A stretch of 63,954 nucleotides of DNA, the filler included, from Octopus bimaculoides (lineage: Eukaryota): assembly GCF_001194135.2 (NCBI RefSeq). It is 6 parts of 6 records of this genome, joined end to end, with 100 filler letters (N's around TTAATTAATTAA, not from the genome) between each part and the next. Parts side by side here need not be neighbours in the genome. Positions count along the whole stretch, not along the records: positions 39,633 to 62,689 come from NC_068983.1; 5 more parts are not named here. One strand, 5' to 3'. Positions 1 through 63,954 of this stretch are shown piece after piece. The position numbers and the translations under genes are program-made. Position 1 is the first letter of the stretch, and each line of letters starts with the position of its first letter. The notes beneath the pieces are model-generated. The model was not told the origin of the DNA and ran no database searches. It was given only the letters and a program-made list of their open reading frames with translations.

Positions 1-19
1 ACCTGAACTGGTGACTAAT

Positions 20-890
20 CAGCTCAGTCACCACCCTCAGACCGAATACCAACAACCACCCCGTCACTACCAACACCCTTATTAGAACCATCACCCCACC
101 CACCACAAGCGCCACCACAACGAATATCAAAAGAACTACTACCTCAACCATCACCACCACCAATAATGGAACCACTACTACATCTATCAACTTGTACTAC
201 CACCACAACAATCAAAAGTACCACCACGGTCAACCACTACAACCACTACAACCATTATCAACAGAACTACCACCTTCTCCAACACCACCACCACCATGAC
301 AAGAACTAGCAGAATCACCATCACCAGCACTACAGCCACATTACAACACCGCCACTGCCATCACCACCACCACCACCACCACCACTACCACCACTACTGC
401 TATTACCACCACCACCACTACTACCACCACCACTACCACCACCACTACCACCACCACCAACACTAATACCACCACCACCACTACTACCACCATCACCCCA
501 ACACTACNNNNNNNNNNNNNNNNNNNNNNNNNNNNNNNNNNNNNNNNNNNNNNNNNNNNNNNNNNNNNNNNNNNNNNNNNNNNNNNNNNNNNNNNNNNNN
601 NNNNNNNNNNNNNNNNNNNNNNNNNNNNNNNNNNNNNNNNNNNNNNNNNNNNNNNNNNNNNNNNNNNNNNNNNNNNNNNNNNNNNNNNNNNNNNNNNNNN
701 NNNNNNNNNNNNNNNNNNNNNNNNNNNNNNNNNNNNNNNNNNNNNNNNNNNNNNNNNNNNNNNNNNNNNNNNNNNNNNNNNNNNNNNNNNNNNNNNNNNN
801 NNNNNNNNNNNNNTCACCACCATCACCACCACCCACAACTACCATAACCACTAACACCACTACTACCACCACCGCCACTACAAGAATTGA
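20..890. repeat. Degenerate (ACC/ACT)n trinucleotide tract
   Basis: Low-complexity sequence spanning an assembly gap. Reading frames switch repeatedly. Confidence 0.85.
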
Positions 891-1244
891 CAACAATTTC
901 TTCCCAGAGACTGAGACTTTTTTCCCGAGAATCTAATAAATAACTAAATTAATTAATAAATAAGTAAATAATTAAATAAACAAGTAAACACATTGAAAAA
1001 GACAAGTAAATAACATCACATGGTTTATCAGATAGCAAGAAATAGTTGGGCGGTCAAAGGAAAAAAGGGGGAAGAGGGTGTTTAAAGTTTTGCCTTATTG
1101 GTGAAATCTTACTTTTGTCGCGAAATAATTGAAGAATTAGCAACGGAAATGAAGTCATTAAGATATTTTGTTTTCTAACGGTTTTTGTATTTTGTATTGT
1201 TTAATTTAATTTCTTTCATCAAATACCATCAAAATATTTGTATA

Positions 1245-1352
1245 TCGATTGAATTTTGTAAATCGATTGAATTTTGTAAATCGATTGAATTTTGTAAATC
1301 GATTGAATTTTGTAAATCGATTGAATTTTGTAAATCGGTTGAATTTTGTAAA
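1245..1352. repeat. 18-bp minisatellite x6
   Basis: Units of (aa)atcgattgaattttgt with no unique spacers. Confidence 0.95.
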
Positions 1353-2065
1353 TTAAGTGACTGGTAGTAATTTTTTGTACTGATTAAATGGTATAATTAG
1401 CTTATACGGATTAAATTCTGGTAATCCTTTACGGAATGATAAAATAAAACCATTTACGTCGATTGGCGTTAAATAGAACGACTTTATCAGCAACGAAGGG
1501 GTCAGAAGTAGAGCAGATTAACGCTTAGTACCCATCACCATCTGCAAAGCACCGTCTGAGTTTGCAGGGACATGTCATATGACCCCCGACGAACTAAATT
1601 CACCAATCAACACCTACTTCTGCAATGCATAAAATACTTTAACATATTTCTTTTATATATAACTTCTAAATGTACATTTTTACAATAAACACATATTAAA
1701 ATCTAAAAAAACGTAAAAGAACAAGACAGGAATGTGATATAAATGAAATAAAGTGGAATATGAAAAAAGAAAAATGAGAAAAAAGCCATCTAATGAAGGT
1801 GAGACAAAAGTGAGAGAAAAGAGATGATGATTAGAAGAAAAAAGTGTGAAATAATAAGTGGAGAACAGAAAATGTGAATGCCCTTTGGAAGGTGCTAATA
1901 ACAGTGAGCTTTTTATATATAACTTCAAATAATATTTAATTATAAGAGGATAATAAGATGTTTTTTAAAAAAATAGAATGTCTATGAGGGTCGATCCAAT
2001 TAAAATACGTGAAAAATGGTTGAGAACTACTGCCTTACATCGATGAAATACATTTGAAGTAAATA

Positions 2066-2498
2066 ATAGGCGCAGGAGTGGCTGTGTGGTAAGTAGCTTG
2101 CTTACCAACCACATGGTACCGGGTTCAGGCCCACTGCGTGGCACCTTGCGCAGGTGTCTTCTACTATAGCCTCGGGCCGACCAAAGCCTTGTGAGTGGAT
2201 TTGGTAGACGGAAACTGAAAGAAGCCCGTTGTATATATGTATATATATATATATATATATGTGTGTGTATGTGTGTGTGTATGTTTGTGTGTCTGTGTTT
2301 TTTTCCCTCTAGCATTGCTTGACAACCGATGCTGGTCTGTTTATGTCCCCGTCACTTAGCGGTTCGGCAAAAAGAGACCGATAGAATAAGTACTAGGCTT
2401 ACAAAGAATAAGTCCCGGGGTCGATTTGCTCGACTAAAGGCAGTGCTCCAGCATGGCCACAGTCAAATGACGAAAACAAGTAAAAGAGTAAAAGAGTA
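2066..2498 (+). mobile_element. tRNA-derived SINE family 1 with internal (TA)n/(TG)n microsatellite
   Basis: Pol III A/B-box head (gtggctgtgtggtaag...gggttcag) and an (aaaagagt)n tail. Related copies at about 2665-3050, 7586-7729(-), 10540-11082, 17455-17640, 18940-19110, 26370-26705, 29740-30215(-) and 63630-63860(-). Confidence 0.85.
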
Positions 2499-4196
2499 AT
2501 TTAAACTCAGGCACGGGTCTGTATGTGATTGACCGAGGCGCAAGAAATGTCCAACAAATAATCCTAAAATTGGGTCATGCCGTCCTTATAAAAACAGGAA
2601 AGACCTTTTCAATAATGTAATTTTATATGCACACAAAAAAACAAAAACGAAAGGAAAAAAAGACGGGATGTGTCGTAAGAAGTTTGCTTCCCGACCACAT
2701 AGTTCCGGGTTCAGTCCCACTGCGTTGCATCTTGGGCGAGTGTCTTCTATTATAGCCCTGGGCCGACCAAATGCTTCTGAGTAGGATTGGTAGATGAAAA
2801 CTGAAAGAGCGCCGTTGTGTGTGTGTGTGTACGTGTACGTGTGCGTGTGTGAGTGTGTCTTTGTGTTTGTATCTGTCCCCTAGCACTACTTGACAAAAGG
2901 TATTCATGTGTTTACATACCCGTAACTTAGCGGTTCGGCAAAAGGGTTCATTGGAAGAAGTACTGGGATTGATCCATTCGACTGGAATTCTTCAAGGTGG
3001 CACCCCAGCATGGCCACAGTCTAATCACTAAGCAAGTAATAGATAAAAGATGAAGATTATCAAATGTGTCTTGTAATTTCTAAGGCAACCGGATGTGGCT
3101 TCAGAGAGATTTGATTACTTCTTCTAGCAGGTCAAGCAATCGTACTACACGTGAAGGAATTTTTGTTGAATACCAAGTGACATCTGGCAGAATGAGGCCG
3201 ACTACGAAAACATACGATTAGAATATTTTGAGCTCCGAATATGTAACAGGTAAGTTTCTGATGGAATAAATCAACACAGAGTTGTTGAAGGAAAATATAT
3301 GTTGAATGTGAAAGGAGAGGTAAGATCAGAACAAGCAAAATGGAAAGAACATGGAAAGATCAAGACCCAAGGAAACTGAATTTTAGAAAAAAAGGCTTAT
3401 GTACTGTAGTGAGGAAGACAGACTTCAAAGACCTTCATAAAGAAGTTCATTTAAACAAATCCGAAATATTCGGAAAATGAAGACATTTTGAAAAACAACC
3501 GATACGCAACTAAGAAATATCTGCTTCCCCTAATTGGGACAACATATACCCATATGTTGTTGCAATGTCAAATTTGCTGTTTTCTCTTTCAAATTCGTTT
3601 ACTTGCAATATTTACTTTATGGTAAGATAGGTTGGACAAAATAAAATTAGTTTAACGCTGATAGAATGGGAATCATTTAATTACAACTTTTCAGACAAAG
3701 CTTCTTCTTTGGAAGAGGTTGTCGAGTTAAGAGAGAAGAAAAATAGCGACAAAAATGCTTTGAAAACAAAAAAAAAAAATAATAATATAAGATAAAGGGC
3801 CAGTGAAGATGGAAGTGCACGAAGTTTGTTTACATGGTGGCCTTTGCAAGAGAATTCTCAATAGAAATCAACCCTAACCCTACTGAAACCCGTAAGTCAC
3901 TAGTCTTTAGTTATAAGTGATTAAGTAATACATACATACATATATGAATATGTATATATGTGTATATATATATATATTAATAGTTATCTACATTGACAAG
4001 TGGCATTACCCCGAAACCAGTCTGTAGATGCCAGACCAGCAAAGGGAAGCAGCTGACCTCCTCTGTTCGAAGGTTATTATGGACACAGGTTCCTCTTGGA
4101 GCTAATCAACGGCAGCATTCGTCCGATTTTTGGGACTGCTATGATGGCTTGGCAATAGCTATTAATATCCAGTACCGCTGCCGTAGTCTTCTTTAG

Positions 4197-4228
<32 letters not shown>

Positions 4229-5519
4229 GAATCGATGGATGGATGTATGCATATCGATTCAGAAGAGAATCATAACTATAAGGGTGATGAAAATATCTAT
4301 ATCTAAATCTGGAATTGCCAATTCTTAATGTATTTTTTACATTAGATTAGACAAAAACAACAGCTATACGGAAAGAAATTCCACCAAAATATTCCTTGGA
4401 TACAATCGACAAGTAAATCTGAAAGCATAACTCAAACTAAACAGCGATATACTTTCTAATAATATTTCTAGTAATTTTATAAATAACTCGTTCCATGCGA
4501 AATCACAAAGAAGAAGTTGATAATTGTTCCTGTTACATGAATAGACGTGTTGTATAATGCCTTCAGAAAAAATATTTTATAAAATAGTGAAGTAATCCTG
4601 TACCTATATGAGATGATGGCGATAAAGCAACACGTTTGGATTGTTGTATGAAATGCAAGTCTAATTTAATTTAGAGCAACAAAATGTTATTTATATTGTG
4701 AAAGTTTGTAATGATAACACAATTTTCATAGCAGACATACCAATTGAATTTTAAAGATTTCTTTTCTCCCTCAAACTAATTTTTGTAGACTGTAGCATCA
4801 GCAGTGTAATGTTTGCCCGAGGGTATTTTTGAAGTACCAGCGTTCAGCTACGATATCGCGTTAATTAAACAATATCTAAACGTACATTTTTACAATAAAC
4901 ACATCTTAAAATCTAAAAACGTAAAAGAACAAGACAGGAATGTGATATAAATGAAATAAAGTGGAATATGAAAAAAGAAAAATAAGAAAAAAGCCATTTA
5001 ATGAAGGTGAGACAAAAGTGAGAGAAAAGAGATGATGATTAGAAGAAAAAAGTGTGAAATAATAAGTGGAGAACAGGTGCTAATAACAGTGACCTTTTTG
5101 GAAGATGAAAAATCAATTTTGTCTAAATTATGGAGTAACTGTGCAACAGCTAGTCTTGTTACAGGTTTCCTAAATCCGCACCTCGAAATAATTCGATTCA
5201 ATGGTTTTTTTTTCATCTATATATTCTGTCCGTTTCTTGTACAAAGCTAAAAGAAAAAGAAAAAAAGATGATGTATGAAGAGAGAAGTTACTGGCCCAAT
5301 TATTTCTCCATGCAACTGCCATAGTTATGAAAGGTTAACGCGTGAGTGAAAATGTTTTGTGGCATTTCTTCCGACGCCTTAAGTTCAGGATTAAAATTCC
5401 TCGGATGCCGACTCTGACATTCATTCTTTCGAGAACGATAAGATAAGTTCATGTTGCACATCGGGGTCTATGTAACAGACTTTACCACTACCCTTAAAAT
5501 TGCTAGCATTGTGCCAAAA

Positions 5520-5640
5520 TTTGAAACATTTATAAAAGATGAATGTCGTGAATTTGAAAGATGAATGTCGTGAATTTGAAAGATGACATGTCGTGAATTT
5601 GAAAGATGAATGTCGTGAATTTGAAAGATGACATGTCGAC
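5520..5640. repeat. 22-bp minisatellite x~5
   Basis: Units of gaatttgaaagatgaa/catgtcgt. Confidence 0.9.
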
Positions 5641-6076
5641 AGAGAGAAGGGAAGCTTGACGTCTCGAGACTCTGCCAGACCGTCAATACATTCCCAGATC
5701 TTTTATTCTTGTTTTACAATTTTTATCATACATATATAACGACCGTGAAGTCGTTGTCCTGATAATAATCGTGAGATTGTGGCTTCGATTCTCAGACCTG
5801 TCAGCGAAGTTGTGTTCTTGAGTAAAACACTATATTACTCACAACTCAACTCTACTCAGTTATACATTAGTTCGAGGTAACCGTTGGGAAATTAAGCGCG
5901 TGATGGACTGGCGTCCCGTCCAGGCGGAGTGTTGTTATCTCAGTCAATGTTATACCATAGAAACTGAGTTAAACTGCAGCCTTATAAGTCCTACCACTGA
6001 TGACTGACTTACGTCCTGAGTCTATTAGATATTCCAGTTCAGATAGAAATAGATATAAAACTTTCAACGAAACATT

Positions 6077-6153
<77 letters not shown>

Positions 6154-7392
6154 NNNNNNNNNNNNNNNNNNNNNNNNNNNNNNNNNNNNNNNNNNNNNNN
6201 NNNNNNNNNNNNNNNNNNNNNNNNNNNNNNNNNNNNNNNNNNNNNNNNNNNNNNNNNNNNNNNNNNNNNNNNNNNNNNNNNNNNNNNAGCTTATATCTTT
6301 TCTTGAATTACTCCAATAATCGAAAGTAATTTATCCATAGATAAAGTGAGCTGAAACTCAGTAGTTCCGTGTGGCCAGTACCTCCGTGTGGCCAGAACTT
6401 CCGTGTGGCCAATGGAAAATAACCATAGCGAGGGACATTCCACAGTTGAATTAGAACGGTCACAAACAGTGAAAGAAGACATGCACCCAACACCAGAGCT
6501 GAAGACACCTCCGAAAGGGAGTGGCCCCGCCACGTCAAAACGGTAGAGGAGTAGGGGCCGAAAGCGGACGTGGTTCCTCCTGATGATGTCTTGAGCTAAC
6601 TGGATCCTTTAAGGAGCTGTTGTGGTAGCAGACCACGAAACATGGTTGAAATTCTTTCCTATACTTTCCAATAGCTAGATTTAGATATGATCCAAGGGAA
6701 GTAATTCTAAGAAAATATATAGGAGTATCTTCCCTTGCACAGTTATCCCTATTTCAATGTGTTGAGCAGAATTTGCTTTAGTGCAAAAATATACTTAACA
6801 TATTTTGGGGTTTTAAAGGTGTAAAGGACCTCCTGCTGTTAGATGTAAATACCCGAAGGCATTTTGTGCGCTCATCTGATTCCGTTCGTCTATCAATAAG
6901 GTTTTTCAACTTGCTACGAGAAAGAAATAATCCACATGTTAATCCATTTCGAAGAAACATTTAACGTTCACACGCACTCTCTCTCTTTCCCTCTTTTCTT
7001 TCTCTCTCTCTCACTCTCTCACTCTCTCTATCTGTATATCTAAGTATCTCTCTATATATCCATCTCTCTGTCTCTCTCGCACACACACTGACACACACTG
7101 ACACACACACACATGCACCCACATGCACACACGCACGCGCGCACACACACACACGTCTACGTAACTGCCTACTAACTACTCTACCTGTGTATATATAAAC
7201 TGTGAGTATCGGAGTATGACTACCTGCTGTGCATACTTCCAATTTAGTATTGGGGATGTTTCATTCATGAGGACGTACTCATGTATTTGTCTGAGTGATG
7301 GGTCCTTTGGGTGCTTGGATAAATATATGTATATACATACATATATATATATATATACACACATACGTATACTTACATATATATATATACTT

Positions 7393-7443
<51 letters not shown>

Positions 7444-8127
7444 NNNNNNNNNNNNNNNNNNNNNNNNNNNNNNNNNNNNNNNNNNNNNNNNNNNNNNNNN
7501 NNNNNNNNNNNNNNNNNNNNNNNNNNNNNNNNNNNNNNNNNNNNNNNNNNNNNNNNNNNNACATATATATATATATATACATATATACGACGGGCTTCTT
7601 TCAGTTTCCATCAACCAAATCTACTCACAAGGCTTTGGTCGGCTCAAGGCTATAGTAGAAGACACTTGCCCAAGGTGCCATGCAGTGGGAATGATCCGCA
7701 AGCTACTTACCACAGAACCACTCCTGCGACTATATATATATATATATTCTGTTGTGTCTGGGGAAAGTCATTCTCTTTTAGTGCCTTATAATTTAACTCA
7801 CTCATCGGTAAGATTTCCGCTTATTTCTTGATTATTTTTCTAAACTTTTCATTGCGTCTCGCAACCTTTTCAATAGTTTTGACTCTGTCCGTTATTCACA
7901 CTGCGTTCCCTCTTGTGTGTTTGGGCGCATGTGTGTGGGGGTTAGTGTGTGTGCGTGTGTGCTTACACATGTATGTATGTATGTATGTATGTAGGCATAT
8001 GTGTGTATGCATGTATGTGTGTGTGCATATGTATATATGCTTGTATGTGTGTATATTTGTATATATGTGTTCTGCATATTCATGTATACACATATACATT
8101 TATATGCACATATATACATACACTTTC

Positions 8128-8160
<33 letters not shown>

Positions 8161-8428
8161 AAGACAGAAAGACTGTGTGAGAAAGTGAGAAGTAAGATCT
8201 GGATAAAAACCTTGTTGTGTGGTATGCAAACCCCGTCTACACTTATTGGTTACCTGATGTTCTCATACTCCTTCATAGTCCGACCACGAAGATAGAATTG
8301 TAATTTATAATCAACCTGACCTTCTTTTATCTATTTCTCCATCCCTACATTTATTTTTCTTATTATATTTCGTCTGTCTCTATTCGTCTGTCTCTTCTCT
8401 CTCTCTCTCTCTCTCTCAATATATGTAA

Positions 8429-8459
<31 letters not shown>

Positions 8460-8465
8460 TGTATG

Positions 8466-8519
<54 letters not shown>

Positions 8520-9084
8520 TATATATATATACATACACCCATACACACACAAATATATGTGTATAAACTTACTTGGAAATGGATGCCTTGCGTATGTACA
8601 CAAACATATATATATATATATGTGTATCTGTATGTATATATACTTACATACATACACATACACATATACAAACTCGATATCTTCCACACAATTTCATTCT
8701 ATCAAATTCAACCACAAAGCTGTGGCTGACCCAGGGTTATAGGGGAACACACTAACCTAAGATAACTCACATTGGGTCTGAACTCTAAACCACGTAGTTA
8801 CCAAGCGTGTTCCTGAACCACGCAGCCACGCCACCGTACTCTGATGTATTTCCTGAATCACTGCAACATGGACAAAACCGGAAAGATTAAGTGTTTCCAC
8901 TCTGTTCTATTTTCTATTCCACTGTGTTCTTTAACAGAACATATATTTCATATATTAAATATGAAAACAAAGCGCTGGATTGGCAGAATTGCTACATCAT
9001 CGCAGGAATAATCTCAGTTCGGAGATCAAAACCTGCCGATGTTGTTCTTTTTTTAAATTTTATCCTCTGTTCCTTATAACTAAA

Positions 9085-9358
9085 AAAATAAATGCGCCCC
9101 TTTTAAAGCCTAGCCAGGTTCATGGACCCGGTTTCCCGGTTTCAATGGGGTATATGTTCCTCAGCTGGACGGGACGCCAGTCCATCGCAGCGTTACTCAT
9201 TTTTGCCAGCTGAGAGGACTGGAATAACGTGAAATAAACTGTTTTGCTCTTTTGCTCTTTTGCTCAAGAACACAACGCGTCGCCCGGTCTAGGAATCGAA
9301 ACCACAATCTTACGATCATTGTCCTGACACCCTAACCACTAGGCCACGCGCCTCCACC
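9085..9358 (-). mobile_element. tRNA-derived SINE family 3
   Basis: The minus strand starts ggaggcgcgtggcctagtggttaggg...ggtttcgattcc (A/B boxes). Related copies near 5790-6000, 17690-17950(-) and 22920-23240. Confidence 0.8.
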
Positions 9359-12029
9359 TCTGTTCCTTCTAGGCTCAATAAAATAAAGACCAGAAAAGAA
9401 CGGATGTCTGTATAGTCGTCTGTACCACTTTACAAAAATGGCGAACCTCGAAGCTATGTTCGTAATCATTCAGTACTAATAATGGTTTGAAATTTTGGCA
9501 CGAAGCCAGTGAGACTAAACTAGAAAAACACGTGGCTGCAAAGCGAACGTCCTAAATACACAACCATGCCTGAGCCTATAGTATTTGTTGCTTCGAAATA
9601 TCATTTGTAATTAGTAAAATGAAATGAAATTTTCTTTTTTTTTTAAACAGCATTTAACAAAAATAAAAGATCAATAAATCGCATAAAAATTATAGCCTCA
9701 AAAACTACTGGAAAGAATGTGAAGCTAACGTAATTACGCATCTAATGCCAATGAGCAAGGCATGAGTGTCGCATTTAATCTTCTGTTTATAAATTTGTTA
9801 ATTTACAGGGGCGGTGGAATAATAATTAAGGCATCATTTCTGTCTGTTTTTGTATTTTATTTTATTCGATCTGATTATATGCATTTGATAATAATTCGAT
9901 CACTACACCCCATTTCGCTTCAAATTATTATTTTCTTTTCTATATTCCCAGTTGTTTAATAAATATTCAACAGATGCCAATGGAAGCAAGATGATAGCGA
10001 AGATAAAACATTGCATTACATGCCTTGCACTCGTTTCTATGGAGGTTCTCAACAAACAGTTATTACTTCTCGGTTTCCCATCCCAGTTGATGACGTTTCA
10101 CTTCGCGAACGCCGAACGCTGAATATATCCGTTGGAAGTGGCATGAAAGATAATACTTTTCTTTTCCTTTTGTTTTTGTTTTTTTTTTTGTAAGAATATG
10201 TATATTTGTAAGAAAACATCTCCTATTCAGTGTTATTCAATTATGTTTTCAGCCCAAAGTTGATCGAGCTTTCTTTCGTATTCCACCACAATTGGTTTAA
10301 TGGCTGTGGGGAATATGACAAGCTGATTCAGTAATATATACATACATGTGTGTGCGTGCGTGCGTGCGTGCGTGCGTGCGTGTGTGTATGTATATATGTA
10401 GTTATGTATATAACACGTTCTACGAAATGAACGTGTGATATCGTGTCACTATAATGATAATACACAGAGTACTGTATAAGTGGCCGTGCAGACGGCTGAG
10501 AGAATAAGGGCAGCATTAAATAGATTATATAGCGTTTCCCCTTGGTTCTGGGTTCAGTCCCACTGTGTGACATCTTGGGCAAGTGTCTTCTACTATAGCC
10601 TCGGGCTGACCAAAGCCTTGTGAGTGGATTTGGTAGACGGAAACTCAAAGAAGCCCGTCGTATATATGTATGTATATATATATATATATATNNNNNNNNN
10701 NNNNNNNNNNNNNNNNNNNNNNNNNNNNNNNNNNNNNNNNNNNNNNNNNNNNNNNNNNNNNNNNNNNNNNNNNNNNNNNNNNNNNNNNNNNNNNNNNNNN
10801 NNNNNNNNNNNNNNNNNNNNNNNNNTATGTATATATATATATATATGTATGTGTGTGTATGTATTTGTGTGTCTGTGTTTGTCCCCCTAACATCGCCAGA
10901 CAACCGATGCTGGTGTGTAGAGGTCCCCGTAACTTAGCAATTCGGCAAAAGGGCCTGATAGAATAAGTACTAGGCTTACAAAGAATAAATCATTGGGTCG
11001 ATTTGCTCGACTAAAGGCGGTGCTCCAGCATGGCCACAGTCAAATGACTGAAACAAGTAAAAGAGTAAAGAGTAAAAGAGTATACCATGTCACTTTTCCA
11101 TTGGCCCTATTAACATAACAGAATATCGACAAATATACAGGTCTACCAAATGCCATACGACATCAATTCTTGATTTATTAAAATTATCAAACGCGAATTA
11201 AGATAAGAAGGGGAGACAATCTCAAGGATCAAAAATTCTTCAAACTTGAGATACCCATAAAGGAACCGACAAGCTTATTGTCTGGAGATAAGTAGACAAT
11301 CGTAGACATATATTTCTAAATCAACGGCTGTTAGCATGATAATTACCCACATTTATTACCGAATTTGCTTAATGTAAACAATAATGAGCTAAGAAAAAAA
11401 CTAACACAGAGTTTCCAGTATATTATTAATATATTAAAATACAAATATATTTCATTTTCTCTCTCTCTCTTTTTTTTTTTTCTTTTCGCTGAGAATTTTA
11501 TTTGAAAGTTACGAACAATGATCGTACAATAAAAGTTTTAAGGGAAATTGGTTGGCTGTTTTAGTAACACATGCTACCAAGAAAAGAATGAATCAAAGTT
11601 ATATATATATATATTGGAATTGGTATACGCTGTCGATGCCATCATAGAGATTGTTGTAAGTATCATTCATTTTTGAGAAAGATGAAACTGAAATTGGTAG
11701 AGGTAATTGAAATATACTTGCATTTATACAAATTCACATTTCTTTTCGTTAATTTTGCTTCAGTCCATTCAGCTAGCAAAATTGAGTTCTGGCTGTAATT
11801 CAATGAGTCAGACTTGTGTCACAATCTGAGTCACACTGAAACAAATACGTTAAGTATACACATGTCTGTGGAGTACTCAGTTACTTTCACGTTAATTTCA
11901 CGAGCAGCCTGCTTCGTTGCTCGGAACAACTGGAACCCATATATTTGTAATGGACGAAGTGCCAATACATTTTCACTTTGAAAAACGGATGATAACGAAT
12001 AAGTATTCAATATATTGATTATTTTGCGG

Positions 12030-13130
12030 GCGACGTACTGGCTGAAACGTTAACACGCCGGGCGAAATTCTTGGCGGTATTTCGTCTGTCTTTACTTTCT
12101 GAGTTCAAATTCCACCGAGGTCGACTTTGCGTTTCATCCTTTCGGGGTCGATAAATAAAATACCAGTTACGCACTGGGGTCAATGTAATCGCCTTAATCC
12201 CTTTTGTCTCCTCTATGTGTATCCCCTTGTGGGCAATGCACAAATAAAAAACGTTAGCACGCTAGGCGAAATGCTTAGCAGTATTTCGTCTGTCTTTATG
12301 TTCTGAGTTCAAATTCCACGGAGGTCGACTTTGCTTTTCATCCTTTCGGGGTCGATTAATTAAGTACTAGTTATGTACCGGGGTCGATCTAATCGACTGC
12401 TCCCCTCCCCACAAATTTTGGGCCTTGTTACTAGAGTAGAAACGGATATATTGATAAAACTCAGTCTTTTTACCTTTGAGTTGGAGGATCGCAGGGCGGC
12501 AAGCCATGAAGATTGTTAGAGTGCTTGAATGATTTGCGTTATTTCTTCGAGTTCTTTACGTTATGAGTTCAAATTCCACCGGGTTCTACATTGATTTTCA
12601 TCCATCCTTCTGTGGTCAATAAAATAAAGCACCACTCAAGTACTAGGGATGTAGGATCGACTTATCCTTTCTCTTCAAAAACTATTGGCCTTGTACCTAG
12701 GCAAAGAGATGACTGAATAGTCACAGCATCGGAAAAGTGCTTCACAGTATTTGTTTCGGCTCTTTAAACATGAGTTCAAATACTGCAGGGATCCGCTTTG
12801 CTTTTCATCTCTCCGGGGTCGATAGTATCGACTAATCTTCGAGCCCTAGAATTGCTGGCCTTGTGCTTGAATTTGTAACCATTTCTCGTTGCCTAATAAA
12901 AGAAGTGACTGCATTAATCCATTCTACTATAGGCACAAGGCCTGAAATTTTGGGGGAGCGGCTAGTCGATTACATCGACCTCAGTACTCAACTGGTACTT
13001 GTTTTAACGATCCCGACAGGATGAAAGGCAAAGTCAACTTCGGCGGCATTGGAACTCAGAACGCCAAGGCGGACGAAATGCCGCTAAGCATTTAGTCCGG
13101 CGTGCTAACGATTCTTCCAGATCGTCGCCT
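12030..13130. mobile_element. Cluster of SINE family 2 copies
   Basis: Five copies of ...ttagcacgccgggcgaaatgcttagc...gagttcaaattcc...ggggtcgat..., four on plus and one on minus. Further copies near 16878, 17108, 18440(-), 19715, 33395, 41108, 41570(-), 43380(-) and 47975-48368(-). Confidence 0.85.
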
Positions 13131-13948
13131 TGATACGTGACTCATAATAAAAGAGACACTCAACTGTAGGAAATTTATCTCATTCACTATACAACTTGGC
13201 CTCGTTCCTAAGCAAGAAAGCTGTGTTTTATTTAACAGTTTAATTAAATTCATTTATTGTATGGTTTAGCTTTTAACTTGAGCGAAGTAAATTTTCTATT
13301 GGCTTTTCAGCTAAGTAGGACAGACAACGTGTTAAAAGTATTGATTCAATGTATGCACATCGAATTTATCGTGTATTCTTTAAATAACTTGACATATCAG
13401 CCAACGAAATCAGCATTTAATATTTATTATACATGAGAATCAAATTTGCTTCATTTCCGTCGTAATTCTCTGCTTGCATGTGTCATGTTTGGCTGCCTTA
13501 CAACTCTTTATACTTTAATGATGTCATAATCTTTATGGTTTATGTCGGTGCACTATTTAGATGTATAACTAGATTCCATAGGAAATATATCTACAACAAG
13601 TAGAAATAATCGCATTGATTAACAATAGCGATGTAACAATTCAGACGTTAAATAGAGTATTCTAAGCAATACCATTCAGTCCAAAATGTTTTTCAATAGA
13701 TCATGATGGAATTGGTGATGCAAAGACACCTTCTCTGATCGTTGTTCTATACACAGCATAGAGTACGAATGAACTTTGTTCTCCTTTCTCTACTTTCAAA
13801 ATCCTCAACGGTAACAAGACAATGTTACAGAATTGAATAAAATTATCAACACGACAAACGTTAGATAACAATTGTAGGCGAATGAGTAAAATGCAATTAC
13901 GCACGCACGCGATTACATACAAGACAAATATATAGAATACACACACAC

Positions 13949-13983
<35 letters not shown>

Positions 13984-27214: not shown

Positions 27215-27826
27215 GTTTAAAAGATTCCGCGAGATGTTCTCGTTAGAACATAGCACCGTATCAACCTAGATCGAATGTAAGGGCCGTACGATTCGTGGAC
27301 GCTTTTAAGAGAGCTTTCAAAGAAAGTTAATAAGGAAGCCACGGACAAGTTCGCGATCTGACAATTCTTAAGGGTATACAGGGTAACTCCGAACCTAAAT
27401 GCGCCAGAAGGAAGTTCACCAGCAGAAGTGACGTTTGCCAGAAAGGTAAAGTCAGTATTCGACAAACTGTTACCAGTGAAGGAAAAAATACGTGCTTGTA
27501 AAGACATGTTAAAATTCTTTAGAATCGATAAGGTATATATAACAATGTACAAAAACGGCAAGCAATACTGGGAAGGAGAAATTGTAACATACAAAGAAAG
27601 AATGATGTATGGCGTAAGAAACAGAAGTGGAATGAAAAGGAGACATAGAACTCAGCTTAAGGAAAGAGTCATAGAAAAGGAACCAACAAGAGTAGAAATA
27701 CCGATGGGTTGGCTATATGACACTCTTCGGGTTCCAAAACCGTTACAAGAGGTCGAAACCACACGCACAAGGAATAGGAAGATCAATGAATTCCGAAAAG
27801 TAGACCCTAAGAAGGAAAGATATTGA
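27215..27826 (+). mobile_element. Gypsy/Ty3 LTR retrotransposon integrase C-terminal fragment
   Basis: Frameshifted PYHPRSN...RFVDAFKRA, FLRVYRVTPN...GSSPAEV.FARKVKSVFDKLLP and ...RHRTQLKER. Confidence 0.85.
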
Positions 27827-27850
27827 GTATAAAAAATGGAGGAGGTGGGG

Positions 27851-28077
27851 TGAATAAAAGAAATTGATTGTTAAATCAGCCATTATAAATAGACTTGTAG
27901 CTGGTCGTCTAGACAGAGTCGAGGGTCGAAGGGTTGAGAGACGACAGTTTTAGTCGGTGTCTCATGGAGCTATCAGTGATAGTAAGACAGAAGGAATTAG
28001 TATATTTACTATTCCGGGACGAAGGGATACAACGATATCCGTTGACAAGTAACTATTATGGCTACTAGCGTAAAACA
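27851..28077 (+). mobile_element. Probable 3' LTR of the Gypsy element
   Basis: Follows a purine-rich tract (aaaaaatggaggaggtgggg), starts with TG and plausibly ends ...taaaaCA. The right boundary is approximate. Confidence 0.55.
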
Positions 28078-28191
28078 GCAATTACAATACAACAGCAGTC
28101 GCACATCAGACCAGTGTGAGTAACCCACTTTACAACAATGTATGTACAGAGGGAGAGAGAGAAAGAGAGACACAGGGATAGATAGATAGAT

Positions 28192-28246
<55 letters not shown>

Positions 28247-28694
28247 AGTGTATATATATATATACGAATTTATGTACAAATATAAAAATTTATTTCTTTC
28301 TACCTTCGTCTGTCTCCCCATACACACGCTCACATACACAGTCTCACACACACACACGCGCAGACACGCCCATATATACATACATATCGATGATGGCCTA
28401 GCTGATCGAAAGTTTGAAGCCATTGTTAATAGTATTGTTAATTGCACTCTACCAAATATAGTCCTTCAATTTAGAATAAGACTGTTCTTATAATAACGTA
28501 AATACAAACATTAATGTATATATATATACATGTATGTATGTGTGTTTATACATATATATGTATGTGTGTGTGTATACACATATATGTACAGATGTGTATA
28601 AACACATATATAAACTCAACTCAGATATGCATGCATATATACATGCATACATATGTGTGTACATAAAAGGTGAGAAGAAAAGAGACGGGCAGAG

Positions 28695-28833
28695 GGAGAG
28701 AGAGAAAGAAAGAAAGAAAGAAAAAAAGAAAGAAAGAAAGAAAGAAAAGAAAGAAAGAAAGAAAGAAAGGAAAGAAAGAAAGAAAAAAGAAAGAAAAGAA
28801 AGAAAGAAAAAAGAAAGAAAAAAGAACGAAAGA

Positions 28834-28889
<56 letters not shown>

Positions 28890-28910
28890 CAAAGAAACAA
28901 AGAAACAAAG
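28695..28910. repeat. (AAAG)n / (AAAGAAAC)n microsatellite
   Basis: Read directly. Other microsatellites include (GATA)n at 28175-28245 and 35780-35835, (CTT)n-(ATT)n at 33260-33380, and many (CA)n, (TA)n and (TATG)n tracts. Confidence 0.95.
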
Positions 28911-30000
28911 AACTCGATTGATTGATAAATACGAAAAGATTTTCTTTTCCTTTCAATTGCAATCTTTGAATGATTGAATGTCAATAGTTTTATTTAGAAG
29001 TTATTACTTCAGATGACCATTTTATTTAACAAGTTAGGCATATGTAATTTACACTTCAGACTTTAAGTATATTTATTATATTTCCTGATTCTTCTTGCTT
29101 AAAGAAAAACAAAAGAACGAAGAGATTTCCAATAGAGAAAATGTCAAACGCCCTTGACAAATCCACGGATTATTTTGGGGCGAAGAATAAGAAGAAAAAA
29201 ATCTACTTCGATCGCGAAAGAAATACTTTTATATTATGGAAACGTAACGATGCATATGTCTAAATGACATACAGAATATTGTCAATAGCGGCAGGTGCAA
29301 ACGTGAAATGAAACTCTTCAAACAATTCCATTTCCAATTCTGTGAGTAGGTTTAAACTAGACAACTCTTCAACAACCCTGTATCGATGCTGGGGTTCTAG
29401 ATTTCACATTGACAGGATAGCAAATTGAAGCCAACTGTTACGAATAACAGGACGCAGGCTACGTGACATTATCTAGTTTTCTATCGCTCGAAAATTGATG
29501 CAGGCTTTCAAAATAAAGCCAACACAAAGCACATTTATACATTAAATATATGCATACCATCTCCACCTTCGCCATGTTTTCCTGCAGTAAATTATCATTC
29601 GGAAATACAGTTTGCCATGAGAAGGTTGATAGGTCGATACAATCCATATTATGTCCCGTGACTTGGACGTAATTGTTAACTCGCAACGACCCGATCGAAT
29701 TGATTTGCAAAGTCGTGCTTTAGGCAAGTACTAGAAATATATCTATTCTTTTCTTTTATTCTTTTACTTCTTTCAGTCATTTGACTGCGGCCATGCTGGA
29801 GCACCGCCTTTAGCCAAACAAATCGACCCCAGGACGTATTCTTTGTACGCCTAGTACTAAACAGACCAACATCGGCTATCAAGTGATGGTGGGTGGCAAA
29901 CACAGACACACAAACATATACATGTATATATATATATATATATNNNNNNNNNNNNNNNNNNNNNNNNNNNNNNNNNNNNNNNNNNNNNNNNNNNNNNNNN

Positions 30001-30036
<36 letters not shown>

Positions 30037-31170
30037 TGTCTGTCTGTGTGTGTGTGTGTGTGTGTATACGACGGAGTCTTTCAGTTTCCGTCTAGCAAAT
30101 CCACTCACAAGGCTTTGGTCAATGCGAGGCTACAGTAGAAGACACTTGTCCAAGGTGCCACGTAGTGGGACTGAACACGGAACCATGTGGCTGGGAAGCA
30201 AGCTTCTTACCACTGGATATTTTTTACAAATAAAAGACGTTATGGTATTGTTTTCTTCTTCTCTTTTTATGAACACAATAAACCAAATGTTAACTACTAT
30301 AAACTATAATGTCGTATCTTTGAAATACTTATTGATTATTGGATGGAGGGCAGTTCACAGCTAAATCTCTCTCAATCTCCAAACGTTCTCTGTAGAATGG
30401 TTAAATTCATGATATAAATCTATTCTTGGTATATTGTACCAGAAAATGAGTTTAGCACGTCACAGCTAGAACGCCGTTTTGCCAGGTCACCATTAGTTGG
30501 GTTTGCACCAATCCAACTTCTACATCTTATCACACTTCCAAGCACTATCAGTAAAAGTGACGTCAATATATTCGACGCATCCAAGTATAAATAAGCAGTA
30601 CAGATTACAGAAGAGGTGACGTAATTGCATAACCCCTAAACTCCATTTATACCCTTAAAATTCCAAGTCATTCTACCCATATACCCCACGAACTTTACTA
30701 TCTTGATATGTTAGACTTTGGGATGGAAGGTAAAAATATATTTGAAATATTATTTCCTCCGCTATCACTCATTATTAATGCAATATTAATAAGCTAGTTA
30801 GAATATAGTCTTTATATATGATCCTTGAATGTGTTCTATAACCTGCATACCTACAGCACGTAATCCTTAAGTTTCCAATTAAGAATTTTCTTATAACAGT
30901 ACATGTCAGCAGTGGATATTTTTGAGAGGAGGGAGGACATGACTATCATTGTATCAATTTTCAACGTAGTGTAATTAAATTGAATATGGCGAGAGGTTAA
31001 CTCTATCTACACGCAACAACACAATTAGCAATACCATAGTGCATGATACTCAGTCATCTTTCATTCTGACAGATGTTTGTAGTTTATTGTGTCATTCATC
31101 AGGAAATGATATTCAGCTTTTAGTAGGATCAAATACGATCCCATTCCTAAACATCTCATAATTTGTAACA

Positions 31171-31392
31171 TATAAGGGAGTGTTGAAAAGTTCCTGACTT
31201 TAAGGGTATCGTGAAAGGCCTGGCTGGAGGCTCAAACTTCTGAGTTCTTTTACAGGGCTTAGAAAAACCTGAAGGACCGCTGCAATACGTGTGTGAATAT
31301 GAGAAGGGAATATGTTAAATAAAATCATGATTAAATGACCCTGCTATATTTAGTCTTCTTCAAAGCCAGGAAGTTTTCAGCACCCCCTCATA
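31171..31392. mobile_element. mariner-type MITE
   Basis: Imperfect TIRs (gggagtgttgaaaagttcctgacttt / aaagccaggaagttttcagcaccccc) with TA ends. Confidence 0.7.
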
Positions 31393-33332
31393 GAGGTTCA
31401 TGAAAGATAAACATGAGTATTTCATCAGTAAATCAAGGCAGCTAATGTTTGAGTGATTCTTATTCAATGGGTCTGAGATGTAGAAAAGTTATACAGCGAC
31501 GATTCTGCATGCATCTGAACGTCATGTGTGGCTGAAACTGCAGAGGCAATCAATGATCAATGGACAGGCTAACAATAGCCATCAAAAGAGATATCAAACA
31601 AGCTGGTCAACGTGTATAACAATAGAATTAATCAGATTTCCTTTCTCACATTGTTAAGGATTTTTGATGCGAAGACATGTTGAACGCAAGATTAAAGTTA
31701 AGCTATAAGGTTAATTGGGGACTAAAAGGAGGTGATTACCATTAAGGTAATACCTATTTTTACGATCATTATTATAGAATACTTGCTTTCATCTACGACT
31801 CAAGCATATAATGAAGTTATTCGAATTTGTATAGCTTAAAAGAAATGCAATCAGCCGTATTATATATACACAGTGTACATCTGTGATATATGATGCGATG
31901 CTCCCTGTTCTATGAAAATTATTGTAATAACTGCTTCAGATTTTAAAATAATCGTCAGTAAAGTCAACGTGTTCGGTACAAAAATTCTGATTTAAGGTGC
32001 ATTTACGGTGTAAGGCAAATTAAATGGATATTAATATGGTTGGAAACAATGCTCAATGAAAATCTCTCATCTGCAGCTCAAAAGAGTTTGTCAAGTATCA
32101 ATAATAATAGCTGTTCTGTTGAGAGAAAAGGTGATATATTTAAAGAATCGAAAGAAATATATATTTGTCAAGGGCATTTAGAGCGTAGGGGTTTTCTATC
32201 ATCTTTCATTTGATAATCGATACCAAGTTATGGTAAAATGAATTCAGTGAATTTACCGTGAAGTTCACATTCTCAAGGAAAGGAGCAACGTTCTATATTC
32301 GAATTTAGTATCATGTCACCGATAGTTTTAAATGAATGTCTTCTTTCCATCTCTTCACTTCATCTTGGTTCATTAAACCCTTTCCTATATTTTAACCCTC
32401 CTCTCACCCCATTTTTCCCGTCACTTCACTTTCATCTAAGCCCGCTTCTCATCGTCATCTATTTCTCATACTTTCCTTGTTTCTTTCTCCTACCACATCC
32501 TGTTCACAAATGAATATCCCGTGGTCCTGCATCCCTTATCTGTTGCAGCCATTTTTCTAAATTTAGGTGGTATAAAACTCTTCTAAGTCTTATGCATTAC
32601 TTTCCTGTCAATTTCTCCTGAAGAATGTCCCTGTCCGAAACTTTGGATTTTCCACATCCACAGTAATTTCACCATACTCTTTTTACCCATTTTACAAAAA
32701 TATTCGAGTCTTGCCGACGCAGACAGCACCCGTTTCTTCGGAGTCTGTTCAGACAAATAGGGATGTTTTACACTAAAATTTTTTTATCATCGGTAATATG
32801 GCCATCGCAATCACGTATCTAAATGTGATAACTTAATGAATAAATATCGATTAATGCACAAATTCATCACATTTTGCAATGCATTCGTTACCCAGTTACC
32901 ATGTAACTAAGACAAAATTCGATGACACAAAATTTCATCACAAATGTAAAGTTATTGTTCAAACGTACGTGTTTCCTGTTTATTCAGCTACTCTTAGATA
33001 TTATTCTATATTCTCACGTGTAATTCTTTGGTGACATAAGTTTTGTATTATCGATCTGTTAGTTTTCTAGTTCTTTAAACAGACATTTTTCTTCAAATAA
33101 ACATTTTTATTGAATAAATTTGGATTCTAATTTCTTTTTTAATCAAAGCAGAATGAAAACGGATTAGTTGTTGGAGCCAATACCATGGATGCAGACAGGT
33201 TTTGCTGATCAATTTACCAAAAATGTAATTATTTTGGTAATTTTACCAAGTTTTCTTTCTTTCTTCTTCTTCTTCTTCTTCTTCTTCTTCTTCTTCTTCT
33301 TCTTCTTCTTCTTCTTCTTCTTTCTATTATTA

Positions 33333-33367
<35 letters not shown>

Positions 33368-33559
33368 TTATTGTTGTTGTTGNNNNNNNNNNCGGCATTT
33401 CTTCCGTCTTTACGCGTTATCAACCCTCTCATCATTTTGGGGTCGATAAAAATAAGTACTAGTTGAGCACTGAGATCGGTGTAATCGACTTACATCTCCC
33501 AAAAATTTCAGGCCCTGTGTCTAAAATAGAAAAAATTCTTCTTCTTCTCATTATTATAT

Positions 33560-33594
<35 letters not shown>

Positions 33595-33595
<1 letters not shown>

Positions 33596-34548
33596 GACAA
33601 GACAAAGAGCGCGATGCAATTGCAATAGATATTTTATTGGTTGAACGATATTTCGACAGCAAGCCTACCTTTGTCGGGTTCAAAATAAAAAGTGATAAAA
33701 ATTCAAAATTATAGAAATTCAAATCTAAAGTATGAACGAGATCTACCAGCGTCCATACGTTCATGGAATGACATCATCAATCTTTAAGTTTCAATTTTAT
33801 AACTGGCTAAAAGAAAAAGACAGAAAAAGAGAGAGAAAAAAGTAAAGAAAAAGAGAAAGGAAAAAGAATAATATTTAATCAAACAGTTTTGTATAAATTT
33901 GATGATATTCTCCTGTCATTTTATTCATTCCTCCAAGGCGTGATGTTAATAACCCGCAGACATATTTCTCCTCGTGCATTTGAGTATGGAAAGTGAAGCA
34001 GATTCAGAATATTTTCTGAGAATATGCACTTTCAAGTCTTTTTCAAAATTGCAGCCGTTTGAAGCTAAATGACGTCAGGCACACTAACAGTAGTAGTTCG
34101 ACAGAACTTGCCGAACATTTTGCTTCAAGCGGCTGCAATTTTGAAAAAGATTTGAAGGTGCATATTCTCAGAAAATATTCTGAATCTGCTTCACTTTCCA
34201 TACTCAAATGCATGAGGAGAAATATGTTTGCGGGTTATTAACATCACACCTTGGAGGAATGAATAAAAATACTAATCAAATATTCTTCTTCATATTCCTT
34301 TTCCTTTTTCTTTACTTTTTTCTCTCTTTATTCTTCTGTCTTTTTATTTTCACCAGTTATAAAATTGAAGCTCAAAGACTAATGAAGTCATTCCATTAAC
34401 ACGTGGACGCTGGTTGCTCCCGTTCATGCTATAATTTCGAATTTTTATCACTTTTTATTTTGAACTCGACAAAGAAAAGTTTGCTGTCGAAATATCATTC
34501 AACGAATAAAATATCTGTTGCAATCGCATCGCGCTCTTTGTCCTGGCT
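33595..34548. mobile_element. 5'-truncated PLE 3' end with inverted duplication (fold-back)
   Basis: Arms 33595-34071 and 34116-34548 are reverse complements with a few indels. The plus strand encodes a GIY-YIG-type C-terminus (STELAEHF..GC..DLKVHIL / HEEKYVCGLLTSHLGGMNK). Confidence 0.8.
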
Positions 34549-35080
34549 GTTTACTTTTGTGAAGAATTACGGCAATCCCTTAAAAATATTATTGTTGTTG
34601 TTGTTGTTGTTATCATCATTGTTATTATTGTTGTTGTTATTATTATTATTGACTGAGAAAGCAATGCAAGCCTTCAAAATGACACTGGAGTGCAAATATA
34701 CGAAGTTCAATATACCCATCATGACTATCCATCTGAAAAGGGTACATTAGACACAAACATCACAAACATATATGCGTGACATGGTGATTTCATATCAAAA
34801 TAAACAGAGCATGACCTGCAGGTGGGACCCAGCTAGAATTTTTTTCAGATTGAGTAGCCCATCTCGCTAAAACGTTGTTTAAGGACGATGAATGAAACAC
34901 CCATGATTCCAGAAATGAATGATTCAAACCCCAAAGAGTTCCTCTCAACACATAGCTATCCCCACTATCCCCGTTCGTGATCAGGAACGGAGATAGGAAT
35001 TGTTTCTGTTTTTAAACACCATACATACTTTTCTTATTTTATGCATTTTTAAATCTAACATACGTTTTTTGAAGTTACCA

Positions 35081-35185
35081 AACCAGAAGAGTATCCTCAT
35101 ATTGGGTGGTATCTATCTTGTTCTATTCATTATAGATTGATCAGATATTTCCCACTGTTATGTGGCCATGAAACGACGCGTAGTC
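35081..35185 (+). ncRNA. Degenerate, probably inactive hammerhead ribozyme related to the 61.9 kb copy
   Basis: The 3' half GGCCAT-GAAA-CGACGCG-TA-GTC parallels 61841-61863. The core is mutated to CAGAAGA and the 5' arm of stem II is decayed. Confidence 0.5.
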
Positions 35186-35779
35186 TTTCTCCCACTTTCT
35201 TTTCTTAAACGTAACCGATTTTAATTCTTAGTCCAATATTTCATAGATTTTATGTATTATAGATTCTCCCTTGGATTTTTTAGATTTTTAAACTAGTTTT
35301 GTGTAGTACACTTTTCTTGGTGGTGTCTGACCTCCTTCTTCGTGCGAGTTGCACCATGGTGTTTTTCTCTAAATTATTAATATATTTTTCATTATATAAT
35401 TCAATTTCATATTATCAAATTGTATATCCTTGTAAGTTCAGAGTTTGNNNNNNNNNNNNNNNNNNNNNNNNNNNNNNNNNNNNNNNNNNNNTTAATTAAT
35501 TAANNNNNNNNNNNNNNNNNNNNNNNNNNNNNNNNNNNNNNNNNNNNACTCACTGCTGTGAACTGAAGCGTGGAATAATATTTAATAATATTTATAATTA
35601 CATTATTTATTATTAAATTATATATAAATAATCATACATTGCTATTGTTGTTAAGAACATTAATTTTTTTCTTGTTAATAATATATAAATAAAGTGATTC
35701 ATCTCAGATTTGTTTGTTGTGGGGTTTTTTATATCATATGTGTGTGTGCATTATGTAAGTATATCTTTTTGTCTAATAT

Positions 35780-35836
<57 letters not shown>

Positions 35837-35880
35837 CAGACATACATATATACATACTTATATACATGCGTACACATCCA

Positions 35881-35916
<36 letters not shown>

Positions 35917-35939
35917 ACATAAAAACTTAGATATGTTGT

Positions 35940-36240
35940 ATAGCCGGCTGGAGACGATGTCTCCTGGGGCTAAACTACAGCAACATTCGTCCTAAACCAG
36001 GACTGCCATGTTATGTTGGCAAACAATCTTTACTCCTAAGGGAGTCTTGCTTTTTATGTGTGTGATTTGTGAGAGGAAATGCTTGAGTCGTGCATTTCCT
36101 TATACTTTCCTTATACTTATAAAGACACAGATCGTGTCGTATAGCCAGCTGGAGACGATGTCTCCTGGGGCTAAATTACAGCAACATTTATCCTAAATCA
36201 GGACTGCCATGCTATGTTGGCAAACAATCTTTACTCCAAA
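35940..36240 (+). repeat. Local duplication of ~98 bp at 200-bp spacing
   Basis: tagcc(g/a)gctggagacgatgtctcctggggctaaa...caaacaatctttactcc occurs twice. Confidence 0.85.
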
Positions 36241-36587
36241 GTACTGTTGCTGAATATCTCTTCTTGTGAGATTTAAAAATAGTAATTTTCTAACACTCCC
36301 TAATTTTCCACAGGTTCATTCTTTCTACATACATACATACATACATATATACATACATACATACATACATACATACATACATACATACATACATGACCAT
36401 CTTCAATCCAGTGACAAAACCAGGTAAAGACTGAGGATTGAGATGGATCAGTGGATGTTCAAGCTGTCTAACTTGTATCATCTGGTTTTCTNNNNNNNNN
36501 NACGACGCTTTACTGCAGCCGCCTTCTGCTCCGTTGAGCACTAAAGGTTTCTTCCGCAGAGTTCGCCGGATCCAGTCTTCACACGCA

Positions 36588-37452
36588 TATAAGGTTTCCG
36601 GCTAAATTTGACCACATTTTATGTCTTCTTTTTTCAGGAACAGCTTGATGTTTTGGTGAAGAGTCAATGGCGTTGGAGAGCATAGAGGTTATTTTTGTAG
36701 CTGAGAAAAAGTGAGCTGATATAGTGGACTGGATGGCCTCTGAATATTGGGAAGGAGTTACTTGTGTACCGACCTGCCGACATCATTACTGGTGCTCAAT
36801 GCTCAGTGAAAAATGTAAAAGCTGTAAGACGTGACATGGGCATCATAAAACTCAAGTTCTCCCAAATTATGACGGTCTTTCAGTGTGTCTCCAATAAGGG
36901 TGACGTCATGCTGTCTGACCTCATTGAAATGGGTCTTAGGTTCAATTCAGACGATTATATTAGAGACTATGATCAAACTCTAGTTGAGGTGGGTTACTAC
37001 TGGAAAGCTATATGTGTGTGGCAACAGGATTCGGCACCTCGCCATACCTCCGGAAAGAGTCAGAAGTGGTCAGTGGAGAATTTTTAGGACTTCACCAGCA
37101 CCAATCTCTGGTCTCTTAATAACCCTGATTTCAATCCTATAGATTACAATGCGAGGAGTGCGGTTGAGAAAGACCCCAGCCGATCTACCTGCAGCACTAA
37201 GGCCGAGCTGGTGGCCAAGATCAAGGACGTGTTCGAATTTCTTTCCAAGAACACAATGAAGAATGCATGCACTAGGTTCCGGATCCGTCTTGAGGCCGTT
37301 GTTGAATCTGGAGTCAGCCACTTTGAGTAAACAGTTATCTCATAACCATAATTTAGCTGATGTCCTTTTTTTTAAGACACCTTATATTTTTTGAAGAGAT
37401 ATTGTATTTTCTTTTTTAAGCAAACTGTCAAATTTAACACGAACACCCTGTA
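36588..37452 (+). mobile_element. maT (DD37D) Tc1/mariner-superfamily transposon, internally deleted
   Basis: WQQDSAP to NPIDY spacing is 37 residues. Decayed TIRs (aaggtttccggctaaatttgac / gtcaaatttaacacgaacaccctg) with TA ends. Confidence 0.8.
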
Positions 37453-38974
37453 GGCAGGTAAGTCCTAATATGCTAATTAACCTATACCTGGGATCTTGAC
37501 AGGAGTTATTACTTCGAGTCAGAGTAGACCTGGGAACAACGGTGGTTAAGACGCTGTTCCGCACTTCTCAAAAGCCTGGAAATCCCGAACCAGAGTCGTT
37601 TCAACTGTTATTATATTAGCCTCTGCTTCTCTGAGCCGACAGTTTCGTACCTTCTCCACTTGTCACTCTTGGTGCTCCACCTTCTCCTTACCCCAGATCT
37701 TGCGCTCATCTCTACGACCAGTCATTTCCTCTCAGATCATCGATTCTCTACAGCTTTCTGTTTTTTGTTTTGTTTTTTTTTCTCATGCCTGTCCTGCAGG
37801 GGTTGACTTCAAACCGTTTAAACGGATAGATAATGATATCAATCTCACCGGTCGTGCACGGCGTACAAAGACTATTGGCTCTGCCATTTCAAGCAGATCA
37901 AGCAATTAAAAGCAAACAAACAAAAAAGCTCTGAAGAAAGATGTTTTCTTAAACATTTTCTATGAGAATAAAAAGCATTCTTGATACAAGAAAAAAAAAA
38001 GACATTTAATTGAAAATAAGAGAATACTTATAGCCTGAAAAAAAAATATAAAACAAGAGCAACAAGAATAAAAACAGCAGCAAAAACAACAACAATAATG
38101 ACAACAACAATAACGGCAGCAGCCTCAAGCTAACACATTTGTATGTACAATGGCAAACAGGTGTATATGCGTGCATACTTATACATATATGTGCGTGTCT
38201 ATATATACTTACGTGTGTGTCTGTGTATGTGTACACACACACACATATATACATATATACATANNNNNNNNNNGTGCGTGTCTATATATACTTACGTGTG
38301 TGTCTGTGTATGTGTACACACACACACATATATACATATATACATATATACACATATATGTATATATCTTATATATATATATATATATGCATATATATAT
38401 ACATACATACACACACACACACACATACATATATATTTATATATATATCGCCGATTTATCGCAGAGCAGAGAAATAATCAGAGTTTTCCTTAGTAAGCGA
38501 CAAGTTCAGTCCTATGACAAAAGATGTCACTGCAGATAAGCAGTTTGATAATACAGAAGAAAAATATTTTGAGTGAGAAAACGGTCGTCTGGTGGCTGCC
38601 TTTGTAGAATAGTTGTTGGCTTGATATCGCCATCGTATTATTGTAATCAATTGCTAAAGCCGTATCAAACGGCCATGTTGTCGTCTGCTGCAGTCGATAT
38701 TTTATCAATGCCCAAAGTAAACAAAGTGTCCACTGTCAATTTCTTAAGGAAGCAGAAACCAATAATTGAGTTTGTATTGCTCAGCACTACAACGAAACGG
38801 AACTTTTATAGACAATTTACTCTCAACTTTTTTTCATTCTTCATTTAATCACAACTTCTGTCTTTCTCTTTTTCTCTTTCATACATACATACATACATAT
38901 GTATACATATATATGTATATGCATATATGAATGTATGTATGTCTGTATTTATGTCTATCTATCTATTTGTGTAT

Positions 38975-39031
<57 letters not shown>

Positions 39032-41907
39032 TACTTCTTTACTACTATATCGCTATACATGTTATCTTAATCGATTTTTCTTTCTATCTAACAGCGTGTT
39101 TGTCTGTCTAACTATTTATCTATCTAGCTAGCTATCTATCTATCTATTCATCTATCTACCTCTCTATCTATCTATCTGTCTGCCTGCCTGTCTATCTGCC
39201 TGTCTGTGTAGCAAAACGACCCTTCTATATTCCTATTCATTTCCCTGCATTTTAGTCATACATCCATTTGCCTAAACGTCTATCAGCCTCTCTACACATA
39301 TAAGAATTGATTTAAGAGCATCCCCATCGATCACACATACATACACATACGCAAGCACGCACGTGCACACACACACACACACGCACCCTCGCACGCACAC
39401 ACACAAACATATGCATAGTCAGACACACATGTATATATAAATACACAAGCATAACAGTCTATCTATCAATTTAGATTGCTCTCTCTCTCTCACTCTCTCT
39501 CTCTCTCACTCTCTCTCTCACTCTCTCTCTCTNNNNNNNNNNNNNNNNNNNNNNNNNNNNNNNNNNNNNNNNNNNNTTAATTAATTAANNNNNNNNNNNN
39601 NNNNNNNNNNNNNNNNNNNNNNNNNNNNNNNNTATGGTCTTCTTTAATTGTCGATATTCTTTCACTTTTTTCTTTTAATATCATATTCACCATTTCAAAC
39701 AACCAGTGGGAACCTGAAAAATTAAATTGTCTTTACATAAAACAGGCGTATTTGTTGCTCGGCAAAGCAACATACAAGTTAGTTTAATAGTTAGTTTATA
39801 GCTAGTTGAACAGCCAAAGACATCAGATTCCAAAACATATATATATGCAGGGGCAGAATCTCGTCGTAAATCAAATATTTCTGTTACAATAAAACTATGA
39901 AAGTCTCCAACGCGCGCGTGCGCGCATTAACATACATTAACGCACGCGCAATGCAACAGGAATCCACAAGCAAATCTATAATGAAATAAGTGAATTCCCA
40001 GATAGATCTGATCAGCTGATTTGGTTCCAGACGATATTATTGCTGACAAAATGCGTTAACCAGAAAATATACGTTTAACGCCAACCACCAAATATAGTAG
40101 ATTTCATGCTTGAACGAATTTTATAAACCATGTAAACTGCAGAAGGATTTGTAAAGTTCTACGGAGCTATTCTGTAAAGTAACACTACAAAACTCAAGAT
40201 ATAAAGCACCTGTAACAGTATCAAGGAAATCCAGGATTGTACGAGATTTTGCAACAGAGCAGCATGAATCTTATATCTCTTTTATTTTCGATGTTGCTTA
40301 TCGTTGAACGTGTAAGTTGAAGTATAAACTACAGATTTCTAATCAGTTACTCGGGTAAATCGGCTGTCGAAAATAAAATGGAACCACTTTTTTGACAGCC
40401 TCAACTATGACATAAACCTTTTTCTCTACTGCAGGGATTTCTTTCTACGCTGAATTTATTCACTAATAAAGAAATGCTAAAGGCCTACAATTTGGACTTA
40501 CAATAGCCCCAATTGCGATCTCAGAGGGTAAACTGTTCATATTCTACTCTAGACTTGACAAACCCCGTAATAGCAGTGTTTTTGATTTGATTTAATTGCT
40601 GTTTAAGGGAATAAAATTGTTATACAAAATAAGGATTACTCATTAGCAGGGACAGGTATTTCTTTAAGTGAAATTGAAATTAGGGCAGGATGAGGACACG
40701 ATCCGTCTTGACTCAATTGAAAGCTAAAATGCAGACAGAATCAGCTAATAATTTACATTTACTTTTATACATTGCCATATTAGATTTACGAGCAAATTGT
40801 ATAAATTTCGATAAACTGATGGTACATTTCTCTTTGGTCTTTCAACATATGTTAAAATGATGTTAACTAGTATGCGCACATTCCACTTCGTTTTCTACAA
40901 ATATAATCATCGGAAAAGCTTACCATTGTTTGCAAAACTGAAACTAAAACGTTTAAACTAAAGCATCATAAAATCTTCGCTATAGTTTTTTATACACAAC
41001 TGATTCAGAGATAAAATTCTCAACGAGACCTTTTAGAGAAGTTTTTTTCAAACATCTGAGTCACCGATAGCTTTTTAAAAAAAAATTATTATTTATCTCT
41101 CTTCTTAAGGCGGCGAGCAGGCAGAATCGTTAGCACGCCATCAAAATGCTTAGTAGCATTTCTTCAGTCTTCGTGTTCTGAATTCAAATTCCACCGAGTT
41201 CAACTTCGCTTTTCATCCTTTCGGGGTCGTCGAAATAAGTATCAGTTACACACTGGGGTCGATGTAATCGACCAGTCTCCTCCCTCAAAATGTCAGGCCT
41301 TGTGCCTTTAGCAGAAAGGATTATCTAATAGTCTCTTTTAATTCAGGGAAATGTCGCAGACACAATAGAAGCGATCACGGGTTCTTTCGATAAATCCACA
41401 GGACTTACTTTGAAAAATGTCCCTTTTTTTTTCTTACACCTATTATGGCGAGTTTAATAATTCTCATGCAAATAATTCCTTTAATAGGACGCAGCTACAC
41501 AAGCACAAGATATCAATGTGTTTCAATTCTACGAACCTGAAAATTTTCTATAGTTATTTTCAAGACATAAGCCTCAAATTACAGTTGAATGCCGCTAAGC
41601 ATTTGTTCGATGTACTAAAAGATTCAACCAGTTCGTGTCTATAATAATCCTTTCCACTATAGTCACAAGGCCTGAAATTTTGGAAGGGGACTAGTTGATT
41701 AGATGCACCACAGTGTTCGACTTGTAGTTATTTTTTCGACCCAAAGAAGTTCAAATGCACAGGTGACAACAGCGTGATTTGATCTCAAAACGTAAAGTTG
41801 GAAGAAATGCTGCTAAGAACTTTGTTCGATGTGCTAACGAGTCTGTCAACTCACCATCTATAACAACCGCACATGAAAACAACTAAGTCATTAGCTTAAA
41901 ACATTAC

Positions 41908-42103
41908 CTGTTCCTGGGAAACTGCATATTAAAACATCATCAGTTCGAATTTTGAGTGAATTTAATTTCCCTAAATTCTCCACCACTATAGGTAAAGGAA
42001 CCATGTTGTGACCCTGATATTTATAAACGATAAATGATTTTCCAACTCTGTCATATAATTTAGTGAATCCATTATTTACTGTTCCGACAGTTTTGTTATC
42101 CAT
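41908..42103 (-). CDS. Cytosolic sulfotransferase, first coding exon (gene A, probable tandem paralog)
   Basis: ATG start. Encodes MDNK...KSFIVYKYQGHNMVP...LKIRTDDVLICSFPGT(G), followed by a CAG|GTAATG donor in phase 1. Matches the SULT N-terminus (RxDDvxixxYPKsG) and the phase of gene B exon 2. No downstream exons were found in the window. Confidence 0.88.
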
Positions 42104-43256
42104 AATGTATTTGTGTAGTTATTTGTAATATTAGTAAAACTGAATGGTGTTGATGTAGCAGATTCTAGTGGTAGCTGATTTGTGATATAAACAGTTAGCG
42201 CTGTTGGTTTGTGGTAGTGGTTTTAGTATTATATATATTATGCTATATCTTCACTGTAGAAGAATTGACTAGTGTTACAGCTACAAGTACTGTTATATCT
42301 TATCGACTTGCAATAGCATTTTGTATTAGTGTATCACTTGTATCGACTAACACATCCCCTCACCTTCAAAACTGCTCGTCTTACAAACATTTGCATTATC
42401 CTTATCGACAATGTGTGCGCGCGCGTATGCTACAGGGCAAAAAGTAATCATCTTTCTACTTTTACTCCTCGCACATAATTTACAATGCTCCCCACACTCG
42501 GATTCATTACACTGTAAATAAGATAAAAGAAAAACAGATGTGTCATCAACTGTCAGGTCAAGGTTGTCTAATTATCTATTCATGTTATCAACTGAAATCT
42601 TCTTTTCTTTCTTTTCTTTTCTCTTTTTGGTGTGTGGTGAAGCAAGATGGTTTCTACACAATTTTCAACTATTTTTCGAGAGGGTGAAGAACAATTCAAT
42701 GTGATTAGAACACATACTGTAAAGAAACCATTTTCTGACAGTCAGTTCGAAGTGAGGGAGTTGTACCAATAATATTTACTGGCAGCTTTAATTTCTGTAG
42801 AATGGTGCCTGTTGGAGCGAGGCTGACCTGAGGATAAACAACAACATTATCAGGTAGAAAAGTAGCAACTTTAATAATGTTGAAGGATATGATGGTTGCA
42901 TTCATGTTGATATAGTGGACACTGAGGTGGGACAAAGATTGAAGAAGGTGTTTACGACTAGCATCATTTTCTTANNNNNNNNNNGAATTTGTTGAATAAA
43001 AGAAGGTTGTATTTATCAATTTAATTGGATACATTCGTTTGATATAAAGACCACAATTCTTGAATTTTCGGTAGAATGTTTGAACGAGATAACTACGTTT
43101 CGACTTCCAGCCTTTTAAATTTCCGCCATTACTGAATTTTAAAATTTGTTATAATTGAACATTTCCTTTTTTCAGTTTTTATTTCTAGTTCACTTTTTTG
43201 CTTCTCGTTGCGATCCATTGTCCTCAACTACTTATTTTATTTCAATATACAGATAC

Positions 43257-44204
43257 ACCAGAAAGATATTCCAATTTTGTGCACCAAACCTAAATTTTCA
43301 GTTAAATCTCAAAATTCAGTTTGCAAGTGATTTCATTTGAGACCGCGTGTTGAAACTAAAACGATTGCAGTGTAACAAATATTGGTTTCAAATTTTTGGC
43401 ACAAGGCCAGCAATTTCAGAAGAGGTGAGCAAGTCGATTACATCGACTCCAGTGCTTAACTGCTACTTATTTTATCGACGCCGAAGGATGAAAAGCAAAG
43501 TCCCCCTCGGCGAAATTTGACCTCGTTGTGAAGATATATGCTAGCCATTTAAATCAAAGACTGATAACTTAAAGTTCATTATTTGTCATTTGGTATCAAA
43601 CAGGTCATTGATGTGATTACACTGTTAAGAATTCGAGGAGAAAAAGTGATAAAGGACAGAAAATAAGAAAAAGAAGTTAAAGACAAATTAGAAGGAAAGT
43701 AAAAGAAGGNNNNNNNNNNNNNNNNNNNNNNNNNNNNNNNNNNNNAGATACACCAGAAAGATATTCCAATTTTGTGCACCAAACCTAAATTTTCAGTTAA
43801 ATCTCAAAATTCAGTTTGCAAGTGATTTCATTTGAGACCGCGTGTTGAAACTAAAACGATTGCAGTGTAACAAATATTGGTTTCAAATTTTTGGCACAAG
43901 GCCAGCAATTTCAGAAGAGGTGAGCAAGTCGATTACATCGACTCCAGTGCTTAACTGCTACTTATTTTATCGACGCCGAAGGATGAAAAGCAAAGTCCCC
44001 CTCGGCGAAATTTGACCTCGTTGTGAAGATATATGCTAGCCATTTAAATCAAAGACTGATAACTTAAAGTTCATTATTTGTCATTTGGTATCAAACAGGT
44101 CATTGATGTGATTACACTGTTAAGAATTCGAGGAGAAAAAGTGATAAAGGACAGAAAATAAGAAAAAGAAGTTAAAGACAAATTAGAAGGAAAGTAAAAG
44201 AAGG
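43257..44204. other. Apparently identical ~455-bp duplication across a gap (probable assembly artefact)
   Basis: 43257-43709 matches 43748-44204 on either side of an N run. Confidence 0.8.
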
Positions 44205-44503
44205 AAAAGAGAACAGAAAATTACACAGAAACTGAGGGAAGGAGAGAAAGCGAGAATAAATGAATGTACAAAAGATAATGAAGAGAGAACGGTAGAAAAA
44301 TACTGAATGGAGAAAGTAAGTGATCATTTTTAGAGAAAATATGCAAGCTGTGAATGTCCTAGTCAGAAAAACAAGAGGTCATTTGCACATTAAACTAAAA
44401 ACTTTAGGTGGTGATTCTAAACATAATCTTTTGAATAGCGATGTATATTAGGAATACACACACGCACCCCCCCTCTCTCTCTCTCTCTCTCTCNNNNNNN
44501 NNN

Positions 44504-44550
<47 letters not shown>

Positions 44551-44695
44551 GTACGTAAGGTATTTGAGGACATACCTTTTTGAGGTCATTGCTGCATATT
44601 TTGATAACTGTATAATCTTTGTTTCAGAAAATAATAATGGCAGACGTTCAGCTTACGCAAGAAATGAAGAGCGAGCCATGCTGTTATTGTGGTTA

Positions 44696-44865
44696 TAAAG
44701 GGTGACCATAGCAATTTAGAAATATCCCATTTTTGAAAGTTACCATATCTTTCATCTACAAAGTTTGTAAGAAGCTAGAGACTGAAGCTGGAAATGTATC
44801 ACCAGTATCAAGGTATAAAAAGCATTCTAAACGCTCTGAAATCATCAGAACACCTGCACTGTTCC
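44696..44865 (+). mobile_element. maT-type transposase N-terminal fragment
   Basis: Begins with a TIR-like aagggtg. Encodes FIYKVCKKLE.EAGNVSPVSRYKKHSKRSEIIRTP. Family assignment is from recall only. Confidence 0.4.
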
Positions 44866-44889
44866 ACATATACATACAGACTCATCAAT

Positions 44890-44981
<92 letters not shown>

Positions 44982-45022
44982 CAACACTATGTGATATCAA
45001 CAATTAAACATTTAAAATTAAA

Positions 45023-45158
45023 AAGTCTTACAGCTGTTTCGGCCTAGAGTTGGCATGCCCCATTCTATCTATATAACTCCAGTAAACTGGAGTAATTGGT
45101 AGATGAAACGGATGCAATGGAGATACATGCATGATTCTTTAGGCCTCTTCAGAGATTT
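45023..45158 (-). ncRNA. Type I hammerhead ribozyme with ~93-nt stem II insert
   Basis: Stem I (AAA)TCT/AGA(CTT), CTGAAGA, stem II GGCCTA/TAGGCC, GAAA, palindrome ACAGCTGT. Predicted cleavage after UA at 45029. Confidence 0.8.
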
Positions 45159-46460
45159 ACAAAGTTCAGTTCATGAAGTTTACAAAATTCAAATATAAAT
45201 ATAAAAATATAAAAGCATATAAAAAAACATATAAAGAGTCATAAAAACTCACATACTTCCTCTGGTGGCGGTCAACCTTAAACTTGACCCCTCCTTCTGG
45301 ATCAATTCCTTGCAACTCTCCAACTTCTCTCTTTCAGTTTTCACTTCCCGCACCTCCAGGGCATTCGTTGCGGCGTTACGGCTTCCAGCTGCCGAAGCAT
45401 AGCTCCGGGCATGGGCTCGTTCCGGTGTGCTATTAATTTTTCCCAAAGTGTCTTCGCCCCTAAATGGGGAAAAGAAAACAATTTCACAGGCCCGCAGGCA
45501 AAACGGCAACAGTCTTCAACAAAATTTAACAATAGGCGCTAAGCCTTCAACAATCAGATAAACAAGAATACTCGACGGAATCAAGGATTTAAACAAAAGC
45601 GATTAACGCAGAGACTCGAGTGCGCACCGAACGGCGTACTTTCGCTGACTGTTTTCTTTATTCGGCACTTACGGCCACAACACAGAGGGGGACACTACAA
45701 GGACAGACACAACATTACAATGGGGATATCAAACATAAAACGAATGACAATAAGATGTTATATAATGAAGAAATGAAATGGCTGCATGGGCCCCATTACC
45801 ATGTAGTACCATTTGAACGTTTATATACACTATTTCTATTACCATCGTTCACTTTTTCTATTGTTTTTTCCCTCTTTTTTTTTAACACGAAACACTTTTA
45901 CTTTTTTTCCCTCTTTTTTGTTCCTTTTTTTTTCCAAAACAATTTTATTATTTTTTTCCCTTCTTTTTAGTATCTCATAAACGGCTCCAAGTCCTTTAGT
46001 TCGATTACCGGCGGCAGTTCGTCGAACTCCACCGCTACTCTGAGCAGGTCAATTTTTTCTCTGTACATGTCTTTTAGTTTCCTGTATGTGTCCTTATCGA
46101 CCACGATGACCTTCATATTTTTAGAGTACACATCTGTGGGTAACTTAACTCTCATAATATGTTTAAATTTTACAATTTTTTTCTCCGTCTCCTTGTTCTT
46201 TGAATATGTCACAAAATTCCATTTGTTTTTTCCTCTTCTTGGTTTTTTTTCTTTTCTTCTTCCACTACTGGTGTCTTTCCCTCTTCAACTCTAAGCAATC
46301 TCTCAATTTCACCCTCGCACAGTTGCACTCCCGAGTCTTTTTCCTTCGCTGGGACAACCGGCGTCATTAGCACTGTTTCCTCCTTCCGTAAATACACCTT
46401 TTTGATTGCCTTCTCTCTTTCTTTCTCCATCACCTCTTCGTCTGTCTTCCTTCTGGTCAC
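45023..46460 (-). mobile_element. Unidentified hammerhead-terminated element carrying non-RT ORFs
   Basis: ORFs 46209-46460 and 45967-46212 and a GC-rich exon-like segment at about 45255-45400 precede a 3' hammerhead. The 5' end abuts a hAT fragment. No RT or endonuclease motif recognised. Confidence 0.5.
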
Positions 46461-46461
46461 A

Positions 46462-46700
46462 ACAAGATATCAGGACCTCATTAATATGGAAATACCTGAG
46501 TGGTTGATAAACCCATTTATTGACAATTATACCAATGAAGCTGACTCTGTGATACAAGAGGTGTTAATAACATTAAAAAACGACTTCGAATTAAAGTCCC
46601 TCTTCAAAAATAAAAATCATACCAGAAATTCTGGATACAGAAAGAAATTTCTGAAAGCTATCTAAAGTTGTGGGAAGCGATCAAACTTTTCTTCATATGA
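46462..46700 (+). mobile_element. hAT transposase C-terminal fragment
   Basis: RYQDLINMEIPEWLINPF...IQEVLITLKNDFELKSLFK, typical of ZBED5/Buster-like C-termini. Confidence 0.65.
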
Positions 46701-47898
46701 CAGGGACACAGTAAAGTGAAAAGTGGAGGGAGAAGAGAAGGCAAGGAAATGTGAGCGAGGGGGAACGAAAGAACGAACAGTGGAATGAATGAATAAGGGT
46801 GAAGGGGCTGATAGACAGAAATAGAGTCATACAAGATTTAGAAAAATGTGTACTTACATATAAGAGACAAAGTGTACGTACGCCGCTATATATATATGTA
46901 TATATATATANNNNNNNNNNNNNNNNNNNNNNNNNNNNNNNNNNNNNNNNNNNNNNNNNNNNNNNNNNNNNNNNNNNNNNNNNNNNNNNNNNNNNNNNNN
47001 NNNNNNNNNNNNNNNNNNNNNNNNNNNNNNNNNNNNNNNNNNNNNNNNNNNNNNNNNNNNNNNNNNNNNNNNNNNNNNNNNNNNNNNNNNNNNNNNNNNN
47101 NNNNNNNNNNNNNNNNNNNNNNNNNNNNNNNNNNNNNNNNNNNNNNNNNNNNNNNNNNNNNNNNNNNNNNNNNNNNNNNNNNNNNNNNNNNNNNNNNNNN
47201 NNNNNNNNNNNNNNNNNNNNNNNNNNNNNNNNNNNNNNNNNNNNNNNNNNNNNNNNNNNNNNNNNNNNNNNNNNNNNNNNNNNNNNNNNNNNNNNNNNNN
47301 NNNNNNNNNNNNNNNNNNNNNNNNNNNNNNNNNNNNNNNNNNNNNNNNNNNNNNNNNNNNNNNNNNNNNNNNNNNNNNNNNNNNNNNNNNNNNNNNNNNN
47401 NNNNNNNNNNNNNNNNNNNNNNNNNNNNNNNNNNNNNNNNNNNNNNNNNNNNNNNNNNNNNNNNNNNNNNNNNNNNNNNNNNNNNNNNNNNNNNNNNNNN
47501 NNNNNNNNNNNNNNNNNNNNNNNNNNNNNNNNNNNNNNNNNNNNNNNNNNNNNNNNNNNNNNNNNNNNNNNNNNNNNNNNNNNNNNNNNNNNNNNNNNNN
47601 NNNNNNNNNNNNNNNNNNNNNNNNNNNNNNNNNNNNNNNNNNNNNNNNNNNNNNNNNNNNNNNNNNNNNNNNNNNNNNNNNNNNNNNNNNNNNNNNNNNN
47701 NNNNNNNNNNNNNNNNNNNNNNNNNNNNNNNNNNNNNNNNNNNNNNNNNNNNNNNNNNNNNNNNNNNNNNNNNNNNNNNNNNNNNNNNNNNNNNNNNNNN
47801 NNNNNNNNNNNNNNNNNNNNNNNNNNNNNNNNNNNNNNNNNNNNNNNNNNNNNNNNTCCACAGGTTCACTATCACCAAGTTTATTTCAGTACGTCCTA

Positions 47899-47929
<31 letters not shown>

Positions 47930-48630
47930 GTATCTATCTATCTGCCTGTCTGTTAGTCTGTCTATAACATTCTTTTCTACTCTAGGCACAAGGCACGAAA
48001 TTTTGAGGGAGGGGCTAGTCGATTAAATCAACCTCTGTACGCAACTGATACTTAATTTATCGACCCCGAAAAGATGAAAGGCAAAGTCGACCTCGGCGGA
48101 ATTTGAACTCAGAACGTAAAGACAGACGAAATACCTATTTCGTTATTGCCCACAAGGGGCTAAACATAGAGGGAACAAACAAGAACAGACGAACTGATTA
48201 AGTCGATTACATCGACTCCAGTGCGTAACTGGTACTTAATTTATCGACCCCGAAAGGATGAAAGGCAAAGTCGACCTCGGCGGAATTTGAACTCAGAACG
48301 TAACGGCAGACGAAATACCGCTAAGCATTTCGCCTGGCGTGCTAACGTTTTTGCCAGCTCGCCGCCTTATACAATATTATAAGTATTNNNNNNNNNNNNN
48401 NNNNNNNNNNNNNNNNNNNNNNNNNNNNNNNNNNNNNNNNNNNNNNNNNNNNNNNNNNNNNNNNNNNNNNNNNNNNNNNNNNNNNNNNNNNNNNNNNNNN
48501 NNNNNNNNNNNNNNNNNNNNNNNNNNNNNNNNNNNNNNNNNNNNNNNNNNNNNNNNNNNNNNNNNNNNNNNNNNNNNNATAATCACATATGACTTAATAC
48601 TATTTACGATGTAAAAACAATTAACGATTA

Positions 48631-48636
48631 TTTATT
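48631..48636 (-). promoter_or_regulatory. Candidate polyadenylation signal of SULT gene B
   Basis: AATAAA on the minus strand about 180 nt after the stop codon. The AT-rich context weakens the call. Confidence 0.35.
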
Positions 48637-48814
48637 TACTTCACAAAGTATGGTAGCCTTACAGCAAGTATCGCGAAAGCGAAAACTTTCAGTATATGAC
48701 GTACATATATAAGCCGACACACACGTATATCAATATATTCTTAATTTTTTGCTATATTCCTAGCATTTGAGAAATTAATAGTCGAATAAACCATGTATAG
48801 AATCTACCATCGGT

Positions 48815-48924
48815 TTAAAAAATATTCAAGTTTATTCCCTGCTCGAGGAGTTCCTTCTGAATTCGAGCGTCCATCCTTTCATTTTGAGCGACTGTCATCC
48901 ATTCTTTCCACGTAGAAACTTTTC
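48815..48924 (-). CDS. SULT gene B, terminal coding exon 5
   Basis: Polypyrimidine tract ctttttctcttttcag acceptor, phase 1. Encodes (G)KVSTWKEWMTVAQNERMDARIQKELLEQGINLNIF*, including the KxxxTVxxxE dimerization motif. Confidence 0.92.
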
Positions 48925-49644
48925 CTGAAAAGAGAAAAAGAATATTAGGTAACCATCGAAGAATTTAGTTGTATCTTTTCTATTTTCATTGTCACTATCG
49001 TCGTCGGGAGTTGGTACTAAAAGAAATAAATTTCTGGGTATTAATCAAGATACTTTATTATTTTCCGTTAACGGAAACTAATATCACAGGTATTAATATA
49101 AACTCTAATCCACTTATAGTGGACCTTTGTCTAAAACCCTCAATAGAAAACATCGAATGTTTATAGGAATATATATGTTTGTGTATAATTATTATAAGTA
49201 TCATCATCATCATCATCATCATCGTTTAACGTCCGCTTTCCATGCCAGCATGGGTTGGACGATTTGACTGAAGACTGGTGCAACCGGATGGCTACACCAG
49301 GCTCCAATCTAATTTGGCAGAGTTTCTACAGCTGGATGCCCTTCCTAACGCCAACCACTCAAAAAGAAAAATACGAACTATTGAAAAAATCCTACCTTCT
49401 CAACACACGTAATATGTATGTACATACGGGTATGTTTGTACGTAAATATATGTGTATGTATGTATATATGTGTATGTATGTATGTATATATTTTTATGTA
49501 TTCTTCATTTATGTACCTTTTCATTTGTACATAACTACAATAATCTTAAGATATATTGTTTTTATATTCCACTATTATTTCTCTTTTGATAACTTTCTCC
49601 TTCCTCTGTTTATACATTATCTAATAAGAATAATATATCACATC

Positions 49645-49678
<34 letters not shown>

Positions 49679-49848
49679 TGATTCCTTGGTATGCATATAC
49701 ATATACATATACAAATACATATGAATATAAACATATAGAAATATATGTGCATATGTTCATGTATGTTTATGTGTACGTATGTATATGTATAAGTGTGTAT
49801 ATGTGTATGCATTTGTATTTATAACTTAACCTTATGAACTTTCTAAAC

Positions 49849-49968
49849 TCTCTGACGAAGTCTAGAGACACAGCCAAGTACTGAAATCTTATCTACCAAA
49901 TACTTAAGTTCACTGAAGGGATATATAGATTGGGGTACTTTGGTCTCTTGGCTGAAACAGCTATAAGA
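49849..49968 (+). ncRNA. Type I hammerhead ribozyme, same family as 45023-45158
   Basis: Stem I TCT/AGA, CTGACGA, stem II AGTCTAGAGAC/GTCTCTTGGCT (10 of 11 pairs), GAAA, CAGCTA-TA (one change from CAGCTG). The upstream tract matches the 45 kb copy (tgaact...aaa.tctctga). Confidence 0.7.
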
Positions 49969-50699
49969 TATTATCCTATCTTTTGTGATCTACGTTATAT
50001 ATTTTAATAATTACTGATATTTTTATATATTGTATATGTAAAGCATATTATGCTATACATGTATGTATGTTGTTATAATGGTTAAATAAATAAATAAATA
50101 AATAGACATAATATAATGTCTAACAGTTGACGAATACCACCTCTTGATCCCCTCCATTTTTTTATTGCACCGATTTTTTTGGCTACTTAAAGCTGCATAA
50201 CTTTTTTCTATCAAATATTTTTTAACGAGGTCTTCATCAAACGATTCTACTCGTGGAGTTTTTAAATAGTCATAATTAAAGTATAGTTTTTCTTTTAAAT
50301 AACTGAGAAATTACGAGTTAAGGCAAATAATAGGCGTTACTCTCCCATTCTTTGCCCTACATTTTTTTATCATAACTTTTTTCTACTGAACCAAATTTCG
50401 ATTTTTTATGTCAAAATGTAGCTTACCATTGGTCCACTATAGAGCAAAAAAAAAAAAAAATTAAGATTGAGTTAAAACGGAATTAGTGATAAAGCGTTAC
50501 ACTGGTCGCGTATGAGTAAAAGTTAGAAACAACAAATTATCATTTTTATTTTCATCACTTAAAACCATTGGTTACCTTTTATTCGCTCTCTGTACAGTGA
50601 TCAGCGCCGTCCAACCAATGCGCGTGACCGTCCAACCAATGGCGTGATGTTATGTGTCCTTGAGGGACACGCGCATATAAAATTCGCCGTGTGCTCATT

Positions 50700-52482
50700 A
50701 ATAAATGACAGTTGTTTGTTTGGTTTCTGGTGCTCAACCTGCTCAAACGTCATCTTGAGATGAAACATGCAGACAAGAAGGACCAAGATTAGAATTACTT
50801 CCAGCGACTTGGCGAGAAAGTAAAGCGGCAGCACATAAACAAGACTGGCCAAATCTACCAGAAGAGGGCAGGAATTGTGGAAGCATCCTATGAAGTTGCT
50901 CTCCTGGTGGCCAAAAACATGAAGGCACATACCTTTGTAGAGTCTTTCGTCATGCCAGCGGCAAAGATCATGGTCATTCACGTGATTGGAGAGGAGACGG
51001 CGATGAAGTTGGAGAGTGTTTTCGTCTCTAGCAACACTGTACAACGACGTATCGAGGAGATGTCGGTCGACATTGCCGATCAAGTGATTGAGGGAGTGAG
51101 AGCCTTAAAGTATGGGTTTGCCATTCAACTCGACGTCACCAACTGCTGTCAACTACTTACCTACGTCCGCTGCACGCAGAATAATGCTGTGAAGACTGAG
51201 TTACTGCTGAGCCAGGAGCTGTCCAGTACAACGAAAGGAAAGGATATTTTCGACGTTTTGCACAATTTCTTCAAACAGAATGAACTGGATTGGGGAAAGT
51301 TGGTCGGATACCCGACAGATGGGGCTCCATCTATACTCGGTCGAAAGTCAGGTTTTCAAGCTCATGTGAAAGCTGCGTCACCAAACGCCACTACTGTCCA
51401 TTGTTTCATACACAAATTCACCCTTTGTGCTCTCTCTGAAGTTTTAATCAGGCTTGAACCGAGTTATCAGAATCGTGAATTTCGTTAAAACATCGGCTCT
51501 GAATTCTCGGCTGTTTAAGCTGCTCAGTGAAGATTTCGGCTCCGATCACATCTGTCCCCTCCACCACACAGAGGTTCGCTGGCCCTCACAGGGTAATGCG
51601 ACGAGGCATCTCTTTGAACTGAGGAATGAACTTCTTGTTTTCTTCACGGAGAAGGAACACGATTTTCAAAAAGATCTGGTGGACGAGGAGTTTATCTCAA
51701 TGTTAGCCTACCTGTCGGACATTTTTGGAGCCCTCAACTCCTTAAATCTATCGTTTCAAGGACCCAACTGTATTGTCACAGAGTTCATCTCGAAGCTGGG
51801 AGTATTTGTCCGAAAGTTGGATCTATGGTTGAAGGACGTGGAGAGCAAACGCCATGGAATGTTCGAACTCCTGTCTACACTTGATAGGGAGCCCAATGAT
51901 GAATTTGCCCAAGAAATCGCTCGTCACCTCTCACTATTCAAGACTGAGTTGATGCATTACTTCCCGGATGTGACATAGTGCGTCTTCATCGCCAATCTAT
52001 TCTCCGTTGATCCAGCCGAGTTGCCTGTCGGGACCGGGGAACAAGAGGAACTGACAGATATCCAGGCTGAAGAGACAGCAAAGAAGAAGCAAAAAGAATG
52101 CTCTCTTATAAACTTCTGGCTAAGCATGGTCTTCTCCTACCCGACGCTACTGATTTTCCCCTCTCTGTGGGAGTGTGAGTAGGGGTTCTCAACCTTACTG
52201 GCCACCAAGTCGAAGAGCCGGAACCGTCTTGTTGCGCTCGGCCATGATTTCCTATGCGCTGTGAGCAAGGTTATGCCCCGCATTGACCAGCTGGTGGAGA
52301 GGACACAGGTTCAGCCCTCGCATTAAATTGAGTTGTGTTCTTTGTTGTTAGTTCATTTATGTTTGCTACTTATGATTAAATTGATATCTGATCGAATTGA
52401 GTTTTAATGGAACCAGGTGGTACGCGGCGGCTATACGAAGCCTCCAAGTGGTACGCAATCACAAAAAGGTTGGGAACCACTG
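50700..52482 (+). mobile_element. hAT (Buster/Charlie, ZBED5/FAM200-like) transposon, frameshifted
   Basis: ORFs 50877-51488 and 51454-51978: EASYEVALLVAK..KAHT..E, FAIQLD, TDGAP, HCFIH, LHHTEVRW, LAYLSDIF. Right TIR ggttgggaaccactg at 52468-52482. Confidence 0.92.
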
Positions 52483-53175
52483 TCTTAAAGTAACTGCGAT
52501 GACAGACTTTTAATAGCCTTCCTCAACAGGTCCCATCCAATCTATATCACTATCCCAGACAATTTCGCCTGTCTATATTCTTTCTTTCCTTTTTCTAATA
52601 CCCTTCCCTCCCATTAAATTTAATGTAATCTAATTTTTCCTCTACCGGTCTCATACTATCCATATCTGTCCCATTTACTTTTCCTTGATAAAAAAATTTT
52701 CTGTTTTCTTCCTCTCCTGTCTACAGTATATATATATATATATATATACACACACATACATTATTTGCTATGAATATTTAATAATAAGGACAATCGTAGC
52801 GATGCTTCATTCCCTAATTGAATCGGGAAAATAACAACTTGACCGACCAAACTCAAAATCATTAACGAGACACCACTTTATGTATAAATGTACCTGTTGT
52901 GACCCAGACTAGAAAATTGATGCAGCCCAATATGATACACATCATCCCTTTCATAAAGGACAGACTTCTGTTTACTTAATCGATTATATATATACATATA
53001 TATAGTTGAGATTTACAGAAAAACAAAATACGAAGACAGGTGTATAAACAACGCACGGGAAGGTGAGAAAATCTTATACGTTTCGAGCTTACGTTCTTCA
53101 ACAGAAAGGAACCCGAGGAAATAAACAGAGAGAGAGAATAAAAAATCTTTTGGAGCTAGCGGTCGATCATGACGT

Positions 53176-53360
53176 GTGTCTGGGAAGAGTCATTTTCTTT
53201 TAGTGCCTTATTATTTAATACACTGATTTATTTTTTCTAAACTTTTCGTTGCCTCTTGCAACCTTTCAATAGTTGTTGACTCTGTTCGTTATCAGAGCTG
53301 CGTCCTTTTTGTTTGTTTGTTTATGCGCCTGTGTGTGGGTGAGTATGCATGTGTATACGC

Positions 53361-53391
<31 letters not shown>

Positions 53392-53873
53392 TGTATGTAT
53401 GTATGTATGTATGTATGTATGTATGCATGTATGCATGTATGCATGTATGTTTGTATGGGTGTATGTATGTATGTATGTATGTATGTGTGTGTATGCCTGT
53501 ATGTGTATGCATGTGTGTGCGTTTGTATGTATGTATGTATTCTACATATTCATGTTTGTGTTCATGCTTGTGTATTCATGTTTGTATGTGTGTGTGCATA
53601 TACAAACGTACACACATGCATATATATACGCATACACATACATGCATACACAGGCATACATACATAAGTGTATACACATGCACACTGAAGCACACACATG
53701 CACACAAAACAAAAGGAACGCAGCTCTGATAACGGACAGGATCAACGACTATTGAAGAGGTCGCAAAAGGCAACGAAAATTTGAGAAAAAATAAATAAGT
53801 AAATGAATGGAAATCGAACCAGTGAGTGTGTTAAATAATAAGGCACTAAAAGAGACTGACTCTCCCCAGATAC
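53176..53873. repeat. Inverted repeat (arms 53176-53315 and 53706-53873) around an (ATGT)n tract
   Basis: The arms are reverse complements. A further copy of the arm is at about 7752-7925. Confidence 0.8.
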
Positions 53874-53934
53874 AAAAAAATATGCATCAACACACGAATT
53901 CACGTAAAGAATCTTGTAAACCAAATACAAAAAC

Positions 53935-53980
<46 letters not shown>

Positions 53981-55368
53981 TAGNNNNNNNNNNNNNNNNN
54001 NNNNNNNNNNNNNNNNNNNNNNNNNNNNNNNNNNNNNNNNNNNNNNNNNNNNNNNNNNNNNNNNNNNNNNNNNNNNNNNNNNNNNNNNNNNNNNNNNNNN
54101 NNNNNNNNNNNNNNNNNNNNNNNNNNNNNNNNNNNNNNNNNNNNNNNNNNNNNNNNNNNNNNNNNNNNNNNNNNNNNNNNNNNNNNNNNNNNNNNNNNNN
54201 NNNNNNNNNNNNNNNNNNNNNNNNNNNNNNNNNNNNNNNNNNNNNNNNNNNNNNNNNNNNNNNNNNNNNNNNNNNNNNNNNNNNNNNNNNNNNNNNNNNN
54301 NNNNNNNNNNNNNNNNNNNNNNNNNNNNNNNNNNNNNNNNNNNNNNNNNNNNNNNNNNNNNNNNNNNNNNNNNNNNNNNNNNNNNNNNNNNNNNNNNNNN
54401 NNNNNNNNNNNNNNNNNNNNNNNNNNNNNNNNNNNNNNNNNNNNNNNNNNNNNNNNNNNNNNNNNNNNNNNNNNNNNNNNNNNNNNNNNNNNNNNNNNNN
54501 NNNNNNNNNNNNNNNNNNNNNNNNNNNNNNNNNNNNNNNNNNNNNNNNNNNNNNNNNNNNNNNNNNNNNNNNNNNNNNNNNNNNNNNNNNNNNNNNNNNN
54601 NNNNNNNNNNNNNNNNNNNNNNNNNNNNNNNNNNNNNNNNNNNNNNNNNNNNNNNNNNNNNNNNNNNNNNNNNNNNNNNNNNNNNNNNNNNNNNNNNNNN
54701 NNNNNNNNNNNNNNGAGATAATAGAAATAATTAAGAGTGATTAGTAACATGCATGCATATAACAAAAATGAATGAGAGTATATGAATATCATGCAACATA
54801 AATTTCTGATTTATTGAAATTATCTCTGCTCCAGGGAAAATATAGTAACTGCACAATGTCAACTGAGAAACGAGAAAGGGAGATAATTTCAAGAATCAAG
54901 AATTCTCCGAAATTAATATGCTATTAATGGAAACAGAATTTGATTGTTTGGTGACAAGAGAACAGATGGGAATATGTATGTGTTTCTATAACTTGAGAGA
55001 ACTCATCAACTCAGTTGTAGTCCTACCTTGTCTCCAGCAGAAACGAGTTGAACATCTTTATAGAAAATGATTTAAGAGAAATAATTGAGATTGGCAAGTG
55101 GCATCTATTTGAGCAACAAAGACGAATAAAGAGATATTAAATGTCATATACACGTGTATATACACGCATACATATACACATATATATTCATAAAAACACA
55201 CACAAGCACATACATGTACATACACATGCACATACATACACATGCACATACATACACATGCACATACATACACATGCACATACATACACATGCACATACA
55301 TACACATGCACATACATACACATGCACATACATACACACACATCTATATCTTGAAACTGAATACTCAC

Positions 55369-55546
55369 CTGAACGAAAAAATCCACTGTTATCTTTGAAA
55401 TCTACTTTGAGGACATTTTCTTTAATAGATGGTTTCTCGTTTTTCATTCTGTCAAAGGTGCACATATCTGCAATATCTTTAGTCAGTTGCTCATCAATTT
55501 TCTTGCCAAGAAATTTTGCAATCAATGATACGATTTTAACAAGGTC
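55369..55546 (-). CDS. SULT gene B, coding exon 4
   Basis: gaacag acceptor and GTGAGT donor. 178 bp, phase 0 to 1. Encodes DLVKIVSLIAKFLGKKIDEQLTKDIADMCTFDRMKNEK...SGFFRS(G), matching SULT IAxFLG...SFxxMK...FFRKG. Confidence 0.95.
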
Positions 55547-55882
55547 CTGTTCAGAAGATAATACATATATATTAAACTAAACTTTCACTTTATGTTTCTT
55601 CTTGTCATACATTTAATCATCACATATTTGTTACACAGATAGCTTGCTTGATATATTGCTTTGTTAATTCTTTATACTTTTTCTTTAAATTGCCCTTTAC
55701 TTAATTGTTCTTGTGGTCGTTATGCTCAACGTCACCCTTCATTAAACAGATCTATGATCAAAAGTGTTCCACTCGTGACCAATCTGCCCTTTTTTTTAGG
55801 TATAGATTATATAAGATCATATTATCCGAATGTATCATCTTGTTTAAACCGTTGGCCGTTATTTGATGAACATTTTACTACA

Positions 55883-56700
55883 ATTGGGTTGGCAACTAAG
55901 TTCCCGCCGTTTTTTAAAATTTAAATTTTTCAAATACTAATTGTTAAAAGCAGGAATCGTAAAAGATAAATTACTTATAAAACAACAATTAATTAATCAA
56001 TAATATATTCCCCCTTATTGTTTACAATTTCTTCCTAACGTTCAACAAGATTTTCAATACCTCGTTGGTAGAAATCACCCGATTTCAACTCAAAAAATTG
56101 ATCCAACCAAGCTCACAATTCTGCATCAGTATTGAACGAAACTCCGCGCATAACATTTGAAAGAGATCGAAAGAGGTGGAAATCTGTTGGTGCCAAATCA
56201 GGAGAGTACGGCGGGTGTGGCAGCACTTTCCACCCATGTGTTTGAATGGCTTTCTTGGTCATATTGGCGAGATGAGGGCGGGCGTTGTCGTGCAGCAGAA
56301 GAACTCCACGCTGTTGATTAGGTCTTTTCTCTTGAATAGCCGTGTTGAGTCGTTCCATCTGTTGAACATAGAGTTCCGCATTGACCGTTTGGTTCTGTTC
56401 AAGCGATTCATAATGGATGATCCTTTCCCAGTCCCACCATACGCACAATATCGTTTTACGCGGATGAAGATCTCGTTTCACGCGCAGTGTCGCTTGTTTA
56501 CCGGGGCTAAGCCATTCTTTACGCTGCTTCATATTGATGTACAGGCACCACTTTTCGTCGCCAGTAACGATTCGGTAAAGAAATCGTTGCTTGTGTCNNN
56601 NNNNNNNCATATTGATGTACAGGCACCACTTTTCGTCGCCAGTAACGATTCGGTAAAGAAATCGTTGCTTGTGTCCATGAGTTGAGCGGTGACGAGCAAG
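55883..56700 (-). mobile_element. mariner (DD34D) transposon, 5'-truncated
   Basis: RIVTGDEKW, WWD, LLHDNARPH and HPPYSPDLAPTDFHLF. TIR ttgggttggcaactaagt at about 55884-55901. Confidence 0.92.
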
Positions 56701-57743
56701 CAAATCAGTGGAGATTGTTGCTCGTTGATTTTTGTTGTTGATTTTTGTTTCGGTAGAGGCGGTCCGTCCCGGGCGGCACTTTTGGGTCTGTTGTATGCAA
56801 TATGTGTTTTTTGTGTGGTCCAGGGGTGGCAAATGGAAGGGCCGCACCGGGCGGCATACACTCTAGCTATTCTAGTGCCGACACAAAATATCTCTGAATA
56901 TTAACACAAGTTAAAAGACGTAAAAGATGGACTTCATAATTTAAAATATGATTTAGTATTCCATTTTATAGCTGGTTTAACTATTTTGCTACACTAGTCG
57001 GCCTGAGCTGAGAAAATATTCTATTTAATGAACTGCATCAAAATAAAAAAAAACAAAAATACTAATTCTTAATAGCAGGAATCGTAAAAGATAAATTACT
57101 TATAAAACAATGTATTGTTAGAAATGCTATAGAATGTACGATGTGGGTGTTAGGAAAAGAATTAATCAAAAACTTAGAGAAAAGTATTGTAATATACTTC
57201 GAAAGAATAAAGATGAGGCAGAATACAACGAATCATTTAGTATTTCAAAAGGAATTAAAGGCAATTAGGAGTAATTATTGTGTTCTATTATAAATGTCAG
57301 TAAAATACCGTTGTATTTATGATAGTTTTCCTGATAGTTTTTTTAAAAATTCTTTTTTGAGTTTAGGTTATTTTTCTGAGTTTGTTATGGGGGTTTCCTA
57401 AAAATCTCATTGGTAGTCGTGATCCAAACTGCCCTATTACACTCCGTTATATGATAAATCACTGAAAGTAAATGAACTGAGATTCTCAACTAGGCTTGGT
57501 ATGGAATATTTAGACTTCTTGTTATTCGACCGTCTGACAGCTTGGCCGATTAGACTCAACCTCCATACGCAATAACATTAGTCATAAAAATCGCTGTAGT
57601 TAGCCAAAAGAAAGCAACGCTGCAGAAGCACTTATACTAGTGAAAAAGGAATGATATATGAAAGTAAAGAGAAAAAATAATAAAGAGAAGAATGAGACAG
57701 TGGTAAGAAGTAGAGAAAAAAAAGATAGCTATGTAACACCTAC

Positions 57744-57841
57744 CTTCGAAGCCTCTTCATATGTTATTATGAGAACATTGGGGTTGTCTTTGATTACTGA
57801 CCACCACTGTCGAGTGTATTCAAAATAATCACCCCTGGGGA
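57744..57841 (-). CDS. SULT gene B, coding exon 3
   Basis: ttacag acceptor and GTAGGT donor. 98 bp, phase 1 to 0. Encodes (V)PRGDYFEYTRQWWSVIKDNPNVLIITYEEASK, matching the SULT GxWxxHxxxWW...VLxxxYE segment. Not reported in the ORF track. Confidence 0.92.
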
Positions 57842-58695
57842 CTGTAACGACGTTAAGAGGGAAAAGAATCAGAAAATTGAATTTGTTCACAATTAATGTT
57901 TACATTGTGGGACTATCCATTCTTTTGAAATTGAAAATTTTTTACTACCCTATAAAAATCATTTATCAAGAAAAGTTATTTATCAAATGTCAATTTATTA
58001 ATCCAGATTCGTATATTGGGTTGTAATGACACTTTTGAAGACTTTTTATCTTCATATAAGAAATATTTCTTGAACTTAAAGAATCTTTAAGCGCCAGTGT
58101 TTTGCACCAGTATATAAGCTGTATATCCTGTCAATGGTTTGGATACTTATTTCAGATTGCAATAGCAAATTGAGATGAAAACAGTTAAGTGTTTTGCTTA
58201 AATATACACTGAGACGCTAGAAGTGGATGTATATTAAAATCAATGGGAAGGTAACCTAATATCATAATGTTTTTCCGAAAGGCATTAGTGTGTGAATAGG
58301 AATGTTTAGTTTGGAAGTGCATTGGATCCTTAACGCGCCACAGAAACTATGTCATTCAGTTGAGGAATACATTTCTGATTTCCTCACCAACTTGATAAGT
58401 TNNNNNNNNNNNNNNNNNNNNNNNNNNNNNNNNNNNNNNNNNNNNNNNNNNNNNNNNNNNNNNNNNNNNNNNNNNNNNNNNNNNNNNNNNNNNNNNNNNN
58501 NNNNNNNNNNNNNNNNNNNNNNNNNNNNNNNNNNNNNNNNNNNNNNNNNNNNNNNNNNNNNNNNNNNNNNGTCTAAGTTGTTTTTTAACCACGAAATCTT
58601 TCCTTTGCACTATAACAATTTCATTGTCTCTTCTACGGCCCAACGGGTTACGATATTTACCTAACTGACAATTCCCTGACTTAAACATGACTTAC

Positions 58696-59013
58696 CGTTT
58701 CCGTCCATGAACATCTCAAAGAAACTGTGGAAGTTCCCATCATACTGAATTAAGTCAATACTCCACATATGTCTGTAATAGGAAACTACCACAGACTTAG
58801 GGTTACGCGCGATGAAAATGATTTTGTTATTCTTAAGTAATACTTCAGGCAAAACATTAGGGTGTAAGTGTGTGTTGAGCACCCTTGGAGATGGTTTTGA
58901 ATCTAGTTGATCTTTAAGCATGTAGTCTATCATATTTTCTTCTTTAATACTGGGAATTCTTTCAGCTTTTCCATTGACGACCATACTCGTTACCTCCCAG
59001 ATCCAGTGGGTTC
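58696..59013 (-). CDS. Cytosolic sulfotransferase (SULT family) gene B, coding exon 2
   Basis: AG acceptor at 59015-59014 and GTAAG donor at 58695. 318 bp, phase 1 to 1. Encodes (G)THWIWEVTSM...PSPRVLNTHLHP...IIFIARNPKSVVVSYY...MFMDGN, with the catalytic His (THL) and the 3'-PB motif (RNPxxxxVS). Confidence 0.95.
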
Positions 59014-59149
59014 CTGTTATTAAAATTTAATACAACGTAATTATATGGCCGCAGACTAATGACTGAAACAACTAAAGGGCAAAAGATAAAATATATGATT
59101 ATGTTATTCTCGACAGAGGAAATAGGTAGAAAATGTAGTTTAGTGCAGT

Positions 59150-59570
59150 TCCAGTAAACAGTATTATTATTAACTTGATCCTGAACGCGGTAGTCTCGAA
59201 ATTTGTATATGGTTTCACCAAACTAAAATCTTTATTGTTTACAATGATGGTCAATAGTTCATAAATGTTTGAGCATTTTTGATCCAAGTAACAAAGGTTA
59301 GTAGACGAGATGATGTGGTCAGCCATTAGGTCGACAGTAGGAAAAACAGGTACAGAAGTGTAGATGGAAACAATGTCTAGGCTAAAAGAGTATCTATCCT
59401 GTGTGACGAAGTTGAGGTTTTGAATCTGTTTATGACTTTGCTGTAGTATTCAACATATCCCAAAAAGATGTGAAGTAAGAATTTGAGAATTTAGTACAGA
59501 AACCACGAAATTTCATAAAACGATACGTATATTCGAGAGACGATGGGTTTGATTTTTAGTTTGCATCTAT
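59150..59570 (-). mobile_element. Second, different Penelope-like RT fragment
   Basis: Minus-strand translation gives KIKPIVS...ILK.L and FSLDIVSIYTSVP...YELLTIIVNN, homologous to PLE RPIVS and SxDVxSLFTxVP motifs. Confidence 0.7.
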
Positions 59571-59639
59571 GCTTTTTTTCTTAACGAGATAATGAATGGA
59601 TGGTGGGAAGTCTGCTGCTTCTGGTAATGAAATTTCACT

Positions 59640-61960
59640 CGTTCTTATTAGAGACTCTTCTGTTGCTACTAATATTTATCCAGCTGTCCTTATATTTCTT
59701 GTTTCTTTAATAAAAATCAAAATTATATTTAAAATCTCTTTAATAATGTTAGTTTTTACCTGTATCCCATGGGGAATTATTAGCCATATTTTCTTCTTCT
59801 TATTATTATTACTATGAGGTTTTTTGTTCATATTACTACCTATCTCTGGCTTTAGGTGATTCTGAATACTGTGTTTATCATAATAGAAGGTGCATTCATC
59901 ATTTAAGTTATCTTTTAAATCATAATTATATTTAGAATTGTTGAAAAATTTAATATTATGATTATATCCCACCTTATGAAGCGCTTCATTATAATATGGT
60001 GCATGTTTATTGAATATCTCATAGTTGGAAGAAAGTACTGAAATTCTTTTCTCTATATTATTTACTAATGCTTTCTTAATAGAAGGTGGATGGTTACTCT
60101 TAGCGTTAATATATTTCAGGTTTTTGTTAATTTTATGGTAAGGTTGGGTTATACCTGTTATTAAGTTGAAATTTACATCTAAGTAGTTGACATTGCTATA
60201 TTCGTTATAAATTGTAATCCTAAGCCCATTTCTTTTAAAGAAACTGTGTATTTTCTTCTTATATATTTCTAAAGTACTATTCGTGCTATTTTTTGTTATT
60301 AGCAGGAGGTCATCTCTGTATAATCCACCCTCTAATTTAAGATTTTCTAATTGGAGTTCTGGTAATAAATAAATTCCTACTAGGTCTGTAACCTGAGCAG
60401 AGTCTGGTGCTCCCACAGGGATATCAAAAAAGTCCCTGGTATCTTTTCTGTCCCACAATTTATCATTGTACCTAATAAACGATTTTCCCACCATTTTTAC
60501 TACCTTAACTTCTTCCTCTTTAGTCATTCCCGCCTTATTCATAGCATATATTAAGGCCTTATTAAGCACTATTTCATTAATAGATGAATAATAATCCTCT
60601 ATGTCTATTTGGATAAATTTGTAACTACTACTGTCTTTAATATCTTTAAACCATTTTAAAGTATTATTAGTGCTAGTCCAGAGTTTCAGGTAATTTAGGT
60701 TATTTAGTTTATTAATATATTTGTCTAAAATTAACTAACTTAATTTCCCTAAATCAGATTTACTGGGACATATTAGTCTTACTTTAGGGTCCGAGTAGAA
60801 ATTGTCTTTATGATCCTTTAAAGTTACCCTAGGGTGCATCGGTACATATGGTTCCATTTTATTGTCTATCTCATATTTTTCCATGATTAACTTAGTGGCT
60901 TTATTAATATTATAAATGGTATCTTCCGGGACAATTTTATATTTTTTATTTATTTCCTTTCCTAAAAGTTTATCATATAATTTTGTATCTAACTTATACA
61001 GGTTGCCAGTTTTATCAGATTGTACGACTATTCCCTCGACATTACGCATTTCTTTTATGTTGATTCCTAAGTATTCATTATGTCTGTTTGGGTATTTTTA
61101 AAACTTAATGTTTTTAACCACCTTCCAAATTTTGTCTTCCTGAGACTGAATTTCCCTGTTATATGGGGGTTCCCTTTTAGTTTTAAATTTAGAGCATATA
61201 TAATTGGTATTCTCCACATCTTTAATGTTGGGAATGTTACAGTTCTTATAGTGAGCTATCAATTTTATTCTATTAATAAACTCCTTTATATTATTAATAA
61301 GTTTAATGGTATATTCCCTTTTAGATGGAATGGGGATGTCATTCAATGAAGAGTCCCAGATTAGTGGTTCACTCCTACCTGTAAGTTCCATAATAAACGA
61401 AAATTGAAGGTAAAACCTAAAACAATAGTCGTATTATAAATATATTTAAAAGTATTATAGTAATAATATTAGGGAATAAAAAATGTATTCCAGCCTTACA
61501 GACAAAAATCGGTATAGTATTATACCGGGTTTCCTAATATATAATATATATTATATAACTAATTTAGAGACGAACCACCACTCTACAACTCAGTCAACTC
61601 AGAACCTGTCCAAATCCATGCTGTGAGGCATATACCATCTTAATATATCTAAGATTTTAATCTAAAAATTTAAATTTAATAATATATTACATAGATAAAT
61701 CATATAGATCATATAAATAAATTATAGACATATTAATTTTAAAAAAATTTTAAAGTCAAATTTATAAATTGGACAGTAAAAATTAATACGATAATATACA
61801 ATATGTAAGTATAAATGTAAAAGGTTAGTGCTAGTACATAGACTACGCGCGTTTCATGGCTGAAATAGGACTATATAAAATCATAAGCAAATTCTATCCG
61901 AGTTCATAAGAACGGGGAAATGATTTTACTCCCAAAATCAGTCACTCTTCAGGTCAAATC
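59640..61960 (-). mobile_element. Penelope-like retroelement, RT region with 5' pseudo-LTR, degraded by stops/frameshifts; no endonuclease seen
   Basis: ORF pieces 61098-61391, 60735-61049 and 59676-60569 carry IPIPSKREY, VVQSDKTGNLY, TLKDHKDNF..P.VRLICPSKS, FIQIDIEDYY, FDIPVGAPDSAQ, GGLYRDD, YLDVNFNL and SNHPP. These are PLE RT motifs. Confidence 0.9.
61841..61955 (-). ncRNA. Type I hammerhead ribozyme in the 5' pseudo-LTR of a Penelope-like element
   Basis: Stem I GAC/GTC, CTGAAGA, stem II GTGACTGA/TCAGCCAT (one mismatch), GAAA, palindrome ACGCGCGT. Predicted cleavage after UA at 61844, about 450 nt upstream of the RT ORF start. Confidence 0.78.
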
Positions 61961-62036
61961 CCTAAGAAAATACCTAAAATCATTCGAGGTATAAACATAA
62001 ACATGAGAAATAAAAATATATATAAAGAGACTTCCA

Positions 62037-62080
<44 letters not shown>

Positions 62081-62444
62081 ACTCGTCCACCTTCGTATGT
62101 TTCCGTAGAATTTATCAAATTAGAAAACGCAAATTTAATATAAAAATATATTTTCTGAAATTGCAAATTATTTAAAATATAAAAATATAATTTTCAACAG
62201 AGAGAATTTATCAAAATAGAAAACAAATGAAGTTTGAAGTTAAGTTTAAAAATAAATGTGATACTTATGCTCCGTAGATACTTATACTCTGTAATGTTTC
62301 AAATGCATGGATACAGGTGTCGAATTTGTTTCAATAACTTTCCGAAGATTTCGTCCTTAAATTCATAACGCCACATAAATTCAATGAGATGCGATTGAAG
62401 TAAATTTTGGGCTGTTCCATTTGCTCTTTTGTTGCAATTCTTTA

Positions 62445-62689
62445 CATACATTTGAATGGTCAAGTAGCTGCTTCAGGACCCAGTCATAATGCTGCAGGAG
62501 CTGCGTGAGGCAGCTTCTACCTGGACGGAAACCATGCTGGGTCTCATTCAGCAAGTCATTTTCTTCTAGGAACGCAATCAATCTCTTTCTGACAATTCGT
62601 TCCATGACTTTGCTAATATGTGAAGTCAGAGAGATGGGCCTGTAGTTCCCAGCCTCTGCTCTGCTTCCGCCTTTATGGATAGGACATAT
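62445..62689 (-). mobile_element. CR1/L2-type LINE reverse transcriptase fragment
   Basis: GNYRPISLTSHISKVMERIV...QHGFRPGRSCLTQLL. Confidence 0.85.
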
Positions 62690-63151
62690 NNNNNNNNNNN
62701 NNNNNNNNNNNNNNNNNNNNNNNNNNNNNNNNNTTAATTAATTAANNNNNNNNNNNNNNNNNNNNNNNNNNNNNNNNNNNNNNNNNNNNGGCACATAAAA
62801 GACACCATTTCGAGCGTGGCCGTTTTCGTGCGGGTGACACGTAAAAGCACCCACTACACTCTCTGAGTGGTTGGCGTTAGGAAGGGCATCCAGCTGTAGA
62901 AACTCTGCCAAATCAGACTGGAGCCTGGTGTTGCCATCCGGTTTCACCAGTCCTCAGTCAAATCGTCCAACCCATGCTAGCATGGAAAGCGGACGTTAAA
63001 CGATGATGATGATGATGATGATATTTATATATAATGCATATTTGATATTTTTATAAATGTGTACACAATATTTTGTATGGACATAGCATATTTTTAATGC
63101 ATATATAAAATATTTGCAATTCACATACACACATATAATATATATCTGCAG

Positions 63152-63487
63152 GGTTGTGATACAATTATGAAGCTTACAAGACAACTTATGCAATTCCGTT
63201 GTCCACGGTCCTATCAAAAGCTTTTACAGCAATATTCTTCATCACGATGTCAAATTCCTCTGGGATCTTCACCAACACAAGGGCTGACCAACTGCTTAGC
63301 AACACGTGGTTTATCTTCAATGCTAAATCAAGCAAATCGGAAACCATATTCTCCAAATGCCCATCAAATCTCTGTCTGGTCCATCTTAGGATCCCAAAGT
63401 ATTTTCCAAACTCCATCCTTGAAATGTCACCATAATTCAAAAGAATCGTCACAGAAACAAAATGGTAATTTATCCCTGGAAGAAGTG
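63152..63487 (+). CDS. Candidate first coding exon of an unidentified gene (ATG at 63167), possibly with a mitochondrial presequence
   Basis: ctgcag acceptor, ATG at 63167, 107 open codons and a GTG|GTGAGT donor. The N-terminus is rich in R/S/L/Q and nearly lacks acidic residues. The neighbouring SINE is CpG-depleted. Confidence 0.5.
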
Positions 63488-63895
63488 GTGAGTTGAATTT
63501 TTGGATTTTTTAAAATTTGTAATTTTTACTTGTTTTACATATTGTTTAACTCAGCTCTAATCCAGAAAGCATATCATCAAAGCTATTCCAGATATGACCA
63601 CCCTGTCTTGTCTTCAGATATATCCCTATTTTTTATCTTCTACTTGTTTAAGTCATTGGATTGCAACCATACTGGGGCCCTGCCTTGAAAGGCTTTAGTT
63701 GAACAAATGAACCCTAGAGCTTATTTTTTTTAAGGGCCAGTACTTATTTTAGTGGCCTCTTTTGCCAAACTGCTATGCTAAGCCATGGGGATGTAAACAA
63801 ACCAACACCAGTTGTTGAGTGGCAGAAGGGGCAAACACAGCACAAACACACAGAGACACATACACATAGATACATACATATACATATATACATAC

Positions 63896-63954
<59 letters not shown>

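What the first reader, a model, noticed from the sequence alone, without database searches (positions are those of the whole stretch)
41908..42103. Sulfotransferase exon lacking the invariant PAPS-binding lysine (FPGTG instead of YPKSG)
Seen: codons TTC CCA GGA ACA G|. Gly (GGA) is two substitutions away from Lys (AAA is one from GAA or AGA but two from GGA), so a single base-call error is unlikely, and the ORF is intact. Established: the Lys of the 5'-PSB loop (K47/48 in SULT1E1/1A1) contacts the PAPS 5'-phosphate and stabilises the transition state. Inference: a catalytically altered or dead SULT, possibly co-opted as a ligand-binding or structural protein, as cephalopods did with GST (S-crystallins) and ALDH (omega-crystallin).
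Basis: partly seen in the sequence, partly recalled or inferred. Interest (0 to 1): 0.7.

Follow-up and report, generated by a model that had tools for sequence, protein, structure and literature searches.

The report
Octopus sulfotransferase gene lacking catalytic lysine
This is the first coding exon of an octopus sulfotransferase-family gene with glycine where relatives carry a catalytic lysine, but every named octopus, argonaut and cuttlefish protein of this branch lacks that lysine too, so it is an old family trait whose effect on enzyme activity is untested.

Summary
On the minus strand, an intact 66-codon first coding exon (42103..41908) ends TTC CCA GGA ACA G|GT. It splices in phase to a second exon (from 39713) that the piece edge cuts off, giving the loop SFPGTGSHW where canonical enzymes have TYPKSGTTW.

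The missing lysine is not special to this exon. In 15 of 15 full-length relatives of one clade the position holds T, A, C, S, G or Y. Eleven of these are named (Octopus, Argonauta, Acanthosepion); four are unnamed transcript contigs. In 135 of 135 other close relatives it is K (127) or R (8). The lysine-less proteins form one clade (bootstrap 70/100). A firefly-squid enzyme that keeps the lysine lies outside it.

Within the clade, the catalytic His, R130, S138, W53, Y193, F229 and G259 are invariant. Two members occur as spliced transcripts. The neighbouring paralogue has dN/dS of about 0.34-0.39.

I read this as a member of an old, expanded cephalopod sulfotransferase subfamily with a remodelled cofactor site, probably still binding PAPS. 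Activity is untested. Nothing supports the crystallin-style co-option idea. Whether this particular gene is complete or expressed cannot be told, because the rest lies outside the piece and no orthologue was found.

The parts
41908..42103 (-). Gene B, first coding exon: ATG at 42103, 65 codons plus the first base of codon 66, phase-1 donor. Encodes MDNK...ICSFPGT(G).
   Evidence: tblastn to cephalopod SULT N-termini at E=3.7e-12
41912..41914 (-). GGA codon: Gly64, at the position of the 5'-PSB lysine (Lys48 of SULT1A1/1E1).
   Evidence: position mapped to solved structures through P0012
39714..41907 (-). Gene B intron 1 (2194 nt), GTAATG...TTTTTCAG. Contains a dispersed repeat at about 41105-41324.
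39633..39713 (-). Gene B exon 2, first 81 nt only (cut by the piece edge). GT completes Gly66, followed by SHWLFEMVNMILKEKSERISTIKEDH.
   Evidence: 65-69% identical to the exon 2 start of P0012/P0009/P0010/P0088
58696..59013 (-). Gene A (upstream tandem paralogue; orthologue of O. sinensis 'sulfotransferase 1A2', P0001), exon 2: (G)THWIWEV...MDGN. Its exon 1 lies beyond the piece.
57744..57841 (-). Gene A exon 3
55369..55546 (-). Gene A exon 4, ending ...FFRSG (RSG in place of the canonical RKG).
48815..48924 (-). Gene A last exon: (G)KVSTWKEWMTVAQNERMDARIQKELLEQGINLNIF, then the stop codon.

Best explanation
The exon is the first coding exon of 'gene B'. Gene B is a tandem-arrayed member of a cephalopod subfamily of SULT1-like cytosolic sulfotransferases. 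In this subfamily the lysine of the 5'-phosphosulfate-binding (PSB) loop was probably lost once, in the ancestor of the clade. That ancestor predates the split between octopods and cuttlefish. The position has drifted among small or neutral residues since then; Gly is the state in gene B and in several octopod paralogues.

Shown:
- the exon, its splice junction and its loop sequence;
- the clade-wide absence of a basic residue, against K or R in all 135 other relatives;
- a single clade in a neighbour-joining tree (moderate support);
- invariance of the other catalytic and PAPS-contact residues;
- spliced transcripts of two clade members;
- dN/dS below 1 for the neighbouring paralogue;
- a confidently predicted normal SULT fold for a Gly-bearing member.

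Inferred: the proteins still fold as sulfotransferases. They probably still bind PAP(S) through the PSB-loop backbone, W53, R130, S138 and R/H257-G259, and they still use His108 on an acceptor hydroxyl. I think they most likely remain PAPS-dependent sulfotransferases with a remodelled, probably slower or pH-shifted, transfer step.

The loop histidine (G-[TS]-H-W) is invariant in the clade. It occupies the same loop position as the catalytic His48 of mouse SULT2A8, and it is the best candidate for what made the loss of the lysine tolerable.

My split: about 0.9 that this is a first exon of a member of the lysine-less clade; about 0.65 that gene B itself is a functional gene; about 0.5-0.55 that the clade is catalytically active.
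For: - Exon, junction and loop.
- Family identity: Pfam PF00685 for gene B (22.2 bits) and gene A (175.6 bits); homologues named sulfotransferase in Octopus, Argonauta and Acanthosepion.
- Census at the lysine column: 0 of 15 basic in the clade, against 127 K plus 8 R in 135 others.
- Names: every named lysine-less protein is from a cephalopod. The named K-bearing ones are from bivalves, gastropods, a chiton and Lingula (also a sea star and spiders), plus one from Watasenia.
- Neighbour-joining tree: the lysine-less proteins form one clade, bootstrap 70/100 (78/100 without P0036); the Watasenia K-bearing protein lies outside.
- P0036 has lost only the lysine and keeps RNPKD, RKG and GDWKN, so the lysine probably went first.
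- G50, W53, H108, R130, S138, Y193, F229, G259 and W264 are each 15/15 in the clade; the loop His is 15/15.
- Gly at this position also occurs in P0012, P0088 and an Argonauta gene at L012:2700-2482.
- The exon 1/2 boundary and its phase are conserved across the loci examined.
- P0013 and P0014 are uninterrupted ORFs on 1.1-1.3 kb Logan contigs, which means spliced mRNA.
- Gene A dN/dS is 0.34 against O. bimaculoides and 0.39 against O. sinensis.
- The P0012 model has pLDDT 88.4, a normal strand-loop-helix at the PSB loop, and TM 0.75-0.85 to SULT1A3/1E1/1B1/1C2.
- Precedent from mouse SULT2A8 (PMC8134075): His48 in KSGTH48W lies 4.7 A from the PAPS sulfonate, and the K44A mutant keeps 10-30% activity at pH 5.5.
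Against: - Only 92 residues of gene B are visible. Its catalytic His, 3'-PB motif and stop codon lie outside the piece.
- No orthologue of gene B was found. The best matches are 42-51% identical. Nothing lies within 10 kb downstream of the gene A orthologue in O. sinensis or Argonauta, or in the O. bimaculoides locus, which holds many Ns.
- The family contains pseudogenes.
- In the same SULT2A8 paper, K44A has no detectable activity at pH 7.5 and is not stabilised by PAP. A lysine-less site may therefore bind the cofactor poorly.
- Several other cofactor-site positions changed together with the lysine: D134, K258, G262 and D263, and R257 to His in the subgroup closest to gene B. That pattern also fits loss of the canonical function.
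- The dN/dS values rest on few substitutions (6.5 synonymous, 9.5 nonsynonymous) and are only moderately low.
- The tree is neighbour-joining with moderate support.
- No clade-specific gained basic residue could be tied to the active site.
Confidence: 0.6

Rival explanations
1. Pseudoenzyme. The lysine-less clade has lost sulfuryl transfer. It persists as PAP(S)-binding or small-molecule-binding, regulatory or structural proteins, and gene B is one of them.
For: - The lysine column is basic in 135 of 135 other relatives and 0 of 15 in the clade.
- The residue at that position varies freely (T/A/C/S/G/Y), as expected once the constraint is gone.
- K258, D263, G262 and D134 changed as well, and R257 became His in the SHW subgroup.
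- SULT2A8 K44A is inactive at pH 7.5 and is not stabilised by PAP.
- The fold and many binding residues are retained, as in ligand-binding pseudoenzymes.
Against: - The catalytic base His108 is 15/15 conserved although nucleotide binding does not need it. S138, R130, W53, Y193, F229 and G259 are also 15/15.
- SULT2A8 K44A keeps 10-30% activity at pH 5.5 when the loop His is present, and that His is 15/15 in the clade.
- No data on lens or other very high expression were found.
- No named octopod protein in the sample keeps the lysine. If octopods sulfonate small molecules, these proteins are the candidates. This is a weak argument, because the sample is limited to the best 150 cluster representatives.
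Confidence: 0.3
2. Gene B is a pseudogene or an unexpressed relic. An intact-looking 5' end is left over from tandem duplication, and the rest of the gene is broken or missing.
For: - The rest of the gene is outside the piece.
- No orthologue or identical protein was recovered.
- No exon-B-like sequence lies downstream of the gene A orthologue in O. sinensis, Argonauta or the O. bimaculoides locus.
- A frameshifted exon-2 copy exists in the O. bimaculoides cluster.
- Exon 1 is only 33-41% identical to any other first exon, while exon 2 is 65-69% identical to SHW-type exons.
Against: - 92 codons across two exons are open, with an ATG at the homologous position, a GT donor, a polypyrimidine-AG acceptor and the conserved phase.
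- All 14 invariant or near-invariant family positions in this stretch are kept.
- The two word-index searches that found nothing also missed P0012, which shares SERISTIKE with the query. Their negative result is therefore weak.
Confidence: 0.35
3. Artefact: a base-call or assembly error, or a chance ORF that only resembles a sulfotransferase exon.
For: The piece has many N runs and duplicated blocks flanking gaps.
Against: - No N run lies within or next to the exon.
- Homology E-values of 1e-9 to 1e-12 across two exons in phase.
- The same non-lysine state is seen in independent assemblies of four cephalopod genera and in transcript contigs.
Confidence: 0.02

Closest known systems
Canonical cytosolic sulfotransferases, SULT1 family (human SULT1A1/1A3, SULT1E1, SULT1C2, SULT1B1; Pfam PF00685)
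   Same: - Same fold: the P0012 model has TM 0.75-0.85 to these structures, with sequence E-values of 1e-34 to 1e-38.
- Same strand-loop-helix PSB element, with G50 and W53.
- Same intron position after PxxG (known for vertebrate SULT1 genes from memory).
- Catalytic His108, R130, S138, Y193, F229, G259 and the KxxxTVxxxE dimer motif are present in clade members.
   Different: - Lys48 is replaced by G/A/T/S/C/Y in all 15 clade members.
- K258 of the RKG motif is mostly Ser.
- GDW of the GxxGDWKN motif is mostly (S/A/D)TW.
- D134 of RNPKD is often A or S.
- T52 is His.
- For gene B only the PSB loop can be seen.
Mouse SULT2A8 (PDB 7EOV; PMC8134075)
   Same: - A SULT that departs from the canonical catalytic set.
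- Its PSB loop reads KSGTH48W, with the His at the same loop position as the His of cephalopod G[TS]HW.
- That His lies 4.7 A from the PAPS sulfonate and takes part in catalysis.
- K44A retains 10-30% activity at pH 5.5.
   Different: - SULT2A8 keeps the lysine and has lost His99 (equivalent to His108). The cephalopod clade keeps His108 and has lost the lysine.
- The correspondence of the two His residues rests on motif register (K+4), not on a structural superposition done here.
SULT4A1 (PDB 1ZD1), the orphan brain SULT
   Same: A conserved SULT-fold protein with an atypical cofactor site and no established activity (from memory). It appears among the structural matches.
   Different: - To my memory it keeps the PSB lysine and differs elsewhere in the site.
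- It is a single-copy vertebrate gene, not an expanded tandem family.
- It is no closer in sequence than other SULTs.
Tyrosylprotein sulfotransferase, and the 8 Arg-bearing relatives in the sample
   Same: They show that the PSB position tolerates a different residue.
   Different: The replacement there is Arg, still basic (8 of 135; TPST from memory). No non-basic natural replacement was seen outside the cephalopod clade, apart from two truncated fragments.
   Same: A cephalopod lineage, an expanded enzyme family, and changed active-site residues.
   Different: No evidence here of lens expression or of very high abundance. The active site is far less degenerate than a fully inactive one would be. 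Literature searches found no link.

Membership tests
Cytosolic sulfotransferase (Pfam PF00685 Sulfotransfer_1) | Sequence match to the family profile at or above the gathering score | tested here: met
   Gene B, 92 aa: 22.2 bits against a cut-off of 22, E=1.1e-4, residues 55-90 (marginal, because only the first 35 profile positions are present). Exon 1 alone gives no hit. Gene A: 175.6 bits.
Cytosolic sulfotransferase (Pfam PF00685 Sulfotransfer_1) | 5'-PSB loop with a basic residue (Lys48; PKSGTTW) | tested here: not met
   Gene B reads FPGTGSHW, with Gly64 at the Lys position. The position is 0/15 basic in the clade and 135/135 basic in other relatives.
Cytosolic sulfotransferase (Pfam PF00685 Sulfotransfer_1) | Remaining PSB-loop elements: Gly50, Thr/Ser51, Trp53, and a strand-loop-helix | tested here: met
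   Gene B has G66, S67 and W69. The P0012 model shows strand 70-74, a loop, and helix 80-92 with pLDDT above 90.
Cytosolic sulfotransferase (Pfam PF00685 Sulfotransfer_1) | Catalytic base His108 | not testable with these tools
   For gene B this residue lies beyond the piece edge. It is present in gene A (NTHLH) and in 15 of 15 clade members.
Cytosolic sulfotransferase (Pfam PF00685 Sulfotransfer_1) | 3'-phosphate-binding residues: Arg130, Ser138 and the Arg257-Lys258-Gly259 motif | not testable with these tools
   These lie outside the piece for gene B. In the clade, R130 is 15/15, S138 15/15 and G259 15/15; R257 is Arg in 12 and His in 3; K258 is kept in 4/15. Gene A has RNPKS..VS and RSG.
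Cytosolic sulfotransferase (Pfam PF00685 Sulfotransfer_1) | SULT fold | tested here: met
   Tested on P0012, the closest annotated full-length relative, not on gene B itself: pLDDT 88.4, pTM 0.87, and Foldseek TM 0.75-0.85 to human SULT1 structures.
Cytosolic sulfotransferase (Pfam PF00685 Sulfotransfer_1) | PAPS-dependent sulfuryl transfer | not testable with these tools
   This needs recombinant protein and an assay.
Lysine-less cephalopod SULT clade (defined here) | A non-basic residue at the Lys48 position, followed by x-G-[TS]-H-W | tested here: met
   Gene B has P-G-T-G-S-H-W. Clade members have P-[TSCAGY]-x-G-[TS]-H-W.
Lysine-less cephalopod SULT clade (defined here) | Closest relatives are clade members; phase-1 intron after PxxG | tested here: met
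   The 19 best BLASTP hits all belong to lysine-less clusters (P0088, P0009, P0010, P0012...). The same exon boundary is seen in L002-L007 and L012. No tree was built for gene B itself because only 92 aa are available.
Enzyme-crystallin / recruited structural protein | Very high tissue-specific (lens) expression | not testable with these tools
   No expression data are available. Literature searches gave nothing.

The most novel reading that the evidence does not exclude
An old, tandemly expanded and expressed clade of cephalopod SULT-fold proteins works without the 5'-PSB lysine, which is K or R in all 135 other close relatives sampled. Either it catalyses sulfuryl transfer by a non-canonical arrangement, with the PSB-loop histidine and His108 and no Lys48, or it has become a family of PAP(S)- or ligand-binding proteins. 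Either outcome would be a natural experiment on what Lys48 is needed for. The probability below is for the first outcome, an active enzyme with a non-canonical mechanism.
Probability: 0.4. Interest if true: 0.7.

Novelty: new variant of a known kind. Interest (0 to 1): 0.5.

Why it matters
Lys48 of the PSB loop is treated as part of the catalytic set of sulfotransferases. According to PMC8134075, it mediates cleavage of the sulfonate-PAP bond and is positioned by Ser138. In the 135 non-clade relatives sampled here it is always K or R.

A whole cephalopod branch has done without it since before octopods and cuttlefish diverged, yet keeps the catalytic His and most PAPS contacts, has multiplied in tandem arrays and is transcribed. 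This is a ready-made test of how far that lysine is dispensable and what can stand in for it.

It also bears on annotation. These genes are currently named 'sulfotransferase 1A2/1E1/1C4/1B1' by similarity, and transcriptome studies read them as steroid-sulfating enzymes (for example the octopus optic-gland study). That assumes an activity that has not been shown.

For this single exon the result is more modest: it is one more member of that branch.

Tried and rejected
- **Exon-only and 92-aa word-index protein searches** found nothing. The index also missed P0012, which shares SERISTIKE with the query, so I do not treat this as evidence of absence.
- **Further gene B exons between 39633 and 41908:** only the exon 2 start at the very edge.
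- **A motif regex for gene A's last exon** (GDW/DWK) failed because the clade has STWKEW. tblastn then found the exon at 48924-48815.
- **Search for a gene B orthologue** in six places, with none found:
  - the O. bimaculoides gene A locus (L001, 38% N);
  - the O. sinensis locus (L005);
  - the Argonauta locus (L012);
  - two further O. bimaculoides clusters, at 147.2-147.3 Mb and 157.1 Mb (L002-L004, L007);
  - a second O. sinensis locus (L006).
- **Exact look-up of P0006** was not on record.
- **Search for a compensating basic residue gained in the clade.** Candidates were R85, K256 and K266 (P0001 numbering). Basic residues at 85 and 266 also occur in K-bearing relatives, and none of the three could be placed at the active site. 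Rejected as evidence.
- **Literature** on cephalopod, octopus or squid sulfotransferases, pseudo-sulfotransferases, Lys48, and a crystallin link: no report of the lysine-less clade.
- **Sequencing-error reading:** rejected, because independent assemblies and transcript contigs show the same state.
- **Pfam scan of five other ORFs in the piece** gave no hit.

Full report
**1. The observation**

The feature is on the minus strand. An ATG at 42103-42101 opens a reading frame of 65 codons plus one base. It encodes MDNKTVGTVNNGFTKLYDRVGKSFIVYKYQGHNMVPLPIVVENLGKLNSLKIRTDDVLICSFPGT(G). The frame ends TTC CCA GGA ACA G, followed by the donor GTAATG at 41907. An in-frame stop lies five codons upstream of the ATG.

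A polypyrimidine-AG acceptor (AG at 39715-39714) is followed by GT TCC CAC TGG TTG. This completes the split Gly codon and continues SHWLFEMVNMILKEKSERISTIKEDH, up to the piece edge at 39633. The loop therefore reads S-F-P-G-T-G-S-H-W. The canonical 5'-phosphosulfate-binding (PSB) loop is T-Y-P-K-S-G-T-T-W.

Exon 1 alone gives no Pfam hit. The 92 residues of exons 1 and 2 together reach the gathering score of PF00685 (22.2 bits against 22). tblastn of cephalopod sulfotransferases against the piece finds exon 1 at E=3.7e-12 and exon 2 at E=4.9e-9.

**2. Surroundings**

On the same strand, 6.7 kb upstream, ends a second sulfotransferase gene, which I call gene A.
- Its exons are 59013-58696, 57841-57744, 55546-55369 and 48924-48815. 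All have GT-AG introns.
- Its first exon lies beyond the piece. In O. sinensis the corresponding exon 1 is 9.3 kb upstream of exon 2.
- Gene A is 95% identical to an O. bimaculoides protein and 89% identical to O. sinensis 'sulfotransferase 1A2'.
- The window aligns to O. bimaculoides chromosome CM046603.1 at 123.16 Mb with 93-97% nucleotide identity, introns included. Synonymous divergence (dS) is 0.059.

The piece therefore comes from an Octopus species close to, but not the same as, the O. bimaculoides assembly sampled. The gene B exon is the start of the next gene in a tandem pair.

**3. Relatives and the lysine**

Every named cephalopod homologue of gene A lacks the PSB lysine:
- YPTAG, YPTSG and YPSCG (Octopus, Argonauta);
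- YPCCG (Acanthosepion);
- YPAAG, FPAAG and HPGAG (O. bimaculoides).

Scallop, abalone, whelk, Lingula, sea-star and spider homologues all have PK[SACT]G.

A profile search of 1.84 billion cluster representatives returned the 150 closest families. I aligned the 163 sequences of at most 400 residues (the hits plus the two window genes). Among the full-length ones, the lysine column holds K in 127 and R in 8 of the 135 sequences outside the cephalopod cluster. It holds T, A, C, S, G or Y in all 15 full-length members of the cluster. The only other exceptions are two truncated fragments.

Cluster look-ups name the additional lysine-less proteins:
- P0035 (Tyr at this position) is from Argonauta.
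- P0036 (Ala) is from Argonauta, O. sinensis, O. vulgaris and O. bimaculoides.
- P0088 (Gly) is from O. bimaculoides.

Four of the 15 lysine-less members (P0011, P0013, P0014 and, within the P0036 cluster, some Logan members) come only from unnamed Logan transcript contigs, so their source organism is inferred from similarity.

The K-bearing clusters I looked up are from bivalves, gastropods, a chiton and Lingula. One is from a cephalopod: a Watasenia scintillans sulfotransferase with YMKSGCHW, RKG and GDWKN.

In a neighbour-joining tree the lysine-less proteins form one clade nested among molluscan K-bearing enzymes. Bootstrap support is 70/100, or 78/100 without P0036. The Watasenia protein falls outside.

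The simplest reading is a single loss in a cephalopod ancestor, before octopods and cuttlefish split. Tandem expansion followed. O. bimaculoides has clusters at 123.2, 147.2-147.3 and 157.1 Mb of one chromosome.

Gly at this position recurs in three places: P0012, P0088, and an Argonauta gene that lies head-to-head with the gene A orthologue (YTYPGAG, L012:2700-2482).

**4. What else changed and what did not**

I mapped positions to solved structures through P0012. Its HPGAGSHW aligns to YPKSGTTW of SULT1A3 and to YPKAGTTW of SULT1C2.

Residue counts in the 15 full-length clade members:

| Position | State in the clade |
|---|---|
| G50, W53, H108, R130, S138, Y193, F229, G259, W264 | kept in 15/15 |
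| Lys48 | basic in 0/15 |
| Lys258 | kept in 4/15 |
| Asp263 | kept in 1/15 |
| Gly262 | kept in 3/15 |
| Asp134 | kept in 6/15 |
| Arg257 | Arg in 12, His in 3 (the three form the 'SHW' subgroup that gene B's exon 2 resembles) |

P0036 has lost only the lysine, so the lysine probably went first.

The position equivalent to Thr52 is His in 15/15 clade members and in 113 of the 135 others.

An AlphaFold model of P0012 is confident (pLDDT 88.4, pTM 0.87). It shows the normal strand-loop-helix at the PSB loop. It matches human SULT1A3, 1E1, 1A1, 1B1 and 1C2 at TM 0.75-0.85.

**5. Are these genes alive?**

- P0013 and P0014, both lysine-less, are uninterrupted 302-317-codon ORFs on 1.1-1.3 kb Logan contigs from sequencing runs. 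Genomic copies of this family carry multi-kilobase introns, so these contigs are spliced transcripts.
- Gene A has dN/dS of 0.34 against O. bimaculoides and 0.39 against O. sinensis. The counts are small: 6.5 synonymous and 9.5 nonsynonymous differences in the first comparison.
- Gene B itself keeps all 14 invariant or near-invariant family positions in its visible 92 residues.
- Against this, the family contains pseudogenes: a frameshifted exon 2 lies at L004:3259-3466.
- No orthologue of gene B was recovered. The best matches are 42-51% identical.
- Nothing resembling exon 1 lies within 10 kb downstream of the gene A orthologue in O. sinensis or Argonauta, or in the N-rich O. bimaculoides locus.
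- The two word-index searches that returned nothing are weak negatives. They also missed P0012, which shares a nine-residue word with the query.

**6. Mechanism**

What is shown: the sequence, the clade-wide pattern, the conserved remainder of the site, the predicted fold, and transcription of relatives.

What is inferred:
- The proteins still bind PAP(S) through the loop backbone and through W53, R130, S138 and R/H257-G259.
- They still use His108. That residue is not needed for nucleotide binding, so its invariance points to continued chemistry on an acceptor hydroxyl.

Mouse SULT2A8 offers a concrete precedent (PMC8134075). Its PSB loop is KSGTH48W.
- His48 lies 4.7 A from the PAPS sulfonate and takes part in catalysis.
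- K44A retains 10-30% activity at pH 5.5.
- K44A has no detectable activity at pH 7.5.
- The K44A/H48T double mutant is dead.
- K44A is no longer stabilised by PAP.

The cephalopod loop histidine sits at the same register (K+4). I propose that this pre-existing lophotrochozoan histidine made the loss of the lysine tolerable. The price would be a slower, pH-shifted or weaker-binding enzyme. This is a hypothesis, not a result.

The main rival is that the clade is a family of non-catalytic binding proteins. This fits the correlated changes at K258, D263, G262 and D134, and the behaviour of SULT2A8 K44A at neutral pH. I put 'still catalytic' at about 0.5-0.55 and 'pseudoenzyme' at about 0.3. The remainder covers other chemistry.

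**7. Comparison with the known, and novelty**

By fold, profile and most site residues these are SULT1-like cytosolic sulfotransferases. By the defining basic residue of the PSB loop they fail the canonical test. I therefore file the clade as a new variant of a known kind, and gene B as one member of it.

Database records name these proteins sulfotransferase 1A2, 1E1, 1C4 or 1B1. Seven literature searches found no description of the missing lysine. The library searched is limited to open-access papers and preprints.

The crystallin analogy has no support here.

**8. Verdict**

Interest is moderate, 0.5. It is ordinary as a single exon. It is notable as a pointer to a lysine-less cephalopod clade that biochemistry could test directly.

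Noticed in passing
window 48815-59013 (-): Gene A's last exon lies 6.4 kb downstream of exon 4; in O. sinensis the same intron is about 0.9 kb. The annotated O. bimaculoides model (P0002, 242 aa) starts inside exon 2, reads through the exon 4 donor into a TG/CA microsatellite, and lacks the last exon. That model looks mis-annotated.
   Followed up: partly
window 56116-56862 (-): A mariner-type transposase remnant (Pfam Transposase_1, E=7e-22; DDE_3) lies inside gene A intron 3. The 22-residue stretch HKQRFLYRIVTGDEKWCLYINM is duplicated on both sides of the 10-N run at 56598-56607, which looks like an assembly gap artefact.
   Followed up: partly
window 50600-52200 (+): A block of 45-47% G+C in a background of 29-36% carries two long ORFs (203 and 174 aa). 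It lies inside gene A intron 4 and is absent from the O. sinensis intron, so it is probably a recent transposon insertion. It gave no Pfam hit at E<=0.01.
   Followed up: partly
window 59679-61433 (-) and 62381-62605 (-): Long AT-rich ORFs (352, 120 and 111 aa) lie upstream of gene A exon 2. A short ORF there carries a QHGFRPGRSC motif, which by eye looks like a LINE reverse transcriptase. Two of these ORFs (the 352-aa one and the short one) were scanned against Pfam and gave no hit, so their identity is unverified.
   Followed up: partly
window 43347-43520 and 43842-44015 (+): Two identical 57-codon ORFs lie 495 bp apart, flanking the N run at 43710-43745. This is either a tandem repeat or a gap-closure duplication. 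The same sequence matches dispersed repeats in the O. sinensis locus.
   Followed up: no
L004:3259-3466 (= L002:~22329), O. bimaculoides CM046603.1, about 147.249 Mb: A frameshifted copy of a SHW-type exon 2 (SHWMLEIANMILKEKS / KRVSLIKEDMLTDWAPIEKL...) lies between annotated sulfotransferase genes. It is a pseudogene fragment in the tandem cluster.
   Followed up: partly
window 41908-42103 versus 39633-39713: Gene B looks mosaic. Its exon 1 is closest to gene-A-type first exons (41% and 39% to P0001 and P0003, against 33-35% to the SHW type). Its exon 2 start is SHW type (65-69% against 42-50%). This could reflect gene conversion between tandem neighbours or an early-branching lineage. The sequences are too short to decide.
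   Followed up: partly
L012:2482-2700 (-), Argonauta hians BAAFZT010000014.1: A SHW-type sulfotransferase gene with YTYPGAG (Gly at the lysine position) lies head-to-head, 7.3 kb from the Argonauta orthologue of gene A. The neighbourhood differs from the tail-to-head pair in the window.
   Followed up: partly
P0051 (Watasenia scintillans BBB86724.1): This is the only named cephalopod protein in the sample that keeps the PSB lysine, RKG and GDWKN. It falls outside the lysine-less clade. Whether octopods have an orthologue of it was not established.
   Followed up: partly
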